DNA of 64,000 bases from Candidatus Amesbacteria bacterium RIFCSPLOWO2_01_FULL_48_25 (lineage in GTDB: Bacteria; Patescibacteriota; Microgenomatia; CAZETR01; Amesbacteraceae): contig MEXN01000005.1 of assembly GCA_001773695.1 (NCBI GenBank), positions 139,316 through 203,315 of the forward strand, written 5' to 3'. Position 1 is the first letter of the stretch. Each line of letters opens with the position of its first letter. The translations under genes and the position numbers were made by a program. The notes beneath the pieces were generated by a model. It saw only the letters and a program-made list of their open reading frames with translations, was not told where the DNA came from and searched no databases. Positions 1 to 64,000 of the stretch are shown piece by piece.

Positions 1-152
<152 letters not shown>

Positions 153-211
153 TTAGCAGGAAGCTAGGGTACGTTCAACTTGACAAACTGAGGAAATGAG
201 GGGATGGGTGG

Positions 212-601
212 TTAATCAAAGCGTTGGGGAAAGAGGCGGATTATGGCCTTGACGAAGCCTGGAAGCCGATCCCAATCTTGGTATCCATCGATGATGGCAT
301 CCATGATAGCCGGAGTGGCTTGGGCGACAATTTGATCTAATTCACGGTCGGGGAGGTGGTCTATTATTCTCTGTTTACCCGTGTCTAGTCTCATAGGATA
401 TTGTCCAGGCAGATTGTGATGGATTCTCATAAAAGGGATACCCGAATCTTCTGGTACTTCAGCGCAGGTTATGAGTCCTGAAGCCTCTGGAAGACCGTTT
501 TTCGCCAACGGTTTTTTTAAATCAATTTTTAAGTAGTGGATTTTTCGGTCAGGTGCAGACATATTATGTTTGAATTTATTCTCTGATCGGCCGGAAGTCA
601 A
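212..601 (-). CDS. Hypothetical small protein immediately upstream of gyrB (position matches YaaB/DUF721-like genes in dnaA-gyrB regions; not recognisable by motif)
   Basis: 129-aa ORF on the same strand as gyrB. No recognisable motif; the assignment rests on context only. Confidence 0.35.
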   Translation of the reverse strand: MTSGRSENKFKHNMSAPDRKIHYLKIDLKKPLAKNGLPEASGLITCAEVPEDSGIPFMRIHHNLPGQYPMRLDTGKQRIIDHLPDRELDQIVAQATPAIMDAIIDGYQDWDRLPGFVKAIIRLFPQRFD

Positions 602-1199
602 GGTTGAGAGCCAGGTGGTCTATGACGAGTTTGACGTTGCAGTTGGATTTAAGGAATTTTCTACACTCCGTGAGTAGGGAATATAACGCCCCCTCTGATC
701 CCCCTCTTAAATTAAGAGGGGGACGTAAGGGGGAGTTATTTAACGAGGCGTGGATGTAATACTCTATTTCATCTAGGAATTTTAAGGCCGTTTCGCGGGT
801 GAAGGATTGGGAGTCTAAAATTTTGAGGCGGTCCCCTACTCCGGCAGAAATAAGTTGCGGAATATAAGACGCATAGGACGAATTGGACGTATAGGGAGAA
901 GAAATGATTTGAACACGGGAGAGGATGGTGGGGAGGAGAGTGTCAGGGTACGAAGTAACAAGATAAATGAGGGAATTGCCGGGGGGCTCTTCTAGGGTTT
1001 TTAACAAGGCGTGTTGGGCAGGGAGAGTCAGCTTTTCGGCGGCGTAAATTATGACGGTATTGTGACTCCCTAAGGACTTTCGGGATAGGAAAGTTTGAAT
1101 TTGACGAACCTCTTCAATGCCTATTGATGTGTCGGGGGTAACTTTAAGAGTATCTGGACTGTCGGGAAGGTCAAGGACGCTGGTTAGGAAGGCGTGCAT
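576..1199 (-). CDS. holB: DNA polymerase III delta-prime-like clamp-loader subunit (short form, no Walker A); start chosen at the MHAFL Met so it does not overlap pilB
   Basis: Motif AEKLTLPAQHALLKTLEEPP...LPTILSRVQ is typical of HolB/clamp-loader delta-prime. The ORF-track start at 1376 would overlap pilB. Confidence 0.55.
   Translation of the reverse strand: MHAFLTSVLDLPDSPDTLKVTPDTSIGIEEVRQIQTFLSRKSLGSHNTVIIYAAEKLTLPAQHALLKTLEEPPGNSLIYLVTSYPDTLLPTILSRVQIISSPYTSNSSYASYIPQLISAGVGDRLKILDSQSFTRETALKFLDEIEYYIHASLNNSPLRPPLNLRGGSEGALYSLLTECRKFLKSNCNVKLVIDHLALNLDFRPIRE
700..722. repeat. Second copy of the CCCCCTCTTAA-N-TTAAGAGGGGG palindrome, embedded in-frame in the holB coding region (flanked by additional C5/G5 blocks)
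   Basis: ccccctcttaaattaagaggggg with cccctctgatc upstream and acgtaagggggag downstream. Confidence 0.6.
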
Positions 1200-1217
1200 G
1201 TGTAGTATTATATATGT

Positions 1218-2969
1218 ATGCCTGCCCAGAGAATTGGCGGAAGTGGTGATGTGGAATCCGCGGCGATTGTTGAAGTGTTGGTTCGGGATGGGAAGATAAC
1301 GGCGGAGCAGGCCAAAAGAGCAAACGACTCTTTTGTGACTACAGGTGTACCGGCGACTGCATTTTTGTTGCAACAAAAAATTGTCCGAGTGGAGGATGTG
1401 GTGGCGGCCCGGGCGAAGTATTACAACGTTCCGTTCTTGCGCCTTACTGAGACCGCGGTTTCGCCGGTGGCCTTGGGGTATGTGGACAAAGGTTTGGCGG
1501 CCCGATACCAGCTATTACCATTTAACTATGACAATGTGAAGCAGGAGTTGTCGGTGGCGATGGCCAACCCGGTGGACCTGGCTGCGATCGAGTTTTTGGA
1601 GAAGAAAACCGGAATGAGGATCAAGCCGTTTGCGGCCATACCGGCCGAGGTGGCAGAGGCGGTGGAGACAAGATATGAACAGACGTTGACGACTGAGGTG
1701 ACGGCGGCGCTTAAAGAGGCGGGAGGAGCGGCTGGAGAGGAAGTAAAGACGATAAATATCAGGAAGGTGGGAGAGTTTATTCGGGAGGCGCCCATTGCTA
1801 AGATTGTGACGACGATATTGGAATTTGCTATTAAATCCCGGGCGTCAGATGTGCATATTGAACCGTTGGAGGACAGGACGCGAGTGCGGTACCGGATTGA
1901 CGGGATCTTGCATGAGAAGTTGGTATTGCCCAAAAAAATCCATGATTCGTTGGTGTCGAGGATCAAGATTTTGTCGGATATGAAGATCGATGAGAGACGG
2001 ATTCCCCAGGACGGGAGGTTTAACTTCCAGACGGATACGGAGGAAGTGGACCTGAGGATATCGACGTTGCCGACGGTGCATGGGGAGAAAGTGGTGATGC
2101 GGTTACTTAAAAAAACCGGCGGAGTGCCGACTTTGGTTGAGTTGGGACTTCGGGGGCGGGCCTTGAAAAACCTGGAAGAAGCAGTTTTGCGGCCGCACGG
2201 GATTATTCTGGCTACAGGACCTACCGGATCGGGAAAAACCACGACTTTGTATTCGCTTTTGTCGCGAATTAATACCATTAAAGTCAACGTGGTGACTTTG
2301 GAGGATCCGGTGGAATATCAGATTGGCGGGGTGAACCAGGTGCAAATAAATCCCCAGGCGGGGCTGACGTTTGCCTCTGGGTTAAGATCGTTTTTGCGGC
2401 AAGACCCGAATGTGATCATGGTGGGAGAGATTCGGGACGAGGAGACGGTGGAGCTGGCGGTTCAGGCGTCACTCACCGGTCACTTGGTGTTTTCCACGCT
2501 GCACACTAATTCATCGGCCGGGGCACTGCCGCGGATGCTGGACATGCACGCGGAGCCGTATTTGCTGGCGTCTACTATCACGGCCATTGTGGGTCAGCGG
2601 GTATGCCGCCAGGTGTGCGGTGTGTGCAAAAAACCGTATGAACCGGCGCCGGAAGTGGTTATGGATATGAAGAAAGTGTTGGGGAAGCTATGGACTCCTT
2701 CGACAAGCTCAGGGCAAGCGGTGCAGTTGTATAGAGGGGCTGGGTGTAGCGAGTGCGCTAATACCGGCTATCGGGGGCGGGTCGGGATTTATGAGGTTCT
2801 GCCGGTGACGGAAAAGATAGGCCGTTTGATACTTGAACACGCGCCAGCATCGGAAATCGAGAAGTTGGCTATAGACGAAGGGATGATTACCATGAAACAA
2901 GATGGCTACTTGAAAGTGGTGGAAGGAATAACTACTATTGAAGAGGTGCTGCGGGTGGCGCAAGAATAA
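1218..2969 (+). CDS. pilB: Type IV pilus assembly ATPase PilB (GspE family)
   Basis: Walker A GPTGSGKTT, TGHLVFSTLHTN, tetracysteine motif CGVCKKPY...CSECANTGYRGR, and N-terminal GSPII-like domains. Confidence 0.85.
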   Translation: MPAQRIGGSGDVESAAIVEVLVRDGKITAEQAKRANDSFVTTGVPATAFLLQQKIVRVEDVVAARAKYYNVPFLRLTETAVSPVALGYVDKGLAARYQLLPFNYDNVKQELSVAMANPVDLAAIEFLEKKTGMRIKPFAAIPAEVAEAVETRYEQTLTTEVTAALKEAGGAAGEEVKTINIRKVGEFIREAPIAKIVTTILEFAIKSRASDVHIEPLEDRTRVRYRIDGILHEKLVLPKKIHDSLVSRIKILSDMKIDERRIPQDGRFNFQTDTEEVDLRISTLPTVHGEKVVMRLLKKTGGVPTLVELGLRGRALKNLEEAVLRPHGIILATGPTGSGKTTTLYSLLSRINTIKVNVVTLEDPVEYQIGGVNQVQINPQAGLTFASGLRSFLRQDPNVIMVGEIRDEETVELAVQASLTGHLVFSTLHTNSSAGALPRMLDMHAEPYLLASTITAIVGQRVCRQVCGVCKKPYEPAPEVVMDMKKVLGKLWTPSTSSGQAVQLYRGAGCSECANTGYRGRVGIYEVLPVTEKIGRLILEHAPASEIEKLAIDEGMITMKQDGYLKVVEGITTIEEVLRVAQE

Positions 2970-2970
2970 A

Positions 2971-4029
2971 ATGACTATCCAACAACTATTGAAATATGTA
3001 ATTGAAAAGAAGGCGTCGGATTTACACTTGCTGGTGGGATCGCCGCCAATTGTGCGGATAGACGGAGTGTTGGCACCGGCGGATGGGGAGAAACCGCTTA
3101 ACGTATCCGAGGTGGAGCAACTGTTGCATGGAGTAATGTCGGTGGAGCAGAAGCAGATATTATCTGTAAACAAGGAATTGGATTTTTCGTTTACCTTGGG
3201 GGAACACGCCAGGTTTAGGGCGAATGTGTATCATCAGAAAAACACTGTGGCTGGGAGTTTCCGGTTTATTCCGGTGGAGGTGGCGGGTATCGATTCCTTA
3301 GGTTTACCGGCGATTATTCGCAATTTGACCCGGCTGAAGCAGGGATTTGTGCTGGTGACCGGGCCGACTGGTCAGGGAAAGTCGACGACGCTGGCTGCCA
3401 TGATTGACGAGATAAATAAGACCAGGGCGGTGCATGTGGTAACGATTGAGGACCCGATCGAGTATGTATACACTCCGATTAAGTCCATTGTCTCCCAACG
3501 AGAGATTCACGGAGACACGCATTCTTGGGAGGTGGCGCTGCGATCAGTGCTGAGGGAAGACCCGGATGTGGTACTGATCGGCGAGATGCGCGATTTTGAG
3601 ACGATCGCGGCGGCTTTGACTATTGCGGAGACGGGACACTTGGTATTGGCTACACTGCACACTAATTCGGCGGCACAGACGATCGATCGGATTGTAGACG
3701 TATTCCCGGAAAACCAGCAGCCGCAAATTAGGCAGCAGTTGTCGGGAAGCCTAGAGGCGGTATTTTCTCAGAGGCTCGTGCCTTTGATTGCCGGGGGGAG
3801 GACGGTGGCTTCCGAGGTCATGCTGGGGACGGCGGCGGTTCGGACGGCAATTCGGGATGGGCGGACGCATACGATTGATAACGTGATAATGACATCGGCG
3901 GAATATGGAATGTTTACCCTGGAGGCGTCTTTGGCGCAGTTGGTAAAGTCCGGAAAAATTTCTGAGGATGTGGCGCTGTCTTATTCGTTTAGGCCGGCTG
4001 ATCTGACGCGGTTTCTTAAAGGAGGATAG
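2971..4029 (+). CDS. pilT: Twitching motility / pilus retraction ATPase PilT
   Basis: GPTGQGKSTT Walker A and HLVLATLHTNSAAQTIDRI; about 350 aa, typical of PilT. Start placed at the MTIQQLL Met. Confidence 0.85.
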   Translation: MTIQQLLKYVIEKKASDLHLLVGSPPIVRIDGVLAPADGEKPLNVSEVEQLLHGVMSVEQKQILSVNKELDFSFTLGEHARFRANVYHQKNTVAGSFRFIPVEVAGIDSLGLPAIIRNLTRLKQGFVLVTGPTGQGKSTTLAAMIDEINKTRAVHVVTIEDPIEYVYTPIKSIVSQREIHGDTHSWEVALRSVLREDPDVVLIGEMRDFETIAAALTIAETGHLVLATLHTNSAAQTIDRIVDVFPENQQPQIRQQLSGSLEAVFSQRLVPLIAGGRTVASEVMLGTAAVRTAIRDGRTHTIDNVIMTSAEYGMFTLEASLAQLVKSGKISEDVALSYSFRPADLTRFLKGG

Positions 4030-4038
4030 GGGTTTGAC

Positions 4039-5241
4039 ATGAGGTATAAGTACCGGGCGAGAAATGAACTGGGGCAACCGGTAGCGGGAGTGGTGGAGGC
4101 GATAACGGCGTTGTCCGCGGCGGGGGTGTTGCGGGAGCAAAAGCTGACGCCGATTTCTATTAATGAGACCGGAGGAGGAGTGAATTTGGGTAATGTGTTT
4201 TCGATGTTTGGGAAAGTGGGGACGGCCGAGCTGGCGACGTTTACCCGGCAGCTGTCGACGATGATTACCGCAGGGTTGCCTCTAACCGATGCACTGAATT
4301 TATTGAAAGCCCAGTCCGGAAGAGCGTTTTCGCCCATTATCGGGGCGGTAATGGCGGATGTGCAGGGCGGGGTGTCACTTTCTGGGGCTTTGGGCAAACA
4401 CCCGCAGGTTTTTTCCAAAGTTTATATCTCTTTGGTTCGGGCGGGGGAGGCGGCAGGGGTGATGGAGACGATTATGAACAGGCTGGCGGATACTTTGGAA
4501 AAAGGGCGGGAGTTCCGATCTAAAGTGATTGGGGCAATGATTTATCCGATAATAATCCTGATCGGTATGGTGGCCGTTGTGATTATCATGGTGGTGGTAG
4601 TTATCCCGAAGCTGACCGCGTTGTATGAGGACTTTGATGCCGAGTTACCGGCGGCAACTCAGGTACTGATAGCGGTATCGGATTTTGCTATAAATTACTG
4701 GTGGCTGGCTATTGCAATGGGGGTGGGAGCGGTATTTGGGATCGTTGCTTTTTTACGAACTCCAAATGGCCGGGAGATTAAAGACAGACTGGTAGTCAAG
4801 ATTCCAGTATGGGGGGAACTGGTGCAAAAAGTGATGCTGACCGAGGTGACGCGGACTTTGGGATTATTGGTTTCGGCGGGAGTGTCCATCGTCGAGGCGC
4901 TAACGATCGTTTCCGAGGCGGCGGGAAACGTGATTGTAGAACGGGATTTGCGACGGATTTCCCGGCAGGTGGAGAAGGGATTTCCGGTGTCGATTTCTTT
5001 TTCGGAAAGCATGGTGTTTCCGGCAATTGTCGGGCAGATGATAGCCGTGGGTGAGGAAACCGGAAAAATGGACGAGGTACTCACCAAAATGTCTACTTAT
5101 TTCGAGTCCGAATCTGAACAACGGGTTAAAGGCTTGACAACGGCAATTGAGCCAATAATAATAATGGTATTAGCAGTAGGGGTAGGATTTTTGATGTACG
5201 CTGTAGTTATGCCACTTTATAGTATTACGAATAGTTTGTAG
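4039..5241 (+). CDS. pilC: Type IV pilus platform protein PilC (GspF family)
   Basis: 400 aa, two GspF repeats, polytopic membrane protein downstream of pilB/pilT. AGGAGG ribosome-binding site upstream. Confidence 0.85.
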   Translation: MRYKYRARNELGQPVAGVVEAITALSAAGVLREQKLTPISINETGGGVNLGNVFSMFGKVGTAELATFTRQLSTMITAGLPLTDALNLLKAQSGRAFSPIIGAVMADVQGGVSLSGALGKHPQVFSKVYISLVRAGEAAGVMETIMNRLADTLEKGREFRSKVIGAMIYPIIILIGMVAVVIIMVVVVIPKLTALYEDFDAELPAATQVLIAVSDFAINYWWLAIAMGVGAVFGIVAFLRTPNGREIKDRLVVKIPVWGELVQKVMLTEVTRTLGLLVSAGVSIVEALTIVSEAAGNVIVERDLRRISRQVEKGFPVSISFSESMVFPAIVGQMIAVGEETGKMDEVLTKMSTYFESESEQRVKGLTTAIEPIIIMVLAVGVGFLMYAVVMPLYSITNSL

Positions 5242-5273
5242 TTTTTGAAAGGAGGTGAAACCGAAATAAATTT

Positions 5274-5729
5274 ATGACACTATTTAAAAAAGGCCTGCCT
5301 GCCGGCAGGCAAGGTTTCACCCTTATCGAACTACTGGTGACGATAGGTGTCTTGGCAGTGGTTGCGGCGGGAGTAATTGCGACCATTAATCCGCAGCAGA
5401 AGATATTCCAGGCCCGGGACGCGCAGACGCAAAGTGGAGTAGGCCAGATAGCTACCGCTTTACAGTCGTGGGCGGCAGTAAATAATGGGTTATATCCGGC
5501 CGCATTGGCTACTCTGGTTACGGATGGGGAAATGACAGTTTTACCGCCGGCGGCTCCTGGCGCAGGTGGTTGGGTTTACAGTGTGAGTGCAGGTAATGCG
5601 GCTGCAGAGTTGCATTCAAATCTCCAGGCGACTAGGAATTTGGTGGGTGGTGCTCCTTCCTTCTGGTGTTGGAGATCGGCTAGCGGTCTAACAGTGGCTG
5701 TTACAGCAGCATTCGGCTGTGCTCCTTAG
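5274..5729 (+). CDS. pilA: Type IV pilin with class III (prepilin) signal, probable major pilin
   Basis: N-terminus KKGLPAGRQGFTLIELLVTIGVLAVVAAG (G|FTLIE cleavage/methylation motif). Strong SD AAGGAGGTGA upstream. Followed by a strong terminator/attenuator. Confidence 0.7.
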   Translation: MTLFKKGLPAGRQGFTLIELLVTIGVLAVVAAGVIATINPQQKIFQARDAQTQSGVGQIATALQSWAAVNNGLYPAALATLVTDGEMTVLPPAAPGAGGWVYSVSAGNAAAELHSNLQATRNLVGGAPSFWCWRSASGLTVAVTAAFGCAP

Positions 5730-5752
5730 AGGTTTTGGTATGTGGTGTGGCG

Positions 5753-5782
5753 CACTGCCCCGGGAGGGGCAGTGTTTGGTTT
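5753..5782 (+). terminator. Rho-independent terminator/attenuator after pilA
   Basis: Perfect 9-bp stem cactgcccc-ggga-ggggcagtg followed by tttggttt. Confidence 0.6.
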
Positions 5783-5793
5783 ATACTTAGCGA

Positions 5794-6489
5794 ATGGGTT
5801 TGATCTTTTTTGTTTTGGGGGCGGTTGCGGGGAGTGCGGCGAATGCGGTTATAGACCGCTTGCCGAGAAATGAAAGTTGGCTACGCGGCAGGTCACACTG
5901 TGATAAATGTAAACACACTTTAGGATTTTGGGATTTGATTCCCCTACTCTCTTTTGTGTTTTTGGGTGGGAAATGCAGATATTGTCGGGAACCGATTGTG
6001 GTAAGAAATTTTTGGGTAGAACTGATGATGGGGTTAGGATTCGTGATGTTGCCGTGGCAGTTGTGGGCAATTTTTTGGGTAACTGTGGTGATTGCTGTGA
6101 TGGATTGGGAAACTAAACTTGTTTCTGAATTATTGGTTTTGATATGGGGAATACTAGTAGTTTTACAGTTGCACAGTTTTACGGTTGCACAGTTGATTGG
6201 GACTGCAGTGGGGGTGGGGCTGATTGGGGGGGTGTGGGCGGTATCTCGCGGGCGGGCGATGGGATTTGGGGATGTGGAGATCGCGGCGGTTATGGGATGG
6301 TGGTTGGGGTGGCCTAAAATTGCCGTAGGGTTATGGGTGGCTTTTATAATTGGAGCTATAGTTGGCAGTTATCAGTTATCAGTTGGCAAAGCTAGGTTGA
6401 AGAGCGAGATAGCGTTTGGGCCGTTTTTGATAATTGGCGCTTGGATTGGTTATATTTGGGGAAGCAACTTATGGAATTTGATATTTTAG
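5794..6489 (+). CDS. pilD: Prepilin peptidase / N-methyltransferase PilD (A24 family)
   Basis: CDKCKH...CRYC zinc-binding cysteines, catalytic Asp contexts (MDWETK, GFGDVEIAA), polytopic membrane protein. Contains short tandem nucleotide repeats (around 6161-6200 and 6361-6390). Confidence 0.85.
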   Translation: MGLIFFVLGAVAGSAANAVIDRLPRNESWLRGRSHCDKCKHTLGFWDLIPLLSFVFLGGKCRYCREPIVVRNFWVELMMGLGFVMLPWQLWAIFWVTVVIAVMDWETKLVSELLVLIWGILVVLQLHSFTVAQLIGTAVGVGLIGGVWAVSRGRAMGFGDVEIAAVMGWWLGWPKIAVGLWVAFIIGAIVGSYQLSVGKARLKSEIAFGPFLIIGAWIGYIWGSNLWNLIF

Positions 6490-6950
6490 ACTGGAAAAGA
6501 CGCGAGATAGTTTTTGTTGGAGTAGTTTTGACAATTGTTTTGGGGGTTTCGGTTTTCCAGTTGAAGATTGGGGAGATGAAGACTAGGGATGCACAACGGA
6601 AGGCAGATGTGGAGCTGGTCGCCAGGGCTATGGAGAGATATTACGCAGACTATGGCCAGTACCCGATTGGCAGTGAGGGGAAAATTGTGTCTTGCGGAGA
6701 CCGTGGCCTTGCAACGTGCGAATGGGGGGAGGGCAGTATGGTAGACGGTGATAACGTAGTTTATTTGAAAAAGTTGCCGGTTGACCCCCTAGCTTTTAGG
6801 GGTTGGGAGTACACATATGAAACAGGCGGGGAGGGGCAGAAATTTAGAATATACGTAGGGCTGGAGTACGGGCGGGATCCAGGTGCGAAGACGGGTTTGA
6901 CAAAGGAGTGCGGAGTAGGGATACAATGTAAGTGGTATGTTTCTGATTAG
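6471..6950 (+). CDS. Pilin/pseudopilin-like protein with atypical N-terminus
   Basis: TM segment EIVFVGVVLTIVLG followed by RDAQRKADVELVARAMERYYADYGQYP (GspG/pilin-like globular domain signature). Lacks the canonical G|FTLIE motif. Start uncertain (6441 or 6471). Confidence 0.45.
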   Translation: MEFDILDWKRREIVFVGVVLTIVLGVSVFQLKIGEMKTRDAQRKADVELVARAMERYYADYGQYPIGSEGKIVSCGDRGLATCEWGEGSMVDGDNVVYLKKLPVDPLAFRGWEYTYETGGEGQKFRIYVGLEYGRDPGAKTGLTKECGVGIQCKWYVSD

Positions 6951-7413
6951 AGGATATTCGCTTATAGAGTTAATAATTGTTATTGCTTTAATTGCGGTGT
7001 TGGCGGCGGCATCGATGTCTTTTTTGGGGCCGGGACAGCAGAGGTATGGGCGGGATGCCAGACGGCAGGCGGATTTACAATCTATAGCTTCGGCTGTTGA
7101 GTTGTACAGAACGGATAACGGGACGTATCCTCCAGGCAGCAGTTGGGCAAGCTTGACAACAATCCTTACCGGGACCGGGTACTTGAGGAATGTGCCTACG
7201 GACGTAACGACGGGAAGGCAATATGCTTACACGTCTTATTACTTTGGCGGGGCGGGGGCGGGGCCGACGCCGTGCGTGGCTCCCAATAGGTGTCCCGGGT
7301 TTGCCTTGTGCGCGGCCCTGGAGAGAAATACTACTCCAATACCTGCTAGTTATCCCGTTTGCGGGTCGTGCGGCGGGGCGGTTAGTTGCAGTTTTCGGGT
7401 AACCAATCCATGA
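6937..7413 (+). CDS. Type IV pilin (prepilin N-terminal domain), Cys-rich C-terminus
   Basis: MFLIRGYSLIELIIVIALIAVLAA... followed by RDARRQADLQSIASAVELYRTDNGTYP. Confidence 0.7.
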   Translation: MFLIRGYSLIELIIVIALIAVLAAASMSFLGPGQQRYGRDARRQADLQSIASAVELYRTDNGTYPPGSSWASLTTILTGTGYLRNVPTDVTTGRQYAYTSYYFGGAGAGPTPCVAPNRCPGFALCAALERNTTPIPASYPVCGSCGGAVSCSFRVTNP

Positions 7414-8621
7414 CTAAAGGATTTACATTAGTGGAGGTGATTTTAGCTATGGGATTGTCAGTGATACTTTTGGGTTTCGGGGCATCAACTTTTCAGAGTA
7501 CTGTCAGGAGGCAGGCAGTTGACCAGACGGCGGAAAGAATAAACCAAGTTTTGCAGGAAGCTAAAACTAATGCCCAGGCGGGCAAGAAAGATTGTGCGGT
7601 GTGCGGGTGCACCGGGGCGAGTACCGACTTGGCTTTGGAGGGCTGGGAAGTAACGATGACTACTAGTAGTTATACATTGTCGGGAAAGTGCGGGACGACA
7701 TACTTTTACACTTCGGGGGTGCAGCCGCTGCCCGGGGGGATAGTGGTCTCTTATAACCCTGGTAATTCGGTAATGTTTAAGCCACTTGGACAAGGGACGA
7801 ATTTGGCTGCAAATTACTCTGTGGTGGTATATCAGCCGGGGGTTGCGGCTAGAGGGTTCTCGGTTACTACAGGTGGGGAGATAAAGCCTCCTGTGCCGAC
7901 ACCGATTCCGACCGGGGCGGTTGCGACGGCTACTCCTTCCTCGCCTACGGCCACTCCAGCGACGTCTACTAGTACTCCGGTTCCGCCGTTACCTACATCT
8001 ACTCCGCCGGCTCCGACTCCCACACCGACTACCTCAGCGGCGATTGTAAAAGCCATCACCTTTGAAGGCGGAACGATTGTTAACGCCGCAAATGGTGTGG
8101 ATAGTACGGTGGGGACCGTGGACTTGGAGACGACCTCGCCACTTAAGGGGACTTATTCCGCAACTCCAGTAAATTCTGGTGTGGCTTACATGGTTGAGAA
8201 TTTTTCACCAGCGGTGAGTGATGTGTATGTATCCTTTTACCTGAGGGTGAACACTTTACCTACGACTAACGCTACGATGTTTGATTTGAGGGACACGGGA
8301 ACTGCGAGGAAGGGTATGCTTCAAGTAACTACGGCGAGTAAGTTGAGGCTGAGTAACAACGGATCTGTGGTGGGCTCTGACTCTCCGGCACTAACTCCGG
8401 GGACCATATACCGAGTCGGAATTCACGAGAAGGTGGGATCGGGAAACGGGATTTTGGAAGCATTTGTAGTAGCTGGAGAAGTGGCTTTTGGTGGGCCATT
8501 TGCTGCTAGTTCGACTCAGACATTTACAGCATCGATTAGCCGGGTAACGGTAGGACCAACCGTGAACAATATTGGGATAACCGTGGACGATATCCGGATA
8601 GGTTCGGGGGTGATGCCATAG
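7411..8621 (+). CDS. Large minor pilin with Pro/Thr-rich linker and C-terminal beta-sandwich (lectin/LamG-like) domain
   Basis: MTKGFTLVEVILAMGLSV prepilin motif. PVPTPIPTG...TPTPTTSA linker. C-terminal roughly 200-aa domain of beta-strand character. Confidence 0.6.
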
Positions 8622-8623
8622 AT

Positions 8624-9082
8624 ATGAGGAACGGCCAAGCGCTAGTGGAGGTAATAATATCTTTTGCCCTTATGCTGGTGGCGTTGGTGGGATTGGTAAC
8701 GGTGGCCACCAAGTCTACTTCTAATTCCGGTTTGTCCCAACGTGAGGCCCAGGCAACGGCTTATGCCTCGCAAGCTATGGCTTGGGTGAAGAGCCAGAGA
8801 AGTACTCTTAGTTGGACTGAATTTTCTGCCAAAAGAGGATCTGTATATTGTTTACCTGGCGTTGACAGTTTTGATTGGGGTACGACGGCTGTGGATTTGG
8901 CAAACTGTGGCTTGTTGTCCGGGACCGAGTATGTTAGGGGGGTGACGGTAACGGGAGTGACCTATTATCCTACCCCGGCGGGTACCCCCATCGACCAAAT
9001 TGTAGCGGATGTGGAGGTGAGGTGGAGAGAGGGGGAAAGATTGGTGAGGAGGAGGTTAACCGCGGTATTTACACCGCATTGA
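8624..9082 (+). CDS. Pilin-like protein (prepilin-type N-terminus)
   Basis: MRNGQALVEVIISFALMLVALVGLV. Confidence 0.6.
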   Translation: MRNGQALVEVIISFALMLVALVGLVTVATKSTSNSGLSQREAQATAYASQAMAWVKSQRSTLSWTEFSAKRGSVYCLPGVDSFDWGTTAVDLANCGLLSGTEYVRGVTVTGVTYYPTPAGTPIDQIVADVEVRWREGERLVRRRLTAVFTPH

Positions 9083-9083
9083 T

Positions 9084-9599
9084 ATGAAAAGACGAGGGTT
9101 TACATTAGTGGAAATACTGGTGTCCATGACGCTATTTGTGATTTTGGCTGTTTCGGTGACGGCATTGGTGGCGTCATTACTTCGCAGCGCTCGCAAGGCG
9201 GCGGTTCTGGGAATTGCTAAGACTGAAGGTGAGTATGCATTGATGGCGATGGCAGAGATGGTCAGGTATGCAGGGGAGGTGGTGTGCTCTGCTGCCGACG
9301 CGGGAGGTCAAACTTTGGAGGTTACGAAACAAAACGGTGACATTATTAATTATAGATATTATCTAACTCCCCTACCTCGGATAAGCTCAGAGAGCGGAGC
9401 GTTGGCGACCCCCTTAAATTCTAGCAGAGTAACACTTACGGCTTGTAGTGGAACCACGGTTTTTACATGTCCGGATCCCCAGACCGTGGATATTTGTTTT
9501 TGGGCGGATGTGCCGGGAGGATTGGATGTGAGCGAGAAGGTGGGGGTAAGTAGCGGGATTCAGTTTCAAACGAAGGTGGTATTGAGAAATAAGGACTGA
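9084..9599 (+). CDS. Pilin-like protein (prepilin-type N-terminal cleavage/methylation domain)
   Basis: MKRRGFTLVEILVSMTLFVILAV. Confidence 0.65.
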   Translation: MKRRGFTLVEILVSMTLFVILAVSVTALVASLLRSARKAAVLGIAKTEGEYALMAMAEMVRYAGEVVCSAADAGGQTLEVTKQNGDIINYRYYLTPLPRISSESGALATPLNSSRVTLTACSGTTVFTCPDPQTVDICFWADVPGGLDVSEKVGVSSGIQFQTKVVLRNKD

Positions 9600-9617
9600 T
9601 GTCTCTATAATGGATTA

Positions 9618-10526
9618 ATGTTTAAGAGTGGTCAGGCGCTTTTGGTAGTGCTTCTAATGTTGGGGGTGGCTCTGACTATTGGGATATCGATCGCTTCTCG
9701 AAGCACAACCGAAGTGGAAATTTCGACAACGCAACAAGAAGCGGCCAGAGCGTTGGAGGCGGCCGAGACGGGAATTGAAAAAGCTTTGGGGGGGGTGGTG
9801 GTTGGCAATGTGGTCGATCAGCCGGTGGATACTAACCCAATTGATACATACTCAGTGAATGTGCAAACGGTGGCCGGATTGCAACAACTAGTGTCGAGGA
9901 CTTATCTGGTGGGAGGTGATATCGCGACGTTTAATATTGAGGATATACCTTCCACAGTTGGTCCGGGAACACCGACTCCGACTCCGAATGAGGGGCCGGG
10001 TGGGCCGAATGCCCGGGTGAGGGTATGTTGGGGCGAGGCGGGGGTAAGTTCGGCCGTGGAGGTATCGCTTTTGTCTCGGCAAAACCCTAATCCTAAGGAC
10101 TACTTTGTCAGAAGGTGGGCTTATGATCCGGACGGGTCGAGAAGGGGTTCGAATAACTTTATGGCTCCGCCGGTGGCTACACCTAACCCGACGATGTGTC
10201 CACGACCGGATAGTGGGGGAAGTTTTAGGTATTATGCTGAGCCGGTGATAGGAAAAGTTGCCACGAAGCCGTTGTACTTACAAGTAAGGACTTTATATAA
10301 CGGCGAAACACCCCAACAGGTAGGAGTGTCGACGGTAAACGGCTCCCCGTGCGGTGGGGCCGGGTGGTGCTGGTTTTTTCCGATGCAGGGCAAAACGATA
10401 ACGGCGGTGGGGGTGGCGGGGCAAGTGACTAAGCGGTTACAGGTGACTGAGTCCTTTGCCGATCCGTGGCCGATATTTGCCGATGTGATATTTTCTGGCT
10501 CGGGATCGGTTGGTCATTCCAATTGA
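9618..10526 (+). CDS. PilX-like minor pilin / pilus assembly protein
   Basis: MFKSGQALLVVLLMLGVALTIGISIASRSTTEVEIS...QEAARALEAAETGIEKAL resembles PilX N-terminal domains. Confidence 0.5.
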   Translation: MFKSGQALLVVLLMLGVALTIGISIASRSTTEVEISTTQQEAARALEAAETGIEKALGGVVVGNVVDQPVDTNPIDTYSVNVQTVAGLQQLVSRTYLVGGDIATFNIEDIPSTVGPGTPTPTPNEGPGGPNARVRVCWGEAGVSSAVEVSLLSRQNPNPKDYFVRRWAYDPDGSRRGSNNFMAPPVATPNPTMCPRPDSGGSFRYYAEPVIGKVATKPLYLQVRTLYNGETPQQVGVSTVNGSPCGGAGWCWFFPMQGKTITAVGVAGQVTKRLQVTESFADPWPIFADVIFSGSGSVGHSN

Positions 10527-10539
10527 TATTTAGAAGTTT

Positions 10540-11571
10540 ATGTCTAATCTGCCCAAAATCGGAATTGATATCGGATCGGCTACTATTAAGGTGGTGGAAT
10601 TAGCGCCGGTTTCTAAAGGTCGGTGGAAATTACTGGCGGCGGCGTCGTCGGTGGTGCCGGTGGGAGGAGTAATGGCAGGAGCGAGCAATCAGGCGGCGAT
10701 AACCAATGCCATTGTCAAGATACTGCGCGAGGCGGGAGTGAGGAGCCGAAAGGCGATAGTGGCGCTGCCTGAGGACCAGATTTCTTCTCATGTGGTGGAG
10801 ATGCCGGTGATGAGTGAGGCGGAGGTGGAGCAGGCGCTACAGTGGCAGGTGGAGCAATATATTCCGATTCCGGCGGACCAGGCGGTGTGGAGCTATCAGA
10901 TTATTCGTCGGGAGCTACCGGGGAATGGAGGAGGAGGAATGGAAGTGCTTTTAGCGGCGGCGGCCCGCCGGATGGTGGAGACGTATCGGCAAGTGGTGGA
11001 ACAGGCGGGGTTGGAGGTGGTGGCCATGGAAACGGAGTTGATGGCGACTGCCCGGGCGGTGGTACCTGAGGCGACGCCGCCTTCTTTGATTGTGGATGTG
11101 GGAGCAAAAAGCACTGACGTGGGAGTGATCGTGGGGGGACAACTGGTATTTGCCAGGACGATTCCGACTGCCGGCCAAGCATTTACGAGGGCGATTGAAA
11201 CTACTTTGGGGTTGGATACTAAACAGGCAGAACAATATAAGAACACGTATGGTTTTTCGGCTACTCAATTGCAGGGAAAGTTGACAGCGGCTATGAAGCC
11301 GGTAATGATGGTCATTGCTTCCGAGATTAAAAAGACGATTGATTTTTATGTATCTAAGCATGCAGGAGAAGTGATCCGGATGGTGATATTGTCCGGGGGA
11401 ATCGCAGCTTTACCAGATATTGTGGGGGCGCTGTCGGAATTACTGGGGTTGGAGGTCACAGTGGGCAACCCGTTTTTGCGAGTGGCGGTGGATCAGATGC
11501 AAGCTCGGCAGTTGGCGGACGGTGGTCCGTTTTATGCAGTTTCGATTGGTTTGTCTATGAGGGAAATATGA
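10540..11571 (+). CDS. pilM: Type IV pilus assembly protein PilM (actin-like ATPase fold)
   Basis: MSNLPKIGIDIGSATIKVVEL start, about 343 aa, followed by PilN/PilO-like genes with overlapping stop/start codons. Confidence 0.8.
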   Translation: MSNLPKIGIDIGSATIKVVELAPVSKGRWKLLAAASSVVPVGGVMAGASNQAAITNAIVKILREAGVRSRKAIVALPEDQISSHVVEMPVMSEAEVEQALQWQVEQYIPIPADQAVWSYQIIRRELPGNGGGGMEVLLAAAARRMVETYRQVVEQAGLEVVAMETELMATARAVVPEATPPSLIVDVGAKSTDVGVIVGGQLVFARTIPTAGQAFTRAIETTLGLDTKQAEQYKNTYGFSATQLQGKLTAAMKPVMMVIASEIKKTIDFYVSKHAGEVIRMVILSGGIAALPDIVGALSELLGLEVTVGNPFLRVAVDQMQARQLADGGPFYAVSIGLSMREI

Positions 11572-12080
11572 TAAATTTTCTGCCGCGGGAACAGCAAAAG
11601 AAAGCTAAATTGGCTGGGATACAGCGGTTGGTCGTGACGTCAACCACAGTGGTGTTGACATTATATATCGTAGCTGGGGCTGGTTGGATGGGGTGGTGGG
11701 CGTATTTGGCGAGACGTGAAAGTTCGGTATCTTTGCAGGTTGAAAATCTAAACCGGGAAATAGAAAGGATGGCGGTTAAAGAGGGGCTGGTGAGACAGAT
11801 AGCTGCTCGTTTGGAGGTAGTAGGGACGGCTTTGGAAGAAAAGAAGATTTCGGGCTTGATCCCCCAAGTCTTGGACGAGCGCGTGGTGGTATCAGCATGG
11901 AATTATAGGTTGGGTGGGGTTTACAGGCTGACAGTTTCGGCAGCAAATCCTACTGATTTGGAAGATTATATGGAGAAATTGCAAAAGATTTACCCCAATT
12001 TGAAGGCGGGGACAGTTTCTTGGACCGCGGGAGGTGACTGGAAAGTAGATATCGTACTGGAAGGAGGAACCAATACGTGA
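11568..12080 (+). CDS. pilN: PilN-like bitopic pilus assembly protein
   Basis: MINFLPREQQKK... then a single TM; position after pilM. Confidence 0.6.
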   Translation: MINFLPREQQKKAKLAGIQRLVVTSTTVVLTLYIVAGAGWMGWWAYLARRESSVSLQVENLNREIERMAVKEGLVRQIAARLEVVGTALEEKKISGLIPQVLDERVVVSAWNYRLGGVYRLTVSAANPTDLEDYMEKLQKIYPNLKAGTVSWTAGGDWKVDIVLEGGTNT

Positions 12081-12781
12081 AGTCTAAATGGGGGTGGGCG
12101 GTTTACCCGGTGTTAGTGGGGTTGTTTATATTGTTTACGGTTAAGTCGGTGATCGATGCTAAAAGTTTTGGCTGGAGCCAAACACGAGAGAGACAAAAGA
12201 GGGTAGCTGAGGAGCAGCAGACCGTTTCTAGGTTGGAGGCAAAGCTTGCGATATTGAGAAAGTTATCGGAGGATGAGATGGAAGCTGACTTGTCGGAACT
12301 GATTACGGCCGTGCCGGTATCTAAGCAGTTGTTTGCAGCTGTCGCCCAGGTGAGGATGGCCGCGACAGTGTCGGGGATCAAGTTGGAAAAATACAGTGCG
12401 CAGGTGGGTGACATCCGTGAGGCGACGGTGAGTGCTCAGAAAGCCAATTCCGATGCGCTACAATTGGCAGTGCTTTTGAATGTGTTTGATCTGCATCAAT
12501 TACGGGAGTTTTTGGAGGTGCTGGAACGGCAGTTGCCCGTCGCTAGAGTGACTGAAGTTGAGTTTGGGGGAAAAAGTGGAGTTCGGGTGACGGTGAAACA
12601 GGGTTATTCCCCGTGGGTGAAGTCGGGAGCGACAGTAGACCAGCCATTGCCAGACTATCAGTCGAAACTGTTACAGGTGAAGAACAAACTGGAGTTGTAT
12701 GAAAGATTGTCCCAGTCGAACATGGCAGAGGCTGAGGAAATAGGGACGGCTAGTGGGAATCTGGGCGGGAGTCTGTTTTAG
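12077..12781 (+). CDS. pilO: PilO-like pilus assembly protein
   Basis: N-terminal TM, coiled-coil; position after pilN. Confidence 0.5.
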   Translation: MKSKWGWAVYPVLVGLFILFTVKSVIDAKSFGWSQTRERQKRVAEEQQTVSRLEAKLAILRKLSEDEMEADLSELITAVPVSKQLFAAVAQVRMAATVSGIKLEKYSAQVGDIREATVSAQKANSDALQLAVLLNVFDLHQLREFLEVLERQLPVARVTEVEFGGKSGVRVTVKQGYSPWVKSGATVDQPLPDYQSKLLQVKNKLELYERLSQSNMAEAEEIGTASGNLGGSLF

Positions 12782-13010
12782 AGATGGGTGGAGCATTTAA
12801 GGTGAGGGATGTGGGGGGGAGATTATGGAGGCTACAGTAAGCTTTGAAAAGAGTTCTGAGGCTGTTTATGATTTGGCCGTGTTTGCCTATTACCCGGCCT
12901 GTATCCTCGGGGCTGACTGAAATCGATATGTTGCCGGGGTTAGTGGAGATTTGTAGTGATTCGGGCTTGGAAAGGAGCGGGCGGATAAGAAAGGTTAAAA
13001 ATTCTTCCAT
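12750..13010 (-). CDS. KH-domain RNA-binding protein (YlqC/UPF0109-like) downstream of rpsP
   Basis: GRVIGKHGQIINSLR KH motif. Conserved rpsP-KH gene pair. Confidence 0.55.
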   Translation of the reverse strand: MEEFLTFLIRPLLSKPESLQISTNPGNISISVSPEDTGRVIGKHGQIINSLRTLFKAYCSLHNLPPTSLTLNAPPISKTDSRPDSH

Positions 13011-13219
13011 AGTTTTCGGAGGGAGTTGGTGGGTTGGGCACCCTTTTTTACCCAGGACTTAAGAAGGTTATGGTCCACTGTCAGCTTTTTGGAGTCTGGG
13101 TGGTAGTGACCTAAGGAGGCAATAAAGCGACCAGTAATTTTGGAATTTTCTTCCATGACTACTACCCGGTAGTGGATATCGTGCTTTTTTCCTGTGGGAG
13201 AAAGCTTAATTTTGAGCAT
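12995..13219 (-). CDS. rpsP: 30S ribosomal protein S16
   Basis: MLKIKLSPTGKKHDIHYRVVVMEENSKITGRFIASLGHYHP matches the S16 N-terminus. Confidence 0.85.
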   Translation of the reverse strand: MLKIKLSPTGKKHDIHYRVVVMEENSKITGRFIASLGHYHPDSKKLTVDHNLLKSWVKKGAQPTNSLRKLWKNF

Positions 13220-13237
13220 AAATATGGGGTTATTATA

Positions 13238-13894
13238 TCAGCTGGGAAATAGTTTATCCAGAGCAGCGATGGCTGCAGCAGTTTCGGCCTTTTGCTTGCT
13301 GGGGCCGGTGCCGGTAACAAGTGTATGCCCTGGGATTTGTACTTGGACTGTGAAAGTTTTGGCGTGATCCGGCCCGCTGGTTGAGTTTACATGGTATGCA
13401 GGGGTGCCGAGACCCTGGCTTTGGGATTTTTCCTGAAGAAGGCTTTTGGGGTCTTTGGTGGGAAGATCGCTGGTAAGAACTGAATCTGGGAAAACCTGGG
13501 TTAGGTAAGTCTCGCAAGTTGGTAGCCCGGAATCGAGATAAAGAGCACCCAAAACCGCTTCGAAAGTGTTGGCCAAGAGGGAGGGGTTGGACCTGCCCCC
13601 AGAGTCTTCTTCGCCACGACTTAAGAGAAGCATTTTGTCTAAGCCTAAGGAGAGTGCTTTTTGGGACAGAGTGGAAGTTTGAACCAGATAGGACCTACGA
13701 TTTGTGAGCTCACCCTCGGTAATATCGGGGAGAAGGCGGTAAAGGCGGTGGGAAATTACAAACGAGAGAATGGCGTCGCCTAAAAATTCTAGCCGTTCGT
13801 TGGAACTGATTCCAGGGTGTTCATTGCAGTAGGACCGGTGGACAAGGGCGGACTTGAGGTTGTTGGGCTCGTGAAAAAGTGAGGCGAGGTTCAT
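13238..13894 (-). CDS. rnc: Ribonuclease III
   Basis: [15 protein letters not shown] signature plus C-terminal dsRBD ([13 protein letters not shown]). Confidence 0.85.
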
Positions 13895-14493
13895 GAGGGT
13901 GGGGAGTCTGGCTCAGAATCTTGTTCCAAGGCGTTTATTAGGTCGCCAACCGTGAGTATTTGAGCCAGTTTGTCTTCTGGTAAGATGACGTTAAGTGAAT
14001 CCTGGAGGCGTTGGAGTAAGTCTGACACATTTTGCTCGGTTAGGTCCAAGTCAGTCGTAAAGTTGAGGTCAGGGGTAACCGTCGCCAGGTCTTTTTTGAA
14101 TTCGTCGGCGAGAAAGTTTAATATAGCGGATTTGAGGTTTGGGTTCATATGGGATTTGATAATGTGGCCCAGAGCACCGTTTATGAATGCCGGTGAGTTT
14201 GCCCCGCCGTATTCTTTGGCTAACTCGATGGCCTCATCAATGATAACCTTGTAAGGGGCTTTTTTGTCAACGGTCAATTCGTAGACGGCCAGCCTGAGAA
14301 TGGCCAGGTCGATGGGGTTGAGCTTGTCGATGGGCCACTCCGGGGCAGCGGCAGCAATGAGTGGGTCTATTTGGGGCAACTGTTTCCAGAGATCTGTGAC
14401 GAGAGGGTCCGGTTTGTTTTGAAACGAGGATGAAAAGAGATGTTGGATTATCTTGGTGCGGCGTTGGTGTCTGGGATCTGAGCGGGTTTTCAT
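13891..14493 (-). CDS. nusB: NusB antitermination factor fused to a C-terminal acyl-carrier-protein-like domain (phosphopantetheine Ser apparently replaced)
   Basis: N-terminal 135 aa is NusB-like ([10 protein letters not shown]..., [37 protein letters not shown]). The C-terminal 65 aa aligns to ACP helices ([18 protein letters not shown]...[11 protein letters not shown] versus [21 protein letters not shown]...). Sits where acpP lies next to rnc in the Firmicute/E. coli gene order. Confidence 0.6.
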
Positions 14494-14541
14494 TTCACCT
14501 TTGGGCCTTTGTATGAAATCGCATTGATATGGTAGTTATGG

Positions 14542-14715
14542 TCACGATCTCATATCTCTACCGTGATAGTAGCCGCAGTGGGAGCAGACGCGGTGGGGGC
14601 GGGTGGGTTGGTGGCAGTTGGAGCAAGGAACCAGGGCTGGAATGGAGATTTTGTGAGTGGCCCGGCGTTTGCCTTGGCGATGAGTGGACCAGCGACGCTT
14701 GGGAAGTGGAGTCAT
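14542..14715 (-). CDS. rpmF: 50S ribosomal protein L32 (below the 60-aa ORF-track threshold)
   Basis: Reverse strand translates MTPLPKRRWSTHRQGKRRATHKISIPALVPCSNCHQPTRPHRVCSHCGYYHGRDMRS, the L32 pattern with its C-x2-C...C-x2-C zinc ribbon. Confidence 0.75.
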   Translation of the reverse strand: MTPLPKRRWSTHRQGKRRATHKISIPALVPCSNCHQPTRPHRVCSHCGYYHGRDMRS

Positions 14716-14733
14716 GTGGCTAGATTATATAGC

Positions 14734-15096
14734 CTATTTTGGAATTTGCCTAGTTTGATGGTTGACGCCTAGCAGTGCGACACCGGTCAAGAGGACGTCC
14801 GTTATTTCGTAGCCGAGATAAAGAAGCTCAGGTGCTAATAACAATAGACCGGCAATGAGGGGAGGTATATGTTCGCTGGCGGTAGCGGTAAGCGATATGA
14901 TAAACCCGGCGGCGCAAACCCTAAATCCGTGTTGGAGGAGTTTTTTTTGGTTGTTCTGAGCAGTTGAAGGTATTTCAGCTTTAGAATTGGGACTCGTGAT
15001 TTGGGGGAAAATGGGAGCCAGCATGTGATTGGCAAATCGATTACCAGCGTCTTTGAGGACTCCTATTCCTACTGAAAAAGATGATTCTGATGACAT
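14734..15096 (-). CDS. Hypothetical small membrane protein
   Basis: 120-aa ORF with a hydrophobic C-terminal half, between recG and rpmF. Confidence 0.3.
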   Translation of the reverse strand: MSSESSFSVGIGVLKDAGNRFANHMLAPIFPQITSPNSKAEIPSTAQNNQKKLLQHGFRVCAAGFIISLTATASEHIPPLIAGLLLLAPELLYLGYEITDVLLTGVALLGVNHQTRQIPK

Positions 15097-17049
15097 TTAG
15101 TTGGGCTGGACAAGGGCAATCTTATCTTTTTGAGTGAGTTTGTGCAAAAGCGGGTATTGGTCTAGGTCAGGAAAGATTTCTTTGGCTTCCTTTTTGGCCT
15201 TTTCAATGAGCGATAGGTCGGTGTAGGCGGCGATTTTGAGTTGGGGTGTGCCGTGCTGGGCGGTGCCGTAAATTTGACCGGGGCCGCGAAGGCGGAGGTC
15301 AATTTCGGCAAGCTCGATACCGGAGTGGTGGGTTTCCAAGGCTTTAAGTCTTTGTGTATCTGAATCGGAAAATAAGAGGCAGTAGGACTGGTCGGAAGAG
15401 CGACCTACGCGGCCGCGAAGTTGATGAAGCTGGGCCAGGCCGAAGCGCTCGGCAGCCTCGATAACCATGAGTGTGGCATTGGGGATGTCCAGTCCGACTT
15501 CGACGACCGGAGTAGTAACTAATATATCTAACTCCCCGGCTCTGAATTTATTTATGACTTCATCCTTTTCTTTTGCCTTTAACTTGCCGTGAAGAAGACC
15601 AAGCCTATTTTTGGCAAACGTTTCTTTTAATTTTTTAAATTCGACAGTGGCTGCTTTGACTGATTTGACAGACTCGCTTTCTTCGATAAATGGACAGACG
15701 ATAAAAGCTTGTGATTGGCGATCGGTGATTAGTGATTTGATCCACTCATAAGCGGCGGCGCGTTTGGTTTCGGGGACGACCCAGGTTTTGACTTTGAGCC
15801 TTCCTTGGGGGGGGTCAGTTAGGACTGAGAGGTCCAGATCTCCATATAGAGACAGAGCGACAGTTCTGGGAATGGGGGTGGCGGTCATGGTGAGGATATG
15901 GGGAGATTCTCCTTTGGAAGCCGCAAGGGTGCGTTGGGTGACGCCAAAACGGTGCTGTTCGTCGATAACTACGAGACCTATCCGGTTGAAAGATTTATTA
16001 AGGAGAGCGTGAGTACCGACTATGACATGGCTTGCTTGCTGAATGGCTTTATGGCTGGAGGTTATTATGTCGACATTGATACCTAATGGTTCGAAGAGGG
16101 ATTTGAGAGTGATGTAGTGTTGGGAGGCAAGTATCTGGGTGGGGGCTAAAATGAGTGTTTGGAAGCCATTGAGGTGAGTGCTGTAAGCGGCGATAGTGGC
16201 GACTACAGTTTTACCTGAGCCGACGTCGCCTTCCAGAAGCCGGTTCATGGGATGAGGTAAAGAGAGATCGGCAAGAATTTCTTTCAGGCTTTGGTTTTGT
16301 GAAGGAGTTAGAGTGAATGGCAGGGAAGAGACAAACTGGAGAATTTTGGCTTGGTCGATGTGGAAAGGATGGGTAAGCTTGATTTGGTGCCAGGATTGTT
16401 TGTGAATGAGTGATGTGAGTTGAAGTAAAAATAGCTCATCAAAAGCCAAGCGACGATGGGCGGGAGCGACCTGATCCAGGCTTTCGGGGAAATGAATATG
16501 TCTTAGGGAGTTGGGGTCAAACGGGGGAATATTGTCAAGATGGCCAAGGAGAGGGAATATTTTGGCGCGGAGCCATTTGGAGCTTACCCCTGCCGTTTCC
16601 GGGTAAATCGGGACGATTCTTCCCATGTGGATAAGCGCTGGGTTATTAGTCGTTTGCTCATAATCGGGGGAAATAATGGACTTTTTGGGGCCGAAGAAAT
16701 CTACTTTTCCGTGGAGTCCGATGATGTCCCCCACTCTTAGGGTGCGAGTCAGAAAAGTCTGGTTGAACCAGACTATGTCAATGGGTCCTGAATCGTCGGA
16801 AACGACGGCTTTTTGGATGAGTTTGCGGCTGCGGGTGAACTCATTTTTGATCGATTCAATTTTGCCGATGATGGTGACTGTTTCCCCGGGCTGGACAGTA
16901 AAGAGGGAAGAAATTTGGGACCGGTCTTCATAGCGGAAGGGCAGATGATAGAGGAGATCGAAGATGGACGAGAGGCCCAACTTACTCAGTTTTTTGGCCA
17001 TGATGGGACCGACACCGGGAAGGGAGGTGACGGGAGATGCGAGGTCCAT
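15097..17049 (-). CDS. recG: ATP-dependent DNA helicase RecG
   Basis: N-terminal wedge region (LPGVGPIMAKKLSKLGLSSIFDLLYHLPFRYEDRS), DEQH helicase motifs, 650 aa. Confidence 0.85.
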   Translation of the reverse strand: MDLASPVTSLPGVGPIMAKKLSKLGLSSIFDLLYHLPFRYEDRSQISSLFTVQPGETVTIIGKIESIKNEFTRSRKLIQKAVVSDDSGPIDIVWFNQTFLTRTLRVGDIIGLHGKVDFFGPKKSIISPDYEQTTNNPALIHMGRIVPIYPETAGVSSKWLRAKIFPLLGHLDNIPPFDPNSLRHIHFPESLDQVAPAHRRLAFDELFLLQLTSLIHKQSWHQIKLTHPFHIDQAKILQFVSSLPFTLTPSQNQSLKEILADLSLPHPMNRLLEGDVGSGKTVVATIAAYSTHLNGFQTLILAPTQILASQHYITLKSLFEPLGINVDIITSSHKAIQQASHVIVGTHALLNKSFNRIGLVVIDEQHRFGVTQRTLAASKGESPHILTMTATPIPRTVALSLYGDLDLSVLTDPPQGRLKVKTWVVPETKRAAAYEWIKSLITDRQSQAFIVCPFIEESESVKSVKAATVEFKKLKETFAKNRLGLLHGKLKAKEKDEVINKFRAGELDILVTTPVVEVGLDIPNATLMVIEAAERFGLAQLHQLRGRVGRSSDQSYCLLFSDSDTQRLKALETHHSGIELAEIDLRLRGPGQIYGTAQHGTPQLKIAAYTDLSLIEKAKKEAKEIFPDLDQYPLLHKLTQKDKIALVQPN

Positions 17050-17208
17050 TTTTTAAAACGATATGTACGGAAGGATAGAAGTGGCGAGAAGTGCTAGGGA
17101 GGCAACTACGACCATGATGGTCCAGAGGCGTTTTTGACGACGGTTGAGGGTCATATTTGGTATTATTATACAACTGTGGACTGGTGGGAGTTGTTGCGAG
17201 AAAAGCAA

Positions 17209-19740
17209 ATGAAATTAAGATATCTTAAACCCCGGACGAAGATTTATATCGGGGGGAGGTGGATGGTGAGGCTGGCCGCTTTGGTGCTGATTAGCTTGGT
17301 GGTGGGGGTAGTGGGAATGGTGGCGGGACTAGCTTACATTGCCCGGGACTTGCCTAGTCCAGATCGGGTGGTAAGGAGAGAGGGTTTTTCGACAAAGATT
17401 TATGACCGGAACGGAAAACAATTGTACGACGTGTTTGAGAATGAAAGGCGGATTCCAGTGAGCTTGACCGATGTGCCGGAAGTATTACGCCAGGCTACTA
17501 TAGCTATTGAAGACCGAAATTTTTACTCGCATCAGGGGTTTGACCCCTGGGGAATTTTCCGCGCGGCTGTAAAGACCGTAGTTTACAGGCGATTGCAGGG
17601 CGGTTCCACGTTGACCCAGCAATTGGTAAAGAACACGCTTTTGACTTCTAGCCGGACGTTGTCGCGTAAGATCAAAGAATTTATTTTGACGCTTCAAGTG
17701 GAGAATCGGTATTCCAAGGATCAGATTTTGCAGATGTATTTGAATGAGGTGGCATACGGGGGAACGGCAGGGGGGGTAGAGGCGGCGGCGGAAACGTATT
17801 TTAATAAGCCGGTGAAAGATGTGAATTTGGCCGAGGCAGCAGTGCTAGCTGGTTTGCCCCAGTCGCCTTCGACGTATTCGCCCTTTGCGGGCCAGCTGTA
17901 CATTGGCCGGGCGGGGGAAGTATTGCGGCGGATGCGAGAAGATGGATATATCACTTCCCAGCAGGAGAAAGAAGCGAAAGTGCAGTTACCAAATCTGGTT
18001 ATTGCCAGTCAGTCCGGCGTGTTGAAAGCACCGCATTTCGTGTTTTATGTTAAGCAACGCTTGAGCGAAAGATACGGGGAGAAGATCGTGGAAACGGGCG
18101 GATTGAAAGTGACGACGACGCTTGATCTGGACTTGCAGGAGAAGGTGCAAAAAGCTGTTACGGAGGAGATATCTAAGGTTAAGCACCTGAAAATCACTAA
18201 CGGAGCGGCAGTAGTCGAAGATGTGAATACTGGTCAGATAATGGCAATGGTGGGCAGCCGGGGATGGGATGACCCGGATTATGACGGGAAATACAATGTG
18301 GCTACGGCAAAGAGGCAGCCGGGATCGGCTATAAAGCCGGTTACTTACCTGGCAGGTTTGCGCAAGGGGTACACGGCGGCTACGCTTCTTTTGGATACGA
18401 AAACTTCTTTTCCCGGGGGAGATAAGCCGGAATATGTTCCGGAAAACTATGACGGCAAATACCATGGACCAATGCTGGTGCGGGAAGCCCTGGGTAATTC
18501 TATTAACGTGCCGGCGGTGAAGATGCTGTCACTCGTGGGGATAAAAGAGATGCTAACCGTGGCATATGACTTGGGTGTGACAACGCTGGAACCGACTGCG
18601 GAACTTTTAAAAAGAGTAGGTTTGTCGGTGACACTGGGAGGCGGGGAAGTACGGCTTCTGGATCTGGTGACGGCGTATAGCGCGTTTGGAAATGGCGGAA
18701 CAAAGGTTGAGCCGGTGGCGATACTTAAAGTGACGGATAGTGAGGGAAAGGTACTTGAGGAATGGCGGGACGAACCTAGAAGAAAAGTAATTTCGGAGGG
18801 TGAGGCATTTATTGTTTCGTCGATTTTATCTGACGGGGCAGCGAGGTCCTTAACTTTCGGGACGAGGAGTTCGATTAATGTAGAGGGGCGGTCGATTGCT
18901 GTCAAGACCGGAACTACCAACGACAAGCGGGACAATTGGACTTTAGGGTGGACAAACCGCGGGGTAATTGCCGGGGTGTGGGTGGGCAATAATGACAACT
19001 CTTCCATGAAAGAAGTGGCGTCGGGAGTGACGGGTGCGGCTCCAATTTGGAGGAAAGTGATACTGGCGGCTATCGGAAACAGCGCGAACCGGCCATTTGA
19101 AAAGCCTGGTGATGTGGTTGAAGTGGATGTTGACGTCTTATCTGGGTATCCATCCCATGATGGTTTTGCTTCTAAAAAGGAATATTTCGTATCTGGGACG
19201 GAGCCGACCGGGGATGATCCGGTGCATAAAAAAATAAAAGTATGTAAAGGCGAAGGCAAGCTAGCTACGGTGACTGACGTGGGAAGCGGGAATTACGAGG
19301 AAAAAGAGGCCTATTACTTTAAGGAAGAGGATCCGTTTTTTGCCGCTAATGGTAATGTTAATAAGTGGCAGGAGGGTCTTTTGGGTTGGCTGAACGAGCA
19401 ACAAGATCCTAAATATCACCCGCCGACGGAGTATTGCTCCGGAACAAGTTCTCTGTGGATTAATATTCTATCTCCGGGCGACAAATCTCGAGTGAACACT
19501 AACGATGTGGAAGTGAGGATTGAGGTGTTGGATAACTATAAAGTGACGCAGGTGGAAGTGTATGTAGATGAAAGCTTGAAGACAGTTTTGAATAATGAGC
19601 CATGGACGGTGACTTTGACCGTACCCGACGGTGTGCACAGAATTGGTGTCAAAGCGAAGGATGAGAAAGGGTTTGACGGTTCGAGGTTTGTTGATATCGG
19701 GGTGAATCAAGACTGGCAGTCTCCCACCCCAGCCCCTTGA
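17209..19740 (+). CDS. Class A penicillin-binding protein (transglycosylase + transpeptidase) with C-terminal Ig-like extension
   Basis: Transglycosylase motifs (EDRNFYSHQGFDP, RLQGGSTLTQQLVKN), SxxK/KTG transpeptidase region, N-terminal TM. ORF-track start at 17134; the Met at 17209 is more likely. Confidence 0.8.
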   Translation: MKLRYLKPRTKIYIGGRWMVRLAALVLISLVVGVVGMVAGLAYIARDLPSPDRVVRREGFSTKIYDRNGKQLYDVFENERRIPVSLTDVPEVLRQATIAIEDRNFYSHQGFDPWGIFRAAVKTVVYRRLQGGSTLTQQLVKNTLLTSSRTLSRKIKEFILTLQVENRYSKDQILQMYLNEVAYGGTAGGVEAAAETYFNKPVKDVNLAEAAVLAGLPQSPSTYSPFAGQLYIGRAGEVLRRMREDGYITSQQEKEAKVQLPNLVIASQSGVLKAPHFVFYVKQRLSERYGEKIVETGGLKVTTTLDLDLQEKVQKAVTEEISKVKHLKITNGAAVVEDVNTGQIMAMVGSRGWDDPDYDGKYNVATAKRQPGSAIKPVTYLAGLRKGYTAATLLLDTKTSFPGGDKPEYVPENYDGKYHGPMLVREALGNSINVPAVKMLSLVGIKEMLTVAYDLGVTTLEPTAELLKRVGLSVTLGGGEVRLLDLVTAYSAFGNGGTKVEPVAILKVTDSEGKVLEEWRDEPRRKVISEGEAFIVSSILSDGAARSLTFGTRSSINVEGRSIAVKTGTTNDKRDNWTLGWTNRGVIAGVWVGNNDNSSMKEVASGVTGAAPIWRKVILAAIGNSANRPFEKPGDVVEVDVDVLSGYPSHDGFASKKEYFVSGTEPTGDDPVHKKIKVCKGEGKLATVTDVGSGNYEEKEAYYFKEEDPFFAANGNVNKWQEGLLGWLNEQQDPKYHPPTEYCSGTSSLWINILSPGDKSRVNTNDVEVRIEVLDNYKVTQVEVYVDESLKTVLNNEPWTVTLTVPDGVHRIGVKAKDEKGFDGSRFVDIGVNQDWQSPTPAP

Positions 19741-19763
19741 CGTATTTGATACAATCAGGGTGA

Positions 19764-20069
19764 ATGAGTTATCCGCCTAAGGTAGGGATAGCGGGTGCGG
19801 TGCACCATGAGAGGGAGAGCTTTCGGTCTGGGTGGGAAAAGGCGCGGGAGCTTTTGGGCCAGAAAGTGTATCGAGGAGAAATCCCGGCTGGAGATTTGGA
19901 GCTGTTGAGTGCTTGGTATGTGATTAGGAGTGAGTTGTTGGTGAGTCGTGATGGGAAAGCTTTTGATAAAAGGAGGGTGGAGTTTGAATCAGGACTGCCT
20001 GAGGGAAATGACAAATTGGATAACGCTATTGTTTTGATCACCCAGATTATGGCTGAGAACGGGATTTAG
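19764..20069 (+). CDS. Hypothetical protein
   Basis: 101-aa ORF, no recognisable motif. Confidence 0.3.
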   Translation: MSYPPKVGIAGAVHHERESFRSGWEKARELLGQKVYRGEIPAGDLELLSAWYVIRSELLVSRDGKAFDKRRVEFESGLPEGNDKLDNAIVLITQIMAENGI

Positions 20070-20125
20070 ACGGGTGAGAGTCGGCTGTAGATTTGGTGAG
20101 TTGACGGGGTTGATACAATGTTTGC

Positions 20126-21286
20126 ATGTCAAGACTTGAGCGCAACAAGGGAATGGGTGCGTCTGGGGAAGAGGTCGATTTATTTAAGTTGTATTCGGGC
20201 CAAGGGGATAAACTGGATGTTCTTTACCGTGCACTAGATGGATTGCGAAAGGTGCGCCAGGATCCTAACGACCGTGGAGTTTTGAATGATGTGTTAGCCC
20301 AAAGAGAGGGGGAATTTTTAGTTAAGGCGAGTCCACAGCTGGGGGGGAGGAGTCCGTTAATGTTGTTGCATGAGAAGTTGGATGAGGAACAGAGTAGAGC
20401 CAACTTTGGTCAAGCGGCTTCGATAAAGAGCTCTAGGCGTGGGCAAGAAGATTTTGGCCCAAATTTTGGGGCAGTATTTTCGAAAAAAGAAATAATGTCA
20501 TTGCCTGCGGGTGTGGAGACGGTGCACTTGTCGGCACAGGAGTTAATTAATAAGGCGGTTATCGACAGGCTTTTGCGGGCTCATCCGAATTTGAAAGTGT
20601 TGCAGATCCCAGAGAGTCATATGAGGATGGTGGGCCCGGGAATTCGAGCGATTTTGGAAAAACGTGGTATCGAATTGAGGATTGGAAGGGTAAGGGATAT
20701 ACCATTTTATGATGACGGGGGCGGAGGAAAGATGGAGCATGAAGATGGTTATCGGGAAAAGAAAGAGGTTTACGCCGCTTTATTGGAAGGTGGCCGAAAA
20801 GGTGAAATATTCGCTTTGATGGAGAAGCATGAGTTGAACGAAGCTTTGGTAGCAAAAGAGTATTTGAGTGGTTCTTGGAAGTCGTTGTCTGATGTGGCGA
20901 GCGAGTTGGGTTTGCCGTTAAGTCGGGTGCAGAGATGCATATCGGCTTTGATGTGTTGGGCGGGGCGTCCAATCCAAGATAAAATAGCACAAAGGCGAGC
21001 GGCTAATTTGGAAAAGTTGGTATTGAGATTGGAAAAGGCTGAGGCCCAGGGGAAGGAGCGGGATAGGTTGAGGAGCGAGTGTTCTGTGGGAGATGAACTG
21101 CCACCCAGGGAATTGCGGGTGGCGAGGTGGAAGGATTGGCAACGAGTAGTCACGTTATATAGGGCCAACCCCGACTCTTTAGAGAGGTTGAAGGAACGTC
21201 ACTCGGGTAGATATAGGGCGTTGATTAATTATCTTCATATTGAAGAACTGGGGGGGCAAAACCGGAACTTCGGGCGAATTGGCTGA
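20126..21286 (+). CDS. Hypothetical protein with sigma-70 region-4-like HTH
   Basis: Segment LSDVASELGLPLSRVQRCISAL resembles the sigma region 4.2 HTH. The rest is unrecognised. Confidence 0.35.
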   Translation: MSRLERNKGMGASGEEVDLFKLYSGQGDKLDVLYRALDGLRKVRQDPNDRGVLNDVLAQREGEFLVKASPQLGGRSPLMLLHEKLDEEQSRANFGQAASIKSSRRGQEDFGPNFGAVFSKKEIMSLPAGVETVHLSAQELINKAVIDRLLRAHPNLKVLQIPESHMRMVGPGIRAILEKRGIELRIGRVRDIPFYDDGGGGKMEHEDGYREKKEVYAALLEGGRKGEIFALMEKHELNEALVAKEYLSGSWKSLSDVASELGLPLSRVQRCISALMCWAGRPIQDKIAQRRAANLEKLVLRLEKAEAQGKERDRLRSECSVGDELPPRELRVARWKDWQRVVTLYRANPDSLERLKERHSGRYRALINYLHIEELGGQNRNFGRIG

Positions 21287-21370
21287 AAGATGGGGTTGCT
21301 CGAGACAAAACGTATCATGGTTGGTAAACGGGGCGTTGGAGTCCTTGGGTTTGTTGGATGACGAGTCAAG

Positions 21371-23173
21371 TTAGAGACGGAAGAGTTTTTCGCGGATGGG
21401 GGCAATGTCGGAAGATGAGAGTTGTTTGGTGTCGGAGTGGAAGGTGAGACGGAGAGTAAATTTGTCGCCGAACTTGTCAATGAGGTCGACTTGCTTAATA
21501 AGAGGGCTAATTTTTTTGATTTGATTAATTAAAGTATCGTAATTGGTGTTTAGCGTGACGTTGATGTCTTCGATAATGGGCGGGAATTGGGATATGGGAG
21601 TGAATTTGCGCAGGCTGGTAGCAGTGGGTAAGATCTTGGATAGATCGATTTCGCAACTTAAACAAGTCGGATTGGCATCAATTTGAAAGTGGAAATCGGC
21701 TCCAAGGTCTATCTGAAGAGCCTCGATTGTCCCCTTAAGTTTTGAGTGATTTAGATCGGTTGTTGAAATTAGGAGATGCATTTCTTCCGTGGGTAAGCCA
21801 TTTTTCTGGGGCAAATACACGTTTGCGATCTCGAACAAATTTAACTGTTTGACCCGGCCTAGGTTTTCCGAGATGACTTGGGAGTGAGAGAGAGAGGTGC
21901 GCAAATAAGTCCATTCGGAGGACAGCGGATTTTTGAGTCTGAGGCCAGAGTCTTCCCGGACCAGAGAATAGGTATAGGTTTCGGTGAAACCCCAATGTTT
22001 GAGGGCGGATTTGATGCGCGAGATCCAGTAAAATTCTGAGTCATTGGCGCGATTGGTGGGTAGTGGTCCGGACATGAGCTGTGAGGGGAGGTTGTGGTAA
22101 CCATAAATACGAGCCACTTCTTCGACCAAGTCCTCGGGGATATTGATGTCAGATTTTCGCCACCAGGGAATTTTGTCAGTAATGCCAATGCTGGCTAAAA
22201 TGTCCTTTATTTCTTTGGGGGCAAGGTCTATCCCCAGCCGGGAGTTGATAAAATCTGGCGAGGCTGTGACGGACTTGGAATAAGCTTTCTCGTTGATGAT
22301 ATCGATGGCGGTAGTTTCAGGTTGACCTCCAGTTAGGTCTTTAAATAATTGAAGAGCTTTCTCCATGGTGGGAAGGACGCTTTCTGACGGCAGTCCTTTT
22401 TCGAATAGGACTGCGGCTGAGGTTCGATGAGCCAGGGCCATAGATGTTCTACGGATGTGGTTGGGTTTGTATGTTTGGACGAAAAGTAAGACATTTTTGG
22501 TATCGTTCCCTACTGCAGAGTTCAATCCGCCCATAATGCCGCACAGATCGATTAATTTTCCAGAGCCGTCTTCGATAACAATGTCTTGGCCGGGAAGCTT
22601 GTGGGTCTTGCCATCCAAAGTAATAATTGACTCCCCTACCCTGCTTTCGCGAAGGGTCATGAGGCGATCTGCGATTTTGTCATAGTCGAATGTGTGGGTG
22701 GGCTGGCCCAACTCATGCATTAGCAGATTGCTGATGTCGACGACGTTGTTTAGTCCGCGCATTCCAACTGATTCAAGCTTTTTGATGAGCCAATTTGGGG
22801 GTGGTTTGACAGAGACGTTTTTGATTAAAATTGCCGAAAATCTTGAACAAAGGGTTGGATCTATTTTGACTTTTAGGTAGTCGACGGAATCCGCGGTTTT
22901 GAAAGAAAGTTTGGTGTCAAATGGGTCGGATAGCAACTTGGTTGGATGGTTGAACCTGGGCAAAATGGCAGCGGCTTCGCGGGCGATGCCGTAAACGCTC
23001 ATGCAGTCTACCCGGTTGGTTGTGACCTCAATGTCATAAATAAAATCATCCCCGGATTTATGCATCCGTTCAACCGACGGACCGCAAAGAGACAGAGCTT
23101 TTTGAATTTCTTTGAGCTTGGCATCTGTTTGCAAGTACTCTCTAAGCCACGAATCAGGAATCAATATTTGCAT
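21371..23173 (-). CDS. pheT: Phenylalanine--tRNA ligase beta subunit (short form)
   Basis: MQILIPDSWLREYL start typical of PheT. B3/4 and B5-like regions. Directly downstream of pheS. Confidence 0.85.
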   Translation of the reverse strand: MQILIPDSWLREYLQTDAKLKEIQKALSLCGPSVERMHKSGDDFIYDIEVTTNRVDCMSVYGIAREAAAILPRFNHPTKLLSDPFDTKLSFKTADSVDYLKVKIDPTLCSRFSAILIKNVSVKPPPNWLIKKLESVGMRGLNNVVDISNLLMHELGQPTHTFDYDKIADRLMTLRESRVGESIITLDGKTHKLPGQDIVIEDGSGKLIDLCGIMGGLNSAVGNDTKNVLLFVQTYKPNHIRRTSMALAHRTSAAVLFEKGLPSESVLPTMEKALQLFKDLTGGQPETTAIDIINEKAYSKSVTASPDFINSRLGIDLAPKEIKDILASIGITDKIPWWRKSDINIPEDLVEEVARIYGYHNLPSQLMSGPLPTNRANDSEFYWISRIKSALKHWGFTETYTYSLVREDSGLRLKNPLSSEWTYLRTSLSHSQVISENLGRVKQLNLFEIANVYLPQKNGLPTEEMHLLISTTDLNHSKLKGTIEALQIDLGADFHFQIDANPTCLSCEIDLSKILPTATSLRKFTPISQFPPIIEDINVTLNTNYDTLINQIKKISPLIKQVDLIDKFGDKFTLRLTFHSDTKQLSSSDIAPIREKLFRL

Positions 23174-23174
23174 A

Positions 23175-24200
23175 TCAAAATTGATTTAGGAATCTAATGT
23201 CGTTGGAGTATAACAGTCTTAAGTCTGGGATTTTGAGGCCGGATTTCATCATATAAGTGCGTTCTACTCCCCAACCGAAAGCAAAACCGGTGTATTTTTC
23301 GGAATCGATTTTTCCGGCCTTCAAAACATTTGGATGGACCATGCCGGCACCACCCAGCTCCAACCAACCTTCTTTGCACAACTTACAGCCCTTACCTAAA
23401 CAAATATCGCAGGTGACGTCAACTTCAAATGATGGTTCGGTAAACTGAAAATGATATGGTCTTAACCTGGATTTTCTATTAGGCCCAAAAAATTGTTTGA
23501 CGAAATAATCTATCGTGCCCTTGAGGTGGGTAATATTTATATTTTCGTCGATGACAAGCCCTTCAAATTGATGGAACATGGGAGTGTGGGAGACGTCCGA
23601 TTGGCGGCGATAACATTTGGCGATATTGACCATGCGGATGGGTGGGTGGCCCAGGCGTTCCATTTCCCGGACTTGGCCGTTTGAGGTATGAGGTGTGAGA
23701 ACGATCTTCCCCAGTTTTGGGTGTTCTGGCGCATCAACTATAAAAGTTTCCCAGTCATCACGGGCTGGATGACTAGCCGGCATATTCAGACTTTCGAATG
23801 CATACCAGTCCCAGTCGACTTCAGGATAGCGCACTCTGATAAAGCCGATTTTTTCGAAAATACTGGAAATTTCTTCGATGGCACTGGTGACAGGATGTAA
23901 GTGTCCTTGGGGAGGCCTAATTCCTGGTAGTGTGATGTCTAAGTTTTCCAGTTTTCCAGTTTTCCAGTTTTCCAGTTTGGGTTGGAGAGCCTGGCTGATT
24001 GCCGATTTGATTTCATTGAAGAGTCGGCCGGTTTCGGTTTTTTCCTCATCGAACAAACTCTTAAATTCTTTTGAAATTTGATTGAGAACTCCGGATTTAC
24101 CTAAGTAGTGGGCGCGCAGCCTTTCCAGTTCTTCGGGATCGGTTGCCTGGATGATTTGGGCCAGCGCCTCGTTTTTGAGATTGAGAAGTTTTTCCCGCAT
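23175..24200 (-). CDS. pheS: Phenylalanine--tRNA ligase alpha subunit
   Basis: Class II aaRS motifs (FTEPSFEVDV, GFAFGWGVERTYMM). Contains an in-frame 8-bp x4 tandem repeat near its N-terminus. Confidence 0.9.
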   Translation of the reverse strand: MREKLLNLKNEALAQIIQATDPEELERLRAHYLGKSGVLNQISKEFKSLFDEEKTETGRLFNEIKSAISQALQPKLENWKTGKLENLDITLPGIRPPQGHLHPVTSAIEEISSIFEKIGFIRVRYPEVDWDWYAFESLNMPASHPARDDWETFIVDAPEHPKLGKIVLTPHTSNGQVREMERLGHPPIRMVNIAKCYRRQSDVSHTPMFHQFEGLVIDENINITHLKGTIDYFVKQFFGPNRKSRLRPYHFQFTEPSFEVDVTCDICLGKGCKLCKEGWLELGGAGMVHPNVLKAGKIDSEKYTGFAFGWGVERTYMMKSGLKIPDLRLLYSNDIRFLNQF

Positions 24201-24217
24201 TCTTGGGAAATTATATC

Positions 24218-24568
24218 TTATTTGTAGATGGTGAGGCCGGCGGATTTGACGATGGATGCGAAGGTTTGTGGTTGGCGGGTGGCCAGGTCGGAGAGGATTT
24301 TGCGGTCGATATCGATGTTGGCTTTTTTTAGGGCGGGAATAAATTTGGAGTATTTAATGCCCATGGTACTTAGGGCGGAGTTGATGCGGACAATCCACGT
24401 GCGGCGCAGATCTCGGCGGCGAAGGCGACGACCGGCGAAGGCGTATTGACCGGCGTGGCGGACTGCCTCGTGGGCGACCTTGTATAGCCGATGACGAGTC
24501 ATTCGGTAACCACGGGCTAACTTCAGGATTTTTTTGTGTCTTTGAAGACGGGGTGATTTGACTCTCAT
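24218..24568 (-). CDS. rplT: 50S ribosomal protein L20
   Basis: MRVKSPRLQRHKKILKLARGYRMTRHRLYKVAHEAV... Confidence 0.9.
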   Translation of the reverse strand: MRVKSPRLQRHKKILKLARGYRMTRHRLYKVAHEAVRHAGQYAFAGRRLRRRDLRRTWIVRINSALSTMGIKYSKFIPALKKANIDIDRKILSDLATRQPQTFASIVKSAGLTIYK

Positions 24569-24571
24569 AAT

Positions 24572-24766
24572 CTATGCGAGGGCTAATAACCTTTTTATTT
24601 TACGGGCCCTGGGGCCGGTGACTAAGTGGTGACTTGAGTAACGGCGTTTTTGAGCGGCAGATTTAGAACGGCGCAAATGGCGGCCGAATGCTACCCGACG
24701 CAGGACCTTGCCCGATCCGGTGATTTTAAAACGGCGGGCAGCTGATTTTTTGGTTTTTTGTTTCAT
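24572..24766 (-). CDS. rpmI: 50S ribosomal protein L35
   Basis: MKQKTKKSAARRFKITGSGKVLRR... Confidence 0.85.
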   Translation of the reverse strand: MKQKTKKSAARRFKITGSGKVLRRVAFGRHLRRSKSAAQKRRYSSHHLVTGPRARKIKRLLALA

Positions 24767-25281
24767 TTCTTTTTAATGGGTGTAAAGGTAGCGATATATT
24801 GTTTGCCCATCCACTTGCCGGCTTGATCTATGGTGGCAAGATCAGCCAGAGCTAGTAGAGCTTTGTCCAACATTTGCGGGCCGAACTCTTTGTGCGTGAG
24901 CTGACGGCCGACGAATTTGATAGTGAGGCGTAGTTTGTGCCCTTCGGTCAAAAATTCCCGGGCCCGGTCAATTTTAATTGAAAAATCGTTTTCGGCCATG
25001 AATGGCGTGAGACGAATTTCTTTGAGATCGACTTTTTTTTGAGCGGCCTTGGCGGCTTGGTCCTTTTTGGCTAGCTGGTACAAGTATTTTTTGTAGTCGA
25101 TGATTTTGACTACCGGCGGGACCGCGTTGGGGGCGATTTCCACCGCGTCGACTCCTGCGGATTGGGCTTGGGAAAGTGCTTCTGTTAGTGGTACTACTCC
25201 AATTTGAGTTCCATCTTCGCGCAAAAGGCGAACCTGGCTGGCTTTGATTTGATGGTTGATTTTGAATTGGGCCGTACTCAA
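24763..25281 (-). CDS. infC: Translation initiation factor IF-3
   Basis: INHQIKASQVRLLREDGTQIGVV... IF3 N- and C-domains. Conserved thrS-infC-rpmI-rplT order. Confidence 0.85.
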   Translation of the reverse strand: MSTAQFKINHQIKASQVRLLREDGTQIGVVPLTEALSQAQSAGVDAVEIAPNAVPPVVKIIDYKKYLYQLAKKDQAAKAAQKKVDLKEIRLTPFMAENDFSIKIDRAREFLTEGHKLRLTIKFVGRQLTHKEFGPQMLDKALLALADLATIDQAGKWMGKQYIATFTPIKKK

Positions 25282-25541
25282 GACTTGTAGATTATATCAA
25301 TACTACTCTTTAAAGACAACGTTGAGGGATTTGAGAAACTCCACGTCGAAAGTTTCCAAAAACCCAAGTCTACCCAATAATGGGGGGATCTCGTCGCTGG
25401 CAAAGAAAGCCAGTGGAGCGTCACGGTTGAAATTTCCGATTTTTGTTGTAATCCTGTCTTTTAGGAGATAAATAGGCTGTTCTCCCCCTACTCCAACAGT
25501 GGCGTCTTTTAAGCAATCTTTCTCGAGTGAAATCTCTAAAT

Positions 25542-25745
25542 CTATAGTATTAGGGAGTGGGCTTTGGGGAGGTATGCGACTTGTGGAGTGACGTTGGGGT
25601 ATTGTTTGCGAACTTTTCTGAGTATTTCGGCGGCACCACTACCAGTATTGGCAGTGAAAACCTTACCCGCGGCCAATATAACGTGTTTTCCCCGGTAGCG
25701 AGGATTTTTGAAGACATCTTGCATAGTAATCTTTTTTGCTGACAT
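25542..25745 (-). CDS. Small hypothetical protein inserted between thrS and infC
   Basis: 67-aa ORF (MSAKKITMQDVFKNPRYRGKHVILAAGKVF...). No SD. The longer 171-aa version in the ORF track overlaps thrS and is unlikely. Confidence 0.3.
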   Translation of the reverse strand: MSAKKITMQDVFKNPRYRGKHVILAAGKVFTANTGSGAAEILRKVRKQYPNVTPQVAYLPKAHSLIL

Positions 25746-25845
25746 GGTTTTAGTATACCAAGTTTGGCAATGGCCGGGGGAGTCTTCGTCAGCCTGTAAT
25801 TTGGGTTGCTTTCTTTTGGGCCACTGATCTTTTAGCGGATCTGGG

Positions 25846-27636
25846 TTAGACGTTGGGAGTGGTAGTGGTAGTGGTAGTGGTACTTGTTCTAGAGGAGATT
25901 TCCTCGGAGATAGAGCTAGAGAATTGAGATAGAGATAGGGATTGGGACTCTTTGGAGCTGTGGCGGCGGACGGAAACCGATTTGGCCTCGGATTCGCGGT
26001 CGCCGACGACCAAAATATAGGAGATTTTTTGCATTTCAGCGTCTCTGACCCGGGCATTTAAAGGCTCAGATTTATCGTTGAGCTCGACGCGGATATTTTG
26101 GGATTTGAGTTCGGCCTCAACTTTTTTGGCGTAGTCGAGATGTTTGTCGGAAATGGGGAGGACGACGACTTGAATTGGCGCTAGCCAGGTGGGAAAGGCG
26201 CCTGCGTAATGTTCGATAAGGATGGCCATAAGCCGTTCTGGTGATCCTGAGATGGCCCGGTGGAGCATAACCGGGGTTTGTTTTTGACCTTTTTCGTCGA
26301 TATATGATAGACCAAATCTTTGAGGCATGAAGAAATCTATTTGGAGTGTGGAAAGTTGCCACTCCCGGCCGAGCGAATCAGTGGCGATGAGGTCGAGCTT
26401 GGGTGCATAGAAAGCGGCTTCCCCTACTCCCGGAAAATACTCCATGCCCCGGTCTTCGAGAATTTTTTCGGAGAGTTTTTCTGATTTGGCCCATGTTTCG
26501 GCATCACCTAGATACTTTTCGGGATGCTGGGGATCATGAAGCGACAGACGGTACTTATATTTAAATCCGTATGTTTCCATAATTTGTTTAGTCATGTCCA
26601 AGGCTTTGTTCATTTCTTCTTCAACTTGGTCAGGTCGGCAAAAGATGTGACAGTCGTCTTGGGAAAAAGATCTGGTACGAGTGAGTCCAATTAGTTCACC
26701 GGGTTTTTCGTCGCGATAGAGCATGGCAAAGTCGGCTAATCTGATGGGCAGATCGCGATAACTTCTGGATTGTGAGGCATAAATTTGGGTATGTTGTGGA
26801 CAATTCATGGGTTTTAGGAAGAACTCCTCATTGGAGTAATTGGAACGGACCGAGAATAAATTTTCGCGGTATTTGTCGTAGTGACCTGATATTTTAAAAA
26901 GTTCGGCCTTGGCGATTTGAGGAGTCCAGACTTGGGTGATATCTTGTTTACTTTGCAGCTCCTCGACAAACTCGTTAATGAGCTGGCGAATGAGAGCCCC
27001 TTTTGGTGTAAATAGAGGTAATCCGCCCCCGACATAATCGGAAAATGTCCAGAGTCCTAGCTGGATGCCAATCTTGCGGTGGTCGCGTTTTTTGGCTTCT
27101 TCCTGCTGCCAGAGATATTTATCCAGCTCGTCCTTGGTTGGGAAAATCGTGCCGTAGATACGGGTGAGCATTTTGTTTTTTTCGTCACCGCGCCAGTAGG
27201 CACCAGCAATTGAGAGAAGTTTGAAGTGATTAAGAGATTGAGATACTAAGTCTATATGGCCGCCGCGACAGAGGTCCTCGAAGCTGCCGGATTTATAGAT
27301 TGTGATAGGCTGATCGGTGAATTCGTTAATCAGTTCGAGTTTGTAGGGATTATCACTAAATTTCTTTTTGGCATCTTCGGGAGCGGTCTCTATTCGTTCG
27401 AAAGATTTCCAGGTTGGGGATAGTTGGTGCATTTTGGCTTCGATGGCAGGAAAATCTGCTTCAGAAATTTTCAAATTGTCGAAGTCGTAGTAGAAACCGT
27501 TTTCGATAGCTGGACCGATGGTGCGAAGAGCCTTGGGATAAAGCTCCATAACGGCGGCGGCTAATAAATGAGCCGCTGAGTGTCTGAGGTTGTCGAGATT
27601 TTGATCAGGCATATACAAAATGAGCCACTCTTTCAC
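25846..27636 (-). CDS. thrS: Threonine--tRNA ligase (short N-terminus; poly-Thr C-terminal tail from a hexanucleotide repeat)
   Basis: RHSAAHLLAAAV (SAD/editing-domain HxxxH), class II catalytic core, anticodon-binding domain. C-terminus TSTTTTTTTTPNV encoded by a (GGTAGT)n repeat at about 25855-25883. Confidence 0.9.
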   Translation of the reverse strand: MKEWLILYMPDQNLDNLRHSAAHLLAAAVMELYPKALRTIGPAIENGFYYDFDNLKISEADFPAIEAKMHQLSPTWKSFERIETAPEDAKKKFSDNPYKLELINEFTDQPITIYKSGSFEDLCRGGHIDLVSQSLNHFKLLSIAGAYWRGDEKNKMLTRIYGTIFPTKDELDKYLWQQEEAKKRDHRKIGIQLGLWTFSDYVGGGLPLFTPKGALIRQLINEFVEELQSKQDITQVWTPQIAKAELFKISGHYDKYRENLFSVRSNYSNEEFFLKPMNCPQHTQIYASQSRSYRDLPIRLADFAMLYRDEKPGELIGLTRTRSFSQDDCHIFCRPDQVEEEMNKALDMTKQIMETYGFKYKYRLSLHDPQHPEKYLGDAETWAKSEKLSEKILEDRGMEYFPGVGEAAFYAPKLDLIATDSLGREWQLSTLQIDFFMPQRFGLSYIDEKGQKQTPVMLHRAISGSPERLMAILIEHYAGAFPTWLAPIQVVVLPISDKHLDYAKKVEAELKSQNIRVELNDKSEPLNARVRDAEMQKISYILVVGDRESEAKSVSVRRHSSKESQSLSLSQFSSSISEEISSRTSTTTTTTTTPNV

Positions 27637-27750
27637 TCGTCCCGGGGTTCCAACGAGTTACTAGGTGGCTTGATTAAATTTGTTTGGCTTTGAGGTTGGT
27701 TAAGTCTCATGCGAGCGCCAAATTAAATTTTCTTTACTGTCTTTATTATA

Positions 27751-27999
27751 TCAGTTATGGCTAGGAATGCCAACCTCTTTTTCTAGAAGCTGAAGTCGGC
27801 CTTCGGTTTCTTGGAAAGATTTGACGAGTATTCCCTCGAGTTGTTCGAATTTGCGTTCTACTTTTTGCCACAGGCCACCTAGATCTGTTTTAGTGACAAA
27901 TTTCTGATCCTGGCGTTTTTCCATGGCGGATAAATCGATTTTGGTTGCAAACACACCTTTAAGGAGATTGATATCGTCTTTGTTTAATGATGGGGCCAT
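27751..27999 (-). CDS. Hypothetical small coiled-coil protein
   Basis: 82-aa ORF, no motif. Confidence 0.3.
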   Translation of the reverse strand: MAPSLNKDDINLLKGVFATKIDLSAMEKRQDQKFVTKTDLGGLWQKVERKFEQLEGILVKSFQETEGRLQLLEKEVGIPSHN

Positions 28000-28003
28000 G
28001 GGT

Positions 28004-28825
28004 TCATGATAGCATGGATTTCAAGGTGTCGATGTCTTGTTTTCTGGGGCCGTTTCCATCCCCGGGAACCTCAAGAATAAACGGGATAGTTTTTAGTCTT
28101 GCGTCACTCGCAAATTTTGCCAGGCTGACTTCGCCTATTTTTCCAAGACCAATGTTTTCGTGACGATCAATTTTGGATCCAAACTCGGTTTTAGAATCGT
28201 TGAGATGAATGACCGAGAGCCGTTTTAGACCTATGATTCGATCGAATTTTTCGAGAACAGTGTCGAGAGTGTAACCGGCTGCGAAACAGTGTTGGGTATC
28301 CAGGCAGACACCGATTTTGGATTTATCCCCTACTCTACTGATTATTTGAGCTAAATCCTCAAATTTTTCCCCAATAGCGCCACCTTGGCCAGCTGCGTTT
28401 TCTAAAATGAGTCTGACACCCTTGGGGCTGCTATCCAGAGTAAAGTTAATGGCGGCAACAACTTGGTCGATGGTTTTTTCCAAGCCTTCTCCCATGTGGC
28501 TGCCGATGTGGAAAATAGTTCCCACGGCATTTATTTCTCCAGCTAGTTGTTGATAGAAGATGAGAGAATTGATACTGGCTTTTAGGTACGACTTGCTTTT
28601 TGAGGCTAGATTGACCAGATAGACTCCATGGAAGAAATGAGGACCGATTCCTGATTCGTCCTTTTTATCCAGGTATTTTTGAATGAGTTTGGGATCGATG
28701 TTTTTGAATTGGAGTGAGCGGGGGGAGGAGGCGAAAGTCATAAGACAGTTGCCACCAATTTCGGCTATTCTATCTATGCACTTGTCAAAGCTACCGGCTA
28801 TAGAGACGTGACCACCTAAATGCAT
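28004..28825 (-). CDS. nfo: Endonuclease IV (AP endonuclease family 2); start reassigned to the Met whose A is shared with the CCA of the upstream tRNA-Val
   Basis: MHLGGHVSIAG... matches the Nfo start (E. coli MKYIGAHVSAAGG), plus HGVYLVNLAS, LENAAGQG, GVCLDTQHCFAAGY and HLNDSK metal-binding motifs. The ORF-track start (GTG 28834) would lie inside the tRNA. Confidence 0.85.
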   Translation of the reverse strand: MHLGGHVSIAGSFDKCIDRIAEIGGNCLMTFASSPRSLQFKNIDPKLIQKYLDKKDESGIGPHFFHGVYLVNLASKSKSYLKASINSLIFYQQLAGEINAVGTIFHIGSHMGEGLEKTIDQVVAAINFTLDSSPKGVRLILENAAGQGGAIGEKFEDLAQIISRVGDKSKIGVCLDTQHCFAAGYTLDTVLEKFDRIIGLKRLSVIHLNDSKTEFGSKIDRHENIGLGKIGEVSLAKFASDARLKTIPFILEVPGDGNGPRKQDIDTLKSMLS

Positions 28826-28899
28826 GGTGGGCACTGGAGGCTTTGCACCCCCGACCCTTGCAATGTCAATGCAATGCTCTACTCCTGAGCTAAGTGCCC
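28825..28899 (-). tRNA. tRNA-Val(GAC), CCA encoded; atypical T-loop (TGCAAAG)
   Basis: Hand-folded as GGGCACT-TA-GCTC-AGGAGTA-GAGC-A-TTGCA-TTGACAT-TGCAA-GGGTC-GGGGG-TGCAAAG-CCTCC-AGTGCCC-A-CCA. Perfect acceptor, D and anticodon stems; U33 and A37 present. Confidence 0.7.
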
Positions 28900-28923
28900 T
28901 ATATGGGCTATTTTAGCAGAAGA

Positions 28924-29127
28924 TTAGATCAGATTCCTCCCATCAGGCTTCCACTCGTCTTTCCTCACGATTCCAAATATGAAACAGATAGGATTAAGCT
29001 GGGCAAGTAGTTTTTGGAGCGGGTTGAGGGTGGGTTTTTCTAACTGTGGGGCACGCTCGGTGGGAGTTGCATCCGCGGTCATGCCCAACCTGGTCCGCTC
29101 TTCTGATGTAATTACTATTTCGCACAT
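28924..29127 (-). CDS. Small hypothetical protein (67 aa) with strong SD
   Basis: AGGAGGTGA 6 nt upstream of ATG. No recognisable family. Confidence 0.4.
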   Translation of the reverse strand: MCEIVITSEERTRLGMTADATPTERAPQLEKPTLNPLQKLLAQLNPICFIFGIVRKDEWKPDGRNLI

Positions 29128-29174
29128 TTTTATTGATCACCTCCTTTTGTCGGGTGCCAATCTGGTTCAAATAA

Positions 29175-29378
29175 TTATTGATTGGCGTGAATGGACAAAA
29201 CCTGTTCATGGTCAGTACGACCATTGTTGGCTTGTGCCTGTGCTTTGAGCTCCTCTTCCCTGGCGACTCCGACACCAAGAATGGCTTCTTTGGATAACTT
29301 TTCGGCTCCATTTGCAGGAGCTACGAGATAAGTGGATCCTTTGTAGGTAACTTTTTCTAATTTGGTCATGGTTTTCAC
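29175..29378 (-). CDS. Small hypothetical protein (67 aa) with strong SD
   Basis: GGAGGTGAAAACC-ATG. No recognisable family. Confidence 0.45.
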   Translation of the reverse strand: MKTMTKLEKVTYKGSTYLVAPANGAEKLSKEAILGVGVAREEELKAQAQANNGRTDHEQVLSIHANQ

Positions 29379-29397
29379 CTCCTTTCGGACAACTAAA

Positions 29398-29430
29398 AAA
29401 CCCCGCTGGTTGCGGGGTTTTGGGTTTAAT
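29398..29430. terminator. Bidirectional terminator-like hairpin (cccc-gc...gc-gggg flanked by A/T runs); a related imperfect hairpin lies at about 29452-29475
   Basis: aaaaccccgctggttgcggggttttgggttt; on the minus strand the stem is followed by tttttt. Confidence 0.45.
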
Positions 29431-29561
29431 AATATTTTGGTTAGTTAAAGATTACCCAAAGCTCCCCGCAATTGCGAGGTAAAAAAGAAAAAAGTAAACG
29501 CTTGGGTCGGATACATTGGGGTGATTATACTCTTATTGGGGGAGTTTGTGTCAAGACTTGC

Positions 29562-29612
29562 CCGCCACGCTTGCGCGATATGTTGCGTGATTATGGCGTG
29601 ATATACTTGAGA
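29562..29612. repeat. Left copy of a ~50-bp direct repeat flanking the fic gene
   Basis: ccacgcttgcgcgatatgttgcgtgattatggcgtgat... versus cgacgcctgcgcgatttattgcgtgattattgcgtgat... downstream of fic, about 45/54 identical. Contains internal GCGTGAT x2. Confidence 0.6.
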
Positions 29613-29617
29613 GATAA

Positions 29618-30670
29618 GTGTTTACACCCAGATACAGAATTACGGATAAGGTGGCCAAGTGGCTATCGGATATAGCAGAGATTAGGGCTATGGTGGAGTC
29701 GTCCCGGCTGCTGCCAGCCCGGGAAGCTTTTTTGCGCCGGACGGCCATAGTCAAAATGGCGCATACCTCCACTTCGATTGAGGGAAATGAACTGGATGAG
29801 TACCAGGTTGGGGAAGTGGCTCAGGGGAATAAAGTGAAGGCAGATGTAGATCAGGTGCGGGAGGTCCAGAATTATTTGGAGGCATTGGGGAAGATTGACC
29901 GGATTTCTGGAGAAAAAAGGACTTTTGGAACGGCAGAAGTATTGGAAATACATAAAACTGTGATTTCGGGACTAGTTGACTTACAGAAAACTGGAAGATT
30001 TAGATCCGGACCGGTGTATATAGTTAATACTTTGCCCAAAGGGGGAGAGGAGCTGGCCTACACCCCCCCCACTGCCTTGCATGTGGAAGTATTGGTAGAT
30101 GAACTTTTGGATTGGATCAGAAATCCGGGGGAGATTCATCCGGTAATTCGAGCGGGTTTGTTTCACTATCAATTTGAGAGTATTCACCCATTTACGGATG
30201 GTAACGGGCGAACCGGTCGGCTAATGACACTTTTGCATTTGTATCAGTCTGGTTGGGATTTCAAAAAAGTATTAGTGTTGGAGGATTTTTATAACCGGGA
30301 TAGACGTAGGTATTACCAGGCATTGCAAACGGGGGAAACTTATGTCGCTCGTCAGGGGGCGGACTTAACAGATTGGCTGGAGTATTTTGTGGGGGGGTTT
30401 TGGGACGAGGTGTTGCGGGTGAAAGAGCAAATACTAACTTTGAAAGTGGTGGGAGAGAAGGGCTTGACCCAACAGATATTAGATGAGGACGAATTGAGAA
30501 TCGTGGATTTTGTGGTGACGGTAGGGAGAGTTACCTCTTCTGATGCCGAGGATATTTTGCGGGTTCCCAAACGGACGGCGCAGTTTAAACTGAAGCGATT
30601 GGAGGATATTGGTGTACTTTCTAAGCAAGGGGCTGGTCCGGCGACGTATTATGTTATATCTAAAGTGTGA
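29618..30670 (+). CDS. Fic family protein (class II, N-terminal inhibitory SxxxEG helix) with C-terminal winged-helix-like domain
   Basis: Fic motif HPFTDGNGRTGRLMTLLHL. N-terminal TSTSIEGNELD matches the auto-inhibitory [S/T]xxxE[G/N] motif. Confidence 0.85.
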   Translation: MFTPRYRITDKVAKWLSDIAEIRAMVESSRLLPAREAFLRRTAIVKMAHTSTSIEGNELDEYQVGEVAQGNKVKADVDQVREVQNYLEALGKIDRISGEKRTFGTAEVLEIHKTVISGLVDLQKTGRFRSGPVYIVNTLPKGGEELAYTPPTALHVEVLVDELLDWIRNPGEIHPVIRAGLFHYQFESIHPFTDGNGRTGRLMTLLHLYQSGWDFKKVLVLEDFYNRDRRRYYQALQTGETYVARQGADLTDWLEYFVGGFWDEVLRVKEQILTLKVVGEKGLTQQILDEDELRIVDFVVTVGRVTSSDAEDILRVPKRTAQFKLKRLEDIGVLSKQGAGPATYYVISKV

Positions 30671-30675
30671 GGAAC

Positions 30676-30726
30676 GACGCCTGCGCGATTTATTGCGTGA
30701 TTATTGCGTGATTTTAAGAAGAGATA
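30676..30726. repeat. Right copy of the direct repeat flanking fic
   Basis: See the left copy; located immediately after the fic stop codon. Confidence 0.6.
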
Positions 30727-31350
30727 TTAACCAGTAGATGTTACCATATACCGCTCGGAGCTGAGCATGTACTTGGTGCCGGATTTGCCGACCTGACCCC
30801 AGTAGTAGGAGCGCTTTTGAGCTCTGGAATTGGTGGTGGCCAGCCAGTGGCGGGAATCCTCGACCTTGCGCCTGAGGGTGACGATTAGGGCCTTGAGCTG
30901 GTGGAAGAACGTAACGTGATAGACGCCGGGATTGGCCGGAGCCTGGGAGGCAGCAATTTCGACTTCATGAGCTAGACCGCCTGCGGATTTGACCAGGGAC
31001 TTGATTTCGGACTGGATAGCCTGGATGGTCTGGCGGATTTGAGTTTCTTGCCTCTGGCGGTAGGATTGTTCCTCTGCCTTGATTTGCTGGAGTCGCATCT
31101 GGAAGCGGGCTTCGGCTTTCTTTTCGCCTTGGTTTTCTGCTTGCTGAAGTTGGGCCACTGAGATTTGTTCGTTAGGCTGGAGCGTGCCTGAGGCGGGAGT
31201 AAGACCAATGGCCTCGGGAAGGTCGCTGATGACGATCTTTTTGACCTGGATTTTGGCCTCGGATTTGAGATCTGAGCCTAAATCGCGTAGAGCTTCCAGG
31301 AAGTTGACCGGAGCTGGTCTCTTGGACTTTACACTATGGGATACTTGCAT
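30727..31350 (-). CDS. Hypothetical coiled-coil protein
   Basis: 207-aa ORF, Gln/Glu-rich central coiled coil, no motif. Confidence 0.35.
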   Translation of the reverse strand: MQVSHSVKSKRPAPVNFLEALRDLGSDLKSEAKIQVKKIVISDLPEAIGLTPASGTLQPNEQISVAQLQQAENQGEKKAEARFQMRLQQIKAEEQSYRQRQETQIRQTIQAIQSEIKSLVKSAGGLAHEVEIAASQAPANPGVYHVTFFHQLKALIVTLRRKVEDSRHWLATTNSRAQKRSYYWGQVGKSGTKYMLSSERYMVTSTG

Positions 31351-31359
31351 AAACTGATG

Positions 31360-32064
31360 TTATACCAAAGAGGCTAAAAAATCAAGAGTTTTTTTGCGAT
31401 CTGGGAGCTGTTCTCCGTTACGTACCGTTTCAAGGATAAACTCGATTTCCAAATCTATTTTGGCCTGGGAGGCCGTTTGGGCCCGGAGGTCTTCGGTGGT
31501 CATTTTTTTGGATTGGAGGTAGCGGGGAAGGTCCAGAGATAGCTGGGCCAGATTTTCGGCTAGGTGCCCTAACCTGTGGTTGGATTCTTCCTCGATTAGG
31601 AGATGGGGAATTTGGAGTGTAGAGTGTTGGCGCAGGTAATCGACGATGGCGGTTAGTTTTTGATTAGCGTTTTTAATTTCTAGGTTTTTTATGGCCGATT
31701 TGTAGTCCGGGGGCAGTTTGACCTGGGGGGCCTCGCAGGTGGTAGCTATGAACTCCCAATCTTCGTTGGGCTGGCCCTTGGTGATTTTGATGTGGGGGTA
31801 GAGGACCGGCTTGAGTTTGTGGGCGTTTGCTATGGCCTGGTAGGCCGTCGGGAGGAGGGATTGGAGGGCGGCAGTTAAGAGCTTGTTTGTGTCCAGTTTT
31901 GGTTCAACAATATCGCGCGGAGCCTTGCCTTTTCTGAACCCTGAAATTTCTGTCTCTTCTACTGCCTTGACAATTTCTTTTTCGCGGGCGGCTTGGATAT
32001 CCGACCAAGGAATAGAAAAAATCAATTCGATGGTGCCGTTGTCCAGACGGGTTACTTGATTCAT
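31360..32064 (-). CDS. tig: Trigger factor, short form (N-terminal ribosome-binding domain plus C-terminal arm, no PPIase domain)
   Basis: Signature ISGFRKGKAPRDIVE (trigger-factor GFRxGxxP motif) within the N-terminal domain. Confidence 0.65.
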   Translation of the reverse strand: MNQVTRLDNGTIELIFSIPWSDIQAAREKEIVKAVEETEISGFRKGKAPRDIVEPKLDTNKLLTAALQSLLPTAYQAIANAHKLKPVLYPHIKITKGQPNEDWEFIATTCEAPQVKLPPDYKSAIKNLEIKNANQKLTAIVDYLRQHSTLQIPHLLIEEESNHRLGHLAENLAQLSLDLPRYLQSKKMTTEDLRAQTASQAKIDLEIEFILETVRNGEQLPDRKKTLDFLASLV

Positions 32065-32066
32065 TG

Positions 32067-32651
32067 TTACTTGGAGAGGATCGTAGTAGAGATTATTTTA
32101 TCCCCAGCTGAGAGTTTTTCTATAACGTCCATGCCGGACAGGACTCGGCCGAAGTAGGTGTAGTCGCCATTTAGGAACAGAGAGTCTTTCTTGGTAATGA
32201 AAAACTGGGAATCGTTGGAGACGGTTTTGGGATAGGGCTTGCGGGCAACACCCAAAGAACCGGCAGTAAAAGACGTATCGGAAGTTTCGGTAGGCAGGGA
32301 GTCGGCGCCACCGGTGCCGTCACCTTTGGGGTCACAGCCCTGGACAACCCAGTCTTCTATCCGATGAAAAGTTTTGCCGTCGCAGTAGCCGTTTACCCAT
32401 TTGGACAAAAAGTTGGTGATGGTTTTGGGGGCCAGATCCGGTCGGAGTTCGATCACAAAGACGCCTTTGGGGGTGGAGATTTCGACTTGGGGACGGTCTT
32501 TGAGAGGTTCTGGGGAAACAGAGAGGGAGGATGAGGGAAGGTCGTTTTGGATGAGGTTACCGCTAGGTAGACTAAGGTTTTTGATGTTTCTGGTAACTAG
32601 TATTGCGGCTAGAATAACGGCAGCACCTATTATTAATTTTCTCCGGGTCAT
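32067..32651 (-). CDS. Cyclophilin-type peptidyl-prolyl cis-trans isomerase, membrane-anchored/secreted
   Basis: GYCDGKTFHRIEDWVVQGCDPKGDGTGG cyclophilin core. N-terminal TM. Confidence 0.8.
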   Translation of the reverse strand: MTRRKLIIGAAVILAAILVTRNIKNLSLPSGNLIQNDLPSSSLSVSPEPLKDRPQVEISTPKGVFVIELRPDLAPKTITNFLSKWVNGYCDGKTFHRIEDWVVQGCDPKGDGTGGADSLPTETSDTSFTAGSLGVARKPYPKTVSNDSQFFITKKDSLFLNGDYTYFGRVLSGMDVIEKLSAGDKIISTTILSK

Positions 32652-32675
32652 CTGGCGCCGATGTTACTACGGGTC

Positions 32676-33137
32676 TTACTCTGTTGCAAGTACTGGCCGA
32701 AATTTGTATCCGTAGACGAGCATGCCTTTACTGCCCCCATCTTCTTTGATAAATCGGGTGACCATTTCTACGGGTGTGCCGATGTCGACTTTTTTCCCAA
32801 AGACATCTACTAGGCCGATTAAGACCAGCGCGTCTCCTTTCCGTTTATATTTCCTGTCTATATCCGTGAGCTGGGCCGTGATGATGGGACCTTCCTCGAG
32901 TTTTATGTGGGCTACAGTGTAAGGAACATGATTTTCGAACCCTTCGGGAGCGTCGTAGATGGTAGTGTGAGAATATATTTTGCCTTTGCCGGAAAATTGG
33001 TATGGGGTTTTGGCTTCGGCTGCGCAAGTGGGACAGACGTCGCGGGGGGGAAAGATTTTCTTTTTGCAGTGAGTGCAAACCTCGCCTACCAGGCCGTAGC
33101 GGGCTTTTTGTAGGCGCCAATAGCGGGAGATTTCCAT
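32676..33137 (-). CDS. Zn-ribbon + OB-fold protein (DUF35-like)
   Basis: CTHCKKKIFPPRDVCPTCAAE rubredoxin-like ribbon followed by an OB-fold-like beta region. Confidence 0.45.
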   Translation of the reverse strand: MEISRYWRLQKARYGLVGEVCTHCKKKIFPPRDVCPTCAAEAKTPYQFSGKGKIYSHTTIYDAPEGFENHVPYTVAHIKLEEGPIITAQLTDIDRKYKRKGDALVLIGLVDVFGKKVDIGTPVEMVTRFIKEDGGSKGMLVYGYKFRPVLATE

Positions 33138-33157
33138 GTAATTATTAGACGGGGGGT

Positions 33158-33469
33158 TTGGGAAAAACCCACGATTACTTCTTGACTTTCGTCTTTTGTT
33201 CGGTTACAAATGAGTTGATGGAGACCGTTAATGAAAGAATTGTGGTGGGGGTGGAGTTTGCGCTGGGGAAAGTAACGCCGCGGTGGTTTGGGTGGAGAGG
33301 GAGAGAGTATCAAGTAAAAAGAGTGCCGATGGTTTTTGAAAGAAAGGACGGAGGGAGGAGATACATCTGTTTTAACGTGACTACTGACGGCATGATAGCT
33401 GAACTTTCTTTAGACACGCAGAATTTTCAGTTTTCAATTACCAATTTCCAACCTATAACCCCCTCTTAA
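33158..33469 (+). CDS. Hypothetical protein
   Basis: 103-aa ORF. Its stop codon lies inside the 23-bp palindrome. Confidence 0.3.
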   Translation: MGKTHDYFLTFVFCSVTNELMETVNERIVVGVEFALGKVTPRWFGWRGREYQVKRVPMVFERKDGGRRYICFNVTTDGMIAELSLDTQNFQFSITNFQPITPS

Positions 33470-33481
33470 TCTAAGAGGGGG
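33459..33481. repeat. 23-bp perfect palindrome ccccctcttaatctaagaggggg, 7 nt upstream of the dinB ATG; second copy at 700-722 inside holB
   Basis: 10-11-bp arms with a 1-2-nt centre; seen in the sequence at both loci. Confidence 0.6.
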
Positions 33482-33488
33482 AACCGAT

Positions 33489-34658
33489 ATGAAAACGATA
33501 TTACATTTGGATATGAATAGCTACTTCGCGACGGCGGAGCAGCAGGCGAATCCTATTTACCGGGGTAGGCCGGTGGGAATAATTAAGGCTGAAGGCCGCG
33601 GGTGTGTGATTGCCGCTTCTGTCGAGGCCAAAAAGTTTGGAGTGAGAACAGGGTGTACGACCTGGGAAGCGAAGAAAATGTGCCCTTGGATTATTTTTGT
33701 GCCGTCGGATATGGATAAATATTTTGCATTGACGAACCGGATGATAAAAATTTTGGCTGATTACTCCCCCACTTTGGAAGCGTTCTCGATAGATGAATGT
33801 TTTATAGATGTGACGGAGACGCAAAAATTTTTTGGCGGCGGGATGTATCAAATGGCACTGGAGATAAAATCCCGGGTGAGAGAGGAGTTGGGAGAATGGA
33901 TGAAGTGTTCGATCGGGGTCTCATTTACCAAATTATTGGCCAAACTGGCCTCCGAAATGAACAAGCCGGATGGATTGACCTTTTTGACACCGGATAACTA
34001 TTTGGATGAGACGAAATGTGTAGCGGTATCGGAGGTGTGCGGAATAGGATATTCAAGAACAAAATACCTAAACTCTCGAGGGGCTTATACACTTGGGCAG
34101 GCCCGGAAATTGGACTTGCCCCGAGAGATTTGGGAGTTGGTTTGGCTGCGAAGTAATGATGAACTGACGACGATTGATGATTTGGAGCCGGCGAAGTCGG
34201 TGTCCCGAACATACACTACGTTTCAAGCCACAAGCCACAAATCCCAAGTCACAAAGTTAATTAGAAATTTGGTAGAGGAGGCGGCAGCGAAGCTCCGAGA
34301 GATGGGGATGGCGGGGAGGACGTTTTGCCTATCGCTGGATTCTTTCTGGGCCAGGAAGACCGTCGAAGCTCCGACAAGCGATCCGCTAGTTATTTTTGAT
34401 TTGTTAAATAGGGAGTATGAGAAAAATCCGATAGTGAATATAAGGCAAGCGGGAGTGTGGATTAGTAACTTAATGTTTAATACTCAATGTTTAATGTTTA
34501 ATAACAGGCGGCAACTACTTGATGCGACAGATAAGGTTAATCAAAAATTTGGCTTGTTTACGCTGTATCCGGCGACACTACTGGGTACCGAATTAGTTCG
34601 GCCCGAGGTGACGGGGTATTTAGGGGATAAATACTATCGGTTTGCAGGTGATCGATGA
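33489..34658 (+). CDS. dinB: DNA polymerase IV (Y-family translesion polymerase)
   Basis: MKTILHLDMNSYFATAEQ..., SIDECFIDVT catalytic region, little-finger domain. Confidence 0.85.
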   Translation: MKTILHLDMNSYFATAEQQANPIYRGRPVGIIKAEGRGCVIAASVEAKKFGVRTGCTTWEAKKMCPWIIFVPSDMDKYFALTNRMIKILADYSPTLEAFSIDECFIDVTETQKFFGGGMYQMALEIKSRVREELGEWMKCSIGVSFTKLLAKLASEMNKPDGLTFLTPDNYLDETKCVAVSEVCGIGYSRTKYLNSRGAYTLGQARKLDLPREIWELVWLRSNDELTTIDDLEPAKSVSRTYTTFQATSHKSQVTKLIRNLVEEAAAKLREMGMAGRTFCLSLDSFWARKTVEAPTSDPLVIFDLLNREYEKNPIVNIRQAGVWISNLMFNTQCLMFNNRRQLLDATDKVNQKFGLFTLYPATLLGTELVRPEVTGYLGDKYYRFAGDR

Positions 34659-34717
34659 ATATGGTATAATATGTATGCTATCGCAAGATAGTGGGAACCT
34701 CAGCAATGGTGTTCCCG

Positions 34718-34749
34718 AAAAACCCGTTGTCGCAAGATGACGGGTTTTT
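34718..34749. terminator. Bidirectional rho-independent terminator between convergent dinB and the 34749..35093 gene
   Basis: aaaaacccgttgtcgcaagatgacgggttttt. Two additional small hairpins immediately upstream (ctatcGCAAgatag, gggaacc...ggtgttccc). Confidence 0.6.
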
Positions 34750-35093
34750 CATTTGGGTTGGGATTTATTGGCCTCGGTTTGCCTTTCGAGAATTTCGAGG
34801 GGAAATTGATAGTCCCTGTACCTGATTTCGGTAATTTTGTCGCCGATAACTTTGTTGACTTTAAGAGATGCAGCCCAATACATCGGAAGAATGAGAATAT
34901 TTGGGCAGAGCCATAAATAGCTTTCTTCCATGCGAGTGACAGAATAGGCGAAGGTGGCGAGGCTCAAAGTGATGGCAGATGCCCAGAGGAATGTACGGAG
35001 AGCTTCGTATGGCCTTTTGTTGGCCAGATATCTTTCCCACGACCTTTTTTTGTTCGGGTCGATGATCAAGTAGTCAGGCATCTCAGGATACAC
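34749..35093 (-). CDS. Hypothetical membrane protein
   Basis: 114-aa ORF with two hydrophobic segments. Confidence 0.35.
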   Translation of the reverse strand: MYPEMPDYLIIDPNKKRSWERYLANKRPYEALRTFLWASAITLSLATFAYSVTRMEESYLWLCPNILILPMYWAASLKVNKVIGDKITEIRYRDYQFPLEILERQTEANKSQPK

Positions 35094-35128
35094 ATGCTAA
35101 TTATAGGCTATGTATGGCGGAGGTGCAA

Positions 35129-35728
35129 TTAAAGTGGGGCTGTTGCGAAGAGGATGTTGGTGGAGATACCTGCTACACCTGCGCAGCCGTGATCCCAGGC
35201 GGGGTCCAATTGGTTGGCGTTGTGTTCGGGCGAGCTCATATATACCCACTCTACCAAGTGGACACCGGTGAGAATAAAGCCATAAGAAGAGTTTTCCCCC
35301 AGCCTACCGTAACCCAGTTTGATAAACCCATCTTCGTTTTCTAGAAAGTCCTGGAATCCAGCGTGGGCATCGGTGCCTTCAATTTTTTCGAAATGTTGGG
35401 CCCGGCTTTGGGTATAGTCGCAAAGGCGGGGATCGGTTTTTAGGGGCTGGGAGCCGACACTCTGGCGCAGGTTGTTTATGGCAGATAATAATTCATCGGC
35501 AGTTGTCATTTGGGCATCATTTTCAACACGGATGGTGTAGGTGTGGTCGCTGACTTTTTTAATCTGACCCCAGGGATCGGTGTTTGGGTAAACATAGGAG
35601 AATTCTCGGGGGGTGGGTTGAGGAATTGATGCCGGTTTGGTCAGAGAGTATGCGGGCGAGAGAAGAGGGATGCGGTAAGTGAACTGGAGGGAAAGAAGAG
35701 TGAGGATGATGGCAAAAAGAAAGGGCAT
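35129..35728 (-). CDS. Hypothetical secreted/membrane-anchored protein; start reassigned to the Met 5 nt downstream of tRNA-Leu(TAG)
   Basis: MPFLFAIILTLLSLQF signal-like N-terminus. The ORF-track start (35809) would run through the tRNA. Confidence 0.4.
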   Translation of the reverse strand: MPFLFAIILTLLSLQFTYRIPLLSPAYSLTKPASIPQPTPREFSYVYPNTDPWGQIKKVSDHTYTIRVENDAQMTTADELLSAINNLRQSVGSQPLKTDPRLCDYTQSRAQHFEKIEGTDAHAGFQDFLENEDGFIKLGYGRLGENSSYGFILTGVHLVEWVYMSSPEHNANQLDPAWDHGCAGVAGISTNILFATAPL

Positions 35729-35733
35729 AGATG

Positions 35734-35815
35734 TGCCTCCGAGAGGACTCGAACCTCTAAGGGTTACCCCACAGGTTCCTAAAACCTGCGCGTATACCAA
35801 TTCCGCCACGGAGGC
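35734..35815 (-). tRNA. tRNA-Leu(TAG), class II with long variable arm
   Basis: GCCTCCG...CAGGT-TTTAGGA-ACCTG...GGTTCGAGTCC...CGGAGGC-A. Confidence 0.85.
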
Positions 35816-35942
35816 GTGAGGTTATTTTAGCATTGCCTTTGGTGCAACCAAAAAACCCCGGCTCCTGCCCGATGCCGAGGCTTTTTGATAAAATTCTGCC
35901 GCCAGGCCTTTCGACTCAGCCGCAGAATGTGGATGAATTGTA

Positions 35943-36700
35943 CTATGGGGTGGACTGCTTGTCAACCCGCTTGCATAAGATGAAGATACTGGGCCCGAAA
36001 TAGACTTTGGCTAGCGGACTCTGGGATATGGATTCTAGATAATTGAGAATGGGTGGGGGAATGAACCGTTTGACCGTTGGAGAGCGGAAGTTGGAGACGG
36101 ATAAAAGTCTCAAAGGCTTGAAATTGCAAAGGCTTAAGGTATTGAGGATGGACTGGGGATAATGGTTGACGAAGGGGATAGTGTGGCGGCGGATATTGGC
36201 TAGACTCCTTTTTTCGATTGGGGCAGTGGAAACAGGAAGACCGGTAATCAGGCTTTTTACTCTGGACATGAAGTGGTAGGAGTTGGCAAATTCTAGAAGG
36301 AGGTGGCCCCCGGGTTTTAGTAGTCGGTGGATTTCTAACAGGGCGGGAGTAGGATTTGGCAAGTGGTGGAGGACGCGAACAAGAACTACTAGGTCTGCGC
36401 TTGTCCGGGGGAGGGTGGTGCGCTGGATGTTGCCAGAGGTGATATTTAAGTTTGGCTGACCCTTGAGAAACCGGCGGGCGACTTGTCTTTGCTTGGCTGA
36501 TGGCTCGACTAAAGTAATGTGGTGGGAAAATTGGGATAAAGTGGGTATCAGGCGGCCGTATCCTCCACCTAGGTCGTAAACTTTGTTGAAGCGTAGAGAT
36601 TTGAGGAGTTTACTAATAGCGGTGACTTCTGATTGGTGCTCGTACTGCCTGCTTAACCAGTATTTGGGGTAGGAGAAGCGGGGGTCGTCGTAGTGGGTCA
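35943..36700 (-). CDS. Class I SAM-dependent methyltransferase
   Basis: VYDLGGGYGRLI (motif I) and LKPGGHLLL (post-I). Confidence 0.7.
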
Positions 36701-36702
36701 TG

Positions 36703-37284
36703 TTACTGGAGGTCGGAGAGGAATTGGGAAATGGCCTTGGCCCATGGACCACCTTTCTCCACCGACGGCGGGGTATATTTGGCCATTATTTCTTCGGGTG
36801 TATTTAAGCCATGGTCGATGTAATTTTTTTTGAGAGTGCTGGCTACGGTTTCGATGGCTTGGGGATAGTTATCGAAGCGGGTAACTTTGTCGCCGTATAT
36901 GCCAAAACCCCAGCAATTATGGGAGTCGGCGGGAATTTTTTTACACAGATTGGATTCTTGTTGGGCAATAGCTACCAGTAGTCTGTAATCAAGAAGATAT
37001 TTGTCCGAGATTTCTACCAGGTATTCGGAGTGAGGTTCTAGTGGGGAGTCGTACTCGTGTAAATACCGTCTGATAATTACTGGACGGGCATCACGGACGG
37101 AGAAACTGGCGAAGGTGGACGGAGCAGGGTCGGTAGAGGTAGCAATAACGGCGGGATTTTGGGTTGACAGGGAGAGAACTTGGGGAGGGGTGGAGAAGGG
37201 CTGGGTGTAGAGAATGTAGGCGCTGGTTATAAGGACCACTGGAGTGAGTGTAAAAAAAGAAATCAGGAGAAATGGTTTTGACAT
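36703..37284 (-). CDS. Secreted lysozyme-like / lytic transglycosylase-like protein (putative)
   Basis: N-terminal signal/TM. Segment LLVAIAQQESNLCKK...NCWGFGIYG resembles the SLT catalytic region (E-S motif). Confidence 0.4.
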   Translation of the reverse strand: MSKPFLLISFFTLTPVVLITSAYILYTQPFSTPPQVLSLSTQNPAVIATSTDPAPSTFASFSVRDARPVIIRRYLHEYDSPLEPHSEYLVEISDKYLLDYRLLVAIAQQESNLCKKIPADSHNCWGFGIYGDKVTRFDNYPQAIETVASTLKKNYIDHGLNTPEEIMAKYTPPSVEKGGPWAKAISQFLSDLQ

Positions 37285-37292
37285 ATTATTTG

Positions 37293-37363
37293 AGCGGCTA
37301 ACGGGAATCGAACCCGTGTCATCTCCTTGGCAAGGAGAAGTTCTACCATTGAACCATAGCCGC
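37293..37363 (-). tRNA. tRNA-Gly(GCC)
   Basis: GCGGCTA-TG-GTTC-AATGGTA-GAAC-T-TCTCC-TTGCCAA-GGAGA-TGAC-ACGGG-TTCGATT-CCCGT-TAGCCGC-T. Confidence 0.85.
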
Positions 37364-37416
37364 GAATTTTCTTCCTTTTTGATTTTACCAAATATGTGTG
37401 TCTTGGTGGTTTTTGT

Positions 37417-38070
37417 TCATATATAGAGCACGTATTTAAACATGAGCCAGAAATGGGAAAAACTGGCGGCGATGACAAAAAGATGAAACAGTTCGTGCAT
37501 TCCAAACCAGCTCTTCTGGGGTAAAACCCGACCTAGAATGAAAGGTATGACCCCCAGGGTGTATAGGGTGCCTCCCCACATGAGCCACCAGAGGCCGCCC
37601 AGTGGCAACGATTTGATAAGGACCGGTAAGGCAATGATCCCGAGCCACCCTAGAGCCACATAGGGGAGAGGGATGAGCCAGGCTTTCTCGTTCTTGACGG
37701 CGATCTTGAGCGCGATTCCGATAATCGCCAAGCCCCAGACAACGCTAAAGAGGCTCCATCCCCATCCTCTTTGTGGCAGGACCAACAGGATTGGCGTGTA
37801 TGTACTGGCGATGAAAATATAAATCATTGAGTGGTCGATGATTCGAAAAATTTCTTTGGCCCAATGCGTTTTCGGAATGAGATGATAAATGGTGCTGATG
37901 AGATAAAGGAGGATAAGCCCTGAACCAAAAATAGAGAATCCAACAACGTGACGAGTCTGACCGTAGTGGGCAGCAAAGACGACCAGGAGCACGAGTCCAG
38001 CAATCGAAAGAAGAAATCCGATAAAAGCCGTGAGGCTACTAACCGGTTCACTGTTGCGCAGGAGATTCAT
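37417..38070 (-). CDS. Hemolysin III / PAQR family membrane protein
   Basis: 7-TM protein with STIYHLIP...DHSMIY...HELFHLFV motifs. ATG is 3 nt after the tRNA-Leu(TAA) 3' end. Confidence 0.8.
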   Translation of the reverse strand: MNLLRNSEPVSSLTAFIGFLLSIAGLVLLVVFAAHYGQTRHVVGFSIFGSGLILLYLISTIYHLIPKTHWAKEIFRIIDHSMIYIFIASTYTPILLVLPQRGWGWSLFSVVWGLAIIGIALKIAVKNEKAWLIPLPYVALGWLGIIALPVLIKSLPLGGLWWLMWGGTLYTLGVIPFILGRVLPQKSWFGMHELFHLFVIAASFSHFWLMFKYVLYI

Positions 38071-38073
38071 TTG

Positions 38074-38158
<85 letters not shown>

Positions 38159-38166
38159 TTTTTTAG

Positions 38167-38240
38167 GTGGAGCCAACAGGACTCGAACCTGTGACCTTCT
38201 CTGTGTAAAAGAGACGCTCTACCAACTGAGCCATGGCTCC
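38167..38240 (-). tRNA. tRNA-Val(TAC)
   Basis: GGAGCCA-TG-GCTC-AGTTGGTA-GAGC-G-TCTCT-TTTACAC-AGAGA-AGGTC-ACAGG-TTCGAGT-CCTGT-TGGCTCC-A. Confidence 0.85.
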
Positions 38241-38250
38241 AGATTTTTTG

Positions 38251-38333
38251 TGCGGCGAGAGGGAGTTGAACCCACACGTCCTTGCGGACACTGGCTCCTG
38301 AAGCCAGCGCGTCTGCCATTTCGCCATCGCCGC
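38251..38333 (-). tRNA. tRNA-Leu(CAG)
   Basis: GCGGCGA...CTGGC-TTCAGGA-GCCAG...long variable arm...GGGTTCAACTCCC...TCGCCGC-A. Confidence 0.85.
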
Positions 38334-38400
38334 TCTGGTTGTATTTTATCATTTGTATTAGGGATGATTTGATTTGTCTTGGGGTATAATTGACAGGTAA

Positions 38401-38484
38401 GCCGGGATGCTGAAACTGGTAGACAGGCATGCTTGAGGGGCATGTGTCAGCAATGGCGTGGAGGTTCGAGTCCTCTTCCCGGCA
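38401..38484 (+). tRNA. tRNA-Leu(GAG), preceded by a ggTATAAT -10 element
   Basis: GCCGGGA...CATGC-TTGAGGG-GCATG...long variable arm...GGTTCGAGTCC...TCCCGGC-A. Confidence 0.85.
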
Positions 38485-38510
38485 CATTAATTAGTATAAT
38501 TTTGTTTCCC

Positions 38511-38583
38511 GCAGCGGTAGCCAAGGTGGTCAAGGCACCTGTCTGAAGAACAGGCCATGCAGGTTCGACTCCTGCCTGCTGCA
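38511..38583 (+). tRNA. tRNA-Phe(GAA), preceded by a tagTATAAT -10 element
   Basis: GCAGCGG...CCTGT-CTGAAGA-ACAGG-CCAT-GCAGG-TTCGACT-CCTGC-CTGCTGC-A; 3-bp D-stem with a long D-loop. Confidence 0.75.
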
Positions 38584-38603
38584 CAAGTGAAACGGTTGCT
38601 TGC

Positions 38604-39137
38604 GTGCTGTGGAGTGTGTATTATGAAAAGTGGAGTATGAGGCCGACGGATGAGATTGTTAAAGCAAGTTTGGGTTGGGTAAATGTGGGGTTGGGGTTAT
38701 TTATTGGGGTGATTGTGGCGGGGGTGGGAGCGTTTTTGTGGGTATTTAGGGATAAATTGCGAGATGCGAGAGCATTACTGACAATTGCAGCATTGTTGAT
38801 CTCTCTGCCCCTGGGGGTAAGGTTGATTTTGGAAAGAACCAGTTTCAGAAACATTGCGGCGGAGGAGCTGAGTATCGTGGCGGTGGAGATAAACCAAACT
38901 ACGGCCGGTGAGCTGGTAATTTATCTGACGTTGTCGCGGCCGGCGGTGGCTTATATGGAGTATAAGCCGTCTGGTTTGAATAAGAGCACTTTGGTCTTTG
39001 CCTTGGGCAAGGTGGAACCAAGAATCGGGCATACATTTGTGCTGAGCGACGTGGGGCAGGGTGGGGAGGCGGTTTTTGTGCTGAATGGGCAGAAAGTACT
39101 GTGGCAAGGGGTGCCGCTGGTGATTCCGGGGAGGTGA
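38604..39137 (+). CDS. Hypothetical membrane protein (start uncertain: GTG 38604 or ATG about 38637)
   Basis: N-terminal TM (WVNVGLGLFIGVIVAGVGAFLWVF) and a second TM. 20 nt after tRNA-Phe, no SD. Confidence 0.4.
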   Translation: MLWSVYYEKWSMRPTDEIVKASLGWVNVGLGLFIGVIVAGVGAFLWVFRDKLRDARALLTIAALLISLPLGVRLILERTSFRNIAAEELSIVAVEINQTTAGELVIYLTLSRPAVAYMEYKPSGLNKSTLVFALGKVEPRIGHTFVLSDVGQGGEAVFVLNGQKVLWQGVPLVIPGR

Positions 39138-39158
39138 AGGAGTAAAATATGGGAGTGG

Positions 39159-39233
39159 CGGAGACTAGTTCATCGGTAGAACGCTCGGTTTGGGACCGAG
39201 AGGTGCAGGGTTCAATTCCCTGGTCTCCGACCA
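39159..39233 (+). tRNA. tRNA-Pro(TGG), CCA encoded
   Basis: CGGAGAC-TA-GTTC-ATCGGTA-GAAC-G-CTCGG-TTTGGGA-CCGAG-AGGTG-CAGGG-TTCAATT-CCCTG-GTCTCCG-A-CCA. The ORF-track ATG at 39149 lies inside or upstream of this tRNA. Confidence 0.85.
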
Positions 39234-39235
39234 AA

Positions 39236-40243
39236 TTGGTGATAGGTGCGGTGGCCATTTTTTGCTCGCTAGTTTTTGGATTAGTCGGCTATTATTTGGG
39301 TATAAGACAAAACCGACCTGGTTCTGTATCAACTGTTTCTGAATCGAACCCCACTACTATTTGGAAAACTTACAAGAACGGAGGTATCGCTTTTGAGTAT
39401 CCGCCGAATTGGATAGAAAAGCCTGTTCTTGTCCAAGGAAGCGGTTTTACTCAGGAATTTGATGATCCGGAAGATAAATACATTTTTTCATTTTCGAGCA
39501 TTGGGAATTATAACCAGGTGACAGGCAAACCTTATGCGACCATAGATGAATTTGTGGGCATGCCTTACAAAGTTGGTGCGGTAACGGCAGATGGTCAGGA
39601 AGGTAGGCAACCGCTTCCTCGGGCTGGGAGTGAGGACGTAAACTCAGCCGTTTTTTTCTCGGTTGACGCAAAGGCTATATATACTCTGGAGCTAAAAGCT
39701 GTCGATATTGGGGGAGGTCGAAAGTTGTTTGAGCAAATTCTTTCAACTTTGAAGTTTTCGAGGTTACAGGCGGAGCCGACTCTAGCTCCGGCGAAAAATG
39801 TCAAGAGACTTACTTATTACTTGCCCAGTGGTTGGCTGACTATGACTGATGCTGCCGGAACACTTGAGGTGGGGTATAACCCGAAAGTTTCATCGGCGAG
39901 CACCGTTCGGGGAGTGGATATTGAGTTGACCCCCAATGACCCGAACGTAATCTTGCGGTCGCATATTGTAGTCCGGTTGCTGCCGTATGATGGTGGGTCA
40001 CGCCATAGGTTTATATACGAGTCAATGGGGGGAGTTCCTATAGCAGAGGAGCGAATGGCGGGTTATACCGAGAAAGAATACTTGTATGGCGGCCGGTCTT
40101 GCTTGTTTTTAGTTGGGATCAGTTATTCTCAGTTTCCGACAACGTGGGGAATGTGCGATGCGGGGAGCGGCCGGGCGTTTTTGATTACTGCTAATGGCGA
40201 GGCCTACGAGGATACAGTGCGGACTATCAGGTTGGTTAAGTAG
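39236..40243 (+). CDS. Hypothetical membrane-anchored extracytoplasmic protein; start reassigned to TTG/GTG 2-5 nt after the tRNA-Pro CCA
   Basis: The first plausible start is immediately followed by the TM (L)VIGAVAIFCSLVFGLVGYYLGI. No in-frame ATG for about 110 codons. Confidence 0.45.
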   Translation: MVIGAVAIFCSLVFGLVGYYLGIRQNRPGSVSTVSESNPTTIWKTYKNGGIAFEYPPNWIEKPVLVQGSGFTQEFDDPEDKYIFSFSSIGNYNQVTGKPYATIDEFVGMPYKVGAVTADGQEGRQPLPRAGSEDVNSAVFFSVDAKAIYTLELKAVDIGGGRKLFEQILSTLKFSRLQAEPTLAPAKNVKRLTYYLPSGWLTMTDAAGTLEVGYNPKVSSASTVRGVDIELTPNDPNVILRSHIVVRLLPYDGGSRHRFIYESMGGVPIAEERMAGYTEKEYLYGGRSCLFLVGISYSQFPTTWGMCDAGSGRAFLITANGEAYEDTVRTIRLVK

Positions 40244-41021
40244 ATATTTGGGATCCTTTTTCGGGTTTGAGGCGCAGGGATCCGGTGCGTTTGACGCGGC
40301 GGGCGACCAATAATAGGTTGAGAAGGGCGACCGTTGATAGCCCCAAGAGCATGGGAAGAAGGAGCTGGTATTGGCGAAAAGAGGGGTTGGTGTGACGGAT
40401 GCTTTGGAAAATCAGAGCCAGAGCCAGCCAGCAGGCTAGAAACGTGGCCTTGAGATCCGCCCAGCGACCGACGTACTGGTCCTTGGAGTGAGTGTAGCGG
40501 TACATGGCAATGAAAGCTAGAGCGCCAATACCAATGCCCGTAAGTATCGGTCCGGTCCAGGAAGCGTAGTTAAAATCCGGAACGTGGTTAAGCTCTAGAA
40601 GAACGAGCCCAGACATGATAAAAAATGTGCCCATCAGAATAAGATTATGGGAGAAGTTCATGTGAAAGTATCGATTAAGTTGACCGACTTCTGATTCGTC
40701 CCAGCGGAGATCTGATTCTGCCAGCATCTTGGCGACTGAATGGATGGCTGCACCGCCGTAAGCTAGTAGCATGGAGAGAAGGGTGGCTTTGACCAGGATG
40801 GAATCGGAAATAAAAGTGGTAGGTGCAGGAGGTTGCTCGACGATTTGTTGCATGTAAGTGTAGAGAAGGAGAAAGACAGTTCCTGGAATGACAATGAGGT
40901 AAACAATTTGAAGTAAGGACATATGGAATAAGTGTTTGTTGTGGAGGAATGAAGAACGATAGGCGATGGCGCCGGCGAAAAAGATGATGAGAATGCCAGC
41001 TAGGACGTTGGAGCTAAACAT
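40236..41021 (-). CDS. Hypothetical polytopic membrane protein
   Basis: 261-aa ORF with about 7 hydrophobic segments. Confidence 0.4.
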   Translation of the reverse strand: MFSSNVLAGILIIFFAGAIAYRSSFLHNKHLFHMSLLQIVYLIVIPGTVFLLLYTYMQQIVEQPPAPTTFISDSILVKATLLSMLLAYGGAAIHSVAKMLAESDLRWDESEVGQLNRYFHMNFSHNLILMGTFFIMSGLVLLELNHVPDFNYASWTGPILTGIGIGALAFIAMYRYTHSKDQYVGRWADLKATFLACWLALALIFQSIRHTNPSFRQYQLLLPMLLGLSTVALLNLLLVARRVKRTGSLRLKPEKGSQIST

Positions 41022-41060
41022 TATTAGTAATATTCTACACGAATTTGGTATATTGGGAGG

Positions 41061-41504
41061 GTGAAGAGATGGGAGGGGGTTGTGTCGTTATTGATAGTGG
41101 CGGCGGTGTTGCCGGTTGTTTTGTTTGGGGCATTGAACCGGGATAAAGTGCTGTTTTTGATCGGCGCCAGCACGCAACTTGAGCTTTCAATATGGTTGGA
41201 GCCAGCTGAAGTGATAACTGATGTTGGTGTGCCAGTGGAATTTACTGTTTTGGCTGAGTATGGAGAACCGAATCGGTTGGTGCCTCAGGTGGTGGTGCGA
41301 GTGGTTGGCTCCGGGGAAGTTGAGATATCTCCCGACAACGTGTCTTATATGCAGGCATTTTCCGGGCGAGTGAGTTTGGGTAAAGTTACGGTCGTGGCTT
41401 TGAAAAGAGGGAAATTCGAAGTGGGTTTGGATCCAGCTTCCATTGATACTAAATTGCCGGACTTGCCGATCGTGGTGGGGAAGGCAAATTTGATAGTGAG
41501 GTAA
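41061..41504 (+). CDS. Hypothetical secreted protein, first gene of the second pseudopilin operon
   Basis: N-terminal signal/TM (VVSLLIVAAVLPVVLFGAL). Confidence 0.35.
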   Translation: MKRWEGVVSLLIVAAVLPVVLFGALNRDKVLFLIGASTQLELSIWLEPAEVITDVGVPVEFTVLAEYGEPNRLVPQVVVRVVGSGEVEISPDNVSYMQAFSGRVSLGKVTVVALKRGKFEVGLDPASIDTKLPDLPIVVGKANLIVR

Positions 41505-41509
41505 ACATA

Positions 41510-41947
41510 ATGCGAAAAATACCTGCCCTGACATTGGTGGAAGTTCTATTGTTGCTTTCCGTATTGGCGGTGTTGGTCTCCGGAGGAATGTCTGTTTTGG
41601 TAGGAGTGAGACTGAATCAGGCGATGGTTGCTTCGGCGGAAAAATTTGCTACGGTTATCCGCCAAGCCCACATTTTTGCCAGAGAAGAGAAGGATGACCG
41701 GGCGTGGGGAGTAAGATATGAGGGGGTAAATAGTTATTCTTTAATCGCTTTCGGGGAGACCGTGGAAGTTAGAGCCGGCTACAAGTTGGGAAGCCCCAGC
41801 GTGTTTGAAGATAATTTTGGGTTGATAATATTTGCTCAGGGGACGGGAGCGCTGACAGATAAAAGGGAGATTAAAATTAGGAGTTCTAATGGTCGGGCGG
41901 TGAGGGTGAACATTTTGGAAACGGGGGTAGTGGAGGCACAGAGATGA
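41510..41947 (+). CDS. Pseudopilin-like protein (atypical Ala at cleavage position)
   Basis: MRKIPALTLVEVLLLLSVLAVLVSGG. Confidence 0.5.
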   Translation: MRKIPALTLVEVLLLLSVLAVLVSGGMSVLVGVRLNQAMVASAEKFATVIRQAHIFAREEKDDRAWGVRYEGVNSYSLIAFGETVEVRAGYKLGSPSVFEDNFGLIIFAQGTGALTDKREIKIRSSNGRAVRVNILETGVVEAQR

Positions 41948-42420
41948 TGAGAAAAGGGGCGTTGCTTTTAGAGATTGTGATCTCGTTAGTAATATTGGGG
42001 ATGGTGTCGGCGGTGTTTTTCCCGGCGATTGTGACTTTGGTTAAAAGGTCGCACCAATTGAAACATGCGGCGGTTGCGGCTGCAATATTACAGGAAGGCA
42101 TGGAGGCGACGTATAACGTATTTTTGAGCGGGTGGTCGGGTTGGGAAGAAGGGGTGTATCACCCGGTGGTGGTTGTGGGGCCGGGTACAAAACATTGGAC
42201 GCTTATCTCGGGGGAAGAGACAGCTCTCGAGACCAGGTTTACCAGACGGCTGGAGATAAGTAATATTTGCCGGAATCCACGGACGGGCGATATAAGGCCC
42301 AATTGCGGTAATGGAGAAAGTATCGATGAATATAGTAGATTGGTGACCGAGACCGTGATTTGGAGTGAAAGCGGGCAGACGCGCCAGTTAACTACCAGTT
42401 GGGTGGTGGCAAAAATATGA
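41944..42420 (+). CDS. Pseudopilin-like protein
   Basis: MMRKGALLLEIVISLVILGMVSAVF. Confidence 0.55.
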   Translation: MMRKGALLLEIVISLVILGMVSAVFFPAIVTLVKRSHQLKHAAVAAAILQEGMEATYNVFLSGWSGWEEGVYHPVVVVGPGTKHWTLISGEETALETRFTRRLEISNICRNPRTGDIRPNCGNGESIDEYSRLVTETVIWSESGQTRQLTTSWVVAKI

Positions 42421-42875
42421 CTAGAAGAGGATTTACACTGGTGGAATTGGTGGTGGTGATTGGGCTTTCTGGCTTGATATTTGTAGTAGTATCCGGTTTG
42501 ACTGTATCGCTACTAACAGTGGGGACAAAAAACCGCCACCAACAGACTTTGGAACAGGCACGTGACGATGTGACGAGTGACATATCAAACATAGTCAAGT
42601 GGCGGGAGGGAATTCTGGCTTGGGATAACAATAGGTTACAGGTGGGAGACGTGGTGTATGAGAAAAGCGGTGATAGATTTTTGAAGAACGGAGTGAGTCT
42701 ATTGGGTGAAAATGTGGTGGTAACAGAAATGGGGATCGAGAATTACTCTGCCCTTGAGGACTATCCGAGTTTGATCGTGGGCCTGAAAATTGAGAGCCGG
42801 GTACTGCCACAGGTGAAGGATGAAATTAAACTGGTAGTTTCCAGACGCAAAACAACTATTGAGACGGACTTATGA
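42399..42875 (+). CDS. Pilin/pseudopilin with canonical prepilin motif
   Basis: MTRRGFTLVELVVVIGLSGLIFVVV. Confidence 0.65.
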   Translation: MGGGKNMTRRGFTLVELVVVIGLSGLIFVVVSGLTVSLLTVGTKNRHQQTLEQARDDVTSDISNIVKWREGILAWDNNRLQVGDVVYEKSGDRFLKNGVSLLGENVVVTEMGIENYSALEDYPSLIVGLKIESRVLPQVKDEIKLVVSRRKTTIETDL

Positions 42876-44005
42876 AACAGGGCATATCTACACTACTTAC
42901 TGTATTTGTGGTCATGTTTATAGGCATTTTTTTGGTGGCGGTGATGCAATCGCAATTTCTTTTGGCGGTATATCGGGGTCAGTCGGGAGCTGACCGGGTG
43001 GTATCGGGGTATAAAGCCGAGTCGGCTGTTTATGACATTGTGGCTAAATTTTTAGGGGGATATCCGCAGGCGTTCGCGTTTCCGTTTAGTACTTCTAAAA
43101 CTCTTGATGATGGAACGACACTTACGGTAGAGGGGGTAACCGAGGGAATGGGGCAAAAGCTATTGGTGACGGCAGATAGGGAATACGCAATGACCCGCTT
43201 GGAAATGAGCCGGGGGGTGCGGGAAGTACAGACACTTCCAGTGGAGGCTCAGGTGGTATTAGCACTGGACTGTTCAGCTCGGATGGATGAGCAGGCTGAT
43301 CCAACGTGCGTGACCGGTTGCGGGAAGCGGATTGTGGAGGAGAAAAACGGGACGCTGCAATTTATCAACTCGGTAATCTCTCGGCCGGTGAATGCCCGGT
43401 TTAAATTGGGCGTTGCTGTATTTCGCGTGGGTGCGGCGTGGCTTATTGAACCGACTTACGATATGAATGCGGTTAAAGATGCGGTGCACGATGGCCTGAG
43501 ACAAGATACAGCTAGCAGTCCGGCTTGCCAGAGTCTTTCGGGAGAGCCAGGTGAGGTGAGCCTGGGCTCGGGCTTGTCTTTTTCTCTGGAGAGCCTAAAA
43601 GATTCGGCGGGAGAGGGAATGGCCCAGGCGGTGGTGTTGGTATCTGGAGAACAGACTAATTCCAGAATTCCTTACGACCCATGTCCACCAAGCGTACTTT
43701 GTACGGGGGCGGGTTGTAGGCCGGCTGCCTTGGAGATGCTAAAGTGTACGGCCGCTGATGACGCGGACAGTAAAAATACCGGTTACCTGGGAGTTCGGGG
43801 CCAGAAAGTAAGTTTGTATGCCGTGGGGGTGGGGGGTGGAACTGAGACTGAGGAGGAGATGATGTTGCGCTTGTATGCCAATAAATATTTCCATACGGCG
43901 AATGCCACGGTGCTGCCGAGGTTATTGCAAGAGGTATTTGGGTTGGAAGTGAACAGGGTAGCGACGATGAAGATAAGGAAAGTGGTGCCTGTTATAATTC
44001 CCTGA
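42872..44005 (+). CDS. vWA-like domain protein, membrane-anchored; putative pilus-associated adhesin
   Basis: N-terminal TM. VVLALDCSARMDE (degenerate MIDAS DxSxx) followed by beta-alpha-beta segments typical of the vWA fold. Confidence 0.45.
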   Translation: MKQGISTLLTVFVVMFIGIFLVAVMQSQFLLAVYRGQSGADRVVSGYKAESAVYDIVAKFLGGYPQAFAFPFSTSKTLDDGTTLTVEGVTEGMGQKLLVTADREYAMTRLEMSRGVREVQTLPVEAQVVLALDCSARMDEQADPTCVTGCGKRIVEEKNGTLQFINSVISRPVNARFKLGVAVFRVGAAWLIEPTYDMNAVKDAVHDGLRQDTASSPACQSLSGEPGEVSLGSGLSFSLESLKDSAGEGMAQAVVLVSGEQTNSRIPYDPCPPSVLCTGAGCRPAALEMLKCTAADDADSKNTGYLGVRGQKVSLYAVGVGGGTETEEEMMLRLYANKYFHTANATVLPRLLQEVFGLEVNRVATMKIRKVVPVIIP

Positions 44006-44008
44006 GTT

Positions 44009-45040
44009 ATGAAGAATTGGTTGATCGGGGTTTTGGTTGTGATTGGTCTGGGAGTTGGGTTGTGGAAAATGACGTCGACTAAACCGTCGACACAAGATTC
44101 AAAACTTAAAATTCAAGATTCAATTGAAATCACTGAGAGTGATTGGGTGAGGGGGAAGAGGGAGGCGCCGGTTACCCTGGTTGAGTACGGGGATTTTCAG
44201 TGTCCGGCTTGCGGGGCGTATTATCAGGTATTACTTCAGCTGGAGAAAGAATTTCCTGACAGATTGCGGGTGGTGTGGCGGCAGTTTCCGCTGACTACGA
44301 TTCATGCCAATGCCTGGGATGCGGCTGAGGCGGCCGAGGCGGCGGGACGCCAGGGAAAGTTTTGGGAGATGCATGACGTGTTGTTTGAAAATCAAAAGGA
44401 GTGGACTGAATCTGGAAAATTCGACGGGTATGCTTCTAGGATCGGGTTAGACGTGACTAAGTGGAAGGAAGATTTGGGTGAGAAGTCGATTGAGGAAAAA
44501 GTCAGAAAAGATCAAAACTCGGGAATTGATTTGGGGGTGACGGGGACGCCGTCGTTTTTTCTAAACGGCGAAAAGATTGGTTTGCCGGGAAGTTATGAGA
44601 AATTTAAGGCAATAATCGAAGGAGAGGTGGCTAGTCTGCCCGAGCCGGAAACAGTGCATATGCATTTTGACATAGCGGTTTATGTGGATGGGAAGAAACT
44701 CGATTTTTCGGCGGATAAGTACCAAGAGAAACATCCGGCGGTGCATTTCCACGACAATAACGGTGAAGTAGCGCATATTCATCAAAAGGGGGCGACTTTG
44801 GGGGTATTCATTGACTCGTTGGGATTGAAATTGGACTTGATCCCCAAGGTGAATGACAAGTTGGTTGATGATTGGAGGGATTACGTGCCGGCCGATTTGG
44901 ATAGAATAGTTTTTGGGGACGGGGTGGTTACCGATAAAGCGTGTATTTATTCGGAAACTTGTCCCGAGCGGGGAAAGCCGCCGACGGAGAATTGCGTCGG
45001 AGGATTAGGTACTGAGTGTGATGACCATGAAACTCAATGA
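44009..45040 (+). CDS. DsbA-like thiol:disulfide oxidoreductase fused to a His-rich C-terminal domain
   Basis: N-terminal TM. EYGDFQCPACGAYY CxxC thioredoxin-fold motif. C-terminal HMHFD...HPAVHFHDNNGEVAHIHQKG His cluster. Confidence 0.65.
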   Translation: MKNWLIGVLVVIGLGVGLWKMTSTKPSTQDSKLKIQDSIEITESDWVRGKREAPVTLVEYGDFQCPACGAYYQVLLQLEKEFPDRLRVVWRQFPLTTIHANAWDAAEAAEAAGRQGKFWEMHDVLFENQKEWTESGKFDGYASRIGLDVTKWKEDLGEKSIEEKVRKDQNSGIDLGVTGTPSFFLNGEKIGLPGSYEKFKAIIEGEVASLPEPETVHMHFDIAVYVDGKKLDFSADKYQEKHPAVHFHDNNGEVAHIHQKGATLGVFIDSLGLKLDLIPKVNDKLVDDWRDYVPADLDRIVFGDGVVTDKACIYSETCPERGKPPTENCVGGLGTECDDHETQ

Positions 45041-45383
45041 GCTTACACCGGAAGAGGAGAGGGTCATTGTTCACAAGGGGACGGAGGCGCCGGGGACGGG
45101 AGAGTATGATGATTTTTGGCAAAAGGGGGTGTTTGTATGTAGAAGGTGTGGCTCCCCACTTTTTAGGTCTGAGGATAAGTTTGAGGCGCATTGCGGCTGG
45201 CCGGCATTTGATAAATTTATTCCGGGCGCAGTTAAACAACTTCCGGATGAAGACGGAATGAGAACGGAAATTCAGTGTGCCAAGTGCGGAGCCCATTTGG
45301 GGCATGTGTTTGTGGGCGAAAGGTTTACGGATACGAACACTAGACATTGCGTGAACTCGATTAGTTTGAGATTTAAAGCATAA
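45018..45383 (+). CDS. msrB: Peptide methionine sulfoxide reductase MsrB
   Basis: CRRCGSPLF...HCGWPAF...IQCAKCGAHLGHVF. Confidence 0.85.
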   Translation: MMTMKLNELTPEEERVIVHKGTEAPGTGEYDDFWQKGVFVCRRCGSPLFRSEDKFEAHCGWPAFDKFIPGAVKQLPDEDGMRTEIQCAKCGAHLGHVFVGERFTDTNTRHCVNSISLRFKA

Positions 45384-45480
45384 ACAATGCGCTCGATACT
45401 CGCAAAAATCCGTCCTCGACTGCCTGGCGTTTGCCGGCGTCCGGCTGCGGGCGGTTTTTGCTGGAGTATCTGCGCGCCCT

Positions 45481-46014
45481 TTGTTTATGACTGAAGCAAT
45501 TGTTCTGGGGGGTGGGTGTTTTTGGTGCACGGAGACCGTTATGAAGCGGCTGCGAGGGGTAATATCGGTAATGTCGGGATATGCGGGGGGAAATATCCAA
45601 AACCCTGATTATGAGCAGGTGAGTACAGGCCAAACGGGACACGCGGAAGTGATAAGAGTCGTCTTTGACCCTGATCAGATCGGGTTGGAGACGATACTGG
45701 AAGTGTTTTTTGCCACGCATGATCCGACTACTATGAATAGGCAGGGGGCGGACGTGGGCAGCCAATACCGATCGATAATTTTATTTGCAGATGATAAACA
45801 AAGAGAAAAGATATCTGAAGTGATTAAGAGATTAAGGTCTAGTTTTGACTCCCCTATCGTGACAGAAGTTAAGAGATTGGAAAAGTTTTATGAGGCTGAA
45901 GAATATCACCGAAATTTTTACGAGAGAAATGAAGGTAAACCCTATTGCCAGGTAGTGATTAACCCCAAACTGGCCAAGCTGAGAGCTAAATTCGCGGATC
46001 TTTTGATAAAATAG
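45481..46014 (+). CDS. msrA: Peptide methionine sulfoxide reductase MsrA
   Basis: AIVLGGGCFWCTE active-site motif. Confidence 0.85.
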   Translation: MFMTEAIVLGGGCFWCTETVMKRLRGVISVMSGYAGGNIQNPDYEQVSTGQTGHAEVIRVVFDPDQIGLETILEVFFATHDPTTMNRQGADVGSQYRSIILFADDKQREKISEVIKRLRSSFDSPIVTEVKRLEKFYEAEEYHRNFYERNEGKPYCQVVINPKLAKLRAKFADLLIK

Positions 46015-46021
46015 ATACAGT

Positions 46022-46092
46022 GCGGGTGTAGCTCAATGGTAGAGCGCCAGTTTTCCAAACTGGTGACGAGGGTCCGATTCCCTTCACCCGCT
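46022..46092 (+). tRNA. tRNA-Gly(TCC); T-loop TCCGATT (C55)
   Basis: GCGGGTG-TA-GCTC-AATGGTA-GAGC-G-CCAGT-TTTCCAA-ACTGG-TGAC-GAGGG-TCCGATT-CCCTT-CACCCGC-T. Confidence 0.85.
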
Positions 46093-46104
46093 CAGGGCTT
46101 GGTC

Positions 46105-46113
46105 TGATATAAT
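46105..46113 (+). promoter_or_regulatory. Extended -10 promoter element TGATATAAT upstream of the first RRM gene
   Basis: Perfect TGnTATAAT. A similar TGATATAAA lies at about 58664-58672 upstream of the paralog. Confidence 0.45.
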
Positions 46114-46146
46114 GATGGGAGTATGGAACTGGGGGTGAAGATATAG

Positions 46147-46503
46147 GTGGCAGCTAAACTTTTTGTAGGAGGGCTTTCTTGGGATACGACAGATGATTCC
46201 TTGCGCAATTTTTTTGCCCAAGCAGGAACGGTGGTATCGGCGACAGTTATCTCTGATAAATTTTCCGGTAGATCCAAGGGATTTGGATTTGTGGAGATGA
46301 GTTCGGACGAGGAGGCTCAGGCGGCAATCGCCAAACTAAATGGTCAAAATCTGGATGGACGGACAATCGCGATTAATGAAGCCAGGCCCCAGGCCCCGCG
46401 GGACAATAACTTTTCCCGTAGGCCAAGTGGCGGCGGTGGCGGAAGAGGCGATTATCGCCGAGACAACAGAAGTCCCCGAGGTGGGGGTAGATCTTTTAGA
46501 TGA
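46147..46503 (+). CDS. RRM-type RNA-binding protein with Gly/Arg-rich tail
   Basis: RNP-2 LFVGGL and RNP-1 KGFGFVEM. C-terminal RRPSGGGGGRGDYRRDNRSPRGGGRS. Confidence 0.8.
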   Translation: MAAKLFVGGLSWDTTDDSLRNFFAQAGTVVSATVISDKFSGRSKGFGFVEMSSDEEAQAAIAKLNGQNLDGRTIAINEARPQAPRDNNFSRRPSGGGGGRGDYRRDNRSPRGGGRSFR

Positions 46504-47135
46504 TTCCTTTGAGGGACCATAACAAGAGTCTGACATGGCCGGTAGTAACATACCTGCTTATCGGTATTAATTTGTGGGTCTTTTTCCAGATGTGGGGAAT
46601 GTCACCATCTGGGCTGGAGGAATTTGTGGAAACGTGGTCGGTGAGGCCGGCGAGTATTATGAGTGGGATGGGATTGGTAACTCTTCTGACATCGATGTTT
46701 TTGCATGGAGGAATCGCCCACGTATTGGGAAACATGCTTTTCTTACATATTTTTGGAGATAATTTGGAAGACAGACTGGGTCATATTGGTTATTTGATTT
46801 ACTATTTGGTGAGCGGGGTGGCGGGGTCGGTGGCGCAAATATGGGCGGATCCATCCTCTACCATACCCATGCTTGGGGCTTCCGGAGCGATCGCAGGATT
46901 GATGGGGGGATATCTGGTGTTGTTTCCGCGGCACAGAATTGACGTTTTGATTCCGTGGGGGTTTTGGTTCGAAGAGTTGACGCTTCCGGCCTGGACGATG
47001 CTAATTTATTGGATAATATTTCAGGTGTTTGGATCGTTAGGCTCTTTAGGTGTGGACGGGGGCGGGATTGCCTATATGGCCCACGTGGGTGGATTTGCGG
47101 CGGGAGTAGTGTTGGTTAAATTTTTTCTTCGTTGA
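46500..47135 (+). CDS. Rhomboid family intramembrane serine protease
   Basis: GASGAIAGLMG (GxSG) and AHVGGFAAG (catalytic His). 6 TMs. Confidence 0.8.
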   Translation: MIPLRDHNKSLTWPVVTYLLIGINLWVFFQMWGMSPSGLEEFVETWSVRPASIMSGMGLVTLLTSMFLHGGIAHVLGNMLFLHIFGDNLEDRLGHIGYLIYYLVSGVAGSVAQIWADPSSTIPMLGASGAIAGLMGGYLVLFPRHRIDVLIPWGFWFEELTLPAWTMLIYWIIFQVFGSLGSLGVDGGGIAYMAHVGGFAAGVVLVKFFLR

Positions 47136-47775
47136 TTTGGACGGAAGTGATGGAGACGGGAGAGACTGGTTGGGAATTTTCTCCGAAGCGGTTGGCTGAA
47201 ACCTCGGCGGTGGCGATTTTGTCGACGACTTCGAGGCCTGCAGTTACTTTCCCGAAAATGACATAGTTTTTGGGCAGAGGATAGTCGGCGTGCATGATGA
47301 AAAACTGGGAGCCATTGGTGTTGGGACCGGAGTTGGCCATGGCGACGGTGCCGCGGGAATATTCGCCCGTTATGGGCTCGTCGGCAAATTTGTAGCCCGG
47401 TCCCCCACTCCCATCACCGTTGGGATCGCCGCCCTGGATCATAAAGCCCTTGATCACTCGGTGAAAGATGGTTTTGTCGTAGAAGTTTTTGCGGGCGAGG
47501 GAAATAAAATTATTGACAGTGATGGGTGTATCTTTGGCATTTAAGGAGATGATAATTGGGCCGGTGGAAGTTTGGAGAACGGCTGTGTAGGACTTTTGGG
47601 CGTCGATTTGCATGGCGGGTGGGCCGGATGTGGGTTGAGGAGTGGGGTCAAGCATGGGTGTGGGGTTGGGAAGTGATTGTATAGTATCGGGGGCGGGTTT
47701 GGAAAGCCAGAAATAAGACCCGGTGAGGACGGCTACTAAAATTAGAGAAGTTATGATCCAAGCAGTTTTAGTCAT
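47116..47775 (-). CDS. Cyclophilin-type PPIase, membrane-anchored (second copy)
   Basis: HRVIKGFMIQGGDPNGDGSGGPGYKF. N-terminal TM plus Pro-rich linker. Confidence 0.8.
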   Translation of the reverse strand: MTKTAWIITSLILVAVLTGSYFWLSKPAPDTIQSLPNPTPMLDPTPQPTSGPPAMQIDAQKSYTAVLQTSTGPIIISLNAKDTPITVNNFISLARKNFYDKTIFHRVIKGFMIQGGDPNGDGSGGPGYKFADEPITGEYSRGTVAMANSGPNTNGSQFFIMHADYPLPKNYVIFGKVTAGLEVVDKIATAEVSANRFGENSQPVSPVSITSVQINEEKI

Positions 47776-48447
47776 TTAGAGAGTGGTGCGGGCGTTGTGG
47801 ATTGAGCCGGCGCCCAGGATGCGCCAGGATTTTTTTATTTTAACATAAGCGGTATTTTCGTCGATGCCGATAATTTTTCCAATTTTGGGTAGGTTTTTTT
47901 TGACAAGCTCGATTTGTTCCGGGTTGAAATAATGGGGGATTTCGTTGAAATGGGGAATTAGACCGAAGTTGACTAGATTTAGACCCGGTTCCCAGGGTAG
48001 GACTTCCCCTTTTTTGTCAAAGGCGTAAACCCGAGCCCAAACTGAATTACCTATGACCATGGCACCGGCTGAAGCTGCTGCCAGAGTGGCCCCGGATTTG
48101 AACTTATTTAATATTACTTTCCAGGCGGGAGAACCTTTGAGGGTGTCTAACAGATGGCCGGGATCGCCGCCTGAGAAATAGAAAAAATTAAAATTGGTTA
48201 GATGGTTACTTAGTTCATTGTTCATAGCATCCTTGCGATTGAGTAGGTGGATGCCGGTGGCGGTGGCCCCGAGTTTTTTGAAATGAGCTATGCCGTCGTT
48301 TATCCATTTTTGGAAGTCGGGCTCGAGGCCGGCGGCGGTGGGAAGAATGGCGATTTTGGGATTTTTGGTCTGAGAAATCAGGAATTTATCAACCTCGTTG
48401 CCGGCAGGGGTAAATTCTCCCGATCCAATTAAAGCTAAAATTCCCAT
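47776..48447 (-). CDS. Peptidase S51 (dipeptidase E / cyanophycinase-like) family protein
   Basis: Type-1 glutamine-amidotransferase-like fold cues: IAILPTAAG, FYFSGGDPGHL, AASAGAMV (nucleophile Ser). Confidence 0.5.
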   Translation of the reverse strand: MGILALIGSGEFTPAGNEVDKFLISQTKNPKIAILPTAAGLEPDFQKWINDGIAHFKKLGATATGIHLLNRKDAMNNELSNHLTNFNFFYFSGGDPGHLLDTLKGSPAWKVILNKFKSGATLAAASAGAMVIGNSVWARVYAFDKKGEVLPWEPGLNLVNFGLIPHFNEIPHYFNPEQIELVKKNLPKIGKIIGIDENTAYVKIKKSWRILGAGSIHNARTTL

Positions 48448-48464
48448 GTTACAATTCTAACATC

Positions 48465-49490
48465 ATGATTGATACGGTGGTGTGCCCGAATTGCGGAAAG
48501 GAAGTGGAGATTTCGGAAGCCTTGTCGCACGAGATGATGGAGAAAATTAAGCAGACGGAGAGGATGAAATATGAAGCAGAAATGAGAATAAGAAGCAAGA
48601 AATATATTGATGAGTTGGCGCAAAAAGAAAAAGATTTGAGGGAGTTGAAGCGAAAGGACGAAGAGCGGAGTTTGGAAATGGAGAAAAAACTATCGCAAGT
48701 CGAGGATAAAATGAGATTGGAAGCGAAAAAGAAAGCAGAAGAAGAGCAGAATCTTAAAGTTTTGGAGTTGCAAAAACAGCTGACGGACGCGCTTAAAGTC
48801 AATGACGAATTGAAGCATAAGCTGCAACAAGGATCACAGCAAACACAGGGAGAGGTGTTGGAGTTGGAGTTGGAGCAAATGCTGAAACGGGAGTTTCCCA
48901 ATGACAAGATTTCCGAAGTGGCTAAAGGGATGCGGGGGGCGGACGTAGTACAGGAAGTGTTTGAAAAGACTGGCAAAAGGACGGGGGTAGTTTTGTGGGA
49001 AAGTAAAAACGCCAAGTGGAGTGAGGGATGGATTGACAAACTGCGTGAGGACATGCGGCGGCTGAATGCCAACGAGGCAGTTCTGGTGTCGGTGGAATTA
49101 CCACGGGAGATTGGCACTTTTGGATTTTATAAGGGAGTGTGGGTGACTGGTCGGGTGAGTATGGTGGGGTTGGCTTGGGCGTTGCGGAAGAATTTTTGGG
49201 AGGTATTTAAACAAAACCGGCAAAATGAGGGTAAGAAGGAAAAGGCTGAGGAAGTTTATGAATATGTAAATAGTTTGGAATTTGGACACAGAGTGGAAAG
49301 CATTGTGGAAGCGTTTAATAACTTAAATGAAGATTTGGAAAAGGAAAAGAGGTGGTTTGGCTTGAAGTGGGCTAGACAGGAAAAAGAAATCCGAAAGATA
49401 ATGGATAGTACGGCCGGGATGTATGGGGAATTGCAGGGGGTAACTGGACGGGCTTTGCCGGAAATTAAGGCTCTGGAGTCGGGGGAATGA
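48465..49490 (+). CDS. DUF2130-like protein (N-terminal zinc ribbon, coiled coil, C-terminal nuclease-like domain)
   Basis: VCPNCGKEVEI ribbon, long Lys/Glu coiled coil, C-terminal FPNDKISEVAKGMRGADVVQEV...GVVLWESKNAKWSEGWIDKLRED pattern recalled for DUF2130. Confidence 0.5.
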   Translation: MIDTVVCPNCGKEVEISEALSHEMMEKIKQTERMKYEAEMRIRSKKYIDELAQKEKDLRELKRKDEERSLEMEKKLSQVEDKMRLEAKKKAEEEQNLKVLELQKQLTDALKVNDELKHKLQQGSQQTQGEVLELELEQMLKREFPNDKISEVAKGMRGADVVQEVFEKTGKRTGVVLWESKNAKWSEGWIDKLREDMRRLNANEAVLVSVELPREIGTFGFYKGVWVTGRVSMVGLAWALRKNFWEVFKQNRQNEGKKEKAEEVYEYVNSLEFGHRVESIVEAFNNLNEDLEKEKRWFGLKWARQEKEIRKIMDSTAGMYGELQGVTGRALPEIKALESGE

Positions 49491-50594
49491 CTTGGTAGAC
49501 GACCCCCTTCTTGTCGTCGGAGACATATAAATTCCCAGAAGAGTCGAAGATGAGATCAACTGGACGGCCTAAAGCCCCAGCCAGAGGCTGGTCGGCCTTT
49601 GGCTCGAAGCCGGTGATAAAGTCTGTAATTTGTTTAGTTTTCGGATCGATGATGACTATTTTGTAGCCGGTGGGCGGGTTTCTGTTCCAGGAACCGTGGT
49701 ACGCGACTAAAAGTTTGCCTCGATAATTTTGAGGCCAGCTGTCGGGGATAAAAGCTAGTCCCAAGGGAGCGGAGTGGGCGGGGAGGTCGATAAAGCTGGG
49801 TTTCTCGAGCGGCTCTTGGCAAGGATTTCTGATGTAGGTGTTTTTGTCGAAGTTGGTGTCGTGAATGTTTTGGCCGTAGCAGATGGGCCAGCCATAATTC
49901 CCCTCCCCAATAATATTGATTTCGTCGGGGGGGGTGTCGTTGCCGATTAGATCGCGACCCATGTCCGTGGCCCAGATATTTTTTTGAGAATCAAGAGTCA
50001 TGAAGACTGAATTTCGTAATCCAGTAGCGAAGGAGCGAAAACTTGAACCGTCTAAGTTTGAGACGTAGATGGCGGCACGGTGAGGATCTGGTTCATGACA
50101 AACATTGCAACTTGACCCAATTGAGATGTATAGCTGATTGTCTTTGACCAAGAGTGAGCGGGTGACATGGTTTCCCCCTTCCGGTAAATCCAAGATTTTT
50201 TTGCCGTCGATTGTCACCTTGTCTTCTTCGGCGATGTAGAGATGTCCATTTGTATAAGCTAGTCCGTGGGGCCGGTTGAGGCCAGAGACAATAATTTTTT
50301 TGTCGGGTAGAAGTACCACTTGTCCCCTACTGGGAATGCTAACTAGTAAGTTTCCTGTTGGATCAAATTCAAGGTCGCGAGGGTTGCCTAAATCGGAGGC
50401 AAAAATAGAAATCGAGAAACCTTTTGGCAGGCTCAGAGGCAGGCCGGTGGAATTTATACCCGGAGATTGTGTTGAGGTAGGAATAGCTGGTGCCGGTAAA
50501 ATTGCAGGCTTGAGACCGCGGAGATTTTGCCAGTAGAAGTTGACTAGCCAAACTAGAGGGATAATTATAGCGGCGGACAGGATAATTTTTTTCA
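49465..50594 (-). CDS. PQQ-dependent sugar dehydrogenase (GSDH / sorbosone dehydrogenase family beta-propeller); start reassigned to GTG 3 nt after tRNA-Arg
   Basis: LNRPHGLAYTNGHLYIAE, GGNHVTRSL, PDEINIIGEGNYGWP, HGSWNR. The ORF-track TTG start (50628) lies inside the tRNA-Arg. (V)KKIILSAAIIIPLVWL signal follows the GTG. Confidence 0.7.
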
Positions 50595-50597
50595 CTT

Positions 50598-50670
50598 GTG
50601 CCCCCGAGAGGAATCGAACCTCTATCAACTGTTCCGAAGACAGTTACTCTATCCGTTGAGCTACGAGGGC
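50598..50670 (-). tRNA. tRNA-Arg(TCG)
   Basis: GCCCTCG-TA-GCTC-AACGGATA-GAGT-A-ACTGT-CTTCGGA-ACAGT-TGATA-GAGGT-TCGATTC-CTCTC-GGGGGC-A. Confidence 0.85.
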
Positions 50671-50713
50671 GAATGAAATGAGCCAAGTAGCCAATGGATT
50701 AGCCGAAGGCGCT

Positions 50714-50732
50714 TCCGTTGAGCTACGAGGGC
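50714..50732. repeat. 19-bp direct duplicate of the tRNA-Arg 5' end (partial pseudo-tRNA), 43 bp upstream of the intact tRNA
   Basis: tccgttgagctacgagggc occurs at about 50652-50670 (tRNA) and about 50714-50732. Confidence 0.6.
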
Positions 50733-50744
50733 AGTAGGTAAATT

Positions 50745-51242
50745 TTAACATTTGAGGCTCGCTTTGGCTTTGTGGAGACTAGATTTAACCCCACCTGGGG
50801 TGGTATCGAGTATCTGGGCAATTTGTTCGATTGGGACAGGTTCTGACTGAAAATACCTGAGGTTGATGGCCAGTTGCTGTCTAGGTGGAAGTTTTGATAT
50901 AGCTTCATGGAGGCGGTTTGTTTGATCACGCTCTTCTATTACTCGCTCAGGTGAGGGGGCGGTAAGTTGGTTTTCTAGGTCGTCTAGCGAGAGAGAAGAA
51001 GCGTGTCTGTAAGCTGATCTTCTTAAATAATCGGCCCATCTAGATCGGACTTTCATTCCAAGGAGGGCTCTGGCTTGGGGATCGGTGGTGTAGATGAATT
51101 CGGAGACAAGTAGTTCGAGCATAATTTCGGCGACTAAATCGTCGGCAAAAAAAGCATCTCTCCCTATCAAAGATCGAGCATAACGGTAGGCATAAGGATA
51201 CATCTCGTTGAAGAGACGTTCTGTGTCTTTGTGACTGGCCAC
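50745..51242 (-). CDS. ECF-type RNA polymerase sigma factor (sigma-70 regions 2 and 4)
   Basis: C-terminal LPPRQQLAINLRYFQSEPVPIEQIAQILDTTPGGVKSSLHKAKASL region-4 HTH. N-terminal region-2-like helices. Confidence 0.7.
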   Translation of the reverse strand: MASHKDTERLFNEMYPYAYRYARSLIGRDAFFADDLVAEIMLELLVSEFIYTTDPQARALLGMKVRSRWADYLRRSAYRHASSLSLDDLENQLTAPSPERVIEERDQTNRLHEAISKLPPRQQLAINLRYFQSEPVPIEQIAQILDTTPGGVKSSLHKAKASLKC

Positions 51243-51318
51243 GGCTGGGAGTATAACTCTATATAGTGTAAAATTACAGAGGGTGTGGTGGTTGTAGTCC
51301 TGGTGCTATAATAGCTTT

Positions 51319-51573
51319 ATGTCGGAAGTCGAGTTTCAAGGTCGGATGGTATCAGTAAAGGCTTTGAATGTGTCCAGGGCTTTATTGGATATGGCAATTT
51401 ATTGGGGCGATGCCACATTGGAGGATCCGTATTTGCACAGAAAGGGGCGCCGGGTGTCGGTGGCTAGATTTGTAGGTGGAGATGGGAGAATAGATTTGGA
51501 TAAAATTGCCTTGACGAGTCCTGAGTTTGCAGGCAAGCTGAAGGGGGCCGGGCTAAAGAGATCCGAGCGGTAG
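51319..51573 (+). CDS. Hypothetical small protein divergent from the sigma factor
   Basis: 84-aa ORF, TATAAT-like element upstream, no motif. Confidence 0.3.
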   Translation: MSEVEFQGRMVSVKALNVSRALLDMAIYWGDATLEDPYLHRKGRRVSVARFVGGDGRIDLDKIALTSPEFAGKLKGAGLKRSER

Positions 51574-51610
51574 AGAGGACTGGGTTAGAGTGTAGTAAAA
51601 TTGGTATAGG

Positions 51611-51683
51611 TGGTGGTTGTAGTTCAACAGTAGAACGCTAGGTTGTGGACCTAGAGGTCGCGGGGGCAGCACCCGTCAACCAC
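51611..51683 (+). tRNA. tRNA-His(GTG) with encoded G-1; non-canonical T-loop (GGCAGCA) and D-loop lacking GG
   Basis: G(-1)-GTGGTTG-TA-GTTC-AACAGTA-GAAC-G-CTAGG-TTGTGGA-CCTAG-AGGTC-GCGGG-GGCAGCA-CCCGT-CAACCAC-C. Good stems; anticodon loop U33/A37-like context. Confidence 0.55.
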
Positions 51684-51866
51684 CCAGATCGTTTGTTCTT
51701 ATGCTATTCTTGATACGTGAAGGAGGCAATTGATGGGATAAGGAGCGGATTGGAGGTGATGTGGGAAAATATCGTTGTTCTGAATGTGTTTGGGATTGGC
51801 GACGTGACCAGGTTCGTTCATGGATTGATGGCAAGGTTGGGTAGAAATCAGAAGGGATAGCGGATG

Positions 51867-52865
51867 TTATTTCCTTCTCTCTTCGGTTTCTTCGGTTTCG
51901 ACTTTGCCGATCTGGTCGAATTCGTGGTAGCGGGATTTGGACAATTCGTCTTTGGCCCAATCCCACACCTCTTTTTTTGTAATACTGGCTACTCCTATAA
52001 CGGTGTCGGCTCCTCCGTAATAGACCCAGTAGTTGCCGTCGTCTTCGATGACGCCGCAAGTAAAAACGACATTATTTACCCGTCCCTGTTTTTCCCATGA
52101 CGTTTCTGGTTCTAGGACCGGCTCTGCCGTTCGCCCTATTACTAAGCTTGGATCATGCAGATCTAATAGCGCAACACCTAGGCGGTAAACTTTGTTTCTA
52201 TCCACGCCGTGATAAAACAAAACCCAGCCATAAGGGCATCTGATTGGCGGGGCTCCTACTCCAACTTTGACCTCATCCCACATATTTTCCCTGGGCCCAA
52301 ATACCGGCCCTCTCTCTTTATACCTGCGGCCGTCGGTGGATATGGAAATCCGGACGTGGGGGAGGACTCGATGTAGAAGGCAAAAATTTCCATCGATCTT
52401 TTCGGGGAACAGGGCTGCATCTTTGCTGTCGATATGGCTGATGATCACTCCATATCTGGACCAACTGGAAAAGTCTGACGTTTTAGATAAACTTACCCGG
52501 ACCCGCCAGTCTGACCCTCTGGGATGAGCTGGAATAGCCATTAAAGTCGGGTATTTTGAAGCCGCAACATACAGCATGAAGTATTCGTTATCGATTCGGG
52601 TGACGCGCGGATCTTCCACTCCCATACTTTCGTATTCACTGTCCGGATCCGGTTCGAAAACAGGTTCAGGTTTCCTCTCTGCGATTTCTGTTGGTGAACT
52701 TAATTTTACTATTCCCAACCTAGATACTCCATCTTCTCCCTGGGCCCGGTACACAAGGTGGATATTTCCGCGCCATTGGGAGGCCGCAGGGTTGAATACT
52801 GCTTTGTTTTCCCAAGGTTTTCCCGTTGATGTCAGAATTGGATTTTCGTGTCTGATTAGCTTCAT
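51867..52865 (-). CDS. GH130 family glycoside phosphorylase/hydrolase (beta-mannoside-acting family)
   Basis: NPAASQWRGNIHLVYRA, GVEDPRVT, DKDAALFPEKIDG, YYGGAD. Confidence 0.75.
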   Translation of the reverse strand: MKLIRHENPILTSTGKPWENKAVFNPAASQWRGNIHLVYRAQGEDGVSRLGIVKLSSPTEIAERKPEPVFEPDPDSEYESMGVEDPRVTRIDNEYFMLYVAASKYPTLMAIPAHPRGSDWRVRVSLSKTSDFSSWSRYGVIISHIDSKDAALFPEKIDGNFCLLHRVLPHVRISISTDGRRYKERGPVFGPRENMWDEVKVGVGAPPIRCPYGWVLFYHGVDRNKVYRLGVALLDLHDPSLVIGRTAEPVLEPETSWEKQGRVNNVVFTCGVIEDDGNYWVYYGGADTVIGVASITKKEVWDWAKDELSKSRYHEFDQIGKVETEETEERRK

Positions 52866-52875
52866 TGTTTTTAGA

Positions 52876-53817
52876 TTAGCTGGTCACTTCTTCTAATGCA
52901 ATATGAGCTATAACAAAGCTTAGCACTGCTTCAGCTCCCTCGTTTAAACTGCAGCCTTGTGGACTAAAGCCGTCTCTTATACCTCCGGTTCGGCTGTCGA
53001 TAAGCTTCTCACCTATAATGTTGCGTCCGGAATACCACTGCCAGGCTTTGTGTGCCCAGTCTAAGTACTTTTTGTCTTTGGTGGTAGAATAGGCTACCGC
53101 ACAGGCTTCCACAATGCTGCCTGCTTCTACCGGCTGTTGATCAAATTCGGCTTTTGCTTCGCCTTTTTTCCACCATCCGGTCTGGCCGACAAAACTGAAA
53201 CAGTTTTTTTGTTTACTCCACAATTTGTCGATTAACCAGTCGAGGGTTTTTCGTCCAACTTCCTCATAACCGGTTATAAACAAAGCATGAGGTAAACGGC
53301 CATTATCGTAATATAAACCCGGCTCAAACCATTCCCAGTCATCAGACCGATATTTTTTCCAGGCGGCGACTAGTTTATCCGTCATATGTGGTACCCCGGC
53401 TATTGCTAACTGTGCAATTGTCCTGGGCGAAGTGACTTTGTCAAACTGCGATTTGGCTGCATCCCAAATTTGCCGACACACCATTTTTTCATTGCGGTCG
53501 CCGGACTTGATTCCCCGACCTGCTGCCACCACTGCTCGCCCAAACCATTCCCCCAATCCAGGCTTGTCTACCCACTGTCCAAGTATGTCCATTTCGTTAT
53601 GAAATCCACTAACATTTGCTGCCCTGCGTAAGAAATCCAGATAAATCTTGCGAGGTTGTCCTAATTTCAACATCACCTGATATGCCCGAGCGTTGTCGTC
53701 CGTGGTGTAACCCTCCGCAATGTCTGGTTTACCCAACTTAGCATGCTCTAATATGCCCGTCTTGTCGGTCATTTTGCGAATGTACGACAAGGTCAGATCA
53801 AGGTTTATTGAGGGCAT
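52876..53817 (-). CDS. Putative six-hairpin (alpha/alpha-toroid) glycosidase-like protein, family unassigned
   Basis: Helical, Trp-rich (WWKKGE, AWQWYSG). Context between GH130 and GT4. Weak. Confidence 0.3.
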   Translation of the reverse strand: MPSINLDLTLSYIRKMTDKTGILEHAKLGKPDIAEGYTTDDNARAYQVMLKLGQPRKIYLDFLRRAANVSGFHNEMDILGQWVDKPGLGEWFGRAVVAAGRGIKSGDRNEKMVCRQIWDAAKSQFDKVTSPRTIAQLAIAGVPHMTDKLVAAWKKYRSDDWEWFEPGLYYDNGRLPHALFITGYEEVGRKTLDWLIDKLWSKQKNCFSFVGQTGWWKKGEAKAEFDQQPVEAGSIVEACAVAYSTTKDKKYLDWAHKAWQWYSGRNIIGEKLIDSRTGGIRDGFSPQGCSLNEGAEAVLSFVIAHIALEEVTS

Positions 53818-54982
53818 GTTGCATTAAGTGATAGTACTGGTGGCCAACATAATACCAGGTCATTGTCCGGCCTAGGTCATAAGCTTTCCCTTCGCATTCG
53901 ACTCGGCTTTGTTTATCCTTCCACGTTTCTATTACTGTCCGGGCGATGGCTTCGCTATCTGCAAATGGAACCAGCTTACCGCAACCTAAGTCAAACATTT
54001 CCCGGGCGTACAAATAGGGGGTGGAGATACAGGCTTTGCCTGCTCCTATGGCGTAGGCTAATGAACCCGATGCTGCTTGCTGCGGGTCCAAGTAGGGAGT
54101 GATATATAAATCGCTTGCAGCCACATATTTGATTAGTGTTTGGAGTGGTAAGTACTTGTTTACGAATCTGACGTGTCGGCCCAGATTCAGATCTTTGGCC
54201 ATTTTTTTGAGTTTGTGGCGGTACTTTTCTCCCTCGGTTAGTTTGACTACCGGGTGAGTTTCTCCGACCACTAAATACACAATTTCGGGAATTTCCTTGA
54301 TAATTTCAGGCATGGCGGCAATTACGTACTCAATACCTTTGGAAGAACTGACCAAATTGGCGCTGGTCATGACGACCTTTCCATAGAGACCGAGTTTCTT
54401 TTTTCCATTTGTAAATCTGGGAAAGTCCGGTACTCCATGGGGAATGACCACTACTTTACGTCGGTCAACTTTGTACTTATTGACCAACATTTCTCTGGCT
54501 GTCTCCAGCATAACTATCAAGTAATTGGCTTTATGGCCTATGCGCCTTATTATTTCTTTCATTTTCGGCGTCGGCTTTTCCAAAACGGTGTGCAAGGTAG
54601 CTATCACCGGTTTTTGGAGCTTTTCCATAAATTCTAAAATTAGATTTCCGCTCTCCCCTCCAAAAATGCCGAATTCATGCTGGATGACTACTATGTCTAC
54701 TTCCCCGGTCTCGTTTACATATTTGACCACCTCGTCGTAATCGTCTTTTACTTCCTGACCTATCCTGAATCTGACTTCATGTGGGTACCTTAAAATCTCG
54801 GTGATTTTATTGTCCATGGCAGCGATCTGAGCCAGGGCCAGCGGGTTTAGGAGATTGATGGCGTTGGTCAGATCTTTAGTAAATGTCGCTATACCGCACT
54901 TTCTGGGAATATATGTCGAGACGTATAGGGCTTTTATCGGCTGAGTAAGTTTTTTCAGGCTAATCATCTTTCTCTTTGACAT
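53798..54982 (-). CDS. Glycosyltransferase family 4 (GT-B, group 1)
   Basis: Typical GT4 C-terminal domain (sugar-nucleotide-binding E/K-rich region); 394 aa. Confidence 0.75.
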   Translation of the reverse strand: MSKRKMISLKKLTQPIKALYVSTYIPRKCGIATFTKDLTNAINLLNPLALAQIAAMDNKITEILRYPHEVRFRIGQEVKDDYDEVVKYVNETGEVDIVVIQHEFGIFGGESGNLILEFMEKLQKPVIATLHTVLEKPTPKMKEIIRRIGHKANYLIVMLETAREMLVNKYKVDRRKVVVIPHGVPDFPRFTNGKKKLGLYGKVVMTSANLVSSSKGIEYVIAAMPEIIKEIPEIVYLVVGETHPVVKLTEGEKYRHKLKKMAKDLNLGRHVRFVNKYLPLQTLIKYVAASDLYITPYLDPQQAASGSLAYAIGAGKACISTPYLYAREMFDLGCGKLVPFADSEAIARTVIETWKDKQSRVECEGKAYDLGRTMTWYYVGHQYYHLMQHALNKP

Positions 54983-56357
54983 TATAAACCTTCCAGTCTG
55001 TGGATGAGTAAATTGTTGGGTAGGGCATGATTTGGGTCGTTATGATGTAGTTTATGCCGTATTCTGTTATGAGTTTGTTAATTTTTTTACTGTCTAGATT
55101 GTAGTAGTCTGTAAGACGCTGTTGTCTTTTGGCCCACTCAAGGGCGAGTTTTCGCGAATAGAGGGAATCGCCGCCTTCCTTGCGCTCGACTACGACCGAA
55201 CGCTGGCTAAAGAAACGAAACCCAGAAATTTCCGGAGGGACGAGAAATAGACTATCTGTTGGGGTATTAGTTTTGGCCCAGAGGGCCGAATTTACATAAC
55301 CGGCTGGGGGCGTGTAAGCATAGCTCTTTTCATCCGATTTGTTTTTTAGAGTTAGCAGAATTGACGCGATTGATAAAACAATTACTACTGATGTAAGTAA
55401 TTTTTTGTTGATCCTTGAAGTTAAGGTTTTGGCGGTATAAAGAATGAGAAAGATAAAAACCAAATATAGGTTTCGTGTGAGTTGAAGCTCTAAGCCTAAA
55501 TGAATTGATAACAGATCCGAAATGATGTTTATCAGAAATAATAAGTAAGAAGTGAAAACGGCGGTGACGGCTACGGGATGGATTTTTTTGAGGTAAATAA
55601 AGAAAAGAGGAATTAGGGCAGTGGCCACTTGCCATTTCCATGACCACGTTCGGGCAAATATATAAGGCATGCGGGAGACTAGTATTTCGCGCCAAGCGGG
55701 ATCGACAAAGAAGGGATTTGAAGATTGAGATAAATAGTAGCTGATTGCCCAGGGAAGTGATAGTAGAGAAATCCCGAAGAGCCAATATAATATTTTTGGT
55801 GGTTTGAAGTAACCGGTTAGCGTGAGTATCCCTAGAATAAGTGGGTACGGGATGAGAGTTAGGGGGTGGAAGAGAAAGCCGATTACGGCGGGCAAGATCG
55901 AGAGACGAAACCTTTTTTTGAGTAGGAGGTAAACAGAGATCAGTAAGAAAACGTCGCCTAAGAATCTGGGCATTAGAGAAGCTTCGACAGTGTTGATGCT
56001 GCTTTGGGCTACCGGAAATGGGTAAATGAATAAAAATAACGATAACCAAATAGTCTTTTTGTCGAAACCTAAAGCCTGTCCGATTTTGAAAATGACCCGA
56101 TAGAATGCGAAGAGGGTTATAACGTAAATGCCTAAGGCTGACAGTTCTTGGGAGTGGGTTAGTTGGGTGGTGAAATTGACAAAACTGGGAAATAGAGTGG
56201 GAGATAACTTATGTGTGGCTAGCAGATAATCTCTGGGGTAAAGGGAGGGACTTTTTTGATAATTGGCGTAAATTAGATAATGGATTTGGTTGCCCTGGCC
56301 ATACTGGTAACCGCGAATGAACATCGAAAAAATAGTGAATAAGAATATTAAAAACAT
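54960..56357 (-). CDS. Polytopic membrane protein, GT-C-like glycosyltransferase (putative) with C-terminal extracytoplasmic domain
   Basis: About 11 TM segments followed by a roughly 120-aa soluble C-terminus; sits in the carbohydrate cluster. Confidence 0.3.
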   Translation of the reverse strand: MFLIFLFTIFSMFIRGYQYGQGNQIHYLIYANYQKSPSLYPRDYLLATHKLSPTLFPSFVNFTTQLTHSQELSALGIYVITLFAFYRVIFKIGQALGFDKKTIWLSLFLFIYPFPVAQSSINTVEASLMPRFLGDVFLLISVYLLLKKRFRLSILPAVIGFLFHPLTLIPYPLILGILTLTGYFKPPKILYWLFGISLLSLPWAISYYLSQSSNPFFVDPAWREILVSRMPYIFARTWSWKWQVATALIPLFFIYLKKIHPVAVTAVFTSYLLFLINIISDLLSIHLGLELQLTRNLYLVFIFLILYTAKTLTSRINKKLLTSVVIVLSIASILLTLKNKSDEKSYAYTPPAGYVNSALWAKTNTPTDSLFLVPPEISGFRFFSQRSVVVERKEGGDSLYSRKLALEWAKRQQRLTDYYNLDSKKINKLITEYGINYIITTQIMPYPTIYSSTDWKVYNVKEKDD

Positions 56358-56396
56358 GAGAGAAAGTTCAAACCGGCAGGAGATTTTTATTTTTGG

Positions 56397-58598
56397 TTAG
56401 TTGTTGCCTATTAGCTCGAGGTCGAAGCTCATATCTGCACTTGTTGCCGAGGCCTGATGAACCTCTACGGCGATTACGTTTGTGCCGCTAACTAAAATGG
56501 ATTGGGGGGAAATGGTTTTGGAATTGAATGTAGATTCTTCCGGTGTGCCTAGACTGGTAGCGGCCAGTGTTTTCCAGTCGATAGGGCCTGGAGGCATATT
56601 GGTGATTCTGACTTGACTTCCGTTTATATAAACTACGGCTCCGTCATCTTTGAGAATATTGATGGTGAGACTGGTGAGACTCTCGGGGTTCGCTACCTCG
56701 AAGTATTTTCTGAAATAAGTGGTTATGTACTTATTTGCCGAATTTGAACCGTAACTTACTATGGTGGCTTCGTCGCCGTCACCGTAACCAAATTGGGCTA
56801 CACCCTGTTTCCAGGAACTGTCGTTAAAACCCAAATGCCTCCATGAGCTACCGCGGTTTGAACCATCGTCAAGATAGTTCCAGGCTGATTCTTTTTGGAC
56901 CAGGGTGGTGTTTGAAGGAACGGGTGAGGTTGTGGGAGTGGGTGTGGGGGTGGATGTGGGTGCGGGGGTGGGAGTTGGGTCAGGTTCTGGTGTGGGAGTT
57001 GGTGTGGGCTCCAATGAGGGTGTCGGGATGGGAGTAGGCGTAGAGATGGGAGTCGGGGTGGGTGAGGGTGAATTGGAGACGGCGGTCGCATCTAGATAAA
57101 AATCGAAACTGAGGTCGATACTATCTCTTGTACCCTGGTGTACTTCGACGGCGATTTGGTTATTGCCGGGTACTAAGAAGGCCGGACTTAGAGTGATGGA
57201 ATAATAAGTAGTCTCATATGTGCCGCCGATTAGGGAAGAGGCGAGAGTCGAGTTGTATATGATCCCACCGGGCATGTTGGTACGGTAAATCTCGGAATTG
57301 TTGAGATAGACGACGGCGCCATCATCCCTGAGGACACCTAATTTTAGGGAGATTACTCGGGCGGGATCATCGATCCAGAAGTTTTTCCTAAAGTAGGTGG
57401 TGACATATTTGTTTGCCGAGTCAGGTCCGTAACTAATGACAGTTTTTTCGTCGCCGTCACCGTAACCAAATTGAGCGATCCCCTCTTTCCAGGCGGAATC
57501 GTCGAATGAGGATTGTTTCCAACTGGATCCGGGTTTGGTGCCGTTGTCAAGATATTTCCAACCGTCGCCTTTGGAGACCAGGCTTAGATTTTGGACGGAA
57601 TTTATGTCCGAGGTAATGGAAAAGGCATCTGAGAAAGCTGGTGGCGATCCGACGCCTACAAATTGGCCCGAGATTGCAGTGTCACTGACGTCGAACTTTA
57701 GAAAGCCGAATGTGGGGTAAAGATTTGCGCCCATGAGTCTTGTAAAATAAGAAATTTCCGGGTCGGAAAAGTTGATGTTACTTAAGTTTCTCCCGCCGGT
57801 GCCGGCGATGACAAAAACCGGGCCGGACCCTTTGGCGTAAGCGTCGGTAAAGCCAGTTTGATTGACGCAGTCGCTGTTGTAGCTGCCGGGGGTGACGGAG
57901 GGACAGGATGTGGTGCCGTTTATGAGCTGTTTTGATCTTTGGTAGTTGTGATTGTGGGCTTGCAGGACAAGGTCGACTTTTTTGCTGATTAAAAGATTTT
58001 CCAAGTCGGGACCAATGAGACAGACTGAATTTTCGGCATTCAGGCAGGGCTTGTGCATGGCGACAATTATCCAAGGAATGTTCTGGTTACGGGCCGAATC
58101 AATTGCGTTTGACAGCCAATCGAAGTGGCTGGTGCCAGAGCTATAGTCGTAGTAGTCTCCCGCGAAAGTCAGGTCCGGTGAGAATAAAATGAACCGGGCA
58201 AGATTTTGGTAGTCGAAGTAATACTCTTTACCATACTCGCCAACGAGACCGCCGATGCGATCAGGCAGACAGGCAGCGAAGGCGTCGATATTGGCTTCTC
58301 CTCCATCGGAATCGTGATTACCTGACAATAGTTCAAATGGGTAAGTGCTGCCCACGAAACTTTTTACGTAATCACACCAGGCGGATTCGGGTGAGAGAGT
58401 GCCATAGCTGAAATCGCCTGTTGCCAAGTGAAAATCGGCCCCCGCTTGGGAAATTTTGGCTAGAACTGCCGAAGTATCGCTGGTTGACTGGTAATCACTA
58501 ATGGCTGTAAAACTAAATCCTTCAGAATTAGCCAGAGCCGAAGAAGGCCAGGTAGCCAGAAGTACAAATAGGAGGGAGGTGAAGAGCGATTTTTTCAT
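56397..58598 (-). CDS. Secreted metallophosphoesterase (calcineurin-like/purple-acid-phosphatase-like) with two tandem C-terminal beta-sandwich domains separated by Pro/Thr linkers
   Basis: N-terminal signal. GDFSYG, GNHD and HNHNYQRS metal-ligand motifs. Two roughly 130-aa repeats (SSWK...FGYGDGDE...TTYFRK...DDGAVVY) flank a PT-rich linker. Confidence 0.7.
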   Translation of the reverse strand: MKKSLFTSLLFVLLATWPSSALANSEGFSFTAISDYQSTSDTSAVLAKISQAGADFHLATGDFSYGTLSPESAWCDYVKSFVGSTYPFELLSGNHDSDGGEANIDAFAACLPDRIGGLVGEYGKEYYFDYQNLARFILFSPDLTFAGDYYDYSSGTSHFDWLSNAIDSARNQNIPWIIVAMHKPCLNAENSVCLIGPDLENLLISKKVDLVLQAHNHNYQRSKQLINGTTSCPSVTPGSYNSDCVNQTGFTDAYAKGSGPVFVIAGTGGRNLSNINFSDPEISYFTRLMGANLYPTFGFLKFDVSDTAISGQFVGVGSPPAFSDAFSITSDINSVQNLSLVSKGDGWKYLDNGTKPGSSWKQSSFDDSAWKEGIAQFGYGDGDEKTVISYGPDSANKYVTTYFRKNFWIDDPARVISLKLGVLRDDGAVVYLNNSEIYRTNMPGGIIYNSTLASSLIGGTYETTYYSITLSPAFLVPGNNQIAVEVHQGTRDSIDLSFDFYLDATAVSNSPSPTPTPISTPTPIPTPSLEPTPTPTPEPDPTPTPAPTSTPTPTPTTSPVPSNTTLVQKESAWNYLDDGSNRGSSWRHLGFNDSSWKQGVAQFGYGDGDEATIVSYGSNSANKYITTYFRKYFEVANPESLTSLTINILKDDGAVVYINGSQVRITNMPPGPIDWKTLAATSLGTPEESTFNSKTISPQSILVSGTNVIAVEVHQASATSADMSFDLELIGNN

Positions 58599-58629
58599 CT
58601 ACAGGTCTAGTTTATGCTGAATTGGATTA

Positions 58630-58651
58630 ATAATCAATGCCCATTGATTAT
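58630..58651. promoter_or_regulatory. Palindrome ataatcaatg-cc-cattgattat upstream of the second RRM gene (candidate operator)
   Basis: 10-bp perfect inverted arms about 15 bp upstream of a TGATATAAA extended -10-like element. Confidence 0.35.
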
Positions 58652-58758
58652 GTTGCAGGGGTGTGATATAAAGGGGGCTAGAGTTACTGATACTTCGCGA
58701 AAGAGTTTAGGTTGGAGCGGGTGCAGAGCTTACTAACGAATTGAGGTGAATAAGTAAA

Positions 58759-59079
58759 ATGTCTAGATTATTTGTAGGCGGATTGTCGTGGGAAACCACG
58801 GAAGACGCTTTAAAATCCCTTTTTTCCCAAGCGGGAACAGTGGTGTCTGCGACTATCATTGTTGACAGAGACACCAACAGGTCTAAAGGATTTGGATTTG
58901 TGGAGATGAGTTCCGATGGGGAAGCCAATGCGGCTATCCAGAAGTTTAACGGTTATGAGTTGGATGGCAGAAAACTGGCCGTGAATATAGCCAGACCCAA
59001 GACAGAGGACAGCAGACCTTCCGGAGGATTTAACCGTGGAGGTGACAGGGGAGATAGGAGAGGTGGGTATAGTAGGTAA
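58759..59079 (+). CDS. RRM-type RNA-binding protein, paralog of 46147..46503
   Basis: MSRLFVGGLSWETTEDALKSLFSQAGTVVSATIIVDRDTNRSKGFGFVEMSSDGEANAAIQKFNG... followed by an RGG tail. Confidence 0.8.
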   Translation: MSRLFVGGLSWETTEDALKSLFSQAGTVVSATIIVDRDTNRSKGFGFVEMSSDGEANAAIQKFNGYELDGRKLAVNIARPKTEDSRPSGGFNRGGDRGDRRGGYSR

Positions 59080-59095
59080 AGATCTAGACTGAATG

Positions 59096-59117
59096 GCGGC
59101 CCCGTATCCGGGGCCGC
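59096..59117 (+). terminator. Terminator-like hairpin after the RRM paralog (weak U tract)
   Basis: gcggcccc-gtatcc-ggggccgc with an 8-bp stem, followed by tt. Confidence 0.35.
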
Positions 59118-59146
59118 TTGAGGTGTGTGGTGTAAAATGATGGTCT

Positions 59147-59890
59147 ATGGTCGGCGCGAGTGAGGTTGTGGGAATATTGGGGAAGGGGGAAGTTGGTCGG
59201 GCGGTGGGTAGGATTTGCCGGGAGGCGGGATATAAAGTGTTGGTCAGAGAGTTGAAATATGACGAGATTTCGGAAAAACAAATCGATTATTTGCATGTAA
59301 ACATTCCGGAAAAGGTAAAAGCTGATTTTGTCCGAGTGGTGGTAAAAAATATCAGGGAGTTGAGGCCGAAGTTAACTGTCATAAACAGCTCATGCTCGGT
59401 GGGGGCGACGCGGGAGATTTATGAGAAAGTCGGATTGCCTATTGTTCACTCTCCCGTAATTGGAGTGCATCCCCATTTATATGAATCAATAAAGCTACGG
59501 TTCAGGAAAATTATCGGGCCTGTTAATAAAAAATCATTGGTTTTGGCCAAGGCACATTTTAAAAAGTTGGGTTTGAAAATTGAAATTTATGGCAGTTCGG
59601 AAAATTCTGAAGCCGCTAAACTTCTAGATTTGGTGTATTACGCTTGGAATATAGTTTTTTGTAAATGGATGGACGAGATATGTGGAAAAATGGGGGTTGA
59701 TTTTGACCAGGTGTATACCAGGCATAACCAGAATTACAATGAGGGCTATAAAAAATTGCGGCCGAACGTGATCCGGCCGGTTCTGTCCCCTACTCCGGGC
59801 CCGATCGACGGACATTGTACTATTCCGGATGTGGAATTAATCGAGCGAGATTTTCCCAAGACTGACGGAGTTTATTCTGAAGGAGAATAA
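59147..59890 (+). CDS. UDP-glucose/GDP-mannose dehydrogenase family-like NAD-binding protein (truncated, no C-terminal domain)
   Basis: N-terminal GxGxxG (GILGKGEVGRAVG). Central SSENSEAAKLLDLVYYAWNIVFCKWMDEICGKMGVDFDQV resembles the UDPGDH dimerisation-domain consensus. Confidence 0.4.
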   Translation: MVGASEVVGILGKGEVGRAVGRICREAGYKVLVRELKYDEISEKQIDYLHVNIPEKVKADFVRVVVKNIRELRPKLTVINSSCSVGATREIYEKVGLPIVHSPVIGVHPHLYESIKLRFRKIIGPVNKKSLVLAKAHFKKLGLKIEIYGSSENSEAAKLLDLVYYAWNIVFCKWMDEICGKMGVDFDQVYTRHNQNYNEGYKKLRPNVIRPVLSPTPGPIDGHCTIPDVELIERDFPKTDGVYSEGE

Positions 59891-59893
59891 AAA

Positions 59894-60424
59894 TTACTGA
59901 TAGATGGGTTTATATAGAGTTTTGAATGTGTCTGGATAGCTGAGAGGTGGGTAGAGGTGGCCATGCTCTTTGGTAAAATTATCGCAGTTTCTTTCCATAG
60001 TGGTTAAGTCTGGGCTGATGCGTAGAGCTTTTAAGAGGGCGGCTAAGAGTTGAATGTAATTATTTTGATCGTGGATGTCTATGTTTGCCCGGCGGGAAAT
60101 CTCTTCAAATTTGGTGAGGCTGACAACGTGGATAACGGGATTGGAGTGGAGGATTCTGAGTATTTTGTCTCTCCAGGCGATGCAGCCAGCCCCTTTTCCT
60201 TGAACAATAAGGGCCGATTGGACGCCGGCTGACTTGGTGAAGTAGGTGCATTCTCCTTCCCATTCAGACAGAGCGAGGATAAGTCCCTGGGCTAGCTGCA
60301 TTGGCTGTCCGGTTGCGATCAAGTGAAGTAAATGATCTAGGAAGAAATGTTCAGCCAATTCGCAGGCGGGATCAGAGTAGGGATCCTCTTTGTTAATGAC
60401 TATCCGAAATAATTTTCTGTCCAT
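59894..60424 (-). CDS. Hypothetical protein
   Basis: 176-aa ORF, no motif. Confidence 0.3.
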   Translation of the reverse strand: MDRKLFRIVINKEDPYSDPACELAEHFFLDHLLHLIATGQPMQLAQGLILALSEWEGECTYFTKSAGVQSALIVQGKGAGCIAWRDKILRILHSNPVIHVVSLTKFEEISRRANIDIHDQNNYIQLLAALLKALRISPDLTTMERNCDNFTKEHGHLYPPLSYPDTFKTLYKPIYQ

Positions 60425-60540
60425 GTGACCATTTTATATTATAGGCTTGGGATGTAAAGGTGGAGCTATGAGGGACTTTTTTCGGTTTTTCTGCGGGCGT
60501 GGAGTGGAAGTGAGTAGGGTCGGTTGACAATTTTAGCAGA

Positions 60541-61836
60541 ATGAGTATGCTATGGGCTGTAGTTATGAACAGAAGGGATTTTATTACTGGAAAGTGGATG
60601 AGGGACTTGGTGTCTGGCCCGGGGAGATCCCCTGAGGGAAAAGCGATTGACAATGCGGTTGAAATAGGTGGTGAGGCGGCGGCAGTGGCATTGATGTTAC
60701 TCCTGGCTTATCAGGGAAGCCGGGACAGATTGGTGTGGTACGAGATGAATGCTCCGAGAGTAAAAGGATCGCCAAATTTTGAAAAGCTAATGGGCTCAGT
60801 CGATCGTTTAGGTGAGGTGATAGGCGTGTTGACACCGGCTGTTTCTAGTTTGGAAGAGAAATGGAAAAGTAAATATTATAAAAGCAAAACCGAAACATAC
60901 ATTGTTATTGTGGACAATAAACCGGAAGTGAGATTTAAGACGGTTTGGTATTGGGATGAGCCAAGAGAGTTGAAAGAGGAGGGGTTGCATCATGATTCGT
61001 TGAAAAATTGGAGAGAGTTTGGGGATGGGTTTGGGAGAAAAGTTAATGACTTGGCGGCGAATGGGTCGGAGGCTTATGATTTGGAAAGAGGAACGGGGAG
61101 CATAAGTTATACAGGTCACGAGCAGGACGCTGGGACACAAAATATATTGGCGGGCTTAGGATATGGATTGGTTGGTGGTGCTTACGCGCTTTATGAAGAA
61201 TTTGATGAATGGTTAAGCGGGATTGATCATTTGCCTGTCTTTAAGGCGAGTAGCCATATGAAAAGACGAACATTTCTTAAGTTGGCGGCAGCAGCCGGAG
61301 CATACCCGGCTGTCAGATGGTTGCAAAATCTCACAGCTACAAGTAACAAGGCACTTCTGGGAGATATTCAAGAAAATTCAGCGAATGTGATAAAAGGAAT
61401 GGATGTGGAAGATGAAGAGGCTTTTCGTCGCCAATTTGGTGTAGACCCTGTGGATGTTGGAAACCATGTTCTCGGTGTTCAGAAAGTGGTCAATGCGGCC
61501 CTTGACCAGAAAGGAGACAACATTGAGAGGTGGGATGAAATTAGGCCATTGGTGAAAGATGTGCAGGTGGAATGTGAGAGGGCTGGAGGAAAGTTTTTGA
61601 AGTTTTTTGATGTTCATGTTGGGACAATGAGGATACCGGTCGAGCTGACTAAAGTGAGTAAATACTTGTGGGCGACTAGACAATTGAAAGGTTATGTTGA
61701 AGGGAGGCAGGTGGGGTTGGATACTCGGCATTTGTGGAATGCTGGGTTTTTGGGTTTGGGTTTAGCCGGGGTGATGGCCTTGGGAGAGTTTGGGTTGTTT
61801 CCGGTAATTGATAGGGCGATGGGGATAGAGGAATAG
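60541..61836 (+). CDS. Hypothetical protein carrying two twin-arginine-like motifs (N-terminal MNRRDFITG and internal MKRRTFLKLAAAAGA); possibly two fused/tandem genes
   Basis: RRDFI and RRTFLK match the S/T-R-R-x-F-L-K consensus. The internal motif is followed by an Ala-rich h-region. TTGACA at about 60522. Confidence 0.4.
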   Translation: MSMLWAVVMNRRDFITGKWMRDLVSGPGRSPEGKAIDNAVEIGGEAAAVALMLLLAYQGSRDRLVWYEMNAPRVKGSPNFEKLMGSVDRLGEVIGVLTPAVSSLEEKWKSKYYKSKTETYIVIVDNKPEVRFKTVWYWDEPRELKEEGLHHDSLKNWREFGDGFGRKVNDLAANGSEAYDLERGTGSISYTGHEQDAGTQNILAGLGYGLVGGAYALYEEFDEWLSGIDHLPVFKASSHMKRRTFLKLAAAAGAYPAVRWLQNLTATSNKALLGDIQENSANVIKGMDVEDEEAFRRQFGVDPVDVGNHVLGVQKVVNAALDQKGDNIERWDEIRPLVKDVQVECERAGGKFLKFFDVHVGTMRIPVELTKVSKYLWATRQLKGYVEGRQVGLDTRHLWNAGFLGLGLAGVMALGEFGLFPVIDRAMGIEE

Positions 61837-61838
61837 AG

Positions 61839-63824
61839 TTATTTTTGGGGGAGGCGGGAGGGGGAGATGCCCAGGGATTCGAGTTTTTCTAAATATTGAA
61901 TAATGGTGGTAACGAATTCGGCGTGAGACCAGGCTAGAGGGGTGGCTGACAAGGGACTTCCGGTTTGGGAATGAAGCTGTTCGGGTAGAATACCGGTGGG
62001 AAGGGCCGACTTTGCGGTCCATTCCAGCCAATTTTTGACGGGCTCGAGATCGGCTTCTGATTTGGCTCGGAAGAGATGATATTGAGCCAGCCAAAGGGAG
62101 GTAATTACCCAGGGGTTGCCGGGGATATTATCGGAGGAGCGGAAATACATATCCCCTTGATATCTAGCCAGGCCACCTACCGATGTGGGAAGAGTGAGCT
62201 GATCTACTACTCCCGTAAAAGCGGGGTGCAGGCGGGGGTCGTCTTTTTCTAGCAGGCCGAATCTGAAAATGGCATAGGCTGTAGACATATCTGGAGTGGG
62301 ATCGGAAACTGGGTGGTTGGTCTCGGTACCGGACAGACTTTTGAAAAATAACCCGGTGTCGGGACTGAATAGATACTTAAGTGTTGCCGATTTGATTTCG
62401 GTGGCGGCGTCTTCATATTTGCGTTCGGCTTCGGTTTTCCCTAAGAGTTTGGCAAATTTGGCGGCGCAAATTAGAGCCGCGTAAGTTACGGCGGCGGTGT
62501 AGGTAAAAACGCCATACCGCTCTTCCCACAAGTCGTAGCTTTCTTTGGGTAAGCCGGTGTGGGGGTCGCGGTAAGCCACTAGAAAATCCGAGGCCTTTTT
62601 GATGAGGGAGTTGTAAACAGTTTCGATAAATTCCAAATCCAGGGAACGAAGATAATATTGCCAGAGGGCATAGATGACGAGAGCGGTCTCGTCTTCTTGG
62701 ATTGGCAACTGGGCGTGACCTCCTCTGACCCAGGGGTGCCAAGAACTGCCTAAGGATTGGTCGGAGCGATATTTGTGCATAAAATAGCCGTCGGGGGACA
62801 AAATGGAGTTGGCGTATTCGAAAAATCTGCGAGCGGAGTTGAGTTCGCCGGCTAAAATCATGGTTAGAGTGCAGTAGGCGGCGTCACGAGGCCAGACGTA
62901 GGAATAGGTGTCCCGGCCGTATTTGAGAAGATCCGAATCCCCCGAGGCGATGACGGCCCCTCGGTTGTCGGTATGGGAGCGGATGACAAAAAGAGATTTT
63001 TTGAACAGGTCTACCAGATGGGGTGAGAGGTGGTTGAAATTGAAGCGCTGGCGGTTGACCCAGGCCTTCCAGAAGTCCTGGGCGGACTTGATGAGATATT
63101 GGGGTGTTTTGGACAAAACATAACTGTTGAGATCAAAAACTTCCTGGAATTGTTTCGAGGCCGCTAGCCAGTAATAAATATTGTCCGATTGGTGGGGACG
63201 CAAGTGGCAGGTGATGCCAATGACCGAATCTACCATGCCGTGCTCTATGGGATTTTGGGAAAGAGTCCCATCTTCGGCGTCTTTGTGTGTGCCTTCGTGG
63301 CCTTCGATGTTGAATAGTCCTACGGAATAGTCGTCGAAGCTTCGATCCCCGTGGATGGCGTTTATGAGAAATACCCGGCGGCCCTTGTAGTGGATGACAG
63401 TTTGGGTTTGGGGGTCGAAATAAGCGGTGTCACCCCGGCGGGCCTGGTAAATTTCGAATTGTTGGTGGAAGAAGAGTTTGATGGTCCGGTTTTGGTCGGA
63501 AAGATTTTTGAGGACAACTTTTCGCAAAAAGATGTTTTTTTCGTTATATACCGTGTCGGTGAAGTCTAACTGTACCTGGAGGTCGGCGTGAACTGCGACT
63601 AGGTAGCTGGCCATGGTGTCTTTGAGATAGTTGATGGTGACGTGCCAGTGGCCGTCGTCTAGCCAGCTGAAGCGGTTGTCCACCCAAACGCCGATTTTGT
63701 GGACGTAGTGGCCGTCCACATGGTTTTCCAGGCCGACGTAGGGAAAATAAAGATCGCGAACCTGGCCGTGGTTGTCCAGGCCGATAAGCATTTCTCCGTT
63801 ACCTAAATTGATAAAACGAGCCAT
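61839..63824 (-). CDS. GH15 family glycoside hydrolase (glucoamylase/glucodextranase-like; N-terminal beta-domain plus (alpha/alpha)6 catalytic domain)
   Basis: LWEERYGVFTYTAAVTYAAL (catalytic Glu context), SGDSDLLKYGRDTYSYVWPRDAAY; 661 aa. Confidence 0.7.
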   Translation of the reverse strand: MARFINLGNGEMLIGLDNHGQVRDLYFPYVGLENHVDGHYVHKIGVWVDNRFSWLDDGHWHVTINYLKDTMASYLVAVHADLQVQLDFTDTVYNEKNIFLRKVVLKNLSDQNRTIKLFFHQQFEIYQARRGDTAYFDPQTQTVIHYKGRRVFLINAIHGDRSFDDYSVGLFNIEGHEGTHKDAEDGTLSQNPIEHGMVDSVIGITCHLRPHQSDNIYYWLAASKQFQEVFDLNSYVLSKTPQYLIKSAQDFWKAWVNRQRFNFNHLSPHLVDLFKKSLFVIRSHTDNRGAVIASGDSDLLKYGRDTYSYVWPRDAAYCTLTMILAGELNSARRFFEYANSILSPDGYFMHKYRSDQSLGSSWHPWVRGGHAQLPIQEDETALVIYALWQYYLRSLDLEFIETVYNSLIKKASDFLVAYRDPHTGLPKESYDLWEERYGVFTYTAAVTYAALICAAKFAKLLGKTEAERKYEDAATEIKSATLKYLFSPDTGLFFKSLSGTETNHPVSDPTPDMSTAYAIFRFGLLEKDDPRLHPAFTGVVDQLTLPTSVGGLARYQGDMYFRSSDNIPGNPWVITSLWLAQYHLFRAKSEADLEPVKNWLEWTAKSALPTGILPEQLHSQTGSPLSATPLAWSHAEFVTTIIQYLEKLESLGISPSRLPQK

Positions 63825-63842
63825 GAAAAATTTCCAATTGAT

Positions 63843-64000
63843 CTAAATGGTGATGTTGCTTGAGGTTGACTGACTAATTCTCAGTTTTAAATCTTGCAGG
63901 GCGTTCATAAATGAGATGAAGGCTTCGTAGGGGGTATCGTGGGGATTGAAATATTTGTGGACGTCGCCGTCAGAAAACCACTTTGTACACATATAATAAA
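63843..64000 (-). CDS. C-terminal fragment of an unidentified CDS (runs off window end)
   Basis: Open frame ...YYMCTKWFSDGDVHKYFNPHDTPYEAFISFMNALQDLKLRISQSTSSNITI-stop. Upstream of and co-directional with the GH15 gene. Confidence 0.35.
   Translation of the reverse strand, partial: YYMCTKWFSDGDVHKYFNPHDTPYEAFISFMNALQDLKLRISQSTSSNITI

Follow-up and report, generated by a model that had tools for sequence, protein, structure and literature searches.

Judged from sequence comparison, the two 23-bp palindromes in the window (the whole 64-kb stretch of DNA analysed) are very probably copies of one family of short, dispersed and horizontally spread palindromic elements, and not a regulatory site shared by repair genes. 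The family is apparently selfish. One of its copies in the window is a truncated element directly upstream of dinB, and the other is the centre of a complete element inserted in-frame in holB (Table 1).

The initial annotation described a perfect 23-bp palindrome occurring twice, and both occurrences are found where it placed them, but only one has the perfect form. Copy 2 (700-722), CCCCCTCTTAA-A-TTAAGAGGGGG, is a perfect 11+1+11 palindrome lying within the holB ORF and encoding ..NNSPLRPPLNLRGGSEGALY.., as described. Copy 1 (33459-33481), CCCCCTCTTA-ATC-TAAGAGGGGG, is not a perfect 23-bp palindrome of the form originally written, because it is built as 10+3+10 and has one mismatch to that pattern. 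Its placement was described correctly, with overlap of the upstream ORF stop and an end 7 nt before the dinB ATG. When up to three mismatches were permitted the core matched exactly twice in the window and not at all in 100 dinucleotide-preserving shuffles of it, in line with the earlier statement that the pair is far above chance. The low number of copies, only two in the 64-kb window, counts against a dispersed family.

The C/G blocks noted on either side of copy 2 are real, but the extent of the structure had been underestimated. Copy 2 forms the central part of an imperfect 57-bp palindrome whose 28-nt arms are 82% complementary and whose length corresponds to exactly 19 codons. Both copies fold far more strongly than shuffled sequences. 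As RNA, copy 2 (mRNA strand) reaches -40.1 kcal/mol (z -7.0 vs shuffles) and copy 1 reaches -17.2 kcal/mol (z -3.65), and the corresponding DNA folds are -20.3 and -10.3 kcal/mol. A search of the whole window against Rfam 15 at the gathering threshold returned tRNAs only, and around copy 2, with E values up to 10 accepted, only generic sub-threshold hairpin matches were obtained.

Table 1. Palindromic elements and their host genes in the window.
Feature	Position	Strand	Sequence or basis
Complete short-form element, 57 bp = 19 codons, in-frame in holB	683..739	.	ATAAC-GCCCCCTC-tgat-core-acgtaa-GGGGGAG-TTAT
Left outer box TAACGCCCCC (family consensus TAAC[T/G]CCCCC)	684..693	.	Seen in the sequence; recurs beside the core family-wide
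Core hairpin copy 2, CCCCCTCTTAA-A-TTAAGAGGGGG	700..722	.	Sequence and mismatch scan
Right outer box GGGGGAGTTA (family consensus GGGGG[A/C]GTTA, often then TGA)	729..738	.	Seen in the sequence
holB, DNA polymerase III delta-prime-like, 207 aa, insertion host	576..1199	-	Pfam DNA_pol3_delta2, E 9.8e-21
Core hairpin copy 1, element stub	33459..33481	.	TAAC (33456-33459) abuts/overlaps the core; right outer box absent
TAA stop of the upstream small ORF, inside the hairpin 5' arm	33467..33469	+	Seen in the sequence
GAGGGGG, Shine-Dalgarno-like, part of the 3' arm, 7 nt before the dinB ATG	33475..33481	+	Alignment with element-free relative
Small conserved ORF upstream of dinB, 83 aa (counted from the M at residue 21 of a 103-aa ORF starting at 33158)	33218..33469	+	Orthologs P0122-P0124
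dinB, Y-family DNA polymerase, 389 aa	33489..34658	+	Pfam IMS E 1.7e-42, plus IMS_C

The pattern CCCCCTCTTA-NNN-TAAGAGGGGG matched at least 120 genome loci, which contain 136 or more sites. With its 20 specified bases, about 0.5 chance matches would by our own arithmetic be expected in the 596 Gb concerned. The core is present in at least five phyla, the carriers including Nitrospirota, Desulfuromonadales/Geobacter, Dehalococcoidia, Pseudomonadota and many CPR groups, and also in 25 IMG/VR viral contigs with 33 sites, where up to four copies occur in 11 kb. No match to PLSDB plasmids or INPHARED phages was obtained by BLAST with the 71-nt region of the element, a result to which the low-complexity filter may contribute.

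The short form of the element spans about 50-57 bp and reads TAAC(T/G)CCCCC, 2-6 nt, CCCCCTCTTA-NNN-TAAGAGGGGG, 2-6 nt, GGGGG(A/C)GTTA. The outer boxes are common across the family and serve as terminal inverted repeats, and the element forms a hairpin over its full length. In longer forms there is a second hairpin, CCTCCCCTTA..TAAGGGGAGG. Perfect palindromes are frequent among the copies, and a G.A or T.C mismatch is fixed in one class. A TAAC abutting the core, as in copy 1, is also seen in L081, L148 and L161. An ATG following the terminal GTT was considered as a start codon supplied by the element, and was rejected as such. Since most of these ATGs open only tiny ORFs, GTTATGA is regarded as element consensus, although some DUF559 genes, as well as hsdR in L023, do start at it.

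The genomic context of the family is diverse. The 148 flanking ORFs represent, among the matches listed, 137 Pfam families that are mostly housekeeping, and no integrase or transposase recurs among them. Flanking gene pairs were co-directional in 56 cases, convergent in 12 and divergent in 10, against a background of 414, 110 and 95, and the family inserts between genes regardless of their orientation. Occupancy of orthologous sites varies: the holB loop carries an insert in about 15 of 120 orthologs, and the junction upstream of dinB is empty in L136/L138, holds a stub in the window and a different element in L200.

DUF559 was the only recurrent neighbour, accounting for four of the 148 flanking ORFs among the matches listed. 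Five of the six DUF559 genes in the 120 or more loci directly abut the core, and the genes lie between the GTTA end and the TAAC end of elements. Of 35 DUF559 loci sampled without reference to the palindrome, 17 carried perfect C/G-rich hairpins with a pyrimidine arm and a purine arm within about 200 nt, ten of them on both sides of the gene and with arms closely similar or identical within the locus. All 31 hairpins in these flanks had the pyrimidine 5'/purine 3' polarity and none the reverse, and their density was 1.7 per kb as compared to 0.03 per kb in the window, which serves as a crude background. No DUF559 gene was found in the 64-kb window, nor in 257 kb of palindrome-bearing viral loci. 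DUF559 is an abundant orphan family, and its only PDB match was the structural-genomics entry 3HRL ("endonuclease-like protein"), which comes without functional data.

Because DUF559 is the only recurrent neighbour and is itself flanked by such hairpins, it is a candidate mobiliser. The elements may, as a tentative suggestion, spread by or together with genes for this Vsr-like PD-(D/E)XK endonuclease; inverted copies of hairpin plus box enclose these genes, an arrangement comparable to that of REPs around RAYT genes. In the wider and equally tentative form of this proposal, DUF559 proteins would mobilise, or act as homing enzymes for, a very large cross-phylum superfamily of C/G-rich hairpins with pyrimidine 5' and purine 3' arms, and the palindromes in the window would be footprints of their activity. 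DUF559 could also target the hairpins, or hitch-hike on them, rather than move them.

The main alternative to mobilisation by DUF559 is an unseen HUH/Y1 transposase (RAYT or IS200/IS605 TnpA) that occurs once per genome and moves REP- or PATE-like elements as single-stranded hairpins, with DUF559 as a neighbour or secondary invader. IS200/IS605 ends and REPs consist of a hairpin plus a short conserved motif, a design resembled by the present hairpins, in which TAAC lies on both strands at a fixed distance of 8-12 nt from the foot. A single-copy mobiliser would also escape a sample of random element loci, and the viral loci carry elements without DUF559. Nevertheless, we find this explanation doubtful: no Y1 transposase recurred among the 148 flanking ORFs (top 25 families listed), and no RAYT gene flanked by inverted hairpins was seen among the flanking ORFs for which matches were listed. 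REPs commonly lie outside genes, with a bias towards gene 3' ends, and REP families are normally genus-specific, whereas the elements described here show no orientation bias, are intragenic at about 25 of 136 sites and include one variant that spans phyla. The likeness to REP/REPIN-RAYT systems lies in the dispersed short hairpins, in the small nuclease-type gene bracketed by inverted hairpins of its own type, and in a hairpin sequence that is lineage-specific while the design is conserved. In contrast to those systems, the bracketed gene encodes DUF559, with its Vsr-like fold, and not an HUH/Y1 protein, no GTAG-type 5' motif is present, and the copies are not limited to extragenic 3' regions.

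The intragenic copies follow a strict rule. Among the matches listed, long ORFs enclose about 25 of the 136 sites. All of these sites are read in one and the same frame and encode the peptide N-S/T-P..PPLxLRGG..G-E/G-L/V; inside genes only the single stop-free frame survives. All ten in-frame hosts checked against Pfam were real domain-bearing genes, most of them with domains on both sides of the insert. Transketolase (two inserts), MurB, Mur ligase, MnmA, LeuRS (two), Fmt and holB are among the hosts. The frequency was highest in the genome-reduced CPR, where about 10 of the 16 sites with readable taxonomy lie inside genes.

In holB, copy 2 is situated well within the coding sequence, at 124 nt from the stop. 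The 57-bp copy adds 19 codons to a variable loop that is disordered in the predicted structure and connects two helices of the C-terminal domain: insert residues ~155-167 have pLDDT below 50 and are positioned between helices 135-154 and 168-184. The database holds a 207-aa protein that is 100% identical to the HolB of the window by local alignment; just after the insert it reads ALC and the window reads ALY.

Among the HolB orthologs the insert occupies the same loop in all carriers, is of two hairpin types and is patchily distributed. In 12 of the 15 insert-bearing sequences the nearest insert-free relative was closer than the nearest insert-bearing relative of the same type. The insert of L132 is a hybrid of the two hairpin types, and the left half of the holB element, spacer included, recurs at an unrelated intergenic site in L096. 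The element itself is 93-100% identical between species (57/57 positions identical to the window in L127, 56/57 in L128 and 53/57 in L130), whereas the 90-nt flanks are only 52-60% identical. A protein feature that had arisen by convergence would have kept the peptide without the palindrome; the opposite was observed, the nucleotide palindrome being the conserved part. Together with the predicted disorder of the loop and the use of the same frame in unrelated genes, these results bear out the original suggestion of an in-frame insertion of a MITE/REP-like element in holB.

Neither among holB orthologs nor among relatives of the dinB junction was a filled/empty pair of near-identical sequences found. 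The empty holB allele P0027 is 94% identical outside the loop but diverged in the DNA around the site, and the 90%-identity clusters of holB had no insert-free member. The flanks, (CA)TAAC..GTTA(TG), are palindromic themselves, and a TA/TTA target-site duplication is therefore indistinguishable from the inverted repeat, the empty sites being too diverged. All 57 nt, the unpaired spacers included, are almost perfectly conserved between hosts whose proteins share 61-66% identity. Neutral selfish DNA by itself would hardly account for this pattern, which could reflect a function at the nucleotide level or repeated re-acquisition.

This conservation, far exceeding that of the flanking codons, is also what would be expected if the hairpins were kept for a role at the RNA level (mRNA stabiliser, RNase III site or translational coupling) and repeatedly recruited rather than selfish. 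As RNA the hairpins have a very high stability. At 19 of 169 family sites a long ORF ends within the core, in its 5' arm or loop, and at 15 of the 169 an ORF starts 3-16 nt after the core. On the other hand, the elements show no strand or orientation preference relative to genes, and copies are found in coding loops without an obvious RNA role. No T-tail follows the hairpin (GGGGGAACCGATATG is found instead of a T-run after copy 1), and the terminator scan made no call. Moreover, identical sequences in unrelated phyla and viral contigs favour transfer over convergence, and we consider retention for an RNA-level role improbable.

Considerably less probable still is a relationship to integrons, in which the elements would be solitary attC sites (CALIN) inserted by an integrase at secondary GTT sites, with the TAAC..GTTA ends as R''/R' boxes. 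The boxes of attC sites follow the consensus RYYYAAC/GTTRRRY, with extrahelical bases in the hairpin. There is a resemblance in the imperfect palindromes of 50-57 bp or more with pairs of inner and outer boxes and ..TAAC/GTTA.. ends, in the fixed mismatch given by a common asymmetric box class (TAACG...AGTTA), and in the cassette-like position of DUF559 between GTTA and TAAC ends. However, the bases outside AAC/GTT (TCAT/ATGA) break RYYY/RRRY, and many copies are perfect palindromes without extrahelical bases. The neighbours are housekeeping operons and not cassette arrays, and in-frame copies within essential genes are not a feature of integrons. Among the matches listed, no integron integrase was present in ~0.8 Mb around 136 sites when six-frame translations of all loci were searched by phmmer with an IntI1 query, used as a probe only. 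The sole tyrosine recombinase was Xer-like and scored 137 bits, compared to the 265-bit cut-off of TIGR02249.

At the dinB junction the small ORF has orthologs (P0122-P0124) that are 65-67% identical and always located upstream of dinB, and its match to DUF6504 is weak and sub-threshold. In the window its C-terminus is unlike those of the orthologs and extends into copy 1, whose 5' arm provides the stop codon. The closest syntenic locus with the small ORF and dinB (L136/L138) has no element; there the small ORF and dinB share 22 nt, and the sequence at their junction lacks structure (z +0.38). The truncated copy, consisting of the core and the abutting TAAC, sits where the relative has the small ORF overlapping dinB. 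In L200 the same junction is occupied by a different full palindromic element of the same style, ACCTCACC..CCCCTCTCCTAAATTTAGGAGAGGGG..GGTGAGGT. A metagenome scan for close relatives of dinB recovered two distant loci only, lacking both the small ORF and the palindrome.

The initial annotation had interpreted copy 1 as an operator or RNA hairpin regulating dinB and had drawn attention to the fact that dinB and holB are both replication/repair genes. This does not agree with the distribution of the core, and since the core is widely dispersed beside unrelated neighbours, absent from L136/L138 and replaced in L200, the repair theme common to the two hosts is a coincidence. A dedicated cis-regulatory site (dimeric-repressor operator or RNA hairpin) co-regulating dinB and holB would fit the strong dyad, its position 7 nt before the dinB ATG over GAGGGGG and the two replication/repair hosts, but is extremely improbable given the same core beside or inside 137 unrelated families in at least five phyla, a holB copy deep within the gene and not at a promoter, and dinB loci, near and distant, without the core. 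The promoter scan upstream of dinB gave no convincing promoter and did not call the palindrome. Copy 1 is not a LexA box, as previously stated for the Gram-positive type: by inspection it matches neither of the LexA consensus sequences CGAAC-N4-GTTCG and CTGT-N8-ACAG, and the site is absent in relatives.

A dispersed element may still affect its surroundings, and for copy 1 a local side effect on dinB translation is possible, since its 3' arm contains the Shine-Dalgarno-like GAGGGGG. This heptamer aligns with GGAGG of the element-free relative and is fully paired in the predicted mRNA hairpin. At about -17 kcal/mol this hairpin would mask the dinB Shine-Dalgarno sequence, but would be melted, and the site freed, by a ribosome that ends translation at the TAA of the 5' arm. 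Translation of dinB would in that case remain coupled to the upstream ORF, albeit by a new route.

Among described repeats, close analogues are the Rickettsia palindromic elements (RPEs; Ogata et al. 2000, 2002), which according to the account in PMC10969869 are ~100-150 bp long, comprise ten sequence families and are restricted to Rickettsia. The same account places them in intergenic regions and in-frame in many housekeeping genes, where they encode a conserved peptide at surface-compatible positions; the elements encode no transposase. The present elements are likewise short palindromes located between genes and in-frame in unrelated housekeeping genes, with a conserved peptide and no transposase of their own. 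As judged from that description they are set apart by host, length and composition, being 50-57 bp long and rich in C/G homopolymers, with a single 23-bp core that is identical in viral contigs and at least five phyla. MITEs such as Correia/NEMIS, ERIC, BOX and RUP are also small, multicopy and non-autonomous with terminal inverted repeats, and can be co-transcribed, alter the expression of neighbours and occasionally fuse to ORFs. In contrast to these MITEs, the whole element is here a near-perfect hairpin and not a pair of terminal inverted repeats around a unique core. No parent IS with the same ends was identified, the only bracketed gene being DUF559, which is not a known transposase. Literature searches on the core sequence, the encoded peptides, repeats or mobility of DUF559 and in-frame palindromes in Patescibacteria returned only RPE and MITE background, and no description of this palindrome family.

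To our knowledge, in-frame protein-coding palindromes have so far been regarded as a peculiarity of Rickettsia. The family described here is an analogous but much shorter element that uses one frame in essential genes (clamp loader, aminoacyl-tRNA synthetases, Mur enzymes and transketolase). The 23-bp core occurs in distant phyla and in viral contigs, and its horizontal spread is therefore unusually wide for so small a repeat. The elements account for odd P/G-rich loops and C-terminal tails in many predicted proteins, and their dyads are not operators, which calls for caution by annotators and in searches for regulons. In the window, a selfish insertion would have changed the way in which dinB is joined to the conserved partner ORF that precedes it. 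The association with DUF559 offers a testable lead to the function of that family. If DUF559 does mobilise the hairpins, the two would form a nuclease-based parallel to REPs and their RAYT genes, a function would be assigned to DUF559, and the RPE-like in-frame palindromes of CPR and other phyla would be accounted for.

Exactly two sequences in the 64-kb window match the core palindrome with at most three mismatches, one inside holB (copy 2) and one at the dinB start (copy 1), and no match was found in 100 dinucleotide-preserving shuffles of the window. Both copies reported in the initial annotation are present, but copy 1 departs from the palindrome as it was written there. The TAA stop of the small upstream ORF lies within the 5' arm of copy 1, and the dinB ATG follows 7 nt past its 3' end. 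The predicted RNA folds are -40.1 kcal/mol for copy 2 (z -7.0 vs shuffles) and -17.2 kcal/mol for copy 1 (z -3.65), and the predicted DNA folds are -20.3 and -10.3 kcal/mol, respectively. The + strand of the window has an extremely high GC skew throughout (+0.18 to +0.33 per 4-kb bin, with one exception), and contains GGGGG 179 times vs CCCCC 29 times.

Location of features in the window and at two genomic loci with the core pattern (L023, L047).
Feature	Location	Strand	Sequence	Remarks
Core, copy 2	700-722		CCCCCTCTTAA-A-TTAAGAGGGGG	perfect 11+1+11 palindrome
Core, copy 1	33459-33481		CCCCCTCTTA-ATC-TAAGAGGGGG	10+3+10, one mismatch to the initially annotated pattern
Full element around copy 2	683-739		ATAACGCCCCCTC-tgat-core-acgtaa-GGGGGAGTTAT	imperfect palindrome, 57 bp = 19 codons
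holB ORF, host of copy 2	576-1199	minus		Pfam DNA_pol3_delta2
dinB with preceding small ORF	33158-34658			small ORF of ~82-85 aa, conserved in all close relatives (L136, L138, L200)
Inverted repeat just past dinB	34717-34750		GAAAAACCCGT..ACGGGTTTTTC	11-bp, perfect; called terminator-like by scan; unrelated to the element family
tRNA gene cluster (~35.7-39.2 kb)	35734-39230	both		8 of the 12 tRNA genes of the window
Exception in GC skew	52-56 kb	plus		skew ~0.01
L047, MurB-containing long ORF	3641-5314	minus		also N-terminal PDDEXK_3 nuclease domain, Pfam E 1.5e-29
L023, tandem array	2700-4210			four ~220-bp units in a type I restriction-modification operon, located between hsdS and hsdR

A scan of species-representative genomes with the pattern CCCCCTCTTA-NNN-TAAGAGGGGG gave at least 120 loci, where ~0.5 matches are expected by chance (20 specified bases, 596 Gb). 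Hosts among the matches listed are Nitrospirota, Desulfuromonadales/Geobacter, Dehalococcoidia, Pseudomonadota, Syntrophia-like bacteria and many CPR groups, including Uhr-, Gottesman-, Doudna- and Saccharibacteria, Microgenomates and Wirthbacteria; 25 viral contigs from IMG/VR also contain the core, with up to 4 copies per 11 kb. Comparison of the flanks revealed a short form of ~50-57 bp, (CA)TAAC(T/G)CCCCC - 2-6 nt - core - 2-6 nt - GGGGG(A/C)GTTA(TGA), often a near-perfect palindrome without interruption, and a long form of 100-130 bp with an extra hairpin, CCTCCCCTTA-NNN-TAAGGGGAGG, between the left box and the core. In the core, the 3-nt loop varies freely in sequence across the family. 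One frequent class, to which the holB copy belongs, has asymmetric boxes (TAACG...AGTTA, reverse complement TAACT...CGTTA) and thereby a fixed G.A or T.C mismatch. All hairpin types observed obey the same polarity rule: in the genomic loci (L001-L120), perfect C/G-rich hairpins whose 5' arm is all pyrimidine and whose 3' arm is all purine number 267, against 3 of reverse polarity, and in the viral loci (L139-L163) the numbers are 85 and 2. No Rfam family matches the element, and neither its sequence nor the encoded peptide was found in a literature search.

The flanking genes are nearly all housekeeping genes, for example those for ribosomal protein S2, ThiG, TsaD, RuvB and HrcA. Among the matches listed, 148 ORFs flanking element sites represent 137 Pfam families, and no integrase or transposase recurs among them. 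Intergenic copies exhibit no bias towards co-directional, convergent or divergent gene pairs compared with background. About a quarter of the sites listed (25-30 of 136) are within long ORFs, all read in one frame as N-S/T-P-x-PPL-x-(L/V/I)-RGG-x-G-(E/G)-(L/V). When ORFs with an in-frame copy were checked against Pfam, 10 of 10 were genuine domain-bearing genes, most with a domain match on either side of the insert; among the hosts are transketolase (two inserts), MurB, a Mur ligase, MnmA, LeuRS (two genomes), a radical-SAM protein and Fmt. By our own count of loci with readable taxonomy, ~10 of 16 CPR sites are intragenic vs roughly one in eight elsewhere. The behaviour matches that of Rickettsia palindromic elements, which insert in frame into genes, as described in PMC10969869. 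The L047 ORF combining MurB and PDDEXK_3 may have arisen by read-through from two genes, or it may include a further small nuclease gene lodged beside element copies.

The HolB insert, NSPLRPPLNLRGGSEGALY, occupies a length-variable loop in the ortholog alignment, and ~15 of the best 120 holB orthologs have an element-derived insert at exactly that loop. Eleven are of the window type (PPLxLRGG) and four of a second type (TPSRxSPPNLGGDHRG), encoded by another hairpin, TCTCCCCCTAA-T-TTAGGGGGAGA, with boxes of its own; the insert at the holB locus L132 is a hybrid, the left half of the first type being replaced by the second. Distribution of the inserts is patchy: 12 of the 15 carriers are closer to the nearest insert-free ortholog than to the nearest same-type carrier. 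The window-like P0001, for instance, shares 81% identity with the insert-free P0002 and at most 64% with other carriers. The 57-nt element of the window is identical at 57, 56 and 53 positions to those of the holB loci L127, L128 and L130, respectively, whereas the 90 nt of coding sequence on either side are just 52-60% identical. Therefore the nucleotide palindrome itself is conserved, not merely the peptide, which favours an in-frame insertion of a small element in holB, as initially suggested, over a conserved peptide without palindrome. The left half, including the unpaired spacer TTACGT, is also present in L096, there at an unrelated intergenic site. In an AlphaFold2 model of HolB (mean pLDDT 79) insert residues ~155-167 lie between helices 135-154 and 168-184 of the C-terminal domain, within a stretch of pLDDT <50, a modeled position as expected of a tolerated surface loop. 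The ortholog P0004 has a separate second insert, ..SPPKLGGDSEAKRGGE.., near its N-terminus (residues ~8-30), which looks like another hairpin-derived peptide elsewhere in the same protein.

Individual copies may have a function at the RNA level. Neutrality leaves the striking conservation of the entire 57 nt in holB unexplained. On the other hand, absence of strand bias and sequence identity across phyla speak for a family that is itself selfish or mobile at the DNA level. No filled/empty pair close enough to define insertion junctions was found, so that transposition itself is a candidate process.

DUF559, a Vsr-like PD-(D/E)XK endonuclease family whose sole solved relative in a PDB search is the uncharacterised 3HRL, is the sole recurrent neighbour (4 of the 148 flanking ORFs among the matches listed), and of the six DUF559 genes present in the 120 loci listed, five directly adjoin a core. 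Inverted copies flank the gene with their boxes towards it: (hairpin + GGGGG.GTTA)-ATG..DUF559..-(TAAC.CCCC + hairpin). We sampled 35 DUF559 loci from viral contigs, picked without regard to the palindrome, for perfect hairpins within ~200 nt whose arms span 7 bp or more, the 5' arm being pyrimidine and rich in C, the 3' arm purine and rich in G. Such hairpins occurred at 17 loci, and on both sides at 10, with arms identical or near-identical per locus and different between loci. The flanks held 31 hairpins of pyrimidine-5'/purine-3' polarity and none of the reverse, at a density of 1.7 per kb vs 0.03 per kb in the window. At L132 the DUF559 gene adjoining holB is flanked by second-type hairpins, the type inside that holB. 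In each unit of the L023 array, a repeat of the hsdS 3' end is combined with a pair of hairpins and the initial bases of a DUF559 gene; an intact DUF559 gene and further hairpin units come after the array. The units are deletion derivatives of a hairpin-flanked DUF559 unit, and the array resembles the outcome of repeated recombination at elements.

DUF559 with its flanking hairpins resembles the REP-RAYT relationship, and is therefore proposed, as a doubtful candidate, as mobiliser of the element. DUF559 could equally well merely target or travel with the hairpins, or a single-copy Y1 transposase located elsewhere in the genomes may move the element. No paper found to mention DUF559 describes the hairpin association. 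Integron attC sites have AAC...GTT ends in common with the element, and DUF559 is placed as a cassette would be, but no integron integrase occurs within ~0.8 Mb around the sites, the sole recombinase found is Xer-like and under the IntI cut-off, the sites lie among housekeeping genes, and extrahelical bases are missing from many copies.

The small ORF preceding dinB has orthologs (P0122-P0124) that are 65-67% identical, with dinB next in every case. It exhibits a weak, sub-threshold DUF6504 match, and its product may be an uncharacterised accessory partner of the Y-family polymerase DinB. In the closest syntenic relatives, L136 and L138, the junction has no palindrome and is unstructured (z +0.38); the 3' end of the small ORF and the start of dinB share 22 nt, and GGAGG lies 8 nt upstream of the dinB ATG. 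The aligned window junction is ~44 nt longer, palindrome included, and the 3' arm GAGGGGG of copy 1 aligns with GGAGG of the relative. Copy 1 is a truncated form with TAAC abutting the core and no right box, a sub-form also found in L081, L148 and L161. At the same junction L200 has a complete element that belongs to a third hairpin type, ACCTCACC-...-CCCCTCTCCTAAA-TTTAGGAGAGGGG-...-GGTGAGGT, where the small ORF stops just upstream of the hairpin and dinB starts ~10 nt past the right box. In three sister lineages the junction therefore is empty, holds a stub, or holds a different family member. The stop/start arrangement is not peculiar to dinB: among the matches listed, a long ORF ends in the 5' arm or loop at 19 of 169 sites, and begins 3-16 nt past the core at 15 of 169.

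Copy 1 had been read as a regulatory site for dinB. A dedicated operator is rejected, being contradicted by the cross-phylum spread, the housekeeping contexts with the same core next to 137 Pfam families, the holB inserts and the palindrome-free junctions of L136 and L138. The lack of a T-run also excludes an intrinsic terminator.

The kind of element is already known from REP, MITE and RPE-like palindromic repeats, among them in-frame "protein-coding palindromes", but the present family appears to be undescribed. It is much shorter than RPEs, has an identical core common to distant phyla and viral contigs, is intragenic especially in CPR bacteria, and is linked with DUF559 and not with a transposase. 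The comparisons confirm and extend the insertion reading initially given for copy 2, and show copies 1 and 2 to be members of a dispersed, horizontally shared palindromic element that lands where genes border on each other and in coding loops that tolerate it, and not a site specific to repair genes. The holB copy would amount to a 19-residue loop that is neutral or of slight cost, together with a strong mRNA hairpin inside the gene. In the dinB mRNA the hairpin would sequester the ribosome-binding GAGGGGG by pairing, and the stem would be covered and opened whenever a ribosome terminates at the TAA in the 5' arm. Initiation at dinB would in that case probably still be coupled to translation of the upstream ORF, in place of the ancestral coupling by overlap. 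Such coupling would be a by-product of the insertion, and not the reason why the element sits there.
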